Sequence record: MK817115.1
Strand: one strand, 5' to 3'
DNA length: 64,000 bases
In this document: positions 1 to 64,000 of the stretch, one piece after another
Layout of the letters: the number at the start of each line of letters is the position of its first letter
How positions within the stretch are numbered: position 1 is the first letter of the stretch
The notes under the pieces: model-generated
What the model was told of the DNA's origin: nothing
Seen by the model: only the letters and a program-made list of their open reading frames with translations
Databases searched by the model: none
Program-made: the position numbers and the translations under genes

Positions 1-465
1 CATTTTATCAATTTCTTGAGTCAAATCATCTCTACCTAGATATTCAAATACAGAATAAGTTAATTCGTCTGCACCTAACTGTTGGATAGTTGGAAGCTGT
101 GCAACCATATCTAAAGATACAGGTTCGATATATATTCTTTCAATATCAGAAGATTGTACAAATAGACAACCATCAGGTGTCGTATCTCTAACAATTTCGG
201 CATAATATGTATAAAGATAAAAAACATTAGACTCGGATGAGTCAGTTTCTACCCAAATCTCAGATTGTTTCATTTCATCTTTATGAAGAATTCGTTGAGT
301 AAATCCTATGTAAAAACCAAGATATAAATCATCATCAGTTTCAAACGGATTAAACATCAAATACGGATATTTGTCAAGGTACTCATTGAACTTACGCTGT
401 ACATCTCTATCACAATCCATGATATACTTTCGGAATTCAGAAATGATTATTTTTTCTAATGACAT
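1..465 (-). CDS. Hypothetical protein, 3' end runs off the window (MSLEKIIISEFRKYIMDC...)
   Basis: Read manually: ATG at 465, open for 155 codons to the window edge; directly follows the stop of the 468-665 gene; absent from the ORF track. Confidence 0.75.
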   Translation of the reverse strand, partial: MSLEKIIISEFRKYIMDCDRDVQRKFNEYLDKYPYLMFNPFETDDDLYLGFYIGFTQRILHKDEMKQSEIWVETDSSESNVFYLYTYYAEIVRDTTPDGCLFVQSSDIERIYIEPVSLDMVAQLPTIQQLGADELTYSVFEYLGRDDLTQEIDKM

Positions 466-467
466 AA

Positions 468-665
468 TCAATCCTCAAGATGCATGTAGTACATAAACAT
501 CGCCAACCATATAAAAAACCCGAAACAACGAAGTAAAATATCAATTGTTGGATCTGTCCCACCATTAACTTGGTAAACGATTACTGGGATTAAAGCAATA
601 GTAATAGACACAGCACATAAGATGAATGCAACAAACACCTCAAACATAAACTTAATCGTTTCCAT
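468..665 (-). CDS. Small membrane protein with two hydrophobic segments
   Basis: 65 aa with two predicted TM stretches; AAGGA SD upstream. Confidence 0.7.
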   Translation of the reverse strand: METIKFMFEVFVAFILCAVSITIALIPVIVYQVNGGTDPTIDILLRCFGFFIWLAMFMYYMHLED

Positions 666-1224
666 TATTATCCTTCAATGTGTAGTGTAGTACATCTAAA
701 AAGTTATACATTGATTCATTACGCACAACCTTGATTGTTAAATTACGACAACCCAACATACGTTTGAGGCGACGCTTCACCGCAGTTAAATCATGTGTAC
801 TATTCGTATACAGACCATTAACCTGACCTGGAACAGTTGGCACATGAAGAATGTAATCATAATTCATTAGTAAGCGTTGATTATATTTCTTTAATGCTTG
901 CTTGTATTCTGAAATATTTTCAAAGAATGTACAATAACGGTCGTAACGATTCATTTTATTCAAAATTGAAATACGAAAAGCGTTACCACTATTCCAATCA
1001 TCTTCAGTTGGGTTTGGGTTGATATGTGCCATGTTAGCTGTACTGTACCCACCACTTGTGAAAACTTCAGAATATCCATTCTCAAAAACATACAATGTTG
1101 CTTTGTGGCCTCTGAATTCTTTACGGTACTTTGACAGTACTTGGATGTGATTACGCTTGGACTTGTACATTTCGTAACCTTCATAATCTGAACTGAATTC
1201 ACAAATTTTATCAACACCAGCCAT
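652..1224 (-). CDS. Hypothetical phage protein
   Basis: 190-aa ORF, GAGGA SD, downstream of a consensus promoter. Confidence 0.75.
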   Translation of the reverse strand: MAGVDKICEFSSDYEGYEMYKSKRNHIQVLSKYRKEFRGHKATLYVFENGYSEVFTSGGYSTANMAHINPNPTEDDWNSGNAFRISILNKMNRYDRYCTFFENISEYKQALKKYNQRLLMNYDYILHVPTVPGQVNGLYTNSTHDLTAVKRRLKRMLGCRNLTIKVVRNESMYNFLDVLHYTLKDNNGND

Positions 1225-1256
1225 TTCGTATATCCTCGTTTAATTAATATAGGAGT

Positions 1257-1285
1257 ATTATACATACTCCATTTTCATGTGTCAA
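1257..1285 (-). promoter_or_regulatory. Sigma70 early promoter TTGACA-N17-TATAAT
   Basis: Perfect consensus read on the minus strand; the -10 lies within the inverted repeat GGAGTAT/ATACTCC (1252-1270). Confidence 0.85.
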
Positions 1286-1425
1286 GCTTTATAATACGGA
1301 AGACTTTTTACTAAAGATTCAGACGTATTATTTTTTACCCATGTACTACCGTTGTCATTAGATACGTATCCAGTACCATTAATAAATTTACGCATAATAC
1401 CAGTAAAAATATTAGTATACACCAT
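1282..1425 (-). CDS. 47-aa microprotein with an Asp-box-like SxDxGxTW motif
   Basis: Manually translated MVYTNIFTGIMRKFINGTGYVSNDNGSTWVKNNTSESLVKSLPYYKA; TAATG overlap with the upstream stop. Confidence 0.6.
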   Translation of the reverse strand: MVYTNIFTGIMRKFINGTGYVSNDNGSTWVKNNTSESLVKSLPYYKA

Positions 1426-1595
1426 TACTCAGTATCCTTTGGTTTAGAATGTAAACCATACTTTTCATCATAACGATCATAGGTAGTACCATTAGTACTA
1501 GCTTTGATGCTTTCAGTACGATTGATTGGTTCAATCTTAACACCACGATAACCAATCTCTTCTTTAAATTGTTCCCATGATTCACGTAAACTCAT
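1425..1595 (-). CDS. Small hypothetical protein (likely start MSLRES at 1595)
   Basis: Track ORF 1425-1622; ATG at 1595 is preceded by GGGG. Confidence 0.6.
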   Translation of the reverse strand: MSLRESWEQFKEEIGYRGVKIEPINRTESIKASTNGTTYDRYDEKYGLHSKPKDTE

Positions 1596-1609
1596 TTTAG
1601 CCCCTTTTG

Positions 1610-1753
1610 TTATTTCATACACTCACGTAGGTCAATCTTTTCAACTGAACCACCGAGTACTAGATAGTGAAAATTAGAATCTTTGTTTGCCATATTCAAA
1701 AGATCTGCTTTCTGTTGAAGCGTAAAGCGTGAAGTACTGTTACGTACTGGCAT
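1610..1753 (-). CDS. 47-aa microprotein
   Basis: Manually translated MPVRNSTSRFTLQQKADLL...RECMK; AAGGAG SD; fills the gap between genes. Confidence 0.65.
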   Translation of the reverse strand: MPVRNSTSRFTLQQKADLLNMANKDSNFHYLVLGGSVEKIDLRECMK

Positions 1754-1755
1754 AG

Positions 1756-2199
1756 TTACTCCTTAAAGTAGATATCACGAATTTGTTTAATCATCTCTAA
1801 CTCTTGAAGTCCTATCATACCAAAGTCTTCTTGTATTGTCAACTGCTGAAAGTACATTTCTTCTAAATTATTGTACGGAATCTCAACAAGATTCAAAGGC
1901 TCACTTTCCACACGATAAATTGTATCTTGTACATCATGCTTTTCGATATGAATACTAAATGTATCTTTTTGAATTCTAAATTTATAAAATGTTTGATTTG
2001 TTGTAAACAAACCAACTTTAGGATGGAATCCCATTTGAATACACAAACAATCTTCATCCTTATATTTCAAGTATATAGCTTTTGACGTTGCTAGTACTTT
2101 AGATTTTGGGAAATAAAAATCACCCATCAGCTTCTGACGTTTCCAGTCCTCATATACAACTGGATGCTTAACCTTCTTCAATTGGTGCAGTACTGTCAT
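1756..2199 (-). CDS. Hypothetical protein, FQxS-motif paralog family (divergent member)
   Basis: C-terminal LEEMYFQQLTIQEDFG. Confidence 0.7.
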   Translation of the reverse strand: MTVLHQLKKVKHPVVYEDWKRQKLMGDFYFPKSKVLATSKAIYLKYKDEDCLCIQMGFHPKVGLFTTNQTFYKFRIQKDTFSIHIEKHDVQDTIYRVESEPLNLVEIPYNNLEEMYFQQLTIQEDFGMIGLQELEMIKQIRDIYFKE

Positions 2200-2579
2200 A
2201 GTTTTTTCCAGTCCAATGAATCGAAATCGATTTGTTCAGGATTATCAACAGCGACAACTCGTGCATTATGAAGAGTTTCAAAGTAGCCGTTCCACGGTGT
2301 ACGTACTGGAATTTTTTCATCTCCAATTTTTACAAAGAAAGAGAATTCACATGACATTGGATCAAACCATTCTTTATGTTTGGCTTCATCGATTATTGTC
2401 GCACGTTCGTTACTATATGCATCATCGAGTTTCTTAAAGAATACCCAATGCTCTTTCAAAGACTGTAATGCTACAACTGCCTCATCCTTTGATTCCCATT
2501 GAACATCCAATGTATTGGTAACTGAATCTTCAGTTTCAGTGTCCCCTGTAGTGTAATGTACTTCAATGCTGTATTTCAT
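2196..2579 (-). CDS. Hypothetical phage protein
   Basis: 127-aa ORF with coupled start/stop overlaps. Confidence 0.7.
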   Translation of the reverse strand: MKYSIEVHYTTGDTETEDSVTNTLDVQWESKDEAVVALQSLKEHWVFFKKLDDAYSNERATIIDEAKHKEWFDPMSCEFSFFVKIGDEKIPVRTPWNGYFETLHNARVVAVDNPEQIDFDSLDWKKL

Positions 2580-3034
2580 TAATCATCGCCTTTTAATAAT
2601 TTACAAATTTCAATCATATGATAATAACATGTATTCCAAAATTGTCCATTAGTACTTCCAACATCATGCACAGTACTTTGTTGGAAAACATATTCATCGT
2701 TGAACATCATTTTAATATCATCAATGTAAAATTCTGGTTTTGAATCATTATTGTATTCAATACTCGTTTCACCATCTGGATCAAGTGAAATTGATGATAT
2801 GTCGTGAATTCCTCTCGGATTTGTTGGATAAATTCTCAACGTAAGAGGATAGAAGTCTGGATCGGTTTCATAAGTATATTCGATTATGTAATAACCATCA
2901 CCAGTAATTGATTGATATTTAAATGTAGTTTCAATTGAATTTGAGATGTTAAATCCCAGTTTCTTTATCTCATGTAGATGTGATAATATTTTATGTAAAG
3001 ATCCTAAAACATGAATCAAATTATCAATTTTCAT
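2579..3034 (-). CDS. Hypothetical protein, FQxS-motif paralog family
   Basis: NDEYVFQQSTVHDVG. Confidence 0.75.
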   Translation of the reverse strand: MKIDNLIHVLGSLHKILSHLHEIKKLGFNISNSIETTFKYQSITGDGYYIIEYTYETDPDFYPLTLRIYPTNPRGIHDISSISLDPDGETSIEYNNDSKPEFYIDDIKMMFNDEYVFQQSTVHDVGSTNGQFWNTCYYHMIEICKLLKGDD

Positions 3035-3573
3035 TTACGATCCTTTGAAAAGTTCAGTTTAAAAGTTTTACCAAATTCCATTGTAGCTTTATCCAGATTG
3101 TTAATATTTTCTTTCAACATTTCTTGCATCTTCCTAATACTTTCAATCCAGGCTTCTTCTTCGATACGAAGAATTGGTCGCAATCGTTCCTGAATATCGT
3201 TAAAACGTGTATTGAGTTCAACCAATGATTCATATGTGAAATCTTTCATATCGATAATAGTACTTCTTTGAAAGAATTCTTCTTCAGACAAATTACTTAA
3301 AATGATTTTATCACGACCAATAGATAATGTCAATTCATCATCTTTATTTTTTTTAATTACAATACTAACAGGTGTTTTTAATGTAATGCAAATATCATGA
3401 TTATTAAATGTTTCAGTTTGGTTTGACATTCTGAATTGAAGTTTCCCAGATAAAGCATGTACTGGTGATGGTTTCTTTTTACCAGTAATAACATCTTCCC
3501 ATGAATCGAGAATATTATTAATAATTTTAACATAAGGAATTGGCATATATGCACCTATGAAAAATCCACGCAA
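3031..3573 (-). CDS. Hypothetical protein, FQxS-motif paralog family (start may be the internal MPIPY)
   Basis: SEEEFFQRSTIIDM followed by a coiled-coil-like tail. Confidence 0.75.
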   Translation of the reverse strand: MRGFFIGAYMPIPYVKIINNILDSWEDVITGKKKPSPVHALSGKLQFRMSNQTETFNNHDICITLKTPVSIVIKKNKDDELTLSIGRDKIILSNLSEEEFFQRSTIIDMKDFTYESLVELNTRFNDIQERLRPILRIEEEAWIESIRKMQEMLKENINNLDKATMEFGKTFKLNFSKDRK

Positions 3574-3588
3574 TGCGTGGATTTGTAA

Positions 3589-4119
3589 TTATTCAAGTAT
3601 AGTAATTTCAATTAAACGAATTTCGATAAACTCGTTTTCAGTTTCCCATGACGTGCCAAATTTCTTTTCAAGTTCAGATTTCACATCACTTTTAAATTTT
3701 CCCATAGTATTAGGAATAATTTGTTTGGTTAATTTGTCGTAACCACAATAAAACATAGGTTTCTCCCTTCGAGATATTAGCTGAACAAAATCTTTTGGAT
3801 ATGCAGGTATGTTATGCATCACTTCATGAATACACTCAGTACTTGAATCTTGTACTTTGTACATTACATTAAGTTTACCTCTGAAATTTGCGGTCATATC
3901 AACAATAGTTCCTTTACCCGATTTAAGTAAAGTTCCATTCTTTGAATGAGAGCAATAAAATACCTCATCACCAATATTAGGATAATACAAATTAAATTCT
4001 AATTCAGATTTTACAGCCAGCCGTTTGAAACTTTCTGTACGTTTTATATAAGTTTGGTATTTGTTTATGTTCAAAAGAATATCTCTCTTAGTAAATGTGA
4101 TATAACTGGCATAGTCCAT
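3589..4119 (-). CDS. Hypothetical protein
   Basis: 176-aa ORF. Confidence 0.65.
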   Translation of the reverse strand: MDYASYITFTKRDILLNINKYQTYIKRTESFKRLAVKSELEFNLYYPNIGDEVFYCSHSKNGTLLKSGKGTIVDMTANFRGKLNVMYKVQDSSTECIHEVMHNIPAYPKDFVQLISRREKPMFYCGYDKLTKQIIPNTMGKFKSDVKSELEKKFGTSWETENEFIEIRLIEITILE

Positions 4120-4931
4120 CCATTCCCAAGCATTTTGTATGCTTGTGTCTTACTAGACACTTTAAAGAAATCTTCAGGAACACCCTGTAATTTACAACAT
4201 TCTACTACACTTAAGTGTCTATAGTCAATATTTCTTTTGCCATTCTCTAATAGATATTGACGACTGATCACTGGGTCACGAAACACCAATTGTCGTCTGG
4301 ATTTATTAAAGTACTGGTTACAATCACCACCTTTAAAATAGTTAGCATCTATACAGTACGAAGCGGTTCTGTCAGTGTACCAACCATCTTCAATAATATC
4401 TTGAAGTTTAGGTGCATTGGATAATGCAGGTGGTATAAAAAGCTTATCAGTACTGTACCAGTAATATCTCTGCCTGAAGTGAGGCGTATAATGCTGGGAG
4501 TTTATCAGTACTGGCGTGATTCCTAAAATACTATTAATGTATTCTTTGAAATCTTCCTTCATTTTAACATTTTCAAACAGAAATTTCAAGTTAGGATTGA
4601 GACTTTTGATATGATCAAAAATTTCAACCATTACTAAAAATAACTGCCCACGTATATCATTTAAACCACCCTGTTTACCTGCAACTGACCAGGCTTGGCA
4701 TGGGAAACCACCCATTAATAAATCTATTTTGTCCCACTCAATATCCCATTCTCTCCACTTAGTTACATCACCCAATTGGATAATATCAGGAAAGTTAGAT
4801 TGAGATTCAGCTATTGCGTACTTATCAATTTCGGATGAATAATATTTTTCAACTGGGATACCCGCATCTTGCAATGCCATATATCCCACACTCATTCCAT
4901 TAAAAAGAGAAAGTACTCGGATAGGTTTCAT
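4071..4931 (-). CDS. DNA (cytosine-5) methyltransferase
   Basis: Motifs I (SLFNG), IV (GFPCQ), VI (ENV), VIII (RQRYY) and X (LGNGW) in canonical order. Confidence 0.93.
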   Translation of the reverse strand: MKPIRVLSLFNGMSVGYMALQDAGIPVEKYYSSEIDKYAIAESQSNFPDIIQLGDVTKWREWDIEWDKIDLLMGGFPCQAWSVAGKQGGLNDIRGQLFLVMVEIFDHIKSLNPNLKFLFENVKMKEDFKEYINSILGITPVLINSQHYTPHFRQRYYWYSTDKLFIPPALSNAPKLQDIIEDGWYTDRTASYCIDANYFKGGDCNQYFNKSRRQLVFRDPVISRQYLLENGKRNIDYRHLSVVECCKLQGVPEDFFKVSSKTQAYKMLGNGWTMPVISHLLREIFF

Positions 4932-4968
4932 ATAAAATCCTTTTTATATTGTTAAGGTACTATAATAT

Positions 4969-4996
4969 ATTATAGCATCTTATTTAGAAATCTTCC
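4969..4996 (-). promoter_or_regulatory. Candidate middle-type promoter GGAAGA-N16-TATAAT with extended TG
   Basis: TGCTATAAT with a GRRA-type box at 16-nt spacing, upstream of the methyltransferase. Confidence 0.45.
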
Positions 4997-5274
4997 AAAC
5001 TTTTTTCATCACACCATCGTGATGTACAGATGATTGCAGATGCCAGAATTGAAGCACTTGCACGTCCTCCACCGAGTAAATACTGGCTAATTACGCCAAT
5101 CATATTGAACACTTTATCATACTCGGTTAGTTGTTCAAAACCTTTCTTCCAATGCTGATATTCTTCTTCTGTGACATTAAACTCACCATCAAGTTCCTTT
5201 AAAATCTTTTTAAGCACAGCACTATGTTCACTCATCATCATCTCCATATCGTTCGTCATAAAAATCATCATCAC
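4984..5274 (-). CDS. Hypothetical protein (true start probably an internal Met)
   Basis: ORF track; GGAG precedes the internal MMMSEH. Confidence 0.6.
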   Translation of the reverse strand: MMMIFMTNDMEMMMSEHSAVLKKILKELDGEFNVTEEEYQHWKKGFEQLTEYDKVFNMIGVISQYLLGGGRASASILASAIICTSRWCDEKSLEDF

Positions 5275-5313
5275 GATCTAATGGTTCTTTTGGCTTTTCA
5301 GACATATATTTCC

Positions 5314-5574
5314 TCACATGGTAAAGGTATTATCACCATCCATATCTTCATCAGTTGCTTCAGCTAATGTCTTGATTGTAAGTAATCCACGCTTCACGTA
5401 CAACATGAAGACCTTTTCATAATTACCAAACATAATCTCAGGTGACATGTAATTCTCTGTTACAATGACGATTGGACGGCCCTGTGAAAGCATACGAAAC
5501 ATAGTACGATATTTGTCAAATGTGCGAAATTCATCCATGTTCATCATGTGGCGTTTACGAACTACTTTAGTCAT
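5314..5574 (-). CDS. Hypothetical protein
   Basis: 86-aa ORF, AAGGT SD. Confidence 0.65.
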   Translation of the reverse strand: MTKVVRKRHMMNMDEFRTFDKYRTMFRMLSQGRPIVIVTENYMSPEIMFGNYEKVFMLYVKRGLLTIKTLAEATDEDMDGDNTFTM

Positions 5575-5588
5575 CTTATTACCTTTAG

Positions 5589-6029
5589 TTAATTGAACTC
5601 TACTTCTGGATAATGATTATAGAACATCTCACGAACTGCGTCAAGATGTTCTTGAAATTGTTTTATATCTTCTAATGATGGTGCATCAATAACAGTACTA
5701 AGTTGAAACAACGATTCTTCTGTGTTATATAGTGACATATCAAATGAATTATTGTTGTCATCAGTTATGATATTATCACAAATTTCGTAAGTGTCAATAC
5801 AAACATCATCAAGTGTTGTATTATCATATACAGTGTATACGAATACAAAAATAAAAGAAGAATGTTCTTTACCATAACGCGGTGGGTCATATGTCACATA
5901 GCATTTGTGATCAAATGTATCGAGTTCCATAGACACCACCCCAGCTTCACGATATTCATTAGTTTCACTGGTAAGATCCGGTATTGATGTTATCGAAAGT
6001 AAGTGGAGAAATTTACTTGGATTTAGCAT
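5589..6029 (-). CDS. Hypothetical protein, FQxS-motif paralog family
   Basis: TEESLFQLSTVIDA. Confidence 0.75.
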   Translation of the reverse strand: MLNPSKFLHLLSITSIPDLTSETNEYREAGVVSMELDTFDHKCYVTYDPPRYGKEHSSFIFVFVYTVYDNTTLDDVCIDTYEICDNIITDDNNNSFDMSLYNTEESLFQLSTVIDAPSLEDIKQFQEHLDAVREMFYNHYPEVEFN

Positions 6030-6484
6030 TTCACCACCATTGGATTTTGCGACTGTATATTAAAAAGGGATAATACAAAAGTACTCAATTTTTCGAAACA
6101 ATCTACTAATACATTTAACTCATCATAACTAACACCAATTTCACGAATAAGCGATTGTTGAAAGAATCCTTCTTCGGTTAACGTTAAACTACTAACCTCA
6201 GTTATGTTATAATAACTTTGGGATGTTGTGGTTGATATTAGTTGTATTGAAATCGTATCTGATGTTGTGTTGTACAGATATAAATATTTTGTTTTTCTTT
6301 CCAATGGATCTATACATGAAAGATCGATCATGTCATAGGTTTTTCCAATAAAAATATTACAATCATCTGACAATTCACAACAAATGCGTATATGTTCTTT
6401 CGGGTCATGAACACGTTGTGTGTCAAATTCACATGACATTGCAATTTCAAAATGATTTTTTATTTCGTCAACATTCATCTGCAC
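6023..6484 (-). CDS. Hypothetical protein, FQxS-motif paralog family
   Basis: TEEGFFQQSLIREIG. Confidence 0.75.
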   Translation of the reverse strand: MQMNVDEIKNHFEIAMSCEFDTQRVHDPKEHIRICCELSDDCNIFIGKTYDMIDLSCIDPLERKTKYLYLYNTTSDTISIQLISTTTSQSYYNITEVSSLTLTEEGFFQQSLIREIGVSYDELNVLVDCFEKLSTFVLSLFNIQSQNPMVVKC

Positions 6485-6852
6485 CCACCATTAATTCTTA
6501 TATTTGTATAGTTTAATGCTTTTTTAATAATACCAATTTCTGTAATTCCTATTACATTTTTCTCAATCAATGACAATTGGAATAGTTCCTCTTCGGAAAT
6601 ATCAATACTGTGGATTCTTGTACAATAATCGTTGAAGTCATATACATATCGTATTGTATAGTCGTTTATAGAAACTGATACAATTGCAATCCCATCATGG
6701 ATGTAAGTTAGTTCATTTGAGTATCTATTAAAAATTAACCTATCTGGTGAACCTATTGGTAGTTGAAATGTATTTCTAGTATCTTGAACAATAACAAAAT
6801 CATCATCTATATTTCTACTCAGAACACCCAAAATATCATATATAGTAGTCAT
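6475..6852 (-). CDS. Hypothetical protein, FQxS-motif paralog family
   Basis: SEEELFQLSLIEKN. Confidence 0.75.
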   Translation of the reverse strand: MTTIYDILGVLSRNIDDDFVIVQDTRNTFQLPIGSPDRLIFNRYSNELTYIHDGIAIVSVSINDYTIRYVYDFNDYCTRIHSIDISEEELFQLSLIEKNVIGITEIGIIKKALNYTNIRINGGCR

Positions 6853-6853
6853 G

Positions 6854-7258
6854 TTATTCTTTACCTTCAGCAGTTCTGATAATTTTCATAACTTCTCTGG
6901 ATAGTGCGTATATTTTTTTATAGTACTCAAATGTAACTGAACCAAAATCATTAATAGTACTAGCCATGAAGAACGATTCTTCTGTATATAGTTCATTTGA
7001 CAAAGCAACCAGTTCTTGGTGAAATTTTGCGTCCTTCCAATAACGAAATTCAAAAACAAATTGTCCGTCATGACCGACTCTACAACATTCAGAACGATCA
7101 CTGTCTACACAGCTAAACACAATATCCCTTTCAGAGTCGTACCAGATATTTCCAATATTTGTTTCAATAACAGCATAATCAATTTTTTTAGAATTTGGAA
7201 TTAAACCTTTTTTCACCAGCACTAAACTGGTATTATCAATATCTAGTAAACTTACCAT
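6854..7258 (-). CDS. Hypothetical protein, FQxS-motif paralog family
   Basis: TEESFFMASTINDFG. Confidence 0.75.
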   Translation of the reverse strand: MVSLLDIDNTSLVLVKKGLIPNSKKIDYAVIETNIGNIWYDSERDIVFSCVDSDRSECCRVGHDGQFVFEFRYWKDAKFHQELVALSNELYTEESFFMASTINDFGSVTFEYYKKIYALSREVMKIIRTAEGKE

Positions 7259-7259
7259 A

Positions 7260-7670
7260 TCAATTCCCCATTACTAAAGTGTTTTTAATCTCCAACAATT
7301 CACTATACATATTCTTCAATTGTAATATATCTTCAAAAGTAATACCACCAAGATCATCAACTAATGAACGTTGGAATAAAGATTCACTTGTTTGTAATGT
7401 ATCTAAATCGGTGATTTTTAATAAAGAACTTGGATTAAGTGTTTCGACTAGTAGTATGTTTTTGTATGGTACATATGTGATCTTGATGTTCTTTTTATAA
7501 TTAATCTTATAAAATCGCATAATTGACGATTCATCACTTAGTTGGATAATTGGGTCGTCTTGATCATTAGACCACCATACAGTACTAGTCATATGATTGA
7601 CGTGGTGGTTCAATTCTGATATGTCCAAATCTAAAAAATATTTTAGTTCATTGTGTAAATCTAAACTCAT
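7260..7670 (-). CDS. Hypothetical protein, FQxS-motif paralog family
   Basis: TSESLFQRSLVDDLG. Confidence 0.75.
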   Translation of the reverse strand: MSLDLHNELKYFLDLDISELNHHVNHMTSTVWWSNDQDDPIIQLSDESSIMRFYKINYKKNIKITYVPYKNILLVETLNPSSLLKITDLDTLQTSESLFQRSLVDDLGGITFEDILQLKNMYSELLEIKNTLVMGN

Positions 7671-7700
7671 AAATTTATCCTCAATGCAGCATCATCATGT

Positions 7701-7729
7701 ATTGTAGGATAAACCCACAATAATGTCAA
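7701..7729 (-). promoter_or_regulatory. Sigma70 early promoter TTGACA-N17-TACAAT
   Basis: Near-consensus boxes with 17-nt spacing upstream of the 7670 start. Confidence 0.8.
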
Positions 7730-8121
7730 GATGTGAAATAATTATACCAGTAATATAGTTCTTTTAATTCTTCAGTACTGAACAATACTTCTTCTATTGT
7801 AGATTGTTGAAAGTGATATTCATCATTTAGATACATAGAAATATTACTATATACTTTCCTATTGTATTGACATAAAAAAGAAGTTTTTTGATTAATGTAT
7901 TCAGTAAATGTTAATTTATCTAACTCAATATCGAATGATAATTTAATAATATGACTATTATCATTTACATACATTAGTTTCTTTGAAAAATGATCAATTG
8001 TAATATATTCTTTATGAGAGAACTGAAATATATTATTAAATTTATTACCATTTGTGCTTCTAAATTTTTCAAGGTAATAAGAAAGTGGTTTAATTATTGA
8101 AGTTCCAATATTGTTCTTCAT
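7726..8121 (-). CDS. Hypothetical protein, FQxS-motif paralog family
   Basis: NDEYHFQQSTIEEV; GAGGA SD. Confidence 0.75.
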   Translation of the reverse strand: MKNNIGTSIIKPLSYYLEKFRSTNGNKFNNIFQFSHKEYITIDHFSKKLMYVNDNSHIIKLSFDIELDKLTFTEYINQKTSFLCQYNRKVYSNISMYLNDEYHFQQSTIEEVLFSTEELKELYYWYNYFTS

Positions 8122-8142
8122 ATATCCTCAATTTTAGATAAG

Positions 8143-8166
8143 AAAAATGCCCCGAAGATCGGGGCA
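8143..8166 (-). terminator. Intrinsic terminator
   Basis: TGCCCCG/CGGGGCA stem followed by T5 on the minus strand. Confidence 0.85.
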
Positions 8167-8281
8167 GTACTAAAATGATTTTGTACCAAAAGGGGAATAA
8201 GAACAAAATGAAAATATAATAACGCATCATTATTATGTAAGGGAGGAAAGTAACATGATATGTTAACCATTTCTGGTATAT

Positions 8282-8833
8282 TTATTTATCATTTAATTCT
8301 TTAAGTTGGGTTTGTATATCTTTAGTTATATTTCGAATTTTCTTAAAGCAATAAACACTATCGTCCAATTCGATTTTAAGTTCATGTGTAAATGCATACA
8401 GAAGTTCAGCAAATACTAAATCTTGACGCATCCAGTTTCCATCTTTATATAAAGTCATTACACAATATGGGCATTCACTATTAGAAGTTTGCTTTCCAAT
8501 AAAAACACTTTGAATTGATTCATGCTTAAAGCCAATAAAACTTTCATTTATTTTTTTAATTTCAGTACTGATATCGAATTTAGCACTGGTGTTGATTGCA
8601 AAAATTTTATTCCCACTTTCATCAGTATTGATATTGAGTTCAATATCACTACCTAGTTTACGTACTGCTAGAGTATAAAGAAGTAATTCATACATGTCGT
8701 AACTTGTTACATTACCATTTGGTGCAATTACATCAACACTAACACCGTGCATTTTTACTTCTGTATTAAATCCATCTTTATCAGAAAGAAAATCAGTGAT
8801 TTGCTTTGTAAGGATTTTAATTTGGTCTATCAT
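8282..8833 (-). CDS. Hypothetical protein
   Basis: 183-aa ORF, AAGGA SD. Confidence 0.7.
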   Translation of the reverse strand: MIDQIKILTKQITDFLSDKDGFNTEVKMHGVSVDVIAPNGNVTSYDMYELLLYTLAVRKLGSDIELNINTDESGNKIFAINTSAKFDISTEIKKINESFIGFKHESIQSVFIGKQTSNSECPYCVMTLYKDGNWMRQDLVFAELLYAFTHELKIELDDSVYCFKKIRNITKDIQTQLKELNDK

Positions 8834-8853
8834 ATTTCATTTCCTTATGTGAT

Positions 8854-8878
8854 AAAAGCCTCCATAATGGAGGCTTTT
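8854..8878. terminator. Intrinsic terminator, potentially bidirectional
   Basis: AAAAGCCTCCAT-A-ATGGAGGCTTTT. Confidence 0.85.
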
Positions 8879-8886
8879 GTATTTAC

Positions 8887-9315
8887 TTAGAGAGATTCTT
8901 CGTATTCAGCAACAATCTCAACCATTTCATTAATGAACTTGATGTGAGAATGTGTCACTGTACGGAAGTCGTAAACAAGTGACTGTTGGAAAAATACATC
9001 TTCATCAAGAGAACCATCAAAGTTCAAATCAATGTTTTCATCGTCATTGCTTGGTGCAACTTTAATATTCAGAAGATTTTCATCAACTGCAAGTTTTACA
9101 ACACAACCCAGTGCAATGGCAAGAACATATGCTGGTTTCTTAGCTTTTTCATTACGGAATGGTGCACGTAGAGCACAAAAAGTACTGCTAATCTCATCAT
9201 TTGGTTCTTTGTATTTAACATTGACCATTAGTTCTTCGATTTTGACGCTCTCAATAACACGACCAGTTTCTGGAGCGAAGAAAGAATGTTCACGGATAGT
9301 TTGTTCGATATTCAT
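8887..9315 (-). CDS. Hypothetical protein, FQxS-motif paralog family
   Basis: DEDVFFQQSLVYDF. Confidence 0.75.
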   Translation of the reverse strand: MNIEQTIREHSFFAPETGRVIESVKIEELMVNVKYKEPNDEISSTFCALRAPFRNEKAKKPAYVLAIALGCVVKLAVDENLLNIKVAPSNDDENIDLNFDGSLDEDVFFQQSLVYDFRTVTHSHIKFINEMVEIVAEYEESL

Positions 9316-9318
9316 ATA

Positions 9319-9513
9319 TTATTCCTTATTTAGATTGCTAAAAATACGAAGATTGCGGTTTGCTTTAAACTGTTTCAAATCACCAAATCTATCATCAACG
9401 ATGAAAGTTGCTGATTTCTTTGACTGACATATTGTACAAATCAACATACCTTGTATTGTATACTCAGTTGAGCAATTTGTACAGTACTTTTTTTCATAAA
9501 GTTCAGTACTCAT
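9319..9513 (-). CDS. Small zinc-ribbon-like protein
   Basis: CTNC...CTIC. Confidence 0.6.
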   Translation of the reverse strand: MSTELYEKKYCTNCSTEYTIQGMLICTICQSKKSATFIVDDRFGDLKQFKANRNLRIFSNLNKE

Positions 9514-9845
9514 AAAACCTTCACATCAGTACGTTTTTCTCTTTGTTCTTTTTTAACCTCATCAGTTCTAGTATCTTCTAATTGTAACACAACTTCTTTT
9601 AGAATGTCAACATCAATTGTTGCTTCTACATATTGATAGTCGTTTACACCAAAAACATACTTTACTGCAACCCATACACGGTTATACCATTTTAAAAAAG
9701 GATTTAAACGCATACTTATCAGACATTGACCAAGTTTATCATCTCCATATTCCTCTGTCAAGTCAAATTGTGCAATGTGAACGCAATGCTCCATTTTATC
9801 GCCACAAGAACAACGTAAAATATACTCTTTACTATCTTCACTCAT
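9510..9845 (-). CDS. Hypothetical protein with N-terminal CxC...HCxH
   Basis: ORF coupled by ATGA overlaps. Confidence 0.65.
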   Translation of the reverse strand: MSEDSKEYILRCSCGDKMEHCVHIAQFDLTEEYGDDKLGQCLISMRLNPFLKWYNRVWVAVKYVFGVNDYQYVEATIDVDILKEVVLQLEDTRTDEVKKEQREKRTDVKVL

Positions 9846-10264
9846 ACTGGATAAGCCTTTAAAAATTGTTTAAGAACTCCAAACTTAGATGAATCGTAAT
9901 CGTATTGATAGTTAAGCTCTCGCTTATCATTCATACGATACACCATATGAAAATTTGGATAACCAATTCTAACAGGTTTTTTAGGATTAGCAAGTAAAAT
10001 TGCCCATTCTTTTACAGGAAATACGTTTTCAGACAGCATTTTGATATTTGTTTCAAAATACTTCATGGCTTGCTTTCCGTGCTTGTAATCTTCTTCACTA
10101 ATCTCTTGACAATCAATTCTATGTGTTTCGGTATCTAACACCCATTGTTGATCTTCGGTATATAAATCAATTACATCATCAATAGTATAACTATCAGGTA
10201 AATCATAAAATACCCAATGAGATAAACCAGAACTTACACCAATTCGAATTTTAAAGAACTTCAT
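9842..10264 (-). CDS. Hypothetical protein
   Basis: 140-aa ORF with coupled overlaps. Confidence 0.65.
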   Translation of the reverse strand: MKFFKIRIGVSSGLSHWVFYDLPDSYTIDDVIDLYTEDQQWVLDTETHRIDCQEISEEDYKHGKQAMKYFETNIKMLSENVFPVKEWAILLANPKKPVRIGYPNFHMVYRMNDKRELNYQYDYDSSKFGVLKQFLKAYPV

Positions 10265-10422
10265 TCTTTATCACCTTTTACATAATTATAACACACGACA
10301 CAGTGAATTACAAGAAGAATTATTTCCACAATATTAAGAGACAATACATGACTCTGCGGTGTGAAAAGTGCCAATAACAACATTATAGCAGGTATTGTGA
10401 ATATTTTCCAAGTTTTTTTCAT
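10261..10422 (-). CDS. Small two-TM membrane protein (start MKKTWK at 10422)
   Basis: The track ORF to 10566 overlaps the next gene; ATG at 10422 has an AAGGA SD. Confidence 0.6.
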   Translation of the reverse strand: MKKTWKIFTIPAIMLLLALFTPQSHVLSLNIVEIILLVIHCVVCYNYVKGDKE

Positions 10423-10423
10423 T

Positions 10424-10654
10424 TTATTCCTTTGTATATGCATATGGTAAAAATAAAACCTCTGCATTAGGAATGCATTGTGCCAATCCTTCAACAATAG
10501 ATTTGTTTTTATTACATTGCCAAACTTTAGTAATTTTATGTCTAAATACTTTTTTATCAACGACAATCCAGTACATGTCCATTTTAACAGTACTGTTATC
10601 AGATGGTGTTAGTAAAGTATCGATGTCATATGTATCAAAGATTTTGTCGTTCAT
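10424..10654 (-). CDS. Hypothetical protein
   Basis: AGGAG SD, 76 aa. Confidence 0.7.
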   Translation of the reverse strand: MNDKIFDTYDIDTLLTPSDNSTVKMDMYWIVVDKKVFRHKITKVWQCNKNKSIVEGLAQCIPNAEVLFLPYAYTKE

Positions 10655-10916
10655 ATAATCTCCTAATAAAATATTCTCGATTCTCTCTTATATACCCAGA
10701 TACACAGTTAGTTGTGGCTTGGTTAGTGAATGAAATCTCACTATTGGACACGCCATTTGCATCACACAAAGGACATATTCCCATGTACTTGGGGGTCGGG
10801 TAGGTGTCCAATTTGTATTTTCCATTACATACCATGTACTGCTGTGGCAATACATCTAATATTATTTCATATTCTTCATCAAACACCTTGAAGCATACCC
10901 AACATTTACCCATCAT
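10635..10916 (-). CDS. Zinc-ribbon-like protein
   Basis: CWVC...CPLC. Confidence 0.55.
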   Translation of the reverse strand: MMGKCWVCFKVFDEEYEIILDVLPQQYMVCNGKYKLDTYPTPKYMGICPLCDANGVSNSEISFTNQATTNCVSGYIRENREYFIRRLYERQNL

Positions 10917-11397
10917 AGTTTTCCTTTAACACAGTTCTTATATATTCGAATGTTTTAACAAACCAATCATGTTCGTCGGATACATCTACAACTTTACCAC
11001 CATATACATAGTAATGGTAAAAAGGCAACTTGCTTTTTCTTAATCTTTCGGCTAACTCTGGATTTTGAATTATTTTAGCACAAATAGCATCTTGAATAAT
11101 AGAAATACAATCATCCGTCATTTCAATTCGATCATGCATATATTTGTTAGCGGCTGCTTTTGCTGCTGCACCAGATACTTTTCTAAGGTCATCATGTTTT
11201 TGCCCAGTTAAAAACCAAAAGTAAAATGTTTCAACTGAAGGGAACCAACCATATGGTTCAAGTGTGAAGCTATGCGAAGAAAAGTTAGATAGATCTCTAC
11301 CTAACTTCGTTCTGGCTTTACTATAAATGTTAATATGTCGGTATCCATCATCAGTAGGGTCAATGAAGTTAAATGACTCTTCTGGGAATTCAAACAT
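10906..11397 (-). CDS. NADAR-like (YbiA-related) protein
   Basis: LSNF...FPSVETFY and KIIQNPELAERL resemble the NADAR pattern FSNF...SVEHYF/KF.QNP.L..L. Confidence 0.5.
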   Translation of the reverse strand: MFEFPEESFNFIDPTDDGYRHINIYSKARTKLGRDLSNFSSHSFTLEPYGWFPSVETFYFWFLTGQKHDDLRKVSGAAAKAAANKYMHDRIEMTDDCISIIQDAICAKIIQNPELAERLRKSKLPFYHYYVYGGKVVDVSDEHDWFVKTFEYIRTVLKENYDG

Positions 11398-11399
11398 AA

Positions 11400-11753
11400 T
11401 TATTCTTCTTCTCCTGAAGGTGTTCCACGTAGTTTATCAAAATCAACCCAAATACCATGCTGGTTTTTAAATCGACATTTCTCATAGTACCAACTATAGT
11501 CTGTTTCAACACCTTGTGAAATAGAACGCACACTACAATCATACATATTATATAAATGTTCCCTGACAATATATGTATTAATCAGTACAACGAATAATAC
11601 AATAATACCACAGATTTTAGGATGGTCCATAATCAAGTCAAGTACTGAACTAGTTTCAGAACTATCAATCTTACTTCTACAAATAGCAACAATTTTAAGA
11701 ACAGCGAATGATACCAGTAATGAAATTACAATAACACTTAAATAAATTAGCAT
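11400..11753 (-). CDS. Membrane protein with two TM segments
   Basis: Hydrophobic N-terminus and a central TM. Confidence 0.65.
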   Translation of the reverse strand: MLIYLSVIVISLLVSFAVLKIVAICRSKIDSSETSSVLDLIMDHPKICGIIVLFVVLINTYIVREHLYNMYDCSVRSISQGVETDYSWYYEKCRFKNQHGIWVDFDKLRGTPSGEEE

Positions 11754-11756
11754 AAA

Positions 11757-12338
11757 TTACACTCCTACACCAAAACGTAAAATAATATTATTAACAAACA
11801 CTAAATCAAAAGGTGACTTTGGTTCAGATACTGAGTACTGAAATGATTCTGCTGCGAAATTTTCTCTATTATACCATGTTTCAGAATTTATTAGCATTTT
11901 TTTATCACCAATCGTCACTGAATGTAATGGAACATTTGAAGAAGAATTTATTGAATATGCATTAAGATTACCGTTTTCATCTAATGTGATACTAAGATAA
12001 TATTTTTTCTCAATATCAGGAATAAGTTCTTTTGTATACGAATAGATTGAATCAACCCATTCATCATGTACATTTTCTGCACCAATCAGGTGTCCGAATG
12101 ATAAATTACGTTTAACTGGCTTTGATCCTGGTCGAGTTAGAATGAATTGTTTTGTTAAGTAAAAATTATTATGTTTTACTTCAATATTAACATTTTTAAA
12201 ATTCACCACTTTATCATATACATTTCGAAAAACTGTTATATCCCAAGTACTAATTTCATCCATAATACTTATCACCAGTTCTTCTAGTTCTTGTATAAAT
12301 GGCAAATCATCTTGATGAAATCTAGTCATGGTTTTCAT
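11757..12338 (-). CDS. Hypothetical protein
   Basis: 193-aa ORF. Confidence 0.65.
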   Translation of the reverse strand: MKTMTRFHQDDLPFIQELEELVISIMDEISTWDITVFRNVYDKVVNFKNVNIEVKHNNFYLTKQFILTRPGSKPVKRNLSFGHLIGAENVHDEWVDSIYSYTKELIPDIEKKYYLSITLDENGNLNAYSINSSSNVPLHSVTIGDKKMLINSETWYNRENFAAESFQYSVSEPKSPFDLVFVNNIILRFGVGV

Positions 12339-12921
12339 ATACCTTTTTCAAATTCATAATTTCAAGAATGCTGTATTCTTTATCACCAATCAAATCTTCA
12401 GTGAATGCAGTGGGGTCGGCATCGCTATACAACTTACCATTGATGATAACACAACCATTACTAAGATACAATGCACTCATGATCTGTTGTCCTTCTTTCA
12501 CATTTTGTGCTAGACCTGTATTTGTTACTACAAATCCATTTGTTGCTAATGATGATGTTAGTTCTGACCATTCAACTGATATTAAGTCGCGATAGTCCTT
12601 AGATACTTTTATATTCACAATACAAGCAACTCGTTTAATAGGTGGAGTGCTAATCGTGTACATTTGTGGTTGTTGGTAATTAGAGTTGTATGTTTGTGGT
12701 GTTTTAACAGCAGTTCCTGAATTTTGAGTTGATTTGGTAATTACTGGTTCTACACTGGGGACTGTTGTTCTTAGTGATATAATACGTCCAGTTTCATCCA
12801 ATTTAAGGACTAAACGATGAGTTTCATCCTCAGAGTAATAGGGAAACAAGCCACCGGAATTCATATTTTGAAGCATTTTAATTAATTCATAAGTATTTTT
12901 TAAAAACATAGTACACCCCAT
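12322..12921 (-). CDS. Hypothetical protein
   Basis: 199-aa ORF with a central S/T/Q-rich linker. Confidence 0.65.
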   Translation of the reverse strand: MGCTMFLKNTYELIKMLQNMNSGGLFPYYSEDETHRLVLKLDETGRIISLRTTVPSVEPVITKSTQNSGTAVKTPQTYNSNYQQPQMYTISTPPIKRVACIVNIKVSKDYRDLISVEWSELTSSLATNGFVVTNTGLAQNVKEGQQIMSALYLSNGCVIINGKLYSDADPTAFTEDLIGDKEYSILEIMNLKKVYENHD

Positions 12922-12923
12922 AG

Positions 12924-12947
12924 AAAAGGGGAGTACAAAGTACTCCC
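12924..12947 (-). terminator. Intrinsic terminator
   Basis: GGGAGTAC-AAA-GTACTCCC followed by a T-run on the minus strand. Confidence 0.75.
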
Positions 12948-12956
12948 AACATTTAA

Positions 12957-13511
12957 TTATAGTTTAATTGATTCTTGAATACCAGTATCCATTGCTTTCT
13001 TGGTACGTGTATCAGATACTACTGTACAAAGGTGTTCAATATTTTCACTTGGAAACGTATTCGAATCAAGAATTTTGGAATTCCAGAAGCCTTTGCGGAA
13101 CTTAGCATAATCAGTACACTGGTCAATTTTCATTTTCTGAAGATTGTTGAACTTTGTACGTCCTGTTTCAATTGTCACCATCAATTCCTGATAAATTTTA
13201 GGATCAAGATTTGGAACCTGTTGTTGAATCTGTGACATTACAAACTTCTGGTCAACACCTTCACGCCCTTTAAAGTATGACTCAATCGTTTCTTTCAACG
13301 CATTTTTGTACTTATCTGCTACTTGAACCTTATCTTGAATAGTAAGAGTATAATTGCTAAGTTGACTTTCAGATGCATCATAGTACTTTTTAATGTTTCC
13401 TTCAAACTCAACTGCACGATCATGTGCACCAACATACATACTAATAGAACCAAACACCATTAGTACAATAACTACCAAAATACCAATTAACGCAAGGAGT
13501 TTACCATTCAT
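12957..13511 (-). CDS. LemA-like single-pass membrane protein
   Basis: N-terminal TM followed by a helical coiled-coil domain of LemA-like size and architecture. Confidence 0.55.
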   Translation of the reverse strand: MNGKLLALIGILVVIVLMVFGSISMYVGAHDRAVEFEGNIKKYYDASESQLSNYTLTIQDKVQVADKYKNALKETIESYFKGREGVDQKFVMSQIQQQVPNLDPKIYQELMVTIETGRTKFNNLQKMKIDQCTDYAKFRKGFWNSKILDSNTFPSENIEHLCTVVSDTRTKKAMDTGIQESIKL

Positions 13512-14602
13512 AAATCGTTATCCCTCATATAAAGGCCAATGAAAATAGACAGAATCAACAAAACAATGGAAGCACCGATAAGAACATCTTTTCTAGGTTC
13601 CATTTTTACTGACAAGTACTCAAACTCTTTATTAGAGAGTCTCTCAAACTGTGTGTCAATATTATGTACTTCTTTAACTAGTAAGTCAAGAGTTAATTTT
13701 TCATTTAATGCATCAATACGCATCTTTGCATGTAACTCTTCATTCTTCATTCCTTGTGCAAATGATGTACTGTAAAATTTGACAACGTTACCATCATTGT
13801 CAATACCAAAGAACATAATAACATCATTCTTCTTACCACCACGCCACGATGCAAGGGTAGCATCAACAAAATCCACATCTTTGTAATCATAAACTAGTAC
13901 TTGGATGTTTACCTGCTTTCGTGCACCCATCGTTTTTAGCTCATTACGAAGGTATTCATCGTAACCATCAACGTTGTAATTTGTAGTGTTAATTACGTGA
14001 TGTGTTTTGTAATAATCAACTACACTTGGGTATTCTGGAATAGTACTAAGATACTTTTCATCATACATGTTGTGTAGTTCTTCAGGACTAAACAATGAGT
14101 TCTTATCAGCAAATAGATAGTTGATATATGAACTCTCTGCGGCGGCATAGTCACCAATCATAACTTGCTGCCAACGTGGTGGTGTCATTGTACCTTGACG
14201 GTTCACACGTTCAATCTCAAACTCACCTACTGTACTTTTCACATACCAATCAACTTCATATGAGTAATCAAAAACCTTATATGATTCACACTCACGATGT
14301 GATTTACCTTTACTATCATATCGCGTATGGCACTTCTCATGCCATGTATAGTGCTTACATGAACTAGATTGTGTGCAATATTCTTTGTGGCTGTATTTTG
14401 AAGTTACTTGACCATTCAGAATCTCAACATCATAAAGCTGGCTATAGTTGATTGCGTATGAAATACCAAGAACAAGAGCCGCACCAACCAGACAACAACC
14501 AATATGAATCAATAGTTCTTTAGTACTGATATGCTTATCGTACATGTATTTCATAACGAATACAACGATAAGAGCAGGTATTAACAGAATAATGAAATTC
14601 AT
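13508..14602 (-). CDS. Membrane protein (2 N-terminal TMs, large extracytoplasmic domain, C-terminal TM; TPM-like C-terminal half)
   Basis: Hydropathy pattern; WRGGKKNDVIMFFGI; ATGA-coupled to the LemA-like gene. Confidence 0.55.
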   Translation of the reverse strand: MNFIILLIPALIVVFVMKYMYDKHISTKELLIHIGCCLVGAALVLGISYAINYSQLYDVEILNGQVTSKYSHKEYCTQSSSCKHYTWHEKCHTRYDSKGKSHRECESYKVFDYSYEVDWYVKSTVGEFEIERVNRQGTMTPPRWQQVMIGDYAAAESSYINYLFADKNSLFSPEELHNMYDEKYLSTIPEYPSVVDYYKTHHVINTTNYNVDGYDEYLRNELKTMGARKQVNIQVLVYDYKDVDFVDATLASWRGGKKNDVIMFFGIDNDGNVVKFYSTSFAQGMKNEELHAKMRIDALNEKLTLDLLVKEVHNIDTQFERLSNKEFEYLSVKMEPRKDVLIGASIVLLILSIFIGLYMRDNDL

Positions 14603-14605
14603 GTA

Positions 14606-15295
14606 TTAATCCATTTTAAGCTTGTTTAGACAGAATGAAATCTGGATTGCTTCACGTGCTGCATCAAACAGTGGGTGATGTAACTCCAACCCATTAATCC
14701 CACACGTATTTGCATATGTGATAAATTTATCCAACTGTACCGAAACGATTTCATCCATTTCAATACGAGCTTCTTCATTCAATAAACGTTTCAATGTGCG
14801 TGCATTTTCAGGTGCATCATACTTCCACAACTCACCAGCGTTCATTAGTTTTAAATGGTTTGCTTGTAAAATACTACAATCGAAGTTACATCCGTTGCCC
14901 CAGACTGAATGAGGAACTTCTTCACCATAATCATTGTAACGTAATTCTTTCCAGAAATCAACAATACTACTGTATGCAAAAAATCGTCGTGATTGACCAT
15001 TCGGTCCATACAGTTCAGGTGCTTTGAGTTTCATAGTACTGGCAACTTCAGAATATGCATTAGGGTATTCTTTCTGACATGTATTCATCCAAAAATCCAT
15101 TGCACCTGCGTCTGATTTTAAACCAGCAGCAACTTGATCCTGGTATGGTAATTTAATATATAAGAACTGACGAATGTCATTTTCAGGTTTACTTGGAACT
15201 ACTACTGCTGCGTAATTTGGGATAATAATATCATAACCGGAAAGTTCAGGTGTTCCAAGAGCTTCAATATCAACACTAATATGACGACGTTTCAT
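14606..15295 (-). CDS. DEDD-family 3'-5' exonuclease (Rv2179c/DUF5051-like)
   Basis: ISVDIEALG, WGNGCNFD, HHPLFDA. Confidence 0.75.
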   Translation of the reverse strand: MKRRHISVDIEALGTPELSGYDIIIPNYAAVVVPSKPENDIRQFLYIKLPYQDQVAAGLKSDAGAMDFWMNTCQKEYPNAYSEVASTMKLKAPELYGPNGQSRRFFAYSSIVDFWKELRYNDYGEEVPHSVWGNGCNFDCSILQANHLKLMNAGELWKYDAPENARTLKRLLNEEARIEMDEIVSVQLDKFITYANTCGINGLELHHPLFDAAREAIQISFCLNKLKMD

Positions 15296-15320
15296 AAGTT
15301 AGTTCCTTATCTGTACATTA

Positions 15321-15371
15321 AAAAGAGTGCGTTTTCAATAAGATTATATTAAAAACGCACTCATATGTCAA
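15321..15371 (-). promoter_or_regulatory. Sigma70 promoter TTGACA-N17-TATAAT overlapping a terminator-like hairpin
   Basis: -35 at 15366-71, -10 at 15343-48; stem GAGTGCGTTTT/AAAACGCACTC with a T-run. Confidence 0.8.
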
Positions 15372-15374
15372 CTA

Positions 15375-16511
15375 TTACTTGTTAGCTTTTTCGGCAATTT
15401 CACGAAGAGTGTCTTCCAGTTCATAGGAAAGTTGTGCAATTTCCTGTTTAGCACGTTCACGTTCCAATTTACCTTTTTTCTCTTCTTCAATAACTGCTTC
15501 AATACTGTCAATCATCGTTTTATGTACATTACGCAAGGTTTTAATATCCACAATACCACGGTTGTTTGCCTTTGCTGCATCCAACATATTTGCTGCAACC
15601 ATTTTAGAGTTAGTTTCCAAAAGACGGTTTGTCTCATTATCAATTAGATTGCCTAGTTCATTATCCTTACGTTGACGCTCGGAAATCAACTGTTCAGCCA
15701 ATTGAGACTTCCATGCTGGAATAACAACGGATTTTAAATCTTCAAACTTAGAAACAGTGTTCAAGTTTACTTTTTTCATACTCATCAAGCGTGGACCACT
15801 TAGTTCGCACATCATGATAAGACGACGAATCTTATCTTCTTGTTTAGAAAGTGCTTCACAAATCATCTTTTGCTCTTGAATAGCAAAAGAGTCTACATTT
15901 TTGTCTGCTTGCATTTCTACTAATAATGCATCTTGTGTTTTAGTCACTTCTTCTAAACCAACTAATGTATCACGCAATTCAAACAAATATTCTTTGTTTT
16001 CATTATATGCTTTATCAAGCCATTCACATTCTCCGTGCTGGCGATTAATACCAGTTTGAAGAGTTTTCATAATTTCGTCAATTTGCTCTTTACTGTTTTT
16101 GTACTGATCACCTACTTTCTGTTGAGCATTAACAAAGAATTTCTTAATACGACCAACAATTGATTTATCTTCTTGAAGACTGTCAATATCAACTGCACGA
16201 GTCAACGTAAGAATTGTGGTGATTGATTTACCAAACTCGGTATTGTCATCCGTTACATTAACTTTAGACATAATTTCATCAGCCAAACGCCCAACAGCAG
16301 CACCAGCAGTTGTACCAACAGTATTGATGTTTTGAACTGTTAGAGACATAGTATTTCCCTTAACATCTTTCAGTACTGGTAGTGATTTTGTAGTTTGGTT
16401 AAAAATATCACTTGCATCAATTGTATGACCTTTAGTCGCAGTTTTAGTAGTACGTTTTGCTGATTTAGCTGCGGTGGATGCTTTTTTAGGATTGATTTCT
16501 TTCTCGGACAT
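15375..16511 (-). CDS. telA: Toxic anion (tellurite) resistance protein, TelA family
   Basis: About 380-aa coiled coil with IPAWKSQL, DNETNRLLETNS and IDIKTL, typical of TelA/KlaB. Confidence 0.8.
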   Translation of the reverse strand: MSEKEINPKKASTAAKSAKRTTKTATKGHTIDASDIFNQTTKSLPVLKDVKGNTMSLTVQNINTVGTTAGAAVGRLADEIMSKVNVTDDNTEFGKSITTILTLTRAVDIDSLQEDKSIVGRIKKFFVNAQQKVGDQYKNSKEQIDEIMKTLQTGINRQHGECEWLDKAYNENKEYLFELRDTLVGLEEVTKTQDALLVEMQADKNVDSFAIQEQKMICEALSKQEDKIRRLIMMCELSGPRLMSMKKVNLNTVSKFEDLKSVVIPAWKSQLAEQLISERQRKDNELGNLIDNETNRLLETNSKMVAANMLDAAKANNRGIVDIKTLRNVHKTMIDSIEAVIEEEKKGKLERERAKQEIAQLSYELEDTLREIAEKANK

Positions 16512-16559
16512 TTAGTATTCCTCGTTTAATTTAATATGATGTGCTGCTCTGTGATAAAC

Positions 16560-16588
16560 ATTATACGGACAGCACGTATGATAGTCAA
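16560..16588 (-). promoter_or_regulatory. Sigma70 promoter TTGACT-N17-TATAAT
   Basis: Near-consensus, upstream of telA. Confidence 0.8.
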
Positions 16589-16596
16589 GTATTTTT

Positions 16597-17724
16597 TTAC
16601 TCTTTGTTACCATATGCCAGATTACGAATAATTTCTACAGTACTCTCATCCACAGCTTTACCTGTCTGTGATTGTAAACGATTGATAATCAAAGGAATAG
16701 TAATAGTTTGAATATCTACCATACGATTCATATCAACTTGATATTGCTTACTTGTTGCAATAATGCTCGTTTCAGTCATGGAGGTGGTGATTCCCATTTT
16801 CATAATACGTTCTAATGTTAATTCATATTCAAACGCATCATCCACACAACGTAGTGCGTATTCACAACCCAACTTACCATATTCAAGTTCATTTTTGATT
16901 TCATTAACTTCGTTTCTAAGTTCTGAAAACATCGTACTAAGACCACTAAACTTATTAGTGTCATACTTAACTGCTTCATTTAGTGCTTTCATCACTTTTG
17001 GCAAATCTGATGGTTGCACTTTGATATCAGTTTTACCAAACAATTTCTGTGTAAAGGTCGGCTTCAATGGGAACAACGTCTCCAACGCAACAGTAAGGTT
17101 ATTCATAAGCATTCTAATATAATCACTATGCTGTTGTAATGCTGAGTTAAGATCCAATTGACGTTCTGAAATTTGTTGAATCTTAGTTCCAATTTCTTGT
17201 GCACAAACTGGTAAGTTTACAAACCAGTCTAGTACTTTTACTGAATTCTTTTCAATAGTACTAGGGAATTCAACCCATCTTTCAATGTCATCAATTCTGC
17301 TATCGTCTGGGTTGATAGGTTTTTTCTTAAGAACAATAGGTGCAGGTACATCTGGTGATGTTTGTACCAAGTCTAAACGTGGTTTGGCACGACCTTCTTT
17401 CCATTCACGATATTCACGCTCTAATGGCGGTACTGGCATGTTAGGATCAATTCTAATATTACTAAAATGAATTTTATCCTTCATTAAATCAAGAACTTTC
17501 AGACGTTTATTATCAAAATAGATTTCATCTAATGACAGAGTTTTTACATCAAATAACGGATTACCCAGCGAGTCATAGGTGCGACGTACAATTACATTGT
17601 AAATGTATTTTTTGTTTGATGAACGGTCATATTGTTTCAATAAAGAGTTCAGTACATAATTATAGTTAAATTCTTGAATCTCAACTTCTTTGCCATTTTC
17701 AATGAAAAAATATTTACCTTTCAT
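16597..17724 (-). CDS. Hypothetical protein; C-terminal coiled coil may be a divergent TelA-like domain
   Basis: Helical C-terminal half with TFTQKLFG; adjacent to telA. Confidence 0.55.
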   Translation of the reverse strand: MKGKYFFIENGKEVEIQEFNYNYVLNSLLKQYDRSSNKKYIYNVIVRRTYDSLGNPLFDVKTLSLDEIYFDNKRLKVLDLMKDKIHFSNIRIDPNMPVPPLEREYREWKEGRAKPRLDLVQTSPDVPAPIVLKKKPINPDDSRIDDIERWVEFPSTIEKNSVKVLDWFVNLPVCAQEIGTKIQQISERQLDLNSALQQHSDYIRMLMNNLTVALETLFPLKPTFTQKLFGKTDIKVQPSDLPKVMKALNEAVKYDTNKFSGLSTMFSELRNEVNEIKNELEYGKLGCEYALRCVDDAFEYELTLERIMKMGITTSMTETSIIATSKQYQVDMNRMVDIQTITIPLIINRLQSQTGKAVDESTVEIIRNLAYGNKE

Positions 17725-17765
17725 TATAAAACCTCATAATCAATTAAAATTTACGCTATGGTGAT

Positions 17766-17794
17766 ATTGTACATACTTCGACTACACATGTCAA
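17766..17794 (-). promoter_or_regulatory. Sigma70 promoter TTGACA-N17-TACAAT
   Basis: Near-consensus boxes with 17-nt spacing. Confidence 0.8.
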
Positions 17795-17805
17795 CACCTG
17801 AAAAG

Positions 17806-17834
17806 AAAAAAGGACGCACCTTAGTGCATCCTTT
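17806..17834 (-). terminator. Intrinsic terminator
   Basis: AAGGACGCAC/GTGCATCCTT stem with a T-run. Confidence 0.75.
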
Positions 17835-18639
17835 TGTTACTTTTATCCTTGTACCATACAAATGTCTTGACAGGTGGATATTTTTCATTCTTTGGTGGTT
17901 CAGGCATGTCGTATACAGTTGCATTTCTAAACTTAAGAATGTATGTGTCCATTAAACGGATTATACAATAGTTTAAACATTTTTGTGCTCTTTCTTTCCA
18001 AAAATGTTTATATGGTTCTGGACAACCAAGATAATCAAGTTTATACATACTCATAGCAACTTGCATAAATCTTTGGGCCGAGAATTTTCGCTTATCAATC
18101 TTACTTGCTCTGTGTTGGTCACATGTCCAACTTGATACACCAGGCAAGTGACAAAACAAATCAAAACTAACCATACTATCAAAGTATTTGTTATGACCAT
18201 GTAACTCACCATAAAATACAGCTTCTGACACAGTATCATATAATGAGAAATTTGAATGTATATGTTCATTATCAAAAATACTTTTTAAATCTTTATAAGT
18301 TTCTGGAACAGGTGGCTCAGGTAATACTTCACCGAATACTTCAACACACCATATCTTCCATAAACCTTTTGTAAATTTATTTTCTAATTCTCTATCACTA
18401 TCAATATAAAAAGTTTTTTCATTTATGAAAACTTTTCTAGCCATGTATGCTTTAAAAATTGCATCTGGATCAATGTCTTCACGATTTACATCATCCCAGC
18501 CTTTACCAATTCTTGAAATTTCAAATCTACGCATATACATACGACATGCTAAATCTTTAGTAAGGCTGCGACGATACTTTTCATCCTGATGTAATTTGGT
18601 TGTTTCGTGAAGAGATTTAAGCATATTTAAAATTCTCAT
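17821..18639 (-). CDS. Hypothetical protein
   Basis: 272-aa ORF. Confidence 0.7.
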   Translation of the reverse strand: MRILNMLKSLHETTKLHQDEKYRRSLTKDLACRMYMRRFEISRIGKGWDDVNREDIDPDAIFKAYMARKVFINEKTFYIDSDRELENKFTKGLWKIWCVEVFGEVLPEPPVPETYKDLKSIFDNEHIHSNFSLYDTVSEAVFYGELHGHNKYFDSMVSFDLFCHLPGVSSWTCDQHRASKIDKRKFSAQRFMQVAMSMYKLDYLGCPEPYKHFWKERAQKCLNYCIIRLMDTYILKFRNATVYDMPEPPKNEKYPPVKTFVWYKDKSNKRMH

Positions 18640-19316
18640 CGCAACACCAAATATTTCCCGTTTCTTCCAATTACATATTGATCACCACTTCGTAGTACTG
18701 TATAGCTTTCCCCTAGTATGGAACTAAGACGCGAAGTGTCTAATTGTGTATCATTCTTTAATAACTTTTTCACATATGTTTCTGAAACAAAACCGCTTCC
18801 AGTACTGTAATGTAATTTACCATATGCTGTTTTTAATGTCAACATGTTTCCTTCTTTGATTACTGAAACACCAGCATAATCAAGGAACTCACTAATTGAA
18901 CTAGGAATACCCAAATCAATTCTCTGCTGTATTTCTTCAAAATCAACATCGATTGGGTCATTAACACCATATAGTTGTATTTTCCAACCTGGGTCTGGAC
19001 AAATATTTTCAATAGTTTTAATTAAACGTAAAAGTTTTTCAGGGAATTCGGCATTTCGTTCCATTTCAACATAAACTTGATATCGACCATCTAAATTTGG
19101 TGTTTCTGCTGCTTCTGTATCAGCTACATCAATAGGTGATTTTTCAATAAAAGAAGATAAATCATATGCTGCATCAAAATTGTTAAGTACCTGAAACATA
19201 ATAACAATATTACTATCTTCAATTTTAGGAGTATATTCATCAACACTAATGATAGGATGAATCAAATCTTTGAGAACTTGCGGACGTAAGCCTTGTTCAT
19301 TTAATTTCTTTTTCAT
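18636..19316 (-). CDS. Conserved jumbo-phage hypothetical protein
   Basis: GLRPQVLKDLI...VDEYTPKI pattern recalled from this phage clade. Confidence 0.7.
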   Translation of the reverse strand: MKKKLNEQGLRPQVLKDLIHPIISVDEYTPKIEDSNIVIMFQVLNNFDAAYDLSSFIEKSPIDVADTEAAETPNLDGRYQVYVEMERNAEFPEKLLRLIKTIENICPDPGWKIQLYGVNDPIDVDFEEIQQRIDLGIPSSISEFLDYAGVSVIKEGNMLTLKTAYGKLHYSTGSGFVSETYVKKLLKNDTQLDTSRLSSILGESYTVLRSGDQYVIGRNGKYLVLR

Positions 19317-19879
19317 TACATTCCACCTTCTTGTGTCTCATCCGTTACTTCTACATCTAAATCCACATCATCACCAGTTACAGGTTCTTCAATATTCTCA
19401 GGAGAATTCATTGGATTACTATTGAATTCTGCTGCCATTAGTTTATATTCATCAAAACTTTCTGGATTAATCAAGTTTCGTGGAATCTGCACTCTAACCA
19501 ATAGTACTGGGATTCTTTCATTTTTTGGTATACGTACAGAGCCAGATTGTGTCGCTACACTTTTCATGTCAGCTTGACGATTTGGTTCTTTAATAGGAGT
19601 TATTTCATAATCAGCTTTAACATATACTTTAGTTCCATGTTTCTCTAAAATAGAGAATGCGGTAGGATCGGGAAAATTTTCACGATAGTATTTAAATGTA
19701 ACAGTACACCAATACTTACTTACAATTGGCCCCTCTACCAACTCACCCTCAATAATTCCTTTATACGCATATAAATCATTATCATCGAAATATTTCTCTA
19801 CAGCAAGAAGTATATCTAACATACCACTGTTATCATACAACTGCTGAATAGCATTATCTGTATAATCTAAATCGTCCAT
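19316..19879 (-). CDS. Conserved jumbo-phage hypothetical protein (late)
   Basis: GELVEGPIVSKYWCTVTF; TAAATA upstream. Confidence 0.7.
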   Translation of the reverse strand: MDDLDYTDNAIQQLYDNSGMLDILLAVEKYFDDNDLYAYKGIIEGELVEGPIVSKYWCTVTFKYYRENFPDPTAFSILEKHGTKVYVKADYEITPIKEPNRQADMKSVATQSGSVRIPKNERIPVLLVRVQIPRNLINPESFDEYKLMAAEFNSNPMNSPENIEEPVTGDDVDLDVEVTDETQEGGM

Positions 19880-19916
19880 ATTTTATATTATCCTTAAAAA
19901 CTAGCACATATAATAC

Positions 19917-19922
19917 TATTTA
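19917..19922 (-). promoter_or_regulatory. T4-type late promoter core (G)TAAATA
   Basis: Intergenic, about 40 nt upstream of the 19879 start. Confidence 0.5.
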
Positions 19923-19940
19923 CTACTTTTAAAATACAAC

Positions 19941-19963
19941 AAAAGGGGTTTGAATCAAACCCC
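19941..19963 (-). terminator. Intrinsic terminator
   Basis: GGGGTTTG-AAT-CAAACCCC plus a T-run. Confidence 0.8.
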
Positions 19964-19975
19964 AATTTAAAAGTT

Positions 19976-20602
19976 TTATTTGTAATATTTACCTAGTACT
20001 GAATAAATTTTCAGTCTAAGTTCTGTCCAGTTTTCGATATATTCAAAACCACTATGATTCTTATACATAGTATTATGAGAACATCCCATCATAACTGATG
20101 GAATACCAAGACCCATAGCAGTTTCAATATTATTGATATAATCATCAATCATTAGTTTTACATCATATCGTGTTTGTAAATCCTCTAATGCTTCTTTCTT
20201 TGATTCATTCATTTCTATGATAATAATCTCATCAAAGCAGTTTTCACCAAATTCACGCATTAGATTTACATTTCGTAAAACTTCACCATAGCCTTTTTTA
20301 CCACATTTTGTGAGTACTACGAATTTTTCTTTATGAAAACGATCACGTAGCTCTTGTACAATATCAACTGTATTTGGTTCGACTGGCTTTAACAACCCAA
20401 ACAAATATGATTGTTGGTTGAACTGTTCAAGAATCTTTTTAACTTCAGGTTGAGGAACACCCAACCAGTCTGATAAATCATATTCTAATGGGTATGGTGT
20501 TGATGGTGTGATATTATAAGTTTGTTTTACAAACTCAGAAAGCATACCCATATGGTCCAATAGAACTTCATCACAATCAAAAACTATACAACGTGGTTTC
20601 AT
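19976..20602 (-). CDS. HAD-superfamily phosphatase (5'(3')-nucleotidase-like)
   Basis: FDCDEVL (DxD), VLTK, MIDDY; TAATG overlap at 20602. Confidence 0.8.
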   Translation of the reverse strand: MKPRCIVFDCDEVLLDHMGMLSEFVKQTYNITPSTPYPLEYDLSDWLGVPQPEVKKILEQFNQQSYLFGLLKPVEPNTVDIVQELRDRFHKEKFVVLTKCGKKGYGEVLRNVNLMREFGENCFDEIIIIEMNESKKEALEDLQTRYDVKLMIDDYINNIETAMGLGIPSVMMGCSHNTMYKNHSGFEYIENWTELRLKIYSVLGKYYK

Positions 20603-21555
20603 TACATGTTCCCCGAACAAATTAGGTCAATCTCACACAGTAAAGCACTAAGATTCATTTCACGGTCTGATACTGTTGCTTGCTTAACAACTGCATCACG
20701 AATTTTAACTTTAATCTTCATCAGTGTGATTTCATCAGTACTGAACATTTCAGCATTTCTGTACAAGTAAGAGAAAAATGCATCCATCTCATCATCAGGG
20801 ATATTTTGTACAATTTGTTCACGCATTTGGCGAATGTTGCCTGCCTTTAATGCTTCAACAATTGCAGTACGATACCCTGCTGAATTTTCAATACTATCTT
20901 CAAGTTTTACTAGCTTACCATCAACAACTGAACTTTGCAATACGTTTAGTGTTTTACGGAAATCAGGATAGGAAGCATTGATGTACTTTTGAACTTGTTC
21001 AACACTATCATCACTACTCAAATCAACACCTTCTGCTAGAAGAATATTATAAATTCGAGTCATGAATTGTTCCATATCATGCTTTTCGATTGTAATAACT
21101 TGAACACGAGAAATGATAGGTTTTTGAATTTTATGTGGTTCGTTACTTGTTAAAATAAAGCGAGCATTTTCATGATAGTCTTCCATTACACGTTTCAAAC
21201 TACCTTGTGCTTTGTGGTTCATCTGCTCCATTTCTTCAAGAACAAAAATACGATATCTACCAAAACATGATAGCTTTGCTGCGGCATCGATTTTGTCACG
21301 AACAGCATCAATGCCTTCATCGGACATGTTAAGCGTGGTCACATCACTTGGATCAAGGTGTCCATTTTGAACTAGTCCATTAATTAGTACTTTGATCGCA
21401 GATGTTTTACCAGTTCCTGCTGGGCCAAAAAACCCAATATGTGGAATGTCACCAGTCTTAATCCATTCTTCCATTTTCTGGCGTAGTGCATCGTTTTTTG
21501 ATACATAATCTTCCATTGATTGTGGGCGATATTTTTCAGTCCATAGTGTGGTCAT
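20602..21555 (-). CDS. Clamp loader AAA+ subunit (T4 gp44/RFC-like)
   Basis: WTEKYRP, GPAGTGKT, ISR and PDFRK motifs. Confidence 0.92.
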   Translation of the reverse strand: MTTLWTEKYRPQSMEDYVSKNDALRQKMEEWIKTGDIPHIGFFGPAGTGKTSAIKVLINGLVQNGHLDPSDVTTLNMSDEGIDAVRDKIDAAAKLSCFGRYRIFVLEEMEQMNHKAQGSLKRVMEDYHENARFILTSNEPHKIQKPIISRVQVITIEKHDMEQFMTRIYNILLAEGVDLSSDDSVEQVQKYINASYPDFRKTLNVLQSSVVDGKLVKLEDSIENSAGYRTAIVEALKAGNIRQMREQIVQNIPDDEMDAFFSYLYRNAEMFSTDEITLMKIKVKIRDAVVKQATVSDREMNLSALLCEIDLICSGNM

Positions 21556-21578
21556 TTGTATTTCCTTATGTGTACGTG

Positions 21579-21851
21579 TTATAGAATCCAATCGGCTGAA
21601 TTATATAATAAAGCCGTGAAAAGTTCTTCTGTCATTTCCAATTGATTTAATAAAAAATTAAAAGAATTTGCCTTATTTTTAATCCCAGTACTTTCAGCTT
21701 GGGCTGATGCAACTAATAAAACTTTAAACATATCATGTGAAACTTCATATACATATTTGGTATTTTTTCTATCTTCAAACATGAATCTTCCGTTTTTAGA
21801 TACTAATGTTACATCCTTGAAACTAAATTTTCCATCATCAGTTATCATCAA
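21579..21851 (-). CDS. Hypothetical protein
   Basis: 90-aa ORF. Confidence 0.6.
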   Translation of the reverse strand: MMITDDGKFSFKDVTLVSKNGRFMFEDRKNTKYVYEVSHDMFKVLLVASAQAESTGIKNKANSFNFLLNQLEMTEELFTALLYNSADWIL

Positions 21852-21864
21852 AATCTGTCCAAAT

Positions 21865-21892
21865 AAAAAGCCCAGATATTCATCCGAGCTTT
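21865..21892 (-). terminator. Intrinsic terminator with G-U pairs
   Basis: Minus strand AAAGCUCGGAU/AUCUGGGCUUU followed by U-run. Confidence 0.65.
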
Positions 21893-21904
21893 AATTATAT
21901 TTTA

Positions 21905-22231
21905 TTAACGACCAAAGGTTAGCATTTTAGTTCGTGGATCTTCATCTGAAACTAAACTAACTGCGGCTGGATAATCAACCAAGTTTAATTCAATACCATC
22001 AACTTCAATAGTTCTTGACCATCGACCATGATCAATTAAAATCCATTGACCTTCTTTAATATCAGTAATGTCTTCGCCTACAGAATAAACTTTTGCCCAG
22101 CGAGAACGAATACCTCTAATTTTACCGTCATCGTTTGTTAAAACGATACCACCTGCTGTTTTGCGTTCACCATGTTCCAGTTCAGTTACCAGTACTTTAC
22201 CTTTACATGCAGTCATTACTTTATTAGTCAT
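21905..22231 (-). CDS. groES: Co-chaperonin GroES-like protein
   Basis: ERKTAGGIVL mobile loop, KVYSVGE, IKEGQWIL. Confidence 0.88.
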   Translation of the reverse strand: MTNKVMTACKGKVLVTELEHGERKTAGGIVLTNDDGKIRGIRSRWAKVYSVGEDITDIKEGQWILIDHGRWSRTIEVDGIELNLVDYPAAVSLVSDEDPRTKMLTFGR

Positions 22232-22239
22232 TTAATATA

Positions 22240-22584
22240 TTACTCCTGATCTTTGGTTCTAGCTCGACGTGGTGCTTTCTTCTCTTCAGAAACCTCAGCT
22301 TCTTGTTCTTCGGGCTTAACTTCAAAACTCTCATCATCCCATACTTCATCCGTACCATGTTCAGTACTATGAAGTTGATGTTCAGGGATATAATCAGGAA
22401 TTTGCATTTCTCGTTCTTTTTCTTGAATCAACTCTTCACGAGTTTTAATAATTGTTCCACCGGAACCGATTTTATCACCACGTGCGTTTAGATTAGCATT
22501 ACCCAATGCTACCTGATGTTGATTTTGGTACTTGAGCATATCCATGTCAATTGTTGTACCACGATAAGTTGTATGTTTAGACAT
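22240..22584 (-). CDS. Conserved hypothetical protein with an acidic tail
   Basis: GNANLNARGDKIGSGG. Confidence 0.7.
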   Translation of the reverse strand: MSKHTTYRGTTIDMDMLKYQNQHQVALGNANLNARGDKIGSGGTIIKTREELIQEKEREMQIPDYIPEHQLHSTEHGTDEVWDDESFEVKPEEQEAEVSEEKKAPRRARTKDQE

Positions 22585-22629
22585 ATCAAAATCCTTTTAT
22601 TGTATGTGTGATATAAGCCTACAATAAAC

Positions 22630-22640
22630 ATTATATCACA
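22630..22640 (-). promoter_or_regulatory. Extended -10 promoter TGTGATATAAT
   Basis: Intergenic; no consensus -35. Confidence 0.5.
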
Positions 22641-22647
22641 TGTTTTT

Positions 22648-23166
22648 CTACCATTTCAAAAATTCGTTAACATCAAGTTCGTACTTCAATGAATCTACCA
22701 TATGTAGTCCAATCAAAAACAAACAGTATGATGCAACAGAGCTTCCACGTCCTAGACCCCAAAAGATCTCATTTTCTTCCATATAATCAACAAGCCATAT
22801 CATACATCTTAGTAGCTTTGTCATATTATAATATTCATATAAATCAAGTTCATACTCAACACGTTTTCGTGCTTCATCGGATGTGCATTTTTGTAAGAAA
22901 AAGTCACGCAGATTTATATTGTCGTATACTGGATCATATCGCCACAGTTCATGATTTTTATCATGCTCAATTGTATAATCCAGCATACGTTGTTCTAAGC
23001 CAAATTTTTTACAGTTATCATTGAATTTCAACCTTTCAGGTTCATCAATTTCCTGCAATTGTAAGTACTGGATATCTGCACCGCAATTGATTGCATAAAC
23101 AACTGCGTTAAGATTACATTTCACATCACCATTGGGACTTATAAATCTGTTTCCTTGTACTTTCAT
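22648..23166 (-). CDS. dnaE: DNA polymerase III alpha (DnaE) N-terminal palm fragment
   Basis: RVEYEL...WGLGRGSSVASYCLFLIGLHMVDSLKYELDVNEFL matches DnaE RLEYEL...[34 protein letters not shown]. Confidence 0.85.
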   Translation of the reverse strand: MKVQGNRFISPNGDVKCNLNAVVYAINCGADIQYLQLQEIDEPERLKFNDNCKKFGLEQRMLDYTIEHDKNHELWRYDPVYDNINLRDFFLQKCTSDEARKRVEYELDLYEYYNMTKLLRCMIWLVDYMEENEIFWGLGRGSSVASYCLFLIGLHMVDSLKYELDVNEFLKW

Positions 23167-23437
23167 TTTTCTTCTTCTGGGCCTCTTCGTTGTCAGTTAG
23201 ATATGAATCCATATCGAAGATACATGGGTCTTCTTCGTCATAAACAGTTTTTTCTTTTTGTCCTTGGCGAAGTTCTAGTTCAGCATAACATTGATTTAAG
23301 ACAGTTTGCATATTACCAATAATCATGTCACTTAGGCCAGCAGCACGAGCAGAAGTTAAACGCATAGACTGTTCATTAATTTTTAACTGTAGTTCTTTTT
23401 CCGTCATTCCAGACGGGTCAAAAAACGGATTAAACAT
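23126..23437 (-). CDS. Hypothetical protein
   Basis: 103-aa ORF, GGAGG SD. Confidence 0.65.
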   Translation of the reverse strand: MFNPFFDPSGMTEKELQLKINEQSMRLTSARAAGLSDMIIGNMQTVLNQCYAELELRQGQKEKTVYDEEDPCIFDMDSYLTDNEEAQKKKNESTRKQIYKSQW

Positions 23438-23438
23438 A

Positions 23439-25859
23439 TTAACCTCCTATGTTATTGTTTTGCAATGTAATCAAAAATGTATCTGAAACATAATTCACTG
23501 ATTCATGCGAAAAGTATCCGAATTCAACCGATGTGATTTCGAACTCTACACCTACCATTGTACCATGTTCATTGTTCTGAAGTAAAGTGTTGAAAAATGC
23601 TTCACCTTTCCCTGGTTGACAATATGCAACTGGAATGATAGGCATGAATTTTTTCTGTATACCATCTTCAATGTATGGGTGATTCATAAATCTTGGAACC
23701 GTATCAAGCATTTCATCACTGATACTTGGTATCGCATCAACGTATAGACCACGATTTTGTAAATCGGTTGGGTCTTTTACTAAGTTGGTTGTGTCTTCAC
23801 CAATAGCCTGAAAAATATTTTGTCGTAAACCAAATAATTCACCAAGCTGACCGTTGTCGATTTGAGTATATTGACGTGGATTTTTGGATACAGATACTAA
23901 AGATCCTTCAGGTAAAACCTCTCTATATAATAGATCATATTGTAAGTTACCTTGATTGTCAAGTGCTGATATTATTTTATAATTACCCATTACCATTTTA
24001 AATTTTCCATTTGGAATAGTAGTTCCATTTGGGTTAATTATACTATTTCTCAATACTTTCTTGATATCAGAAAGGTTAGTATATGGATACGTTTGACTTA
24101 GGAAGTTTTCTTTCAATAACATCTTCGGTATTTTCTGAAGACCATATCTATTGTCAGATTGTCGGAAAAATAGTTGATTAGTGAATGATGAAGTACTGAT
24201 ACATTTAAACCATTCTCTCTCAAATGCAACCGAAGGTAATACATGTGCACTCAAATAATTCTGTCCGAATCCTCTTACAATCTTAAGGTTAAATATTTTT
24301 CTTGCTTCACCACCTTCAGTACTAAATGCTTTAACATAAAACGATAATTTAATATCATCATTTTCACTAAAATCAATACTTTTGGCATATGCAGTTCCTA
24401 CAAGATATCCATCTGGTGTCAAATCTATCCCATACTTTCTAATGTCATCACCACCATCTAAAACATACGAAACTTGATTAGAGCTATCAGTTTCAATTTT
24501 AGGATATATACTGTCTCCAAAATATTCACCAACATGTATGGTTCCTAAATCACTATCAGTAATAAAGTTTATATTATTACCTTCTTCTGCGTTTATCAAA
24601 ACCCTGAACATTTTTTGCATACCAATGATATTATCACCAAGAGTAGAGTCATAATATCCTAAATCAATCCAATCACTACTATCATAAACGGGCTTAATTG
24701 TTCCATTATCGTATTCACCACTAATTACGTATGGATACACAACATTATCTTTTAATTGATATAAATGATTGGGTAGTGGTTTTTCTGAAATAGAATATAT
24801 AGTATCTATGTCTTCAGGACAAACCCACATTTGATATGCTTTATATCGTTGATTGATAGCAAACCTTTCACTTTCTTCGGTGTATGTACTTAATATATCA
24901 ACAATCTCAACTTTAAAATATGCATCACAAGCATCTGAGTCATATAAAAATGTTTGCAATAATTGCCCATTTGGGTTGAACACCATTCCAGTGTCAATTA
25001 AATTACCATTTCTATTTTGAATATTAACTTTTACTTCTTTGTTTATACCAGAAATAGGCCATGTTGATTGTGCTGGCTTGAATACTGCGAAATCATTCGT
25101 AATATGTTTATCTGGAACTTCAGAAATATCCATGTCAATCAAACGATATGCTGGAAAAAAGACACGAGGTGTAATATCAGTAGTCATGTCAGTACCCAAA
25201 ATGAAAGGTCGTCTTCTTCCAAATCCTTGAACGAACAATGTACTGTTGGAGCCATACTCAACATCACCAATACAATAAAGCTTTTTGTCATCACCAATCT
25301 CAACTCCAGGTGTAACCCAAACTTCTTGACTATCATATGTTATTGATGTATCAGTTAATCCTAGAACACCACTTGGTGAAATATTTCCAAAATACATAAC
25401 ATTTACTGCTTGTAAATAAAAATTTATAATTTCTGTATTATTATAGGTTCCATCATTTTTACAATGAATTTTTATAAAATAAACATCTTCACTATTAGTA
25501 CTTGCAGATAAGTTAAATTCATTTTTGCTGATTTTACACTTATGCTTACCATTTACTAATTTATTACCAGTTGTACCATCTGAAATAGGAACAAAAGTAT
25601 TTTCGTCATTACCAACATAAAAAGTATAATGTGGTTCTGGATCAAATACAGCACCTGAACTATCCAAGCATTGTATGTTAAGAATCATTTCTAAGTATTC
25701 ATCTTCATTTAATACATAGCTATCATCCGTTGTGCTTTCTTTATTGATACTCAAACGCACAAGAATGTCTTGTCCTTCTTGTATATATCGAGCATCGGCT
25801 TTTATATCCCATCGTGGGGTAAAAGTTGTCATTATAATTCTCCATAGCCAAGCTGCCAT
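23439..25859 (-). CDS. Large late protein, probably virion structural (baseplate/tail); start may be 25832
   Basis: About 800 aa, beta-rich composition, TATAAATA promoter directly upstream. Confidence 0.5.
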   Translation of the reverse strand: MAAWLWRIIMTTFTPRWDIKADARYIQEGQDILVRLSINKESTTDDSYVLNEDEYLEMILNIQCLDSSGAVFDPEPHYTFYVGNDENTFVPISDGTTGNKLVNGKHKCKISKNEFNLSASTNSEDVYFIKIHCKNDGTYNNTEIINFYLQAVNVMYFGNISPSGVLGLTDTSITYDSQEVWVTPGVEIGDDKKLYCIGDVEYGSNSTLFVQGFGRRRPFILGTDMTTDITPRVFFPAYRLIDMDISEVPDKHITNDFAVFKPAQSTWPISGINKEVKVNIQNRNGNLIDTGMVFNPNGQLLQTFLYDSDACDAYFKVEIVDILSTYTEESERFAINQRYKAYQMWVCPEDIDTIYSISEKPLPNHLYQLKDNVVYPYVISGEYDNGTIKPVYDSSDWIDLGYYDSTLGDNIIGMQKMFRVLINAEEGNNINFITDSDLGTIHVGEYFGDSIYPKIETDSSNQVSYVLDGGDDIRKYGIDLTPDGYLVGTAYAKSIDFSENDDIKLSFYVKAFSTEGGEARKIFNLKIVRGFGQNYLSAHVLPSVAFEREWFKCISTSSFTNQLFFRQSDNRYGLQKIPKMLLKENFLSQTYPYTNLSDIKKVLRNSIINPNGTTIPNGKFKMVMGNYKIISALDNQGNLQYDLLYREVLPEGSLVSVSKNPRQYTQIDNGQLGELFGLRQNIFQAIGEDTTNLVKDPTDLQNRGLYVDAIPSISDEMLDTVPRFMNHPYIEDGIQKKFMPIIPVAYCQPGKGEAFFNTLLQNNEHGTMVGVEFEITSVEFGYFSHESVNYVSDTFLITLQNNNIGG

Positions 25860-25870
25860 TATCTATAGAT

Positions 25871-25878
25871 TATTTATA
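25871..25878 (-). promoter_or_regulatory. T4-type late promoter TATAAATA
   Basis: Exact T4 late consensus in an intergenic position. Confidence 0.75.
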
Positions 25879-25888
25879 TAAAGGACAA

Positions 25889-25909
25889 GGAAGACCCATA
25901 AGGTCTTCC
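25889..25909 (-). terminator. Hairpin or weak terminator after topoisomerase
   Basis: GGAAGACC-CATAA-GGTCTTCC; poor U-tract. Confidence 0.5.
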
Positions 25910-25919
25910 ATTAAATATA

Positions 25920-27332
25920 TCAATTGTCTGATTTAGGAGTAAAGTCAATCTTTCTTAGTTCTTTTAGTTCAGATTTATAAATGTCCCAAATTAAGTCATG
26001 ATTAGATAACAGTTCATTGTACTTATCCATCAAATCAAGATTATCTTGAATATCTTGTAGTACTGATTGATAATTATCTTGCGTCCAGCGATATGAAGGG
26101 AAGTTTACAATGCTTTGAATATTCTCTTCCGTTGCTTCAATTTCGGTATTTAACGATTTAACGAATTCAACCATTTCAGCACGGTTTGCAAATCCTTTTA
26201 CCTTAGCAATCATATCATTATCGAAACATTCTTTAATTAGAATTTTATAACGAACTTCAGCAGCACAATCATCAAGTTTCTTTTCATAACGCTTGATGTA
26301 ATATTTGAAACGGAAATCAACGAAGTCTTTAATCAAATCCATCGTAGTATCGTAAACTTTCACTTTGCCATTTTCACCTAGAACAGTTAAATGTTGAGTC
26401 ATTTTTTTGTTAATGCCAAAATACTCAATAACATCCATCTCTGTCCATTTAGCTGACGTTCCACGTGGAAGTTTAATGGTAATATCAATTACATCAGTAC
26501 TATCATTGTCATAATCACGAATCTCACCATCATCACTCATTTTGATTAGTTTTTCGATGAATTTCTCAATACTGTAATTAGGTGGTAAGCCTGTTACTTT
26601 AACAGTGCTTGCATCAATAACCTCAGCTTTACCATAGAATTCATACTTATTTTCATCAAGCTTAGTCACAACATCACTTGCACCACATGAAACATAATAT
26701 GGGGTCATTTCTTTTAGTGGTTTTTTATCAATAGCACGAATGCAATTATCAATAATATCTTCAATTTTATGTGGTAGAATTGTACTCTTATAACCAACTG
26801 ACATACTATCATTACCAAACAATGATAATGGAATAATAGGCAAGAAATGAACAGGTTCATATGTTGTCCCGTCATAGTTCTCTTTCATTGGTATAATATC
26901 AGCATCACGCAAAACAAGCATCTCAGTACTCTTATTCTTTTTAACATAAGTGTAACGAGCAGATGCTGGTGTACTGTTTACTTGTGTACCAAAACCACCA
27001 CGTTTTCCAATAAGAGGATAGTTGTTAGCTACTGGAGATGCTAGATTTTGAAGTGTTCCTGATGCTGACGTGTCCCCATGAAGATAGATACCATCACTAA
27101 TCATTTTTCCAGCACATGATACTGTTTTAATTTCCCCACTAATTTTAGATAATGTGAAGATTGCTTTACGTTGTGAACTCTTTAGACCATCAATTCCAGG
27201 AATAGCACGGTCTAGTGTATACATCGAATATTCTAGTGATGTTGTATTCACATAATCAGAACTGTTATAATCTAGTAGAGTTAGTGTTTGGTTATCGATA
27301 TTATGATTTTCTGTTTTTTTACTTTTAGCCAT
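25920..27332 (-). CDS. DNA topoisomerase II medium subunit (gp52/GyrA-like)
   Basis: DGLKSSQRK, YLHGDTS, SARY catalytic Tyr. Confidence 0.95.
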   Translation of the reverse strand: MAKSKKTENHNIDNQTLTLLDYNSSDYVNTTSLEYSMYTLDRAIPGIDGLKSSQRKAIFTLSKISGEIKTVSCAGKMISDGIYLHGDTSASGTLQNLASPVANNYPLIGKRGGFGTQVNSTPASARYTYVKKNKSTEMLVLRDADIIPMKENYDGTTYEPVHFLPIIPLSLFGNDSMSVGYKSTILPHKIEDIIDNCIRAIDKKPLKEMTPYYVSCGASDVVTKLDENKYEFYGKAEVIDASTVKVTGLPPNYSIEKFIEKLIKMSDDGEIRDYDNDSTDVIDITIKLPRGTSAKWTEMDVIEYFGINKKMTQHLTVLGENGKVKVYDTTMDLIKDFVDFRFKYYIKRYEKKLDDCAAEVRYKILIKECFDNDMIAKVKGFANRAEMVEFVKSLNTEIEATEENIQSIVNFPSYRWTQDNYQSVLQDIQDNLDLMDKYNELLSNHDLIWDIYKSELKELRKIDFTPKSDN

Positions 27333-27348
27333 TCCATTGTCTCTTGGT

Positions 27349-27371
27349 AAAAGGGGAACACCATGTTCCCC
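27349..27371 (-). terminator. Terminator-like hairpin between the topoisomerase genes
   Basis: GGGGAACA-CCA-TGTTCCCC plus T4. Confidence 0.6.
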
Positions 27372-27382
27372 ATTAGTCTATA

Positions 27383-29347
27383 TTATTCCATCCAGTTCTT
27401 ACGATCATCTGCACGTTTCTTGTTGAAAATCAAATCAAGAGTTTCTCCAAGACGTCCATCATCGGTGATCGCTACTGCAACACTATTAGTGAATGCATCA
27501 CGGAAGTTTGCTTTTTCTAAAGTTCCTAAACCTTTTGCACGCGTTGCTTTCCAGCCTTTCCAATCATCTGGGTTATATTCATGCACATTATGACCATAGT
27601 AGTATTTTGATTCTTTACCTTTCTCAAGAATGATAAATGGTGTTTTGAATACATACACAAATGGATTTTCTGGGTCTTGAAACAATTCAGGCCAGAATTT
27701 AAATAAGAAGTTACACACTAGAGCACCAATGTTCTTCCCATCTTCATCTTCATCAGCACAGATGTAAAGCTTACCATAGTTTAGTTCAGAACGTTCTGCT
27801 TTAACACCTGGAACTAAGTTGATACTAGCCATTATATCATGTAAAGCCATTGAATCCATTAATTCTTTGGTTTTCTCAGTACCACTGACGTTCATAATTT
27901 TCCCACGCAATGGTAGAATACCATGAATACTTGGTATACGAGCACTAGCCATGTTGGAAATTGCAGAGTCACCTTCTGCAATCAATAGAATACACTGTGA
28001 ACGGTCTGTTCCAGTACTATCCAATAGTTTTGCAACTTTACCTTTTAGAAGTTTCTTTGCTAGGCGACGATCTTCTTCTGCATCTTTCTTATTTGTACGG
28101 GCAGCACAACGTTCGAAGATTTCATCAACCCATTCTTTGTTCTTCTTAACTAATTCATCAAACCATTCGGTACTCATAGCTTGTTGAATTGGACGGATTA
28201 CGTTTTCATTAGTTAGTTTAGATTTAATCTGTGAGTTGAATGAAGGTGCTTTCATAGTTGTGACATTATAAATCAACAAACCTTCTTCAATATCAGAACG
28301 ATTAGGTTTCATCCTACGTTTCTTAGATTCTTTCTCTAGTGCAGTTCCTACACCGAGTGAGAAGAATTTCTTGAATGTATCAAGATGTGTACCACCATCA
28401 AATGCAGGAGCATTGTTAACCAACCCATGCATATGGAAATTCGTGTTCATGCCAGCTACTGCATTAGGAACAATATAAAAAGTACTGTTAAAATTGAATG
28501 AATCATCTTTAACATTCAACTGCATTAATTTAGATGCATTGAAGAGTGCTTTTTCAGTGTTTCCTTTAATAGCAATACGTTTCCCGTTCAGAAAGATTTT
28601 ATAAGTTGGGTTAGCTGCTGCCATTTCTTTAAGAATACTATAAAGTAATTCTGTAGGTAGTTTTCTGTTTGGAAAAACTTCTTTACTCAAAGTAAAACGA
28701 ATTGTTGTTCCAGTTTTATCGGTTTGTACCTTTCTAATAGTAGGTTCGTGTACATGAAGCTCAGGGAACATAATAGTTCCTTCCTCAAACTTCTGATTGA
28801 ACTTATAAAACCCATCATAACCATCATTACTACTTTGTGTTTTATACGGACGACCTTGGCGATGAATTTCTAACTCTGCCTTAGAACTGACAATCATTGC
28901 AACAGAACCACCTAAACCATTCTGACCAATCGTTTCATCACGTTTTGAATCGTCAAAGTTACGGCCTGTTTTTGTTTCAGTCATTACCATAGTACACAAG
29001 TTTTTCTGATACTCTGGAACATAATCAATTGGAATACCACGTCCATTGTCACTAATTTCAAATGATAGTTCTTCTTCATTGAAATCAACTTTCAAAACAG
29101 GTTCTTTGGTTCCAGCTTTTTTAAATTCATCTAAGCTGTTATCAATAATTTCACGTGTAGCAGTAAGAATTGCAGGAACCCATTCTACGTTCTTAACCTC
29201 ATAACCTGATTCGCCAAAAATCAGTACTTGACTTTCATGCACTGAACGAGAACCAAGATACATCTCGGTACGCAAACGAGCATGTTGATAATCGTTAAGT
29301 CGTTGAACATCATGTTCCTGTAGAACAGCACTTTCTTTCTTAGCCAT
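27383..29347 (-). CDS. DNA topoisomerase II large subunit (fused gp39+gp60/GyrB-like)
   Basis: EIIDNSLDE, DNGRGIP, GQNGLG, EGDSA, PLRGK, DEDEDG. Confidence 0.95.
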   Translation of the reverse strand: MAKKESAVLQEHDVQRLNDYQHARLRTEMYLGSRSVHESQVLIFGESGYEVKNVEWVPAILTATREIIDNSLDEFKKAGTKEPVLKVDFNEEELSFEISDNGRGIPIDYVPEYQKNLCTMVMTETKTGRNFDDSKRDETIGQNGLGGSVAMIVSSKAELEIHRQGRPYKTQSSNDGYDGFYKFNQKFEEGTIMFPELHVHEPTIRKVQTDKTGTTIRFTLSKEVFPNRKLPTELLYSILKEMAAANPTYKIFLNGKRIAIKGNTEKALFNASKLMQLNVKDDSFNFNSTFYIVPNAVAGMNTNFHMHGLVNNAPAFDGGTHLDTFKKFFSLGVGTALEKESKKRRMKPNRSDIEEGLLIYNVTTMKAPSFNSQIKSKLTNENVIRPIQQAMSTEWFDELVKKNKEWVDEIFERCAARTNKKDAEEDRRLAKKLLKGKVAKLLDSTGTDRSQCILLIAEGDSAISNMASARIPSIHGILPLRGKIMNVSGTEKTKELMDSMALHDIMASINLVPGVKAERSELNYGKLYICADEDEDGKNIGALVCNFLFKFWPELFQDPENPFVYVFKTPFIILEKGKESKYYYGHNVHEYNPDDWKGWKATRAKGLGTLEKANFRDAFTNSVAVAITDDGRLGETLDLIFNKKRADDRKNWME

Positions 29348-29381
29348 TTGATTTCCTTATCGTGTCTCTTTGTCCTAAAAC

Positions 29382-29409
29382 ATTGTATCATCAATGTCAT
29401 TTTTGTCTC
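29382..29409 (-). promoter_or_regulatory. Candidate middle promoter GAGACA-N16-TACAAT (TG-extended)
   Basis: Same box and spacing as four other replication-gene promoters. Confidence 0.6.
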
Positions 29410-29440
29410 AAAAAAAATATCGGGACATCTAGTCCCGATA
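29410..29440 (-). terminator. Intrinsic terminator
   Basis: TATCGGGAC/GTCCCGATA plus a long T-run. Confidence 0.85.
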
Positions 29441-29442
29441 TA

Positions 29443-30233
29443 TTATTTTACTAACATAAGTTTAAGTTCAGCACTTGGACTTGATTCATCATCACTCCAG
29501 TACTTATGAACTTTATCTAAACTTGCCTTTGCAAGAACTTCACCACCACCTACTATGTAGACTTGATGTGAACCAATTAAACGGGTCCAGAATTTAATTG
29601 CATCATCGGTATGAAGACTGTCGCTCAGTACTTTTACACCATTAGCTACCATATCCATAAAAATATTATAGATGATGCCCTTAGTTCCGGTTTTAGAAGC
29701 TGTGGCAGCAATCTGAAACACATTAGGAACACCGAGGACTGCATCATTGGATAAATGTCCACTAACGATAGCAAGCTGTTTACCCGCCTTATCATAAGCA
29801 ATAAAACCTGTGCCATGCTTATTCATGTAAACATCATATTCTTTATGTTCCGCGAATTTTACCATATTTTTCTTACCAGTCATTTCAGCAGTTTTATCAA
29901 CAAACTCATCTCTGTCTTGACCTTGAAAACTATCGAAGCGTTGTGGCATTTCATCCAGCTTATCTTTTTCATCGTCACATGAATCCATTATATCACAAGT
30001 TCTGTCATCTGTATCAGCTAGTTCTGCATCTTGTACAATATCAACCAAACTACGCATACTAGATTCTTTAACTTTATCAGGGAGTTTTGATCCTTTTTTA
30101 AGATTTCCTTCCTTCTCATCAGCAGCGTTCCACTCTTTTGCTGCACTTTGTGAAATGCCCGCTTTTTTAGCAAATTCTGGATTATGAGCAGCGGCAGCGA
30201 AAAACTTCGCCTGACTTTTACTTTTACTTGGCA

Positions 30234-30234
<1 letters not shown>
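29443..30234 (-). CDS. Hypothetical protein: basic MPSKSK...AAAHNP N-terminal module plus a possible GNAT-like C-terminus
   Basis: KGIIYNIF...VLSDSLHTDDAIKFWTRL resembles GNAT motifs A/B. Confidence 0.5.
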
Positions 30235-32400
<2,166 letters not shown>

Positions 32401-32411
32401 AAGTCTATATT

Positions 32412-33474
<1,063 letters not shown>

Positions 33475-33518
33475 GTAATAAAAGCTCCAATATGATTTTA
33501 ATGTTTTGTTCGATAGTA

Positions 33519-33547
33519 ATTATAGGATAGAACATTAGTTCTGTCAA
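33519..33547 (-). promoter_or_regulatory. Sigma70 promoter TTGACA-N17-TATAAT for infC
   Basis: Perfect consensus. Confidence 0.85.
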
Positions 33548-33738
33548 GCACTATCATTGTGTTTTTTAATTGCTTCACAGATTGCTTGAACTTGAACAAG
33601 ATAAGTTTTTGCAAATTCTGCTTGGGTTCGCACACGTGGGTTTGGTGCGTCTTTGATCATAAGTTCTAGGTCATAAACTACCTTATCAAAAACTCCCTTG
33701 TCTTCAATAATACGATCATAAAATGTTTTGTCAGTCAT
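33544..33738 (-). CDS. Small hypothetical protein
   Basis: GGAG SD, 64 aa. Confidence 0.65.
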   Translation of the reverse strand: MTDKTFYDRIIEDKGVFDKVVYDLELMIKDAPNPRVRTQAEFAKTYLVQVQAICEAIKKHNDSA

Positions 33739-33761
33739 GTCAAGAACTCCATGTTATAAAA

Positions 33762-34352
33762 TTATAATTTAACGTAAGATACTACTGATGCATCAGTAAC
33801 TGAAGGAACATTAAGATACACGTTCTCATATTCAATAAAATCAACAGTACTTGTAGTAAGTGCGTTCTTGATTCTCTGAATGGTTTTTTGTACAGTTATT
33901 TCTTCATTTACGATAGCATTAGTACCGTCACCTTTCAATGAATCATTGATTAGTTTTTGAATTATTTCAGCAGCTTTTGCAGTTTTCATATCTTCAGTAG
34001 TTAGTGCAGCTTGGTCAGCAACACTTAGTGTGTTAATAAACGGTTGATAACTAATATAACCAACTGTAATTGTTGCACCAGTTGGGATAGTTTTTGCAGT
34101 CCCAGGTGTAGAAAATTCAACTTTACTATAAACTGGTACTGAATACGTTGAGAGCAAACGTGAAAGTTGTAGATAACGCAAAAGTGCGATTGACTTATCA
34201 ATAGTTTGCTGGTCAGTAGGTGCGGTTGTTGGGGAAGATGAATCATAATCACCATACATATAATATGGGATATTATCTAGGTTCGTCCCTGAAACTTCAA
34301 TTTTAAATACTTGTAGTAAATTGTTCATTGTATATTCTTCTCCATAATACAA
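33762..34352 (-). CDS. Late hypothetical protein, possibly structural; start probably 34328
   Basis: AATAAATA upstream; GGAG before the internal ATG. Confidence 0.6.
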   Translation of the reverse strand: MYYGEEYTMNNLLQVFKIEVSGTNLDNIPYYMYGDYDSSSPTTAPTDQQTIDKSIALLRYLQLSRLLSTYSVPVYSKVEFSTPGTAKTIPTGATITVGYISYQPFINTLSVADQAALTTEDMKTAKAAEIIQKLINDSLKGDGTNAIVNEEITVQKTIQRIKNALTTSTVDFIEYENVYLNVPSVTDASVVSYVKL

Positions 34353-34357
34353 AACAC

Positions 34358-34394
34358 TTTTGATTATTTATTATTAAAAATCAAAAATATTTAC
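34358..34394 (-). promoter_or_regulatory. Late promoter cores AATAAATA (34365-72) and GTAAATA (34388-94); the first lies in an 8-bp inverted repeat
   Basis: TTTTGATT/AATCAAAA arms. Confidence 0.5.
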
Positions 34395-34411
34395 GTATAA
34401 CATTTAGTTTT

Positions 34412-35755
34412 TTAGAATCGTGCATTTTGTCTCAACATAACACTATATCGTGGACGTGTCATGGCAGTGTATAAAATTCTACACTTAGTATCATTTGTAC
34501 CAATACGTTCAATAAAATCAGTATCAAACCAAATGTTATCAAAAGTACTTCCTTGCGATTTATGAACAGTTGTTGCGTAAGGATAATTGATAATATGCAA
34601 TTTATTCTTTATTACATAGTAATCCTGCCACATATATGGTTTCTTTGTCAATGGATTTATTTCTTTTTTCTCAATATCCTTAACAAGTTTATCTAGTTTT
34701 TCGTCCATTGCAATTCTTGTTTCTGGTCCTACGCCTAAAATATAACTACCATTAGGTAAACGGAATTGCCAACAATCAATCCCCATAAAACTTTCACGTT
34801 TCACTTCAGGACATTGTATAATTTGTTGTACTACATATGGACTATTCTCAGTTATGCTTTCAAAAACAATTGGTTCACCTTTAGTAAATTCATCTGGTAC
34901 TTCAAATAGTTGACTTCTAATGTAAATATTAGCCAAATTAACTCGATAGTTAGTATATGCTAAGATTTTATTTTCATTTACGAAATCAAATATTTTTTTA
35001 GATGAACCCTTGTTTTCCATAATAAATTCACGATAAACATCTAAAAATAAATCTTCATCATCAATAGGTGTAATAGTGCTTAAACCATATGTCTGATGCA
35101 TAATATCAAATGGATTTTTACTAGTTCCAATACACTCTCGAATAGCAGTTGCAACTGCCAAAATCGGATTATCCAATGCTTGACGTAAAACCTCAGTTAA
35201 CTCATATTGAACAGGTACATCAAACGTAGGAGACAATTTAGTCTCTCCCATTGTACCTTCGGACTCAACTGGGGGCAATTGACAACGATCACCAATGAAT
35301 AAAACTGCTCGACGGACACGCCACAATTGATCCTGAATATGTTGGAATAATTCTTCTGAAATCATACTACACTCATCAACAATAAGAATGTCAACGTTAG
35401 TATTACTAACTTTACTTTGGGGATCATGTTTCAGTACTTGACGATTCTTTTCATATACTAATTTTAGTCCTAAAAAAGAGTGTATTGTACTAACTTGTGC
35501 ATCTTCCTTAGTAAGACCAGCATTATTGATTAGCATATTACGAATAACAGCATTGGCTTTATGTGTAGGTGAAGTTACTGCAATATTATAGTTTTTACAT
35601 AGTGCTTTTACAATCTCAGCAGTAGTGAATGTTTTTCCAGTTCCTGCTGGGGCAGACAAAACCGAAATGGTCTTACCTGCATAGTTGTAAACACGATCTA
35701 TAAAATCATCAAAGATTTCTTGTTGCTTATCCGTAAGCTTAATTTTACTCATCAT
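34412..35755 (-). CDS. dda: Dda-like SF1B DNA helicase
   Basis: APAGTGKT, TIHSFL, VDECSM, GDRCQLPPV, TVHKSQGST. Confidence 0.9.
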   Translation of the reverse strand: MMSKIKLTDKQQEIFDDFIDRVYNYAGKTISVLSAPAGTGKTFTTAEIVKALCKNYNIAVTSPTHKANAVIRNMLINNAGLTKEDAQVSTIHSFLGLKLVYEKNRQVLKHDPQSKVSNTNVDILIVDECSMISEELFQHIQDQLWRVRRAVLFIGDRCQLPPVESEGTMGETKLSPTFDVPVQYELTEVLRQALDNPILAVATAIRECIGTSKNPFDIMHQTYGLSTITPIDDEDLFLDVYREFIMENKGSSKKIFDFVNENKILAYTNYRVNLANIYIRSQLFEVPDEFTKGEPIVFESITENSPYVVQQIIQCPEVKRESFMGIDCWQFRLPNGSYILGVGPETRIAMDEKLDKLVKDIEKKEINPLTKKPYMWQDYYVIKNKLHIINYPYATTVHKSQGSTFDNIWFDTDFIERIGTNDTKCRILYTAMTRPRYSVMLRQNARF

Positions 35756-35782
35756 TCCCTCGACTGATTTTTACATTTCAAG

Positions 35783-37085
<1,303 letters not shown>

Positions 37086-37170
37086 ATTACTTCTTTCTCC
37101 ATATAAACTATGTAAAACGTAAAAATGGGTAAATACTTTATAAAAATAACAATAAGATTGGAGATTAACA

Positions 37171-38573
<1,403 letters not shown>

Positions 38574-38576
38574 AAT

Positions 38577-38605
38577 AAAAGGAGCAACATTTTGTTGCTC
38601 CTTTT
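38577..38605. terminator. Bidirectional terminator between convergent genes
   Basis: AAAAGGAGCAACA-TTT-TGTTGCTCCTTTT. Confidence 0.9.
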
Positions 38606-38608
38606 TTA

Positions 38609-40209
<1,601 letters not shown>

Positions 40210-40225
40210 ACATTATACCCATAAG

Positions 40226-40246
40226 AAAAGGGATTCATAGAATCCC
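40226..40246 (-). terminator. Intrinsic terminator after nrdB
   Basis: GGGATTC-ATA-GAATCCC plus a T-run. Confidence 0.7.
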
Positions 40247-40259
40247 TGTTAGTTAGAAT

Positions 40260-41384
40260 TTATAGTTTGAATGGTGAGAATGTATCTACTTGGATATCAT
40301 TCACAATACCACCAATGATGTAAGAACTTATTTCAGTTTCTTGTGGTGCAACTTGTACTGAACCACCACTAACCCAATGCTCAGTCCAAGGTAGAGGGTT
40401 ACTCTTAGATACGGTATATGGACATTTAATTCCTAGTGCAGTCATACGCTTAGAACCAATCCAACGAACATATTGTTTTAGAATTTCTGCATTCAGTCCA
40501 ATGATTGAACCATCTTTAAAGAGGAAGTCTGCCCAAGCTTCTTCTTGACGGATAGCAGACATAAACATTTCCAGTACTTCATCATAACACTCTTCTGCTA
40601 TTTTTACCATATCTGGATCTTCTTTTTTGAGAAGACGTAGAATCATTTGGGTTGCTGCTAGGTGTAGGTTTTCATCACGACAGATTAGACGGATAATCTT
40701 AGCATTACCTTCCATTAGATTGTTTTCAGCAAACGCCCAAGAACACGCAAAGCTTGCATAAAAACGAACACCTTCAAGAATGTTAATACTATTCAGGCAC
40801 AACCAAAGTTTTTTCTTTAGTTCGTATAAACTAATTTCGACTGTTTCACCATTGATTGTATGTGTACCAACACCTAATGCACGGTATAGAGTACCTAGTA
40901 CATCAAGATCATCATAGTATTTGGAAACATCAGCAGCACAATCAGTGATTTCTGGAATGTCCAACATAGTATCAAATACTTCAGAAGGATTAGGATAAAT
41001 GTTACGAATAATATGAGTGTATGATTTACTATGAATCGCACCTTCAAAGAATGCCCATGTCTCTATAAAGTTCTCTAGTTCAGGTAGAGATGCATATGGA
41101 AGTAACATTAGGTTTGGACCACGACCTTGTACGGAATCAAGAAGAATTTGACGTTTCAAGTTAGAGGTAAAAATGTGCTTCTCGGAATCATTAAGGTTGG
41201 CAAAATCAATTTTATCTTTAGATACGTCAACTTCACCAGGAGTCCAGAAGAAACTTTTCTGTTGCTCTGTTAGTTTTTCAAGTGTAGAGTATTTGTTACT
41301 TTCAAAGCGTTGGATATCAACACTTTCATCAAAAAACATATTTTTTTCTAGGTGAGACTTCTCGTTAATTTTGAAAACTGACAT
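40260..41384 (-). CDS. nrdB: Ribonucleotide reductase class Ia beta subunit
   Basis: FFWTPGEV, LDSVQGR, EAIHSKSY, EGVRFY, DENLH. Confidence 0.97.
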   Translation of the reverse strand: MSVFKINEKSHLEKNMFFDESVDIQRFESNKYSTLEKLTEQQKSFFWTPGEVDVSKDKIDFANLNDSEKHIFTSNLKRQILLDSVQGRGPNLMLLPYASLPELENFIETWAFFEGAIHSKSYTHIIRNIYPNPSEVFDTMLDIPEITDCAADVSKYYDDLDVLGTLYRALGVGTHTINGETVEISLYELKKKLWLCLNSINILEGVRFYASFACSWAFAENNLMEGNAKIIRLICRDENLHLAATQMILRLLKKEDPDMVKIAEECYDEVLEMFMSAIRQEEAWADFLFKDGSIIGLNAEILKQYVRWIGSKRMTALGIKCPYTVSKSNPLPWTEHWVSGGSVQVAPQETEISSYIIGGIVNDIQVDTFSPFKL

Positions 41385-41414
41385 ATATATTCCTTTATAT
41401 ATTTTGAAATAATA

Positions 41415-41432
41415 ATCCCGCCGAAGCGGGAT
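41415..41432 (-). other. UUCG-loop hairpin between nrdA and nrdB
   Basis: ATCCCGC-CGAA-GCGGGAT. Confidence 0.65.
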
Positions 41433-41438
41433 CTTAAA

Positions 41439-43757
41439 TTAGATTTTACAACTATCACAATCACCTTCATCCAAATCAGGAAGTGATGGTAATACAAATT
41501 GTCCAGATTCTGGTTTGGCAGCTTCTTTCAGTACTTTTTCAACGTCTACTTCATCTGAACCATCATTTGTATTATGATAATAAAGATTTTTCAAACCAAC
41601 TTTATATGCATACATAAGTTCAGTTAGAAGAGTTGACATTGGCAACTTACCATCAGGGAAGTGTATTGGGTTATAACTAGTATTAACACTGATACTTTGG
41701 TCAATGTATTTTTGTAGAACACCACAGATTTGTAGATAACCAATGTTATCTTTCTGATCCCATAGTAAATCATATTTGTTTTTCAACTTATTGATTTCTG
41801 GAACTACTTGTTTAAGAATACCATCCTTAGATAGTTTCTTCGTTACAAGAGAACGTGGCTTTTCAATACCGTTAGTACTGTTACTGATTTGTGCACTTGT
41901 TTCTGCTGGCATTAATGCCATTGTTGTTGCGTTACGAATACCATATTCTTTGATATCGGCACGTAAGGATTCCCAATCTTGTTTTAGTTCTTTAGTTACT
42001 AATTCATCAATGTCCGATTTATAAGTATCGATTGGAAGGATACCTTTGGCATATTTTAGATTATCAAATCCTTCACACTTACCTTTCTCTTTAGCAAGCT
42101 GTACAGAAGATTTAATTAGATAGTAAGACCATGCTTCAGCCCACTCGTTAACTGTTTCTAGTGCTGCTTCATTATAACGTAAACCACGTTTAGCAAGGAA
42201 GTATGCAAAGTTAATAATACCAACACCTAGTGGACGATACATTTTTGTTGCTCGGTCAGCATGAACTACTGGGTAGTCTTGATAGTCCAATAGTGAATCA
42301 AGAGCACGAACAGAAAGATCACATGCAGTTTCCATATCTTCTGGTTTATCAAAGTTACCCCAGTTAATTGCACTCAAAGTACATAGGCTAATCAAACCTT
42401 CACCAGTATTAATATCATCAAATGGCACAGATGGTAGTGCGATTTCTTGACACAAGTTGGATTGTTCGATTGGTGCAATTGATTCAACAAATGTTGAGTG
42501 AGTGTTTGCATGGTCAATATTTTGAATATAGATACGACCAGTTTCTGCACGTTCAGTCATTAGAGTACTGAATACTTCCACAGCAGGAACGGATTTTTTA
42601 CGGATGCTTTGGTCAGCTTCGTATTTTTTATATAGTTTTTCAAATTCTTTTTGGTCAGAACAGAATGCTTCATATAGCCCAGGGACTTCATTAGGACTAA
42701 AGAATGTAATATTCTTTCCATCAACCAAACGTTGATATAAAGTTTTGTTTACTTGGAAACAATAGTCTAGTTGACGTACACGGTTAAACTCTGTACCTTT
42801 GTTATTTTTAAGTACAACTAGGTTATCAAATTCCAAATGCCACAATGGAAAGTGAACAGTTGCTGCACCACCACGCACACCACCCTGTGAGCAGCTTTTA
42901 ACGGTCTTAGCAGTTGCTGCGATAAAAGGAATCAACCCAGTATGTACTGCATCACCTGAACGAATCTCAGAGTCTAGAGCACGAATGCGGCCCATATTAA
43001 TACCTAGTCCAGCTTTGCGTGAGATATAACGTAGAATAGCGTGATTTGATGAACCAATGCTATCTAAACTATCACCAACGTTCAGTACTACACAAGAACT
43101 AAACTGACGTGTATTAGTACGTAGACCTGCCATAATAGGTGTTGGAAGACTGATGTCAAAATTACTTACTGCGTCATAAAACTTTTTAACATATGACATA
43201 CGTACAGAACGATCATACTCCATAAAGATGATTGCTGCAATAGTCATATATGCCATTTGTGGGGTTTCATAAATTTTCTTAGTGACTCGGTTTTTATAAA
43301 GATACTTTCCTTCCCACTGACGCATAGCAACATAAGTAAATTTGTCGTCACGCTTATGTTTGATATAACGCCCAAGCTCTTCTATTTCTTGAAGAGTATA
43401 TTTCTCCAAAATTTCAGGATCATATATTTTAGTATCTACCATTTCTTGAAGATGAGCAGTATACTTAATTGGGTCATACTGTCCATATACTTGCTTACGA
43501 ATACTATAGTTTAATAATCTTCCAGCAACGTATTGATAGTTAGGCGTATCTTCAGAAATAAGTTCTGCTGCTGCTTTTATTAGAATATCATGAATAGTAC
43601 TAGTTTCAATACCTTCATAAAACTGAAGTTGTGCTCGGATTTCAATTTCAGAAACTGAAATACCACTTAAACCTTCAGCAGCGAAAAATAAAATTTGATG
43701 GATCTTATCCAATGATAACGGCTCTTTCATTCCATTACGCTTGGTTACGTTAATCAT
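41439..43757 (-). CDS. nrdA: Ribonucleotide reductase class Ia alpha subunit with ATP cone
   Basis: VTKRNG ATP cone, PTPIM, SSC, SNLCQEI, LMPAETS, KNLYY. Confidence 0.97.
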   Translation of the reverse strand: MINVTKRNGMKEPLSLDKIHQILFFAAEGLSGISVSEIEIRAQLQFYEGIETSTIHDILIKAAAELISEDTPNYQYVAGRLLNYSIRKQVYGQYDPIKYTAHLQEMVDTKIYDPEILEKYTLQEIEELGRYIKHKRDDKFTYVAMRQWEGKYLYKNRVTKKIYETPQMAYMTIAAIIFMEYDRSVRMSYVKKFYDAVSNFDISLPTPIMAGLRTNTRQFSSCVVLNVGDSLDSIGSSNHAILRYISRKAGLGINMGRIRALDSEIRSGDAVHTGLIPFIAATAKTVKSCSQGGVRGGAATVHFPLWHLEFDNLVVLKNNKGTEFNRVRQLDYCFQVNKTLYQRLVDGKNITFFSPNEVPGLYEAFCSDQKEFEKLYKKYEADQSIRKKSVPAVEVFSTLMTERAETGRIYIQNIDHANTHSTFVESIAPIEQSNLCQEIALPSVPFDDINTGEGLISLCTLSAINWGNFDKPEDMETACDLSVRALDSLLDYQDYPVVHADRATKMYRPLGVGIINFAYFLAKRGLRYNEAALETVNEWAEAWSYYLIKSSVQLAKEKGKCEGFDNLKYAKGILPIDTYKSDIDELVTKELKQDWESLRADIKEYGIRNATTMALMPAETSAQISNSTNGIEKPRSLVTKKLSKDGILKQVVPEINKLKNKYDLLWDQKDNIGYLQICGVLQKYIDQSISVNTSYNPIHFPDGKLPMSTLLTELMYAYKVGLKNLYYHNTNDGSDEVDVEKVLKEAAKPESGQFVLPSLPDLDEGDCDSCKI

Positions 43758-43802
43758 GTGTCATCCTTGTTTTTTGATGTAAATTTCTTTTTTTAGTGGA
43801 AG

Positions 43803-43822
43803 AAAAAGGCGGGACGCCTTTT
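43803..43822. terminator. Intrinsic terminator
   Basis: AAAAAGGCG-GGA-CGCCTTTT. Confidence 0.8.
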
Positions 43823-44402
43823 AAGGTTTGTCCCACCCACGATATACAAATTCTATATGATATCCTGAATTTAAATAATCCGAGTTAACTATGTTAAATT
43901 GCATATTTCCAGTTGTAGAATCATATGCAGGATCTTCAAATGAGATAGAAATAATTGCGTCAGTTCTATTTGTATTATTTGACTGTGCAATCATTGTGTT
44001 TGAACCAGCGGCTACTAGTTGAATAGTTCCTGATTCTAAAACCGTTTCTGTATCATCATATGCAATATAATCGATGAATACTCTACTTTCACTTTCAAGA
44101 ATAACTTCTATACTTTCTTGATTTTGTGGAAGATCAACTTTAAACGGTCTATTAATTATTTTTGATACCGTTCTCCACGGTGAAAATTCTGTAATTATTT
44201 CTACGTTTTCTTTACCTGAATTTGGATCAGTAGTCCAAGTTCTTCCAGCGACTAAGCTGGCTGGGTCAGATGATGATGGAAGGCCAATAAAAACACGACC
44301 CACATCAGTACTGAATCCTATCTGACCTTTTTCTAATGCATCAGGTAAGTCTCTCTGTTTACCAGTTCTTACTTGTTGTAAAGCAATTTGTTGTTGTGCC
44401 AT
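43821..44402 (-). CDS. Late, probably virion protein (N-terminal module LQQVRTG...GQIGFSTDVGRVFIG)
   Basis: Resembles a recurrent N-terminal motif of phage structural proteins; late promoter upstream. Confidence 0.5.
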   Translation of the reverse strand: MAQQQIALQQVRTGKQRDLPDALEKGQIGFSTDVGRVFIGLPSSSDPASLVAGRTWTTDPNSGKENVEIITEFSPWRTVSKIINRPFKVDLPQNQESIEVILESESRVFIDYIAYDDTETVLESGTIQLVAAGSNTMIAQSNNTNRTDAIISISFEDPAYDSTTGNMQFNIVNSDYLNSGYHIEFVYRGWDKP

Positions 44403-44410
44403 AAAAACTA

Positions 44411-44437
44411 TCTCCTATAGTATTATAGGATTATTTA
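44411..44437 (-). promoter_or_regulatory. Late promoter TAAATA followed by an SD-sequestering hairpin
   Basis: TCCTATA-GTAT-TATAGGA stem covers AGGAG. Confidence 0.6.
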
Positions 44438-45003
44438 GCTTTTTCTTTAACTTCCGCAATACGCTCATTAATTAGTTGAGATACAACTGAGCTATCTACA
44501 GAAGATAGAATTTGTTCTGGTACTAAAGATTTTAAATGTTTAACATAATTGGAAACACTTTTTAATTCTTTAGTTTGCAATGCTTCTTTGATAATGTCCA
44601 AATCTTCTTTAGATGAAACAACACGCTCAATAACAACTTCATCTTCTTCCAATTCAGGAGCAAGTTCTTCTGCAATAATTTCTACTTCTTCAGAAACTTT
44701 AACTTGTTCTTCACTATCAACAACATACTCTTGAATAACTTCTGGTGGTACATTGCGTGATACTTCATCAACACTAATATCTTGTGCAATTTGTTCTTTA
44801 ATTTCTTCAACAGGTTTAGCACCACGTTGTTTATAATCTTTGATATTTAGAATTAGCTTATTTGATAAATCCAGTTTATCAATCTCTTCTTCACTAAGTT
44901 TAATTACTTCTTCTAAATCATAACCTTTACTTACTAGTGCACGAATTGTATATAGATCTTGTTTCATTTTTTTATGCTGCTCCATTTGATTCAATTTCTC
45001 CAC
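44431..45003 (-). CDS. Acidic hypothetical protein
   Basis: Glu-rich 190 aa; GGAG SD. Confidence 0.65.
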   Translation of the reverse strand: MEKLNQMEQHKKMKQDLYTIRALVSKGYDLEEVIKLSEEEIDKLDLSNKLILNIKDYKQRGAKPVEEIKEQIAQDISVDEVSRNVPPEVIQEYVVDSEEQVKVSEEVEIIAEELAPELEEDEVVIERVVSSKEDLDIIKEALQTKELKSVSNYVKHLKSLVPEQILSSVDSSVVSQLINERIAEVKEKAK

Positions 45004-45691
45004 GTAAAATATAGTATTGTTCTACACGTTCAATCCACATATTGACTGCATCTTTGAAGTCTTGTCCTTCTATGACAAACTCTTGATATTGTAGATTGTT
45101 AGGATCTTTTCTTACACAGATGAAAATCACACCACGTTCTATATTAGTTCCAAACATTTGATTATGGGCTAATGCATATGCTGCAATTTGCATACGATAA
45201 TTTTCTATTTGTCCCCACTTCTTAACTTTACGGGAATTTTTATAATCCATAATGGTTGGGATTCCATCATGAACACCTACTAAATCAGTTGTTCCGGCCC
45301 ATAAACCTTCATAGTACAATGGGACTTCCTGTCCCCATACTTCATTAATTCTAGGCCATGCTTCTTGCTGAATTTTGTCAGCCATTCTACGTGCAAGAAC
45401 TCGAATTGGCATACCACCTTCATGGTCTGGCTTTCCTTCCAATCTAAATTCCAAGTTCTCATGCATAAAAGTACCAACTGTACATGCTTCTAATGTAATC
45501 TCATTAGCCTTTTCTTCACCAACAAATTCTCTCCATTTCTTTAAACCTTCGTCATTCGAGGTCGCACTTAGAATTGTTGTTACTGACGGCAGATTACCAG
45601 TTGGAGTTGAATAAAGGCGACCTTCTGGGCCGCCTTCAATTCTATTGTAACCAACATATGTATATCTGCTAACAATTGGTGGTGTGTACAT
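44972..45691 (-). CDS. PD-(D/E)XK exonuclease (Cas4/MGME1-like)
   Basis: LPSVTTIL, GTFMHE, AGTTDL, MDYKNS, QIAAYALA. Confidence 0.85.
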   Translation of the reverse strand: MYTPPIVSRYTYVGYNRIEGGPEGRLYSTPTGNLPSVTTILSATSNDEGLKKWREFVGEEKANEITLEACTVGTFMHENLEFRLEGKPDHEGGMPIRVLARRMADKIQQEAWPRINEVWGQEVPLYYEGLWAGTTDLVGVHDGIPTIMDYKNSRKVKKWGQIENYRMQIAAYALAHNQMFGTNIERGVIFICVRKDPNNLQYQEFVIEGQDFKDAVNMWIERVEQYYILRGEIESNGAA

Positions 45692-45730
45692 CCGTGTACT
45701 CCTAATTATAGCATTATATTTTAATTTGTC

Positions 45731-46066
45731 TCAGTTTTTTTGTTTATTTGCTGTCACAGCAGCTTTTGTGGCCCAATCTTCAACTTGCTCTTCAGAATCT
45801 TGCTCGACTTCTTCTGAACCTTCTGCTGAATTTCCTGCAAAAGTTACAACATCAGAATTAGCATCCTGTACAAAAGGAAGGGAATTCAAAATGTCCATCA
45901 TTACATTGTATGGAACATCGATGTTGGTTCTCTTTTTAATTTCAGAAATCAAAGATTGAACATTTACTTCTTCTCGACCCGTGGACACTAAAGACAACGC
46001 AATAGTAGTAATCATATTGCGTATATCTTTACCAGGAGCCTCTTCAGTAAGATCACGAAATCTCAT
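45731..46066 (-). CDS. Conserved hypothetical protein
   Basis: 111-aa ORF, AAGGA SD. Confidence 0.7.
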   Translation of the reverse strand: MRFRDLTEEAPGKDIRNMITTIALSLVSTGREEVNVQSLISEIKKRTNIDVPYNVMMDILNSLPFVQDANSDVVTFAGNSAEGSEEVEQDSEEQVEDWATKAAVTANKQKN

Positions 46067-46082
46067 GTAGAATTGTCCTTAA

Positions 46083-46739
46083 TTATTTTTTAACGTATCC
46101 TAGAACACGTTTAACTTTCTTTTCATTCTCAGAAAGCCATGTTTTCATTTCTTCTTTTGAACTAAAGTATTTAGTACCCACAGTTCCGCGAATACTTTCC
46201 ATTTTTACACCAACTTTACTTGGTTTAACAGATTCTTTCATTTCACGTTCAGTTGGTACTGGTTCAGAGATAATGTCTTCTTCAAAGTCTGCGTCTGCAT
46301 CCATATCAAAAGTTGGGGTATCTGCTGCAATATCAATATCAACATCTTCACTTCCAATATCAGAAACATCTGGACCGTCAGTGATATCACCAGTTAGTTT
46401 AAGTGTTTCAGTACTGATTTTGTCTTTTACATCCATTAAGGTAGTAACTGCATGTTGTAGTAGATGGCGAACATTATCACTAAAATTTTGTGCAGCATCT
46501 AGACCTTGCTCGGCTTTAATACGGTCAAGTAGTGGGCCTAGTACGTCAACACCCATGTTGTTAATAACCTCAGATTGACGTTGGAGTTTATCAACAATCT
46601 CACCTTTTACTGAAAGAACAATTTCTGCTTTTTCAATATTAGATTCATTTAATTGAATAAACTTCATAGCTTCTGCACGAGAAGCTGCTTCCATTAGTTT
46701 TTTATATTTTGACATTTGTATTTCCTTATAAAATATCAC
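46083..46739 (-). CDS. Conserved late hypothetical protein (start likely MSKYKK, 46715)
   Basis: GTAAATA upstream; acidic linker. Confidence 0.7.
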   Translation of the reverse strand: MIFYKEIQMSKYKKLMEAASRAEAMKFIQLNESNIEKAEIVLSVKGEIVDKLQRQSEVINNMGVDVLGPLLDRIKAEQGLDAAQNFSDNVRHLLQHAVTTLMDVKDKISTETLKLTGDITDGPDVSDIGSEDVDIDIAADTPTFDMDADADFEEDIISEPVPTEREMKESVKPSKVGVKMESIRGTVGTKYFSSKEEMKTWLSENEKKVKRVLGYVKK

Positions 46740-46745
46740 TCATTT

Positions 46746-46751
46746 TATTTA
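46746..46751 (-). promoter_or_regulatory. Late promoter core (G)TAAATA
   Basis: At the gene boundary. Confidence 0.5.
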
Positions 46752-47420
46752 CTTTATATAACCTTCGCCTTTTAGAAAGTTTAATACACGCTCTTTTAAT
46801 TTATACGCTTCAGCTTTCTTTTCTGCAATAATTATATCTAAATCTTTTGCTTCATCATACTTCGATTCATTAAGTACGCGTTGACGTTTCTGGGCTGCTT
46901 TCAATGCTTCACTAATCACATTCGTGTATTGAAGACCCGAACTGATTATACCAAGTACTTTTGCATCTGTCAACATTCTTCCTTCATTGAGAAGGTTAAC
47001 TAATGTAAGTGCTGCTTCATACATCATAATATTATTCATAATAATTTGTGAACTATGATTACACTTAATGCTATAAACTTTTGTAGATTTAGTACCTTGT
47101 ACTTTTTCTTCCACTAAACTCCAATTAGTTTTTGGTTTAATAGGTGCTTGTGATGGTCGTGGTGATTGTACTGGTGAATTCCCTGATAAATGTTCATTAT
47201 ATGGAGAATTGTATTGTACCATATGTGGATGTTGCGGTTCACCATAATCCATACCTGCTTCATTCAATGAAGTTAAAATAGAAGCCATAGCACCGATATC
47301 ACCACCAGTTTTATATGGAACCCCTGATGCGTTATGTGTTTCACCAGCTTCAATGTCATTCAATCCACTTAACAAATCAGCCATCTGATTAACTGATTGT
47401 TGATCATATTCGTAATTCAT
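46749..47420 (-). CDS. Hypothetical protein
   Basis: 223 aa, AGGAG SD. Confidence 0.7.
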   Translation of the reverse strand: MNYEYDQQSVNQMADLLSGLNDIEAGETHNASGVPYKTGGDIGAMASILTSLNEAGMDYGEPQHPHMVQYNSPYNEHLSGNSPVQSPRPSQAPIKPKTNWSLVEEKVQGTKSTKVYSIKCNHSSQIIMNNIMMYEAALTLVNLLNEGRMLTDAKVLGIISSGLQYTNVISEALKAAQKRQRVLNESKYDEAKDLDIIIAEKKAEAYKLKERVLNFLKGEGYIK

Positions 47421-47635
47421 TTACTACTCCTAACTGTTTGGTAAGATTCAGTACCGTCATCATTTTCTATTTTATTTAGAACACCACGTGATACCATTTT
47501 ATCAGCTAATTCCTGATAATATTCATTTACCTTTTCAACTGGAACAGTACCGCGTGCTTTTATCTTTTGTAATAGTTTATATTCTTCATTAGAAACCATT
47601 GTATTGTGACCATGCACATTTAGTACTGTTCTCAT
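47417..47635 (-). CDS. Small hypothetical protein
   Basis: Coupled overlaps at both ends. Confidence 0.7.
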   Translation of the reverse strand: MRTVLNVHGHNTMVSNEEYKLLQKIKARGTVPVEKVNEYYQELADKMVSRGVLNKIENDDGTESYQTVRSSK

Positions 47636-48579
47636 TAACGACCTCGCATACGATGACAGAAATCGATAATTTGATCTACCATGTCATCATTATCAGATTG
47701 TGATGTGTTTGCCATAACACTTTCATCACCATAGATATCATCTTCTTTTTCAATATCAGAAATTGCATGTATCATTTCACCCATACCAGGTGCATGATGT
47801 GACAATGGTGATGGTGTATCAGGATTACTATCAGGCTCTAAACTGGAATTAGCCATAAGTTCACTGTTAATTTCTTGTGGAGATTTTTCTTCACGAATTG
47901 GATTATTTTCATTATCAATAGGATTAACATCACTCAAAGGAAAAACGTTCAACTCATTTGGCTTGGTCCCACTTTTAGTAATAACTAATGACTGCTCCGG
48001 TGTTTGTCCTGGGTCAACACCAACTACAGGCTCAACCGAATCAGTCCCGCTTTGTGTACCTGGAACACTAACTTTCATATTATTAGCATTTCTTTGCAAC
48101 TCAGCTTGTTTCATTTTAGCTTGAGTTTGTGGATTGACTTGTTGTTGACCCTGAGAAACATTCATTTTAGCAATTTGTTTTGCTTGCATTTGTGTGGCTT
48201 GATTTTGTAAATCTTCAAATACAATTGCTTTTAATTCTTGTGTGGTTAGTTTTGTTATATCTGAATATGTATAGTTTTTATGATACTCTTCTGATAATTG
48301 CGTTAGTGACATTGAATCAACAATACTATGAAGTTCAGTACTTTCATTAATATGTTTGTTAATATTTTTAGTACTAAAATAATTATAACATTCACTCATC
48401 TGTGCTTTGTATTTTTGTAAAATTTGGAATATTTCACGATTGTCAGAATTATCAATCGCAGAATTTAAAGTGATAAAATCACCTGCATCCATATTATCAA
48501 GAATAACAGAAACATCAACATTCAAATTATGTGCATCTGCGAACTTTTGAAGTTCAGTTGCTGTTTGGTTTATATCCAT
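47635..48579 (-). CDS. Late hypothetical protein, Gln-rich and low-complexity (start MDINQT at 48579)
   Basis: GGAG SD before 48579; GATAAATA at 48624-31 lies inside the longer track ORF. Confidence 0.7.
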   Translation of the reverse strand: MDINQTATELQKFADAHNLNVDVSVILDNMDAGDFITLNSAIDNSDNREIFQILQKYKAQMSECYNYFSTKNINKHINESTELHSIVDSMSLTQLSEEYHKNYTYSDITKLTTQELKAIVFEDLQNQATQMQAKQIAKMNVSQGQQQVNPQTQAKMKQAELQRNANNMKVSVPGTQSGTDSVEPVVGVDPGQTPEQSLVITKSGTKPNELNVFPLSDVNPIDNENNPIREEKSPQEINSELMANSSLEPDSNPDTPSPLSHHAPGMGEMIHAISDIEKEDDIYGDESVMANTSQSDNDDMVDQIIDFCHRMRGR

Positions 48580-48623
48580 AATTTCTCCATATAAAATAAA
48601 AAGACCTCTGTCTTGCTTTATGA

Positions 48624-48631
48624 TATTTATC
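48624..48631 (-). promoter_or_regulatory. Late promoter GATAAATA
   Basis: About 45 nt upstream of the revised start. Confidence 0.6.
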
Positions 48632-48635
48632 ACAA

Positions 48636-49028
48636 TTAAGAAAAGGTCTGTTTGCTGATGCTAATGTTAATATCATCACCAGATGTGATAAATTTTGTTA
48701 TTCGTTTTCCATTTAATTCGGTTGGTAGAACCAATGGTATACCATTCAAACGAAGTTCGACATCCATTGGTAATGCGAATTTGAATGTGCTTATGGTACA
48801 TTTTCCCCAAGAAATTGGCATGTTATAAAAAGATGAATTATTATCTTTATATAAATCGACTTCATTTTTAACAACGCTTACCATCATTGGATAGTCATAT
48901 ACCATAATAGCTTCCAACAACCTAGACAAGTTCATAGCACCAGTGAACTTAGAATCTATGATTGTTGGGGTTTTACCATCACCAATATCTACTACAGTGT
49001 GAATTGTGTAGAATGTATATGGTTTCAT
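48636..49028 (-). CDS. Hypothetical protein
   Basis: 130-aa ORF. Confidence 0.65.
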   Translation of the reverse strand: MKPYTFYTIHTVVDIGDGKTPTIIDSKFTGAMNLSRLLEAIMVYDYPMMVSVVKNEVDLYKDNNSSFYNMPISWGKCTISTFKFALPMDVELRLNGIPLVLPTELNGKRITKFITSGDDINISISKQTFS

Positions 49029-49219
49029 TCTTTGTCCTTATCTTTTTTCTCTACGACTTTGTATCCAAAGAAGTTAGTAGGAGGCAATCTACGATGTAAT
49101 GGATAATGTAAACCAGTACTGACTGATGCAATAGCACCTGCTGAAGTAGCTCCAGAAGATGCATTTTCTTTGATATTCTTTTTCTTCATATTAATTTCCT
49201 TTATTACGTTTTTCATCAA
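49025..49219 (-). CDS. Small hypothetical protein (ENASSGATSAGAIA motif)
   Basis: Start probably MKKKNI with an AAGGA SD. Confidence 0.65.
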   Translation of the reverse strand: MMKNVIKEINMKKKNIKENASSGATSAGAIASVSTGLHYPLHRRLPPTNFFGYKVVEKKDKDKE

Positions 49220-49463
49220 GTGCTATATTCTCTAACCCTTTTTGAAACTTTTTATAATCTCGGTTTTTTATACTTAGAAATAAGCGTTTTTTTAAATCTT
49301 CAGCATCAGTTTGGTTAAACTCATCTTCAATGCTCTCCAATAAATGAATCACAGAGTTTATTGCGTGGTCGGCACGATTACTAAAACTCTGTAATGTATC
49401 TTTCTCTGGCGTATAGTCAACTATACTATCAAGTAGATTCTTTTTATTGGATTTACTAGACAT
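49191..49463 (-). CDS. Conserved hypothetical protein
   Basis: 90-aa ORF. Confidence 0.7.
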   Translation of the reverse strand: MSSKSNKKNLLDSIVDYTPEKDTLQSFSNRADHAINSVIHLLESIEDEFNQTDAEDLKKRLFLSIKNRDYKKFQKGLENIALDEKRNKGN

Positions 49464-49466
49464 TTA

Positions 49467-50987
49467 TCATTTCCTTTGATTTAACCATTGCTTCATTGCA
49501 TGAACACGATCAGTACCAGCATGTGTCTGTGGATTCTGTATTTCGTTTTGTGTCGTAGAGTTAGGAGCACTATCAGTATTTAGTGTTACTGTATTGTCAG
49601 GTTGCACAGATGGTGATTTAGCTGCACCAGAAAGCGAATGACGTAATGTTTGCATAGTGCTGGGTGGTAACGCCATGTTCCCTCCACCAATCTTAGAAAC
49701 ACCGCTGTGACGGAATCCATTACCTTCGGTTTCCATTTGTTGTACTGTAGTTGCGTGGTCAAGAACTCTCAATGAATCAATATCATAAGACATACGCAAA
49801 CGGGAACCTACTGCACTACTGTTACGTGTTTTTTGGAAATCAAACCATAGTTCGCCAGTTTCTTTTCGTGCCTCAATATAAATTACGTTATCAGCAGTAT
49901 AAATTTTTGAAATACCGCCAGCAATCTGACTTTGACTTTTCTTATCTTCGTCCATACCACTACGGTTAAACTGAGATGCAGTGAAAACAGTTAAATCCAT
50001 TTTGGTTGCAAGTGCACGTAATTCTTCTGATACAAACTTATCTTTAGTAAATGTATTGGATTTATCATTTGGTCCAAGACGATTAGAAGTTAATAGATCC
50101 AAATAGTCCACACATACATAATCAAGTTTGATTTCCATCTTAATTTGTAATTCACGTAGATAACTTTCAATATCGTCAGTGGTTGTTACAGATTCAGGTA
50201 AGCGTTTAATACGCAACATACCACTGTTTTTACCTTCAACTTTAACAGCAAATCCAATCTTTTCAGCTTCATTTTTTACGTTACTGAGTTTTGATTCAGT
50301 CATCATACCATAGATACGAACAGCAACCAACTCTTCAGCTAGTTCAAGTGAAATGTATGCACCATTCATACCAGCTTTCGCAAAGTTAACTGCTAAATTT
50401 TGCAGTACTACTGATTTACCACCACCTGATGCAGCAGCAAAGATCTCTAACTCTCTACGCCCAAATCCACCGAACAGTTTGTAATCAAGAGTTTCCCAAC
50501 CACTCTTAAATGACCCTTGCATTGTACTGAGTGAGCGGATTGTATCTTCAGGGTTTTCAAAAATGTCCAAACCTAACTCATTCTGTACCGTTACCAACAT
50601 TGCTTCTCGGATTAGTTCTTCGATTCCACCATATTTTTTCTGATGGACAAGTTCCATTCCTTTTTCAACGGCTAACGCTAATGCTTTATGACGACAAAAT
50701 TCACCACAGGTATCAAGTACTGATTGTTTATGTAATTCTTGAACTTCATATTGATCGTATTGATAACCACCTTTAACTTCAATATCTTTCAAAGTAGGTG
50801 ATGAACTATATTTTGCAGCATAATCATGCACGTATTGAATACTTTCATGAAATGTTTTATCAAAATATTCTGGTTTAAGGATATTTTTACAACGTACATA
50901 TAAATCAGGATTACTGAAAATCTGAGATAATAAGTATTGTTGTGCATTAATCCCATATTGTTTCACATCCACTGTGCTTTGAATCAT
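49467..50987 (-). CDS. Replicative DnaB-like helicase (gp41)
   Basis: AAASGGGKS, YISLELAE, VDYLDL, TASQFNR, KTRNS. Confidence 0.92.
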   Translation of the reverse strand: MIQSTVDVKQYGINAQQYLLSQIFSNPDLYVRCKNILKPEYFDKTFHESIQYVHDYAAKYSSSPTLKDIEVKGGYQYDQYEVQELHKQSVLDTCGEFCRHKALALAVEKGMELVHQKKYGGIEELIREAMLVTVQNELGLDIFENPEDTIRSLSTMQGSFKSGWETLDYKLFGGFGRRELEIFAAASGGGKSVVLQNLAVNFAKAGMNGAYISLELAEELVAVRIYGMMTESKLSNVKNEAEKIGFAVKVEGKNSGMLRIKRLPESVTTTDDIESYLRELQIKMEIKLDYVCVDYLDLLTSNRLGPNDKSNTFTKDKFVSEELRALATKMDLTVFTASQFNRSGMDEDKKSQSQIAGGISKIYTADNVIYIEARKETGELWFDFQKTRNSSAVGSRLRMSYDIDSLRVLDHATTVQQMETEGNGFRHSGVSKIGGGNMALPPSTMQTLRHSLSGAAKSPSVQPDNTVTLNTDSAPNSTTQNEIQNPQTHAGTDRVHAMKQWLNQRK

Positions 50988-51009
50988 CTATGTTCCCTCA
51001 TTATATGTA

Positions 51010-52065
51010 TTACATCCATTTATCCGTTTGAGCTTTAATATAAAATGGCTCATCTACTATACTATCATGTATTAATTGTAAACAAAATAACCTACCAAAT
51101 CGTGCACAAGCTTCTTCAAAGTCCTTGATATGACGTATTGTACTACCTTCTCTTACAGCACCAAAGTCTGGGAAGGAAACACTGAATCCATTTTCAAGTG
51201 CTTGGTCTATAGTTATTAATCCATCTTTATCTCTATCTGGAACAATAACTATTTTTTTACCTTTTTGCTGTGCATCTTTTAATACATCAATCTGTACGTT
51301 TGATAATTTAAAGTTATTAGCAGATACACCACCCATTAATGCTGCGTCTAACGGACCCTCACATACTAAAATTGTTTTTATTCGTTCATCTTTTAATAAA
51401 TCATAGTTATATAGTATATTAGTACTTACTTGATTTATGAACCTGTATGTACTTCCAGGATCTTTTAATTTATGTCGTGCAGTATAACCAATAATTTTAC
51501 CATTCATGAAATATGGAATAATAAATCTGTCATACATTTTATGTTCTTTATTAGGTGACCAATATAATTCTAAGTCTAACAGATATGGGTTTCTTTCATT
51601 GACATTATGCAAAACACTTATAAATTCTTGTGGAATTTTATCTTCAGGTAAAGAAGCCCATTCCCAAAATGTTTTTGCATTTGATGGCAAATCACGTACT
51701 GTTACTCGGTCATACAATTTTGATGCAACAGTTTCTTGTGCAGCAAAATCACCGCTGTCAACCATTTCTTTAATATAAAACTTAACTAATTCTATTTCTT
51801 TATCTTGTGCACCAAAAGAAATGAGCAAAGACTCCATATCTTTGCTCATATATTTTCCTGGTTGCCAACCAGTTTTTAAACTACAGTTAAAGCAGTTATA
51901 TGAAACGGAACCATCTGCATTGAACATATGATTACCACGGTGCTTTGTATCCGGCCTTGAATGTCCTCTGAACACACAAGCTGGACAGTTGTGTCGTGAC
52001 CATGTACCAATCGCAGGTACTGGATCATTCATAATTTGTGCCATTATGTTTTGTACAGCGTTCAT
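51010..52065 (-). CDS. DNA primase (gp61-like)
   Basis: CPAC...CFNC zinc motif, VCEGPLDA and VPDRD Toprim motifs. Confidence 0.9.
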   Translation of the reverse strand: MNAVQNIMAQIMNDPVPAIGTWSRHNCPACVFRGHSRPDTKHRGNHMFNADGSVSYNCFNCSLKTGWQPGKYMSKDMESLLISFGAQDKEIELVKFYIKEMVDSGDFAAQETVASKLYDRVTVRDLPSNAKTFWEWASLPEDKIPQEFISVLHNVNERNPYLLDLELYWSPNKEHKMYDRFIIPYFMNGKIIGYTARHKLKDPGSTYRFINQVSTNILYNYDLLKDERIKTILVCEGPLDAALMGGVSANNFKLSNVQIDVLKDAQQKGKKIVIVPDRDKDGLITIDQALENGFSVSFPDFGAVREGSTIRHIKDFEEACARFGRLFCLQLIHDSIVDEPFYIKAQTDKWM

Positions 52066-52094
52066 AAGTTAATCCTTGTCTTTTCTTACAAATG

Positions 52095-52122
52095 ATTATA
52101 GCACACCTTCTAGTTTTGTCTC
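52095..52122 (-). promoter_or_regulatory. Candidate middle promoter GAGACA-N16-TATAAT (GTGTGC-extended)
   Basis: Upstream of primase-helicase. Confidence 0.7.
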
Positions 52123-53098
52123 ATCTACGTATCAAAATTTTAGGTACTGTTAGGAAAGGGTCATACACTTTTCGGACAGCAGCATAGTCATATGGTACTG
52201 GAACAATTTTGGGATGAATAGCAACCACCAAACGTAACCACATATAATTTCCTTTAAAATTAAATGCTTGTATTCCGTCAAGTTCTTTTGGAAAACCTTC
52301 TGAATCAATTCCATTTTCAATATAATCCTTTCCATCTAATTTAATAATAAACCATTTATAGTTTTCATTATCATTAGGTACGTTGTTACACAAGCACCCT
52401 TGTAGCTGTATTCTACCAATAAATTTATCAAAATAGATTGCAATACTACTTAATCCTTCTACTAATCCAAACTGCATTTGTGCTGGTAGTGGAGTTGATG
52501 CGAGAATATCATATTCACCAATCATACCATTTCCAATTGGTTCATGATATAAACGCTTTATAGTTGTCCATGCTGGATTTTTATTAACTGATATTTCAGT
52601 ACTGGGGACAAATACAGGTGCTGCTTGGTCTGAAATTATTAGCTCTGCTGATGCCTCAAAGTTCATCCCTGTGTATAGATATTGTGTTGGTTCTATAAGT
52701 GAACCATCCATTGTTACTTTAGTAATGCTCCATCTATATTTTGAACCAGGACTGGTATCTTGAATAACTCCTGCTGGAACAATACATCCATAATATACTT
52801 TCTTTTTATTTCCTAATGTTTGTCTTGCTTGTCCACTTTCTGATAACCAACTGGGTTCTTGTTTTTCTAATACAACATCAAATAGTTTAGTATTATTTCG
52901 TGCATCAAAAATCATAAATGTAAGATATTCATTATCTTTCAATAAAGTATATTTTCCATCAGCGTTGTGAACAGTAAAAGATAAATTATTATTTGCCCCT
53001 CTATATATAGTTAGTTTTTCATTGCTATATGGCATATTAAAATTGCCCAATGATACTTCCTGATTATAAGGGTACATAAACACGCCGTGATGAGCCAT
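52121..53098 (-). CDS. Late hypothetical protein, possibly structural (start MAHHGV at 53098)
   Basis: GAAGGA SD and CATAAATA upstream; the track start would overlap the + gene. Confidence 0.65.
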   Translation of the reverse strand: MAHHGVFMYPYNQEVSLGNFNMPYSNEKLTIYRGANNNLSFTVHNADGKYTLLKDNEYLTFMIFDARNNTKLFDVVLEKQEPSWLSESGQARQTLGNKKKVYYGCIVPAGVIQDTSPGSKYRWSITKVTMDGSLIEPTQYLYTGMNFEASAELIISDQAAPVFVPSTEISVNKNPAWTTIKRLYHEPIGNGMIGEYDILASTPLPAQMQFGLVEGLSSIAIYFDKFIGRIQLQGCLCNNVPNDNENYKWFIIKLDGKDYIENGIDSEGFPKELDGIQAFNFKGNYMWLRLVVAIHPKIVPVPYDYAAVRKVYDPFLTVPKILIRR

Positions 53099-53107
53099 AG
53101 TTTTTCC

Positions 53108-53150
53108 TTCCATAAATAATAGGTATAAATTTATACTAATATTTATGGAA
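53108..53150. promoter_or_regulatory. Palindromic bidirectional late-promoter cassette
   Basis: TTCCATAAATA (53108-18) and TATTTATGGAA (53140-50); each arm carries CATAAATA on one strand. Confidence 0.7.
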
Positions 53151-53155
53151 CTAAT

Positions 53156-53509
53156 ATGAATCAATATAACACTATTCCACCATTCATTACTGTAATCCAG
53201 TATGATGGTAAAACGTTTGTTGGTATCATCAAAATCAAAAGCAAACAGTATACAACTCTTTACTGTTTCGATGATATGGATGATTCAATGCAAGACGAAT
53301 TGTTAGGTATAGCACACGATTGGTGGTGGCAAAGTAATAGAACCATTCCAGTTTGTCTATTCTTTCAAGAAGAGATGGAGAAATTTGAACCGTACACACA
53401 GAGATTCGATACACCGTCGGTGAATTTCGTATGTGGTCCAGTAGTTTCTTTAAGCAATTTGCCACAGAAACGCATCAAGCGTCGTAATGTGGCTCTTAAG
53501 AAGAAGTAA
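53156..53509 (+). CDS. Conserved hypothetical protein
   Basis: 117 aa; WWWQSNRTIP; one of only three + strand genes. Confidence 0.75.
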   Translation: MNQYNTIPPFITVIQYDGKTFVGIIKIKSKQYTTLYCFDDMDDSMQDELLGIAHDWWWQSNRTIPVCLFFQEEMEKFEPYTQRFDTPSVNFVCGPVVSLSNLPQKRIKRRNVALKKK

Positions 53510-54134
53510 GATGTTCAACTAAAGCATTTAGTTGTACAACAATCATTAAGCTATATGCGTAAGCATGTGGCTTTTTGAAATATCGTAATTTATTTCCTGC
53601 TTGGTCAGTGCCGATAGTACTATAATCCCATATGGTAGCTTTAACTTCGTCCCATGTGTTCATACTTTGGCACTGCCTTTTTCCTGGGCGAATCATTGCA
53701 ATAAACATTGCTAGTTCGTCTATAGATTTAGGCTTCCATATATTTAATAAAGTTACATGTTTTTTAATTTGCGATAGATGTTCTACAATTTCGGGTTCTA
53801 ACAATAGATCCCAATTTGGTTCCTGATTCATTAGTTCTTTTAAATGCTCTCTATCACGAACATACATGTAAGCTGACTGTGAAAGAATATCAACTTTTTG
53901 ATACCCTAACCTTTCAGCTTCTTTATATTGTATACTTGCCAATCCAGTGATTGGGTCAATAGGTATATTATCAAAATGAACACCACTATTATGGGGGATT
54001 AAACCATCCTCCGTAATTTTTTCAGTACTTCGCACACATGGAAGTTTAGCGATTACGCTTTTACTATCCTTGAAGTCAATGTCAATATCAGTTCGGGCTT
54101 TTCTATAATGTTTAGAATCGGTCGAATCCTGCAT
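53496..54134 (-). CDS. dnaE: DNA polymerase III alpha (DnaE) C-terminal catalytic fragment, miniaturised
   Basis: TDIDIDF, PHNSGV, GYQKVDIL, MIRPG, YFKKPHAYAY. Confidence 0.85.
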   Translation of the reverse strand: MQDSTDSKHYRKARTDIDIDFKDSKSVIAKLPCVRSTEKITEDGLIPHNSGVHFDNIPIDPITGLASIQYKEAERLGYQKVDILSQSAYMYVRDREHLKELMNQEPNWDLLLEPEIVEHLSQIKKHVTLLNIWKPKSIDELAMFIAMIRPGKRQCQSMNTWDEVKATIWDYSTIGTDQAGNKLRYFKKPHAYAYSLMIVVQLNALVEHLTSS

Positions 54135-54441
54135 TTTTTATTTGCTCCTGTAACTGTTTAACTGTATTAGTCAAAGTTGATATTTGATTCTCTAATAATC
54201 TACAATTTTGTTTTGTCTTTGCCAATTCTTGACTTAAACTGAAAAAGCGTTCTTCGTGTCTTTCTACCAAAGAAATAATTTTTTCAATACGAGCAGGATC
54301 ATGAACTTGAAATGTTTTACCATCTAAAGTTATTTCAGTAATAGATCCTTGTCTAAGTAGAGATATTTGTTTTGATTTTTGTTCTTTAGGTACAGGTACA
54401 TACCCTTCTGGTATTTTATTATATATACTTTTTCCATTCAT
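54112..54441 (-). CDS. Hypothetical coiled-coil protein
   Basis: 109 aa with a heptad C-terminus. Confidence 0.65.
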   Translation of the reverse strand: MNGKSIYNKIPEGYVPVPKEQKSKQISLLRQGSITEITLDGKTFQVHDPARIEKIISLVERHEERFFSLSQELAKTKQNCRLLENQISTLTNTVKQLQEQIKNAGFDRF

Positions 54442-55148
54442 AATCCTGCCTCACATAGCATAATCTTAATTTCATCACAATCCTTTTTGTATTTTATAGT
54501 TTTGATTTCAAAATAACTTGGATCGATGTATTTAAGTATATATTCAATTTCTGAGTTTGATAGTTTTTTAAAAAACTTATTAGTACTTTTTTTAGGAGCA
54601 AGCCAGATAATCCAAGGTGAAATTTTACCACTCTCAATCCATGCAATTGCACGGGCAGAACTTACATTTTCAAAGAAAGTATTCCATTGTACATTCAAAT
54701 TTTCAGCCCATTCAACCAGTGAGATAACACTTCTTGCAATTGCTTCTTTTGGGTGCTCGGCACGAATTGTTTTTAATATCCATTCATCTTTTGCTTTATA
54801 TGTACTCCATTCCGTGATTGGTTTGTTATTGATAATCAAGTACTTTACAAACTCGTCCACATTAATAATATCTCTATTATTCAAATAGTATTCGGCAAAA
54901 CTATAAAAATCATTAAAGTACTTTGACTTTATAAAAGCAATAAAAGGCTCTACGCCTTTTTTAAATGGGAACTTATTCAATTCCATAAATTGCATATATA
55001 TACGAAAAGCCTCCATCATCTGGCGGCTTTGGCGGTCTTCGTATCGGTCACGTTTTATACATTTATGTGTGTTTACAGTTTCTTCACGTTTAAATTCACG
55101 ATCACAAAATCTACAGGTATATACTTTATTACTTGATTTCTTTGCCAT
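54438..55148 (-). CDS. Conserved protein with an N-terminal C2H2-like zinc finger
   Basis: YTCRFCDREF...THKC. Confidence 0.65.
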   Translation of the reverse strand: MAKKSSNKVYTCRFCDREFKREETVNTHKCIKRDRYEDRQSRQMMEAFRIYMQFMELNKFPFKKGVEPFIAFIKSKYFNDFYSFAEYYLNNRDIINVDEFVKYLIINNKPITEWSTYKAKDEWILKTIRAEHPKEAIARSVISLVEWAENLNVQWNTFFENVSSARAIAWIESGKISPWIIWLAPKKSTNKFFKKLSNSEIEYILKYIDPSYFEIKTIKYKKDCDEIKIMLCEAGL

Positions 55149-55974
55149 ATTTTTTACATTCTTCTTTAAACAATTTCATCATAGATTTCTTTTCATTATC
55201 TTGAAAACCATTATTGTCAAGAAATGTCTCAAATGTTTTTTTATCATACTGCAATAGAACAATTTTGTACTCATCTTCATTCATTTGAGTAGATATAGTA
55301 TCAGGTTGTGAGCTTTTAATTAACTCAAATAATTCGTTATTTGCCTTTTTGAAATTCTTAGAAAAGTTTAACCAGTTACGTGGCATTTCTTGTCCACCAA
55401 TCATATCATGGACTGAACACATAAGCTGATATACTAATTCTGGATGTTCTTTCATATCCCAAAATCCATCATTAACCATATCATTTAGCATAATAAGTTG
55501 GTATTTGACAACTTCAGTATCTACTAATGAAACAATTTCGGAACCTGATACGCCAAATTCGACCATTGAGGATATTAATTTTTGTGCGTCATCTTTTGAT
55601 TGGACTGCAAATTTAATACGCCAATCATAATCACTATGACAGTACTTAGTTACTGATGAAACATTTGTCCCTGAAGACTTTAATTCAGTAACTAGTTCAG
55701 TCAGTGCTTCTTTACCACCAGATTTCCATTTTCCAAATACACTTTCAACTTTACTACTAGGGTAGGTTACTTGTAACGAATCATCTAAAGAGCTTACCCA
55801 TCGCAAAACAGTATATGGAGTAAACTCTTTTCGTTCTTTTTCGGTCATGTCATTATAGTACTTATAATCAGCACGGTCAATGTGTTTTAGAAATTCAGCA
55901 ATAGAAAAAGAATGCTGTGTTGGTTTTTCATCATCATCGACCGACTTATTTTTAATATTACTGAAATCAAACAC
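55129..55974 (-). CDS. Hypothetical protein, possibly a gp62-like clamp loader subunit with an internal insertion
   Basis: KHIDRADYKYYNDMTEKERKEFTPYTVLRWVS...DMKEHPELVYQLMC recalled from gp62-like proteins of this clade. Confidence 0.4.
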   Translation of the reverse strand: MFDFSNIKNKSVDDDEKPTQHSFSIAEFLKHIDRADYKYYNDMTEKERKEFTPYTVLRWVSSLDDSLQVTYPSSKVESVFGKWKSGGKEALTELVTELKSSGTNVSSVTKYCHSDYDWRIKFAVQSKDDAQKLISSMVEFGVSGSEIVSLVDTEVVKYQLIMLNDMVNDGFWDMKEHPELVYQLMCSVHDMIGGQEMPRNWLNFSKNFKKANNELFELIKSSQPDTISTQMNEDEYKIVLLQYDKKTFETFLDNNGFQDNEKKSMMKLFKEECKKYGKEIK

Positions 55975-55978
55975 TATT

Positions 55979-56476
55979 TTATACTCCTAGATACAAATCT
56001 TGAATTTTTTCGTTTTCATCTGCAAAGTACACACATGGTGGATTTTCACCACTATGTAGTGGGACGCATAGTAAATTCTTTTTAGGTAACATTGGTATCT
56101 GCCACTTTGTAGTTAATGCAAATACACGTAGTACTTTGACTGGTTCAAACTTAGGATACATTGAACGGATAGGATTGTAAACAAAAGCTTTTGGTTCTTT
56201 CATGTTAAGAATGTTTTCAATTGTACACATCTCAACCATACCAGTTTCTTCATCACCTAACATAATTTGCCATCCTAGAGGCACTTGAATAATCTTTTCA
56301 CCAATTTGAAGATCAGCACTAATACTATTAAATGATACGGTGTTTAGAATATGTCTAAAATAAAAATCAGATTCACCATTTGGGCTTAGATCCAAAACAC
56401 AATACATTTCTTCAGGGATATGTTCTGTTACTAAATCCATGTCAAAAGAATTATTTTCAGGTGTTAATACGTTCAT
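55979..56476 (-). CDS. Conserved hypothetical protein
   Basis: 165 aa; AAGGAG SD. Confidence 0.7.
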   Translation of the reverse strand: MNVLTPENNSFDMDLVTEHIPEEMYCVLDLSPNGESDFYFRHILNTVSFNSISADLQIGEKIIQVPLGWQIMLGDEETGMVEMCTIENILNMKEPKAFVYNPIRSMYPKFEPVKVLRVFALTTKWQIPMLPKKNLLCVPLHSGENPPCVYFADENEKIQDLYLGV

Positions 56477-56485
56477 GTCATCTCC

Positions 56486-56914
56486 TTAGTACTGCGAATC
56501 TTCTTCGTCATCATAATATTCTTCATCATCTTGGTCTTCTACCCCATAAAATTCAAGTCCATAAGTTTCACACATCTCTTGAATTTTATCTACATCAGTA
56601 TCCAGATATGAATCAAAATTACCACTTAGACTTACTACATCAATAAAAGTTTTCGTGTCAGTACTTGCATAGATGATATCATATTTCAATGATTCTACTT
56701 TAGAATCAATTCGTGTCTGTAATTCATAGATATTAATCCAAGAATCACTATCAATATTACATCTCCATACGTTAGTATCATCCGTTTCTAGCTCAGGTAT
56801 ATAGTCAAGAGAAGATACCATGTCATCCATAATACCATCATCGTTCAACAATACATCCATAACTTCTAAAGTTTCTTGGTCACAAATAAAAGCAATACTA
56901 GATCTCAATTCCAT
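56486..56914 (-). CDS. Acidic hypothetical protein
   Basis: 142 aa, Asp/Glu-rich. Confidence 0.65.
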   Translation of the reverse strand: MELRSSIAFICDQETLEVMDVLLNDDGIMDDMVSSLDYIPELETDDTNVWRCNIDSDSWINIYELQTRIDSKVESLKYDIIYASTDTKTFIDVVSLSGNFDSYLDTDVDKIQEMCETYGLEFYGVEDQDDEEYYDDEEDSQY

Positions 56915-56948
56915 TTTATTTTACATCCTTGTTGTTGTCATATGACAC

Positions 56949-56976
56949 ATTATATCACAAACAGCGGGTTTATCCC
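56949..56976 (-). promoter_or_regulatory. Candidate middle promoter GGGATA-N16-TATAAT (TGTGA-extended)
   Basis: Same spacing as the other members. Confidence 0.6.
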
Positions 56977-58454
56977 GCTGTGTTTTCCCAATCTTTAACA
57001 TCTATTATACTATGAGGATATTGTGCTTCCTTATAGTAAGCTAAACGTTCTCGTAAATGCTTGGCACTATACTTATTAGAACCACTAATATCATATATTT
57101 CTACGTGGTCTTTATCTTCTGCTCGGCGTAATCCACGTCCAATTGACTGTATAGTTCTTACAAAACTTTTTCCTGGCTCAATCAATACTACATTATATAA
57201 CCTTGAAATACTAATACCAGTACTGGCAACGCCGTATGTCGCAATAAGTATTTTATTATCAGCCCAACGAATTTCACCATAAGATGATTCTCGATCTTTC
57301 TTTTTAGTTTCTCCACGAACGAATTCTGATTTGGGAATGCCTAAAAATTCACATAGCAACTCACCTGCTTCAAGTCTATCTACTAAAACTAAAGTGTTTC
57401 CTGATTCAGATAACGCAGATATCAATGACGCTACATATGCCATCCTATCTCTGTCAGTTACTAAGTATTTCAACTCTTCAGCATATGATGCAAACTTCAT
57501 ACTACTTTTTAGTTTGATGCAATTCACATTACATGTACTTAGTATTTGTTTATCTTGTAATTCCTTTGCAGTTATTTTAAATATAACATCACCAACATTA
57601 CATTTGATTTTCGCGGCAACTACCGGATCTTTAGGAATTGTTCCAGTAAGACCCCAACGTAATGGTACGTTATTCATAACTTTAGAAAGTACTTGAACTA
57701 ATGCGTCACCGCCTGCACCTTGACACTCATCAACGATAACACAAACTACTCCATCGATAAAATCATTCACGTCTTGTTCAGTTAATTCAATTTCACCTTT
57801 CTTGGTTTTCTTCCATAGAGAGTTAAATGATTGCCAAGTCGTAATAGTATGTTGGTGACCAAAATCTTTTTGTGAACCATAGAACATGCCAGTATCCAAC
57901 CCACACATAATGTAGTCATCATATGTTTGTTGTACTAAGTCAGTACTTGGTACTATTATAACAGAACGTCCATACTCTTGCACTTTCTTTGACAATGCAG
58001 CAGTAATGAGAGTTTTACCTGCACCAGTAGCTGCCAATAGTAGTCCGTGTGGATTAGCCAAACATGCATTAACCGCATTAACTTGATGTTCACGTAGTTT
58101 TATGGATTTACCTTCCATGTGGTGTCCTGCACCGAATACAACATCACTAAAAATATCTTCATCAATGGGGTCAAATTTAAATCCATAATCTACCCTATGA
58201 TCTACTAATTCAATGTCAATCTTAGCTTCATCAAGAATAGGCAATAACTTATCTAACATATGATAATAAGTTGTCCCGCCTAAATTCATAAACTGAACTT
58301 TACCATCCCAACGTCCAATACGTCCTGCTGGTGTGAACTTTGCATATGGTAACACATATTCAGTTGCACGAATCATCTTTTGTCTAATTGAGGGATCAAG
58401 TCCCTCAAATTTACAATTCACCTCATCCAATAAGGTTAACTTACAAGTTTTCAT
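56970..58454 (-). CDS. uvsW: UvsW-like SF2 DNA helicase
   Basis: LREHQ, ATGAGKT, VDECQ, GLTGT, IQSIGRGLR. Confidence 0.92.
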   Translation of the reverse strand: MKTCKLTLLDEVNCKFEGLDPSIRQKMIRATEYVLPYAKFTPAGRIGRWDGKVQFMNLGGTTYYHMLDKLLPILDEAKIDIELVDHRVDYGFKFDPIDEDIFSDVVFGAGHHMEGKSIKLREHQVNAVNACLANPHGLLLAATGAGKTLITAALSKKVQEYGRSVIIVPSTDLVQQTYDDYIMCGLDTGMFYGSQKDFGHQHTITTWQSFNSLWKKTKKGEIELTEQDVNDFIDGVVCVIVDECQGAGGDALVQVLSKVMNNVPLRWGLTGTIPKDPVVAAKIKCNVGDVIFKITAKELQDKQILSTCNVNCIKLKSSMKFASYAEELKYLVTDRDRMAYVASLISALSESGNTLVLVDRLEAGELLCEFLGIPKSEFVRGETKKKDRESSYGEIRWADNKILIATYGVASTGISISRLYNVVLIEPGKSFVRTIQSIGRGLRRAEDKDHVEIYDISGSNKYSAKHLRERLAYYKEAQYPHSIIDVKDWENTAG

Positions 58455-58469
58455 CCATGATTACCTTTA

Positions 58470-59288
58470 TTAATTAGTTCGAGTATTATATTCGTACTCA
58501 AATGTATATACTAAATCTTTATCACAGTTAGGGTTACTTGCATCTAAAATGTCACTATTAGTAATCATCCATTCAATGTAATTCAATGGAACTGTACTCA
58601 TTGGCTCACCTTTGTGTTTACCAAATGGCATGAATTGATAACGCATTGGTGTGTTGCAGAAAGTTACAATTTGCTCACCAATATCACCATTAGGTTCGAT
58701 ATATCCACGTTCGATTGCAATTTCAACTAATTTGATTAGAACCTGATAACACATAAACACATCGTCTTTTGCTGCGTGTGCATTAACAGGTCGATGAACA
58801 TCACGATAACATCCAAACTTATACCACAAATAACTTAGAGTTAAGTTTTTAAATTCAATATCTTCTGCGAACATTTTCTTAGCAAGACGAAGGGTACAAA
58901 TCCATTTATTTTCATCAAGTAAGTACTGTGAAATTGAGTTACGATATTTATATTCGTTATCTACCATCATTCTACGGTCAAATTGTACATTATGACCAAC
59001 AAAATACTTACGGCAGCCCATAAGTGCATCAATGTTATCTAAATCATCTTTATACCCAACACAATTAGCTACATCCTCAGTACTGATAAAGTGCACAGCA
59101 GATGCCTCTGGTGGAATATCTTTCAAGGGTTTGTATCTCAATGTATAGTTATCAATAGTATCAATGTTTTCATGTGAAGTATGTGGATACGAGATACTAA
59201 ATTCAATAATATCATCTTCACTCTCAACCCCAGTAGTTTCAGTATCTAGAACTGCTACATTTGATAAAAACTCATTTAATTTTGTCAT
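58470..59288 (-). CDS. DEDDh 3'-5' exonuclease (DnaQ/ExoX-like) with a C-terminal MPFGKHKG module
   Basis: LDTETTG, GHNVQFD, AHAAKDDV. Confidence 0.88.
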   Translation of the reverse strand: MTKLNEFLSNVAVLDTETTGVESEDDIIEFSISYPHTSHENIDTIDNYTLRYKPLKDIPPEASAVHFISTEDVANCVGYKDDLDNIDALMGCRKYFVGHNVQFDRRMMVDNEYKYRNSISQYLLDENKWICTLRLAKKMFAEDIEFKNLTLSYLWYKFGCYRDVHRPVNAHAAKDDVFMCYQVLIKLVEIAIERGYIEPNGDIGEQIVTFCNTPMRYQFMPFGKHKGEPMSTVPLNYIEWMITNSDILDASNPNCDKDLVYTFEYEYNTRTN

Positions 59289-59303
59289 TTTATTCTCGCA
59301 TAG

Positions 59304-59327
59304 AAAAAGGACGCGATATGCGTCCTT
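59304..59327 (-). terminator. Intrinsic terminator
   Basis: AAGGACGC-GATAT-GCGTCCTT plus a T-run. Confidence 0.8.
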
Positions 59328-59335
59328 AATGATAA

Positions 59336-59797
59336 TTATTCTAAACGTGCATCCTCAATACCAGCGGCACGTAGTCTCACAATATTGTTTAACTGAAAAG
59401 CTTTCATCTCTAAGGATTTAACAATACTTGAATATGTATTTCTTATATAAGATACCTCGTTTATAAGTTCTGCTAACTCACAAACATCTTTATCACCTTC
59501 AACATACTTTTTACAGTCAGATGAAGATAGTGCACGGCGGTATCCTTCGAGAAAGTATTTGAACTTCTCGGCTTGTACCTGACGCATTTCAATTTCTAAC
59601 ATTTCCAATACTGCTTCAAGTTCTTGAAGCTGGCTTAGACGCGTCTCATGCCAGCCAGGAATCTCTTGAGCAATTTTTTCAATGATGCCAATCTTCTTTA
59701 CTTCACGACGAGCTTCTTCAACTTCTTTGTTAAAGAACTCAATCATTTCAATAATTTTAGATTTATCATCTTTGATAATCCAATGCCAAGGTTTCAT
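59336..59797 (-). CDS. uvsY: UvsY-like recombination mediator
   Basis: Helical 153 aa, YVEGD, KAFQLNNIVRLRAAG; directly after uvsX. Confidence 0.75.
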   Translation of the reverse strand: MKPWHWIIKDDKSKIIEMIEFFNKEVEEARREVKKIGIIEKIAQEIPGWHETRLSQLQELEAVLEMLEIEMRQVQAEKFKYFLEGYRRALSSSDCKKYVEGDKDVCELAELINEVSYIRNTYSSIVKSLEMKAFQLNNIVRLRAAGIEDARLE

Positions 59798-60915
59798 TAT
59801 TCCTCACTAATATCCACATCAGTACCAAAAGTTTCATCACCTTTTTCTTCTTCTTTAACTTCTTCAATCAAAGGATGATTTTTAAATTGATGCATTACCA
59901 AATCAAGACATGAATCTTCATTACGCATCCACTCTTTGCGATATTTTAGAATCTGTTCGCCAGTTACAATATCAACATACAATAGACGGTTACCTGATTT
60001 AGTGATTAGACCGTATTTTTCAAACATATCTAGTAGACCACTACGTGGGTCCATACCTTTATCCCAAGGAATTTTAATTTCTACATCTTCGAACGGCTTG
60101 TTGTAACGAGTCTTCATGACTTTACATTTAGCACGAATACCATTTACTTCGGAAGTTTTATTTCCGTCTTCATCTTCTTTAAGTTTTAATTTACCCATTG
60201 CGATAACCATAGATGAAGCATAAATCAAGCCACTACCACCTGAAACTTTAGGATCTGGGTTAAACATGTCCTGAGATTCATAACTGTGGTTAACGCAAAC
60301 CATACCAATGTTCAATGAACCAATAGAGTTTACACAGTTTGTGATATATGCTTTAAGCTGTTTGGGTTTATGACCCATGTCACCTTTAAGGTTACCCGCT
60401 TTCATTTGATCATTGGCTACTTCAGTGTTTAGCATACCAATTGAATCAATAATAAACAATACTTTTTGACGTTCATCTTTAGGTGTATTTTCGTATTCTT
60501 TACGATATCCTTCAATGAACTCATAGGTGAATTTTGCAACGTCACCAATCATACCCATATTGACTTTCAAAAGTTTTTCTTCAGAAGTGTCAACACCAAG
60601 TGCTTGAAGCCAATCTGAATCCAATGCGTTCTCTGAGTCAATCATAACAACAAAGATGCCTTGTTTTTGAGCTTCACGTGCAATATTACCAGATACGATA
60701 AAAGATTTACCACTACCTGATTCACCAGCAAACATCGTTACTTTGCCTAGTGGGATACCACGGTCAAAATAGCCACTGATGCGATAATTTAGTGCATAGT
60801 TACCAGTACTAACCCATGTATCTGGATCATGAAAACCAACACTAACACCAGTATTCTTTTTAACACTACCAGTACTGTTTTTAAGAATGTTCGCAAAACC
60901 ACTTGTCATTTTCAT
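59797..60915 (-). CDS. uvsX: UvsX/RecA recombinase
   Basis: STGNYALN, AGESGSGKS, IDSENA, IDSIG, SGGSG. Confidence 0.95.
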   Translation of the reverse strand: MKMTSGFANILKNSTGSVKKNTGVSVGFHDPDTWVSTGNYALNYRISGYFDRGIPLGKVTMFAGESGSGKSFIVSGNIAREAQKQGIFVVMIDSENALDSDWLQALGVDTSEEKLLKVNMGMIGDVAKFTYEFIEGYRKEYENTPKDERQKVLFIIDSIGMLNTEVANDQMKAGNLKGDMGHKPKQLKAYITNCVNSIGSLNIGMVCVNHSYESQDMFNPDPKVSGGSGLIYASSMVIAMGKLKLKEDEDGNKTSEVNGIRAKCKVMKTRYNKPFEDVEIKIPWDKGMDPRSGLLDMFEKYGLITKSGNRLLYVDIVTGEQILKYRKEWMRNEDSCLDLVMHQFKNHPLIEEVKEEEKGDETFGTDVDISEE

Positions 60916-60941
60916 AATTCGCTCCTTGAATTTTATGAAAT

Positions 60942-60966
60942 AAAACGGGGCAAACTCCGTTGCCCC
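60942..60966 (-). terminator. Intrinsic terminator after gp32
   Basis: GGGGCAA-ACTCCG-TTGCCCC plus T4. Confidence 0.75.
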
Positions 60967-60984
60967 TTAACTTTTCAAAAACTA

Positions 60985-62037
60985 TTACTTACCTTGTTGT
61001 TTCAAACGAGCAACTAGTGCAGATGCAGATAGTTGTTCTTTTGGTGCTTCAGGAGTGGTTGCTGCTGGGGTAGCGACTGGAGTTACTGGAGCAGCTTGTG
61101 GGGCTGGTGTAACTGGAGCAGTAGGTGCTACTGGTGCAGGTGCTGACTCTTGTTGTACTGGAGCAGGAGTTGGTTTTGATTCAGTAACAGTTCCAGAGTT
61201 AGGTTTTGGTACACCTGCTGGACGATATGCAAATGCCCAACGTGCTGGATCATATGCTTCACCATTTACTGATGCTTCGAACATTTCTTCAATTGCTTTC
61301 AACTCTTCTGGAGTTGGTTGTTTTGGCATAAAATCATTTAGATTGTATAGGCCATATTTTTCAATTGCTGCTAGTTCTTCTTCGTTTAGTGGACGCTCAG
61401 ACATGGAGAATTGAGACATGTCGTAGCTATTATAACCACCACCATTCTTAGTTTTAACAATACCAAAATCACGACCTTGAACGTAGTGAGTTGGAGACTC
61501 TTTGATGCCTGGATTTAGCAGGATGGATTTAACTTTATCAAAGATATCTTTGTTAGCCAGAATACGACGAATTGGATTTTCTGGTGCAATGTCGTCTTTT
61601 ACTGCAACGCTATCAGGAGCAATAAAACATTGCATTAGATAGGTTTTCTTCTTCCAGTAACGACCAGCCATTGCTTTTAGTTCTTCGTTCCCTGTTTCAT
61701 TCGCACTTTGGAACCATTGACGTACTTCTTTCAGAACCGGACAGGATTTAGGAACCCACATTTCGTTACAAGGTACTTGAACGGTAACTTTATCAGTGTG
61801 CATACCGACTACACCATTGAAAGTTAGGTTAATCATGTCACGTTCACGCCAGAAGAATGGGTTAGACTCATCTGCATCTGGTAGAAAACGTAGGTTTAGT
61901 GGTTCGTTATAAGGTACGTTCCAGAAAGCTAAGAACGAATCAGCTTTACGCTCGCCAGTAAATGTACCATTCTTTTGAGCTTCTGCTTTTTCTTGTTCTG
62001 CTTTTAGGTGTGCACGAATTTCAGCTAGAGATTTCAT
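60985..62037 (-). CDS. Single-stranded DNA-binding protein (T4 gp32-like)
   Basis: LRFLPD, PCNEM...CPVL, YWKKK, GRDFGIVK, YDMSQF. Confidence 0.88.
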   Translation of the reverse strand: MKSLAEIRAHLKAEQEKAEAQKNGTFTGERKADSFLAFWNVPYNEPLNLRFLPDADESNPFFWRERDMINLTFNGVVGMHTDKVTVQVPCNEMWVPKSCPVLKEVRQWFQSANETGNEELKAMAGRYWKKKTYLMQCFIAPDSVAVKDDIAPENPIRRILANKDIFDKVKSILLNPGIKESPTHYVQGRDFGIVKTKNGGGYNSYDMSQFSMSERPLNEEELAAIEKYGLYNLNDFMPKQPTPEELKAIEEMFEASVNGEAYDPARWAFAYRPAGVPKPNSGTVTESKPTPAPVQQESAPAPVAPTAPVTPAPQAAPVTPVATPAATTPEAPKEQLSASALVARLKQQGK

Positions 62038-62124
62038 ATATATCTTCCTTGATTTTGGGTTTCTTTGTTATTTGTTAATTGGCTTCAATGTTTCAGAAAC
62101 TTCATTGTTCCTTCAACGTTTTAC

Positions 62125-62152
62125 ATTATAGCACAGGTTTTTATACTGTCCC
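62125..62152 (-). promoter_or_regulatory. Candidate middle promoter GGGACA-N16-TATAAT (TGTGC-extended)
   Basis: Upstream of gp32-uvsX-uvsY. Confidence 0.7.
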
Positions 62153-62164
62153 ATATTTTTTTAA

Positions 62165-64000
<1,836 letters not shown>

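Follow-up and report, generated by a model that had tools for sequence, protein, structure and literature searches.

Poxvirus ankyrin/PRANC proteins combine variable binding parts with a conserved C-terminal motif, which constitutes a separate domain and docks to a known host machine. The internal proteins of phage T4 are small and polymorphic, and their common capsid-targeting sequence, located at the N-terminus, is cleaved and serves as the signal for packaging into the virion. Among jumbo phages, Bacillus phage G possesses ~35 zinc-ribbon copies (PMC7824862), and 'nearly 10% paralogues' were reported for RaK2 (PMC3622015). For phage 121Q, one sentence of a 2017 paper mentions a gene array, which its authors read as the result of tandem duplication (PMC5646251); the remark comes without motif, family definition, fold or function, and in the literature searched the family presented below is otherwise undescribed.

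The DNA analyzed here (the window) is a 64-kb stretch of sequence record MK817115.1. It matches coliphage vB_EcoM_phAPEC6 (Asteriusvirus, 352.6 kb) with 100% identity, and phage 121Q is 97.8% identical to this region. In the initial annotation, ten small genes of the window were described as an array whose products share only a C-terminal motif (EExxFQxS[TL]), and were interpreted as a diversified effector library with a common docking or targeting module. Our analysis points, with a probability of about 0.6, to a lineage-specific protein family of RaK2-like jumbo phages that arose through tandem duplication, combines a conserved structural core with fast-diverging surfaces and is probably used in interactions with the host.

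As in the poxvirus ankyrin/PRANC proteins, there are dozens of paralogs per genome with a conserved C-terminal helical element of ~40 residues and a hypervariable remainder, but the helices of the phage family lie within a single modelled domain. Like the T4 internal proteins, these are small polymorphic phage proteins with only a short conserved segment in common; however, this segment is C-terminal and helical, and the members are absent from the virion proteome. With the zinc-ribbon proteins of phage G and the RaK2 paralogues the family shares the amplification of a small protein to dozens of copies within one jumbo-phage genome, whereas fold and family are different ones, and neither paper describes the phAPEC6 family (PMC7824862, PMC3622015).

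The ten genes of the window

All ten open reading frames are present on the minus strand at the coordinates initially annotated and encode proteins of 125-180 aa. Member 1 (1756-2199; 147 aa; module at 1777-1866; phrog_23719; HMM E 2.4e-25) is unannotated in MK817115, where gp118 is missing, and is annotated in PBECO4 as gp411. It is followed by member 2 (gp120c, 2579-3034; 151 aa; module at 2612-2701; phrog_21500; E 1.4e-17) and member 3 (3031-3573; 180 aa, TTG start; module at 3199-3288; E 2.6e-16). The latter carries an extra tail of ~50 residues beyond the module; the annotated gp121c starts at 3546, and phrog_38573 covers residues 10-180. Then come member 4 (gp127c, 5589-6029; 146 aa; module at 5634-5723; phrog_30548; E 1.5e-27; pI 4.1), member 5 (6023-6484, annotated as gp128c at 6023-6478; 153 aa, GTG start; module at 6089-6178; phrog_30841; E 2.1e-20), member 6 (gp129c, 6475-6852; 125 aa; module at 6508-6597; phrog_36084; E 1e-10), member 7 (gp130c, 6854-7258; 134 aa; module at 6896-6985; phrog_24510) and member 8, the protein modelled below (gp131c, 7260-7670; 136 aa; module at 7302-7391; phrog_24941). 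Member 9 (gp132c, 7726-8121; 131 aa; module at 7738-7827; phrog_33313; E 7.4e-15) and member 10 (gp134c, 8887-9315; 142 aa; module at 8917-9006; phrog_23322; E 2.5e-15) complete the set. The ten proteins thus belong to ten separate PHROGs, each of unknown function.

A strict motif pattern retrieved only these ten from the 219 ORFs of the window (≥50 aa, 64 kb), and a looser one (F[QM].[SL][TL][IV]) added one chance match at 40895-41047. The 90-aa ORF at 21579-21851 gave a weak HMM match (E 0.018) and was not accepted as a member. The partial ORF at 1-465 (gp113c), proposed earlier as a degenerate member, has no HMM match and was dropped.

Census of the family in phAPEC6

Although all ten genes are real, their number reflects the window only. 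Scanning of the whole phAPEC6 genome in pieces with an iterated HMM (E≤1e-3) revealed 63 family members, 49 of which were already recovered by the starting profile before iteration; the explicit motif is present in 52 of the 63. Together they make up 8.2% of the DNA and ~11% of the genes of this phage. Most of them are located in two big tandem arrays at 50-71 kb and 290-318 kb of the record, with a few strays elsewhere. The window's genes (about one sixth of the copies) are part of the first array, with eleven further members immediately upstream of the window's left edge, and the second array (290.6-318.0 kb) contains 38 members. The latter most likely corresponds to the array remarked on for 121Q (PMC5646251). 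New here are the link of that array to the more divergent one of the window, the total number of copies (~63) and the finding that the family is restricted to RaK2-like phages.

The phAPEC6 proteins are small (median 147 aa) and mostly acidic (median pI 4.78, compared with 5.44 for the remaining ORFs of comparable length), and a strongly hydrophobic segment is found in only two of them, the others being of the soluble type. The published virion proteome (62 proteins, Table 1 of PMC7247149) includes none of them. A 'virion structural protein' of PBECO4 is the ortholog of the ORF at 9510-9845, which is not a family member.

The conserved C-terminal module

The shared motif was readily confirmed with leave-one-out HMMs, i.e., profiles built without the tested sequence. 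The C-terminal ~40 residues were tested for all ten proteins of the window and for eight further phAPEC6 members; every one of them ranked first among 84 sequences, with E values from 1e-3 to 1e-13. The motif had initially been placed 25-45 aa from the C-terminus and further in for the gene at 3031; the module starts 33-51 residues from the end, and 85 residues from it in 3031-3573, so that the first estimate was roughly right. Among 51 cluster representatives, its residues are conserved to 98% (F), 94% (Q), 94% and 92% (both E), 90% (S) and 80% (D).

Conservation does not stop at the motif but runs for ~25 residues past it as an amphipathic helix. The helix proposed to follow the motif is indeed present in the AlphaFold2 (AF2) model of 7260-7670 (H112-134), in which the motif itself forms the first C-terminal helix (residues 95-102) and the turn leading to the second. 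The spacing between the near-invariant Phe and the aliphatic residues after it (T/L, then V/I) is about one helical turn, which would fit a structural role, and both the T/S-E-E start and the T/S-x-E stretch further on resemble helix-capping boxes. The conserved polar residues exceed the needs of helix capping, and may mark a shared functional site; if so, this would favour a docking function of the module.

It is scarcely credible that the motif is merely a short linear element, i.e., a degron or a protease cleavage/recognition site with Gln at P1. The motif is compact (acidic-aromatic-Gln-small), keeps a fixed distance from the C-terminus and does resemble the sites recognised by 3C-like or potyviral NIa-type proteases, and the phage encodes proteases. 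However, in the model the motif is placed in a helix with pLDDT above 90 rather than in a disordered segment, the conservation continues along the amphipathic helix, and these proteins are not virion components due for maturation cleavage.

Inside ortholog groups, the module is the slowest-evolving part of the protein (e.g., 98% vs 79% and 77% vs 58% identity). The conserved Ser is encoded by AGT in four cases and by TCN in five, the Phe by TTT in five and TTC in five, and the module core is only 54% identical at the nucleotide level. The mixed codons and the low nucleotide identity indicate purifying selection at the protein level rather than gene conversion.

Distribution and turnover

The assumption that the motif does not represent a named family was correct: it has no Pfam or PADLOC match (none of 18 members hit PADLOC-DB at E≤0.1). 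A search of 1.84 billion proteins yielded 65 representative clusters, nearly all with proteins of 115-170 aa. One of these clusters (P0051, 423 aa, five matches) proved to be a false positive, representing an M23-peptidase-like protein whose repeats are unrelated. A second protein search with 76 query sequences gave 24 matches and added little. One member among these 76 matches RecQ-1-like_HTH in the Pfam scan.

Using tblastn with the 30-residue module (E≤10), 57 of 50,697 phage records were matched, and the matches listed are nearly all RaK2-like jumbo phages of 326-386 kb. The relatives belong to RaK2-like phages of Enterobacterales and to one Xanthomonas phage. A syntenic metagenomic block (L005) possesses 15 members in place of the ten of the window, which implies gene turnover; a recognisable ortholog of member 10 (8887-9315) is located at the matching end of this block.

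Such variation in copy number among relatives could be expected if the arrays were neutral or selfish filler DNA, produced by runaway tandem duplication, with functionless individual copies. We regard this as most improbable, because the ORFs are intact, the motif is maintained by selection against a background of randomised synonymous sites, conservation inside ortholog groups is higher for the module than for the remaining sequence, and orthologs are kept in phages of Escherichia, Salmonella, Klebsiella, Yersinia, Erwinia and Pectobacterium.

Divergence of the N-terminal part

The N-terminal regions are very divergent, as had been judged by eye: 115 sequences fall into 51 blastp clusters. 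In leave-one-out HMM searches the N-terminal parts alone were not recognised, ranking 3rd to 47th, and hhalign comparison of N-terminal-only profiles revealed no significant homology (probability ≤2.8%); a slight shift over decoys was seen in these N-terminal-only tests (p=0.006). Most profile-profile matches are limited to 30-50 C-terminal columns. Some pairs of subfamily profiles, however, extend beyond the motif over 66-88 columns, and the profiles of 7260-7670 and 6854-7258 align over 88 columns with an hhalign probability of 96%. The N-terminal part is of rather uniform length in the array-A type (median 96 residues, IQR 89-102; family-wide medians, 96 for this part and 140 for the total length), and spans 61-144 residues in the second array, where the module is kept.

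These data bear on the possibility that the proteins form an adaptor library, in which an autonomous C-terminal docking module of ~40 residues binds one common partner of phage or host and is linked to unrelated N-terminal target-recognition domains. The near-complete confinement of sequence similarity to the module (seen also in the short profile-profile matches), the acidic and polar residues conserved beyond capping needs, and the second-array proteins with their constant module and variable N-terminal length would all be consistent with it, as would the presence in phAPEC6 of genes for a ClpP subunit and a Clp-type ATPase, co-occurring machines that adaptors could feed. On the other hand, the longer profile alignments speak against unrelated N-terminal domains. 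Furthermore, in the 65 representative clusters the module was never seen alone, truncated fragments apart, and was never fused to a recognisable foreign domain (eight longer members were scanned, and no Pfam domain was found). Together with the structural predictions described below, this makes an adaptor library fairly unlikely.

Predicted fold

One family member, member 8 (7260-7670), was modelled with AF2 (model m8cf6c1a006c6; pLDDT 89.9, pTM 0.82). With a shallow alignment the pLDDT was only 41.8, and this model was not used; the higher value was obtained after distant family members had been added. The predicted structure is one compact α/β domain that consists of an N-terminal helix (residues 5-13), seven strands across residues 21-87, the motif helix (95-102; block pLDDT 92-93) and the last helix (112-134), the sheet being a seven-stranded antiparallel meander with loops of 2-6 residues. 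Relatives from BFVD with 14-26% identity, whose structures were predicted independently, superpose on this model over 130-149 columns (TM 0.59-0.88), i.e., over their full length. The fold (helix, seven strands, two helices) is thus predicted for 7260-7670 and for these BFVD relatives.

The idea of a separable tag or docking module on unrelated domains is not supported by these data: the module is built into one compact domain in the sole high-confidence model, distant relatives superpose in full, and some profiles align beyond the motif. For the array-A type, the one member run thus suggests a single homologous fold from which no module can be separated. A modular build is still conceivable for the second array, where the N-terminal parts vary from 61 to 144 residues.

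In a Foldseek search of the PDB with the member 8 model nothing significant was found, and a sequence-profile search of the PDB returned only a chance match (3ihk, E 0.33). The only whole-length PDB alignments were those with homologs of p32 (1yqf, 3rpx, 1p32 and 7te3). In human p32, an N-terminal helix is reportedly followed by seven strands in a row and a pair of C-terminal helices, which is also the succession of elements in the member 8 model, and p32/gC1qBP/MAM33 proteins (PF02330) share the acidic character of the phage family. The phage proteins could accordingly be imagined as p32/MAM33-like acidic oligomers, acting as ring-forming multi-ligand hubs or as nucleic-acid mimics that sequester basic host proteins. 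Nevertheless, the Foldseek values (E 0.1-1.3, TM 0.23-0.32) are at chance level, no match to MAM33 (PF02330) was obtained in 76 members at E≤1, and the PDB sequence search did not retrieve p32. There is thus no evidence of membership in that family; the resemblance to p32 was retained as no more than a lead, and we consider such a function distinctly improbable.

Possible function

In the favoured reading, that of a lineage-specific family with a conserved core and diverging surfaces, the arrays would have expanded via tandem duplication accompanied by gene birth and death, and outside the module the protein has diverged past sequence recognition. The conserved helical hairpin would hold the scaffold folded, and perhaps also provide a shared surface for self-association or for a partner. 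The variable sheet and loops of each paralog may then bind a different target of the host or of a competitor during infection, the purpose being host takeover or counter-defence.

A bolder version, which is highly speculative and very unlikely, would be a repertoire of ~60 single-domain binders on one new scaffold, whose sheet face reads different proteins of the host or of rival phages, while the near-invariant acidic/Gln/Ser face of the hairpin docks all of them to one machine, e.g., the Clp-type protease encoded by the phage itself, or the transcription apparatus. If true, bacterial viruses would thereby possess an equivalent of the expanded adaptor families known from poxviruses and giant viruses.

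The family is restricted to a single jumbo-phage clade and has neither a Pfam model nor a significant structural match in the PDB. Its elucidation would account for a sizeable part of the 'dark matter' in RaK2-like phages; several of these phages are being considered for therapy. With one profile, dozens of 'hypothetical proteins' could be annotated in each genome, and members absent from the deposited annotation would be recovered. The family also offers a test of jumbo-genome growth via tandem duplication followed by diversification, and, should its members turn out to be diversified binders, the scaffold would be of interest in its own right.

Gene neighbourhood and regulatory signals

The array is embedded in co-directional overlapping operons of small genes, with a C5 DNA methyltransferase gene inside it and genes for a T7 gp0.7-like kinase and a sigma factor upstream. 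This context would favour a role in host interaction. The early promoters postulated in the initial annotation found no support: σ70-like sites are not in excess (69 found, 68.9 expected from shuffled sequence). One promoter candidate at 7701-7729 on the minus strand, defined by its match to the consensus only (11 of 12 hexamer positions, 17-nt spacer), is located within the 55-nt gap upstream of member 8, and the ORFs of members 8 to 4 downstream of it overlap or abut. A terminator-like GC-rich hairpin with a T run is present on the same strand at 8148-8166, between the 183-aa ORF at 8282-8833 and member 9. Similar hairpins occupy the gap after member 10 (8852-8880) and that before member 3 (3562-3584).

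Ten tandem genes with a common C-terminal module

Over its first 12 kb, the window shows 100% identity to coliphage vB_EcoM_phAPEC6 (MK817115.1, record positions 62001-74000), an Asteriusvirus of the RaK2/121Q/PBECO4 group with a 352.6-kb genome. At least 80% of this query is spanned by 33 records, most of them at ≥95% identity. The base composition (about 33% G+C, GC skew negative throughout) and gene layout of the window agree with an extended run of small minus-strand genes. The initial annotation had described ten of these genes, from 1756-2199 through 8887-9315 (125-180 aa), as sharing only a C-terminal EExxFQxS[TL] motif, and all ten were found as described when the ORFs of the window were read. 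Among the 219 window ORFs of at least 50 aa, a strict motif pattern matched these ten only, and a looser one added a single chance match. In the leave-one-out analysis, the profile was built each time from the C-terminal ~40 residues of all members but one, and the omitted member was ranked among 84 sequences; it came first in every case (E 1e-3 to 1e-13). With the N-terminal parts recognition failed (ranks 3-47). For the sequences, the description of a strong C-terminal motif with a very divergent remainder is therefore correct. The partial ORF at 1-465 (gp113c), suggested as a possible degenerate member, had no match to the family profile and is not a member. A 90-aa minus-strand ORF at 21579-21851, with a T-E-E-L-F stretch near its C-terminus, matched the family weakly (E 0.018) and may be a family remnant or a chance similarity.

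Across 51 N-terminal sequence clusters, each represented by one sequence, the motif reads T (73%) or S (16%) at position 1, E at positions 2 (92%) and 3 (94%), F/Y/L (80%) at position 5, F (98%) at position 6, Q (94%) at position 7, S (90%) at position 9, T (57%) or L (37%) at position 10, V (55%) or I (37%) at position 11, D (80%) at position 13, T (47%) at position 18 and E (49%) at position 20, after which an amphipathic pattern starts. This conservation acts at the protein level. Neither a DNA repeat nor gene conversion of recent date can be the source of the motif: across the window's ten copies, AGT codes for the conserved Ser four times and TCN five times, TTT and TTC are equally frequent for the conserved Phe, and the 39-nt motif core is only 54% identical. 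Inside ortholog groups, no other part of the protein evolves as slowly as the module (98% vs. 79% identity in one example, 77% vs. 58% in another). It is thus under purifying selection, and the remaining sequence evolves fast; that these genes are functionless filler copies is very improbable.

The ten genes lie close together, and start and stop codons overlap in 3031/2579/2196/1756 and in 7260 through 5589. The 55-nt gap upstream of 7260-7670 holds a sigma-70-like site matching the consensus at 11 of 12 positions, and a sequence scan placed hairpins in the other gaps. Taken overall, promoter-like sites are not enriched over shuffled sequence; the early promoters suggested in the initial annotation are plausible candidates. 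Note that the 176-aa ORF at 3589-4119 shares 49 nt with the C5 methyltransferase gene (4071-4931). The annotation of phage PBECO4 has this ORF at full length (gp415), that of phAPEC6 only as a 55-aa CDS (gp122c, 3589-3756).

Family size in phAPEC6

For a whole-genome count, the rest of the phAPEC6 record was taken in separate pieces and the ORFs were scanned with the family profile. The profile of the window's ten members detected seven or eight further members just upstream of the window, and a broader profile added three farther upstream. In the complete genome, the starting profile alone found 49 ORFs at E ≤ 1e-3, and the iterated profile converged on 63 members, 52 of them with the explicit motif. 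Hence, the ten-member array was confirmed within the window, but the genome total is far larger. Array A (record 50.2-71.3 kb) comprises 18 members including the window's ten, and array B (record 290.6-318.0 kb) comprises 38 members, 103-207 aa long, whose N-terminal parts range from 61 to 144 residues. The others are a stray member at 35.6 kb, a trio at 220-222 kb and single members at 237.5, 277.0 and 346.6 kb. Together, the 63 members take up 8.2% of the phAPEC6 genome, and about 11% of the 551 genes belong to the family. In array B, certain sub-groups are closely alike, and certain ones have far shorter N-terminal parts.

Two intact members were left unannotated in the deposited record: 1756-2199 of the window and record 50593-51009 (14594-15010 in L001, a piece of this record). 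The locus tag gp118 is skipped in phAPEC6, and a 410-nt unannotated gap separates gp083c and gp084c. The ortholog of 1756-2199 is annotated in the PBECO4 RefSeq entry as gp411; the PBECO4 ortholog of the window's member 8, 7260-7670 (gp423, 7260-7592 in the PBECO4 piece L004) is annotated 26 codons shorter than the phAPEC6 version.

Distribution and gene turnover

Among 1.84 billion representative proteins, the family profile matched 65 clusters at E ≤ 1e-3, nearly all of 115-170 aa, and the motif was present in all but one of them (P0051, a false positive). Using tblastn with the 30-residue module, only 57 of 50,697 phage records matched even at E ≤ 10 (Escherichia 32, Klebsiella 10, Salmonella 5, Yersinia 4, Erwinia 3, Pectobacterium 2, Xanthomonas 1); among the matches listed, nearly all were jumbo phages of 326-386 kb. 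For the Asteriusvirus Sharanji, the record names E. coli K-12 MG1655 as host. The family is huge and clade-restricted. In Pectobacterium phage CBB, four members lie within the 40 kb examined (record 291-331 kb), in a region dense in interspersed tRNA genes, with the sigma-factor gene of the phage as a neighbour.

Synteny with the window was seen in a block of a metagenomic contig (L005), which shares with it the 183-aa ORF and the C5 methyltransferase and has a homolog of 2196-2579. This block contains 15 members compared to 10 in the window, as well as inserted PTH2 and ADP-ribosylglycohydrolase genes, neither of which is present in the window's block. Genes are therefore gained and lost in the arrays, and copy number is changing. 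The ADP-ribosylglycohydrolase gene (786-1727) precedes the first member of the L005 block by about 1.6 kb, and the PTH2 peptidyl-tRNA hydrolase gene (7592-8020) lies between members.

No description of the family was found in the phAPEC6, RaK2, CBB, Sharanji and fEgEco12 papers or in a comparative review of jumbo phages. The RaK2 paper reports nearly 10% of the gene products of that phage to be paralogues (PMC3622015). An array has been remarked on in the 121Q paper (Hua et al., PMC5646251) and its existence was therefore already known; it is most likely array B. New here are the motif and the fold, the connection of one array to the other, the overall number of copies and the restriction to one clade. 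The family is an uncharacterised case of the lineage-specific tandem expansions of jumbo phages, and its interest stems from its scale and the absence of any structural relative.

Predicted fold

As in the initial annotation, no named family was recognised for the motif: no Pfam family is common to the 76 members, and neither a PADLOC scan (18 members, E ≤ 0.1) nor a PDB sequence search gave a match. One of the 76 sequences matches Pfam RecQ-1-like_HTH (E 3.7e-12). This sequence is none of the eight longest members, which were re-scanned, and may be either a fusion or a metagenomic protein that was assembled wrongly.

For the product of 7260-7670, AlphaFold2 with a shallow alignment reached a pLDDT of 41.8, and with the 76 family sequences a pLDDT of 89.9 and a pTM of 0.82. 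This model consists of a helix (residues 5-13), seven strands between residues 21 and 87 joined as a meander by loops of 2-6 residues, and two helices (95-102 and 112-134). The motif corresponds to helix 95-102 and the turn after it; that it serves as a linear cleavage motif is hardly credible. A Foldseek search of BFVD retrieved uncharacterised proteins of RaK2, GAP32, CBB and the Yersinia phages fHe-Yen9-03/04, aligned over 130-149 columns at 14-26% identity (TM 0.59-0.88), a superposition for which two helices alone cannot account. Profile-profile alignments of full-length subfamilies mostly covered the last 30-50 columns only, reaching 88 columns for the 7260 and 6854 groups, 67 for 2579 and 6854, and 66 for the group of record 50593 and the P0059 group. 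When N-terminal parts alone were compared, there was no significant similarity (probability ≤2.8%), with a slight shift above decoys. According to the model, the array-A type is one domain, with the C-terminal hairpin as its conserved part. From this one modelled member and its distant relatives we infer a single-domain fold for the nine other window members; for array B, given the wide length range of its N-terminal parts, a common fold is at most a possibility.

The proteins had been interpreted as an effector library of variable N-terminal domains with a shared docking or targeting module. This interpretation is supported in part: the strong motif and the divergent rest stand, but in the modelled member the motif belongs to a compact fold. 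A docking interface common to all modules is rather unlikely, with the strongly conserved polar residues of the module leaving room for it.

Foldseek against the PDB gave nothing at E ≤ 0.001 for this model, and the sole whole-length alignments were to p32/gC1qBP homologs. p32 is an acidic, trimeric protein with one N-terminal helix, seven antiparallel strands and two C-terminal helices. The order of elements in the model and the acidity of the family (median pI 4.78 vs. 5.44 for other ORFs of similar size) are alike, but the TM scores are only 0.23-0.32. The resemblance is a lead rather than evidence of membership, and a p32-like hub appears quite improbable.

Possible function

The proteins are acidic, and 61 of 63 have no strongly hydrophobic segment. 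They are non-virion: mass spectrometry identified 62 proteins in the virion, none of them a family member (PMC7247149). The conserved hairpin is probably in the main the folding core, and the variable sheet and loops would provide paralog-specific binding to host or competitor proteins. The genomic setting would fit a role in host takeover or counter-defence: the operons consist of small genes accompanied by a DNA methyltransferase, and genes for a sigma factor and a T7 gp0.7-like kinase lie upstream. phAPEC6 also encodes a Clp-type ATPase (gp246c, 860-3148 in record piece L007), a ClpP subunit (gp353c, L008 38045-38740) and the T7 gp0.7-like protein kinase (gp031c, L002 25685-26326). All three may be shared machines or serve in host takeover, and any tie to the family is pure speculation.

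A separate tandem array encodes ~40-kDa RCC1-repeat proteins (gp001-gp010 and gp549-gp551; 1218-14189 in L002 and 23458-27036 in L010), several of which were found in the virion (Table 1, PMC7247149).
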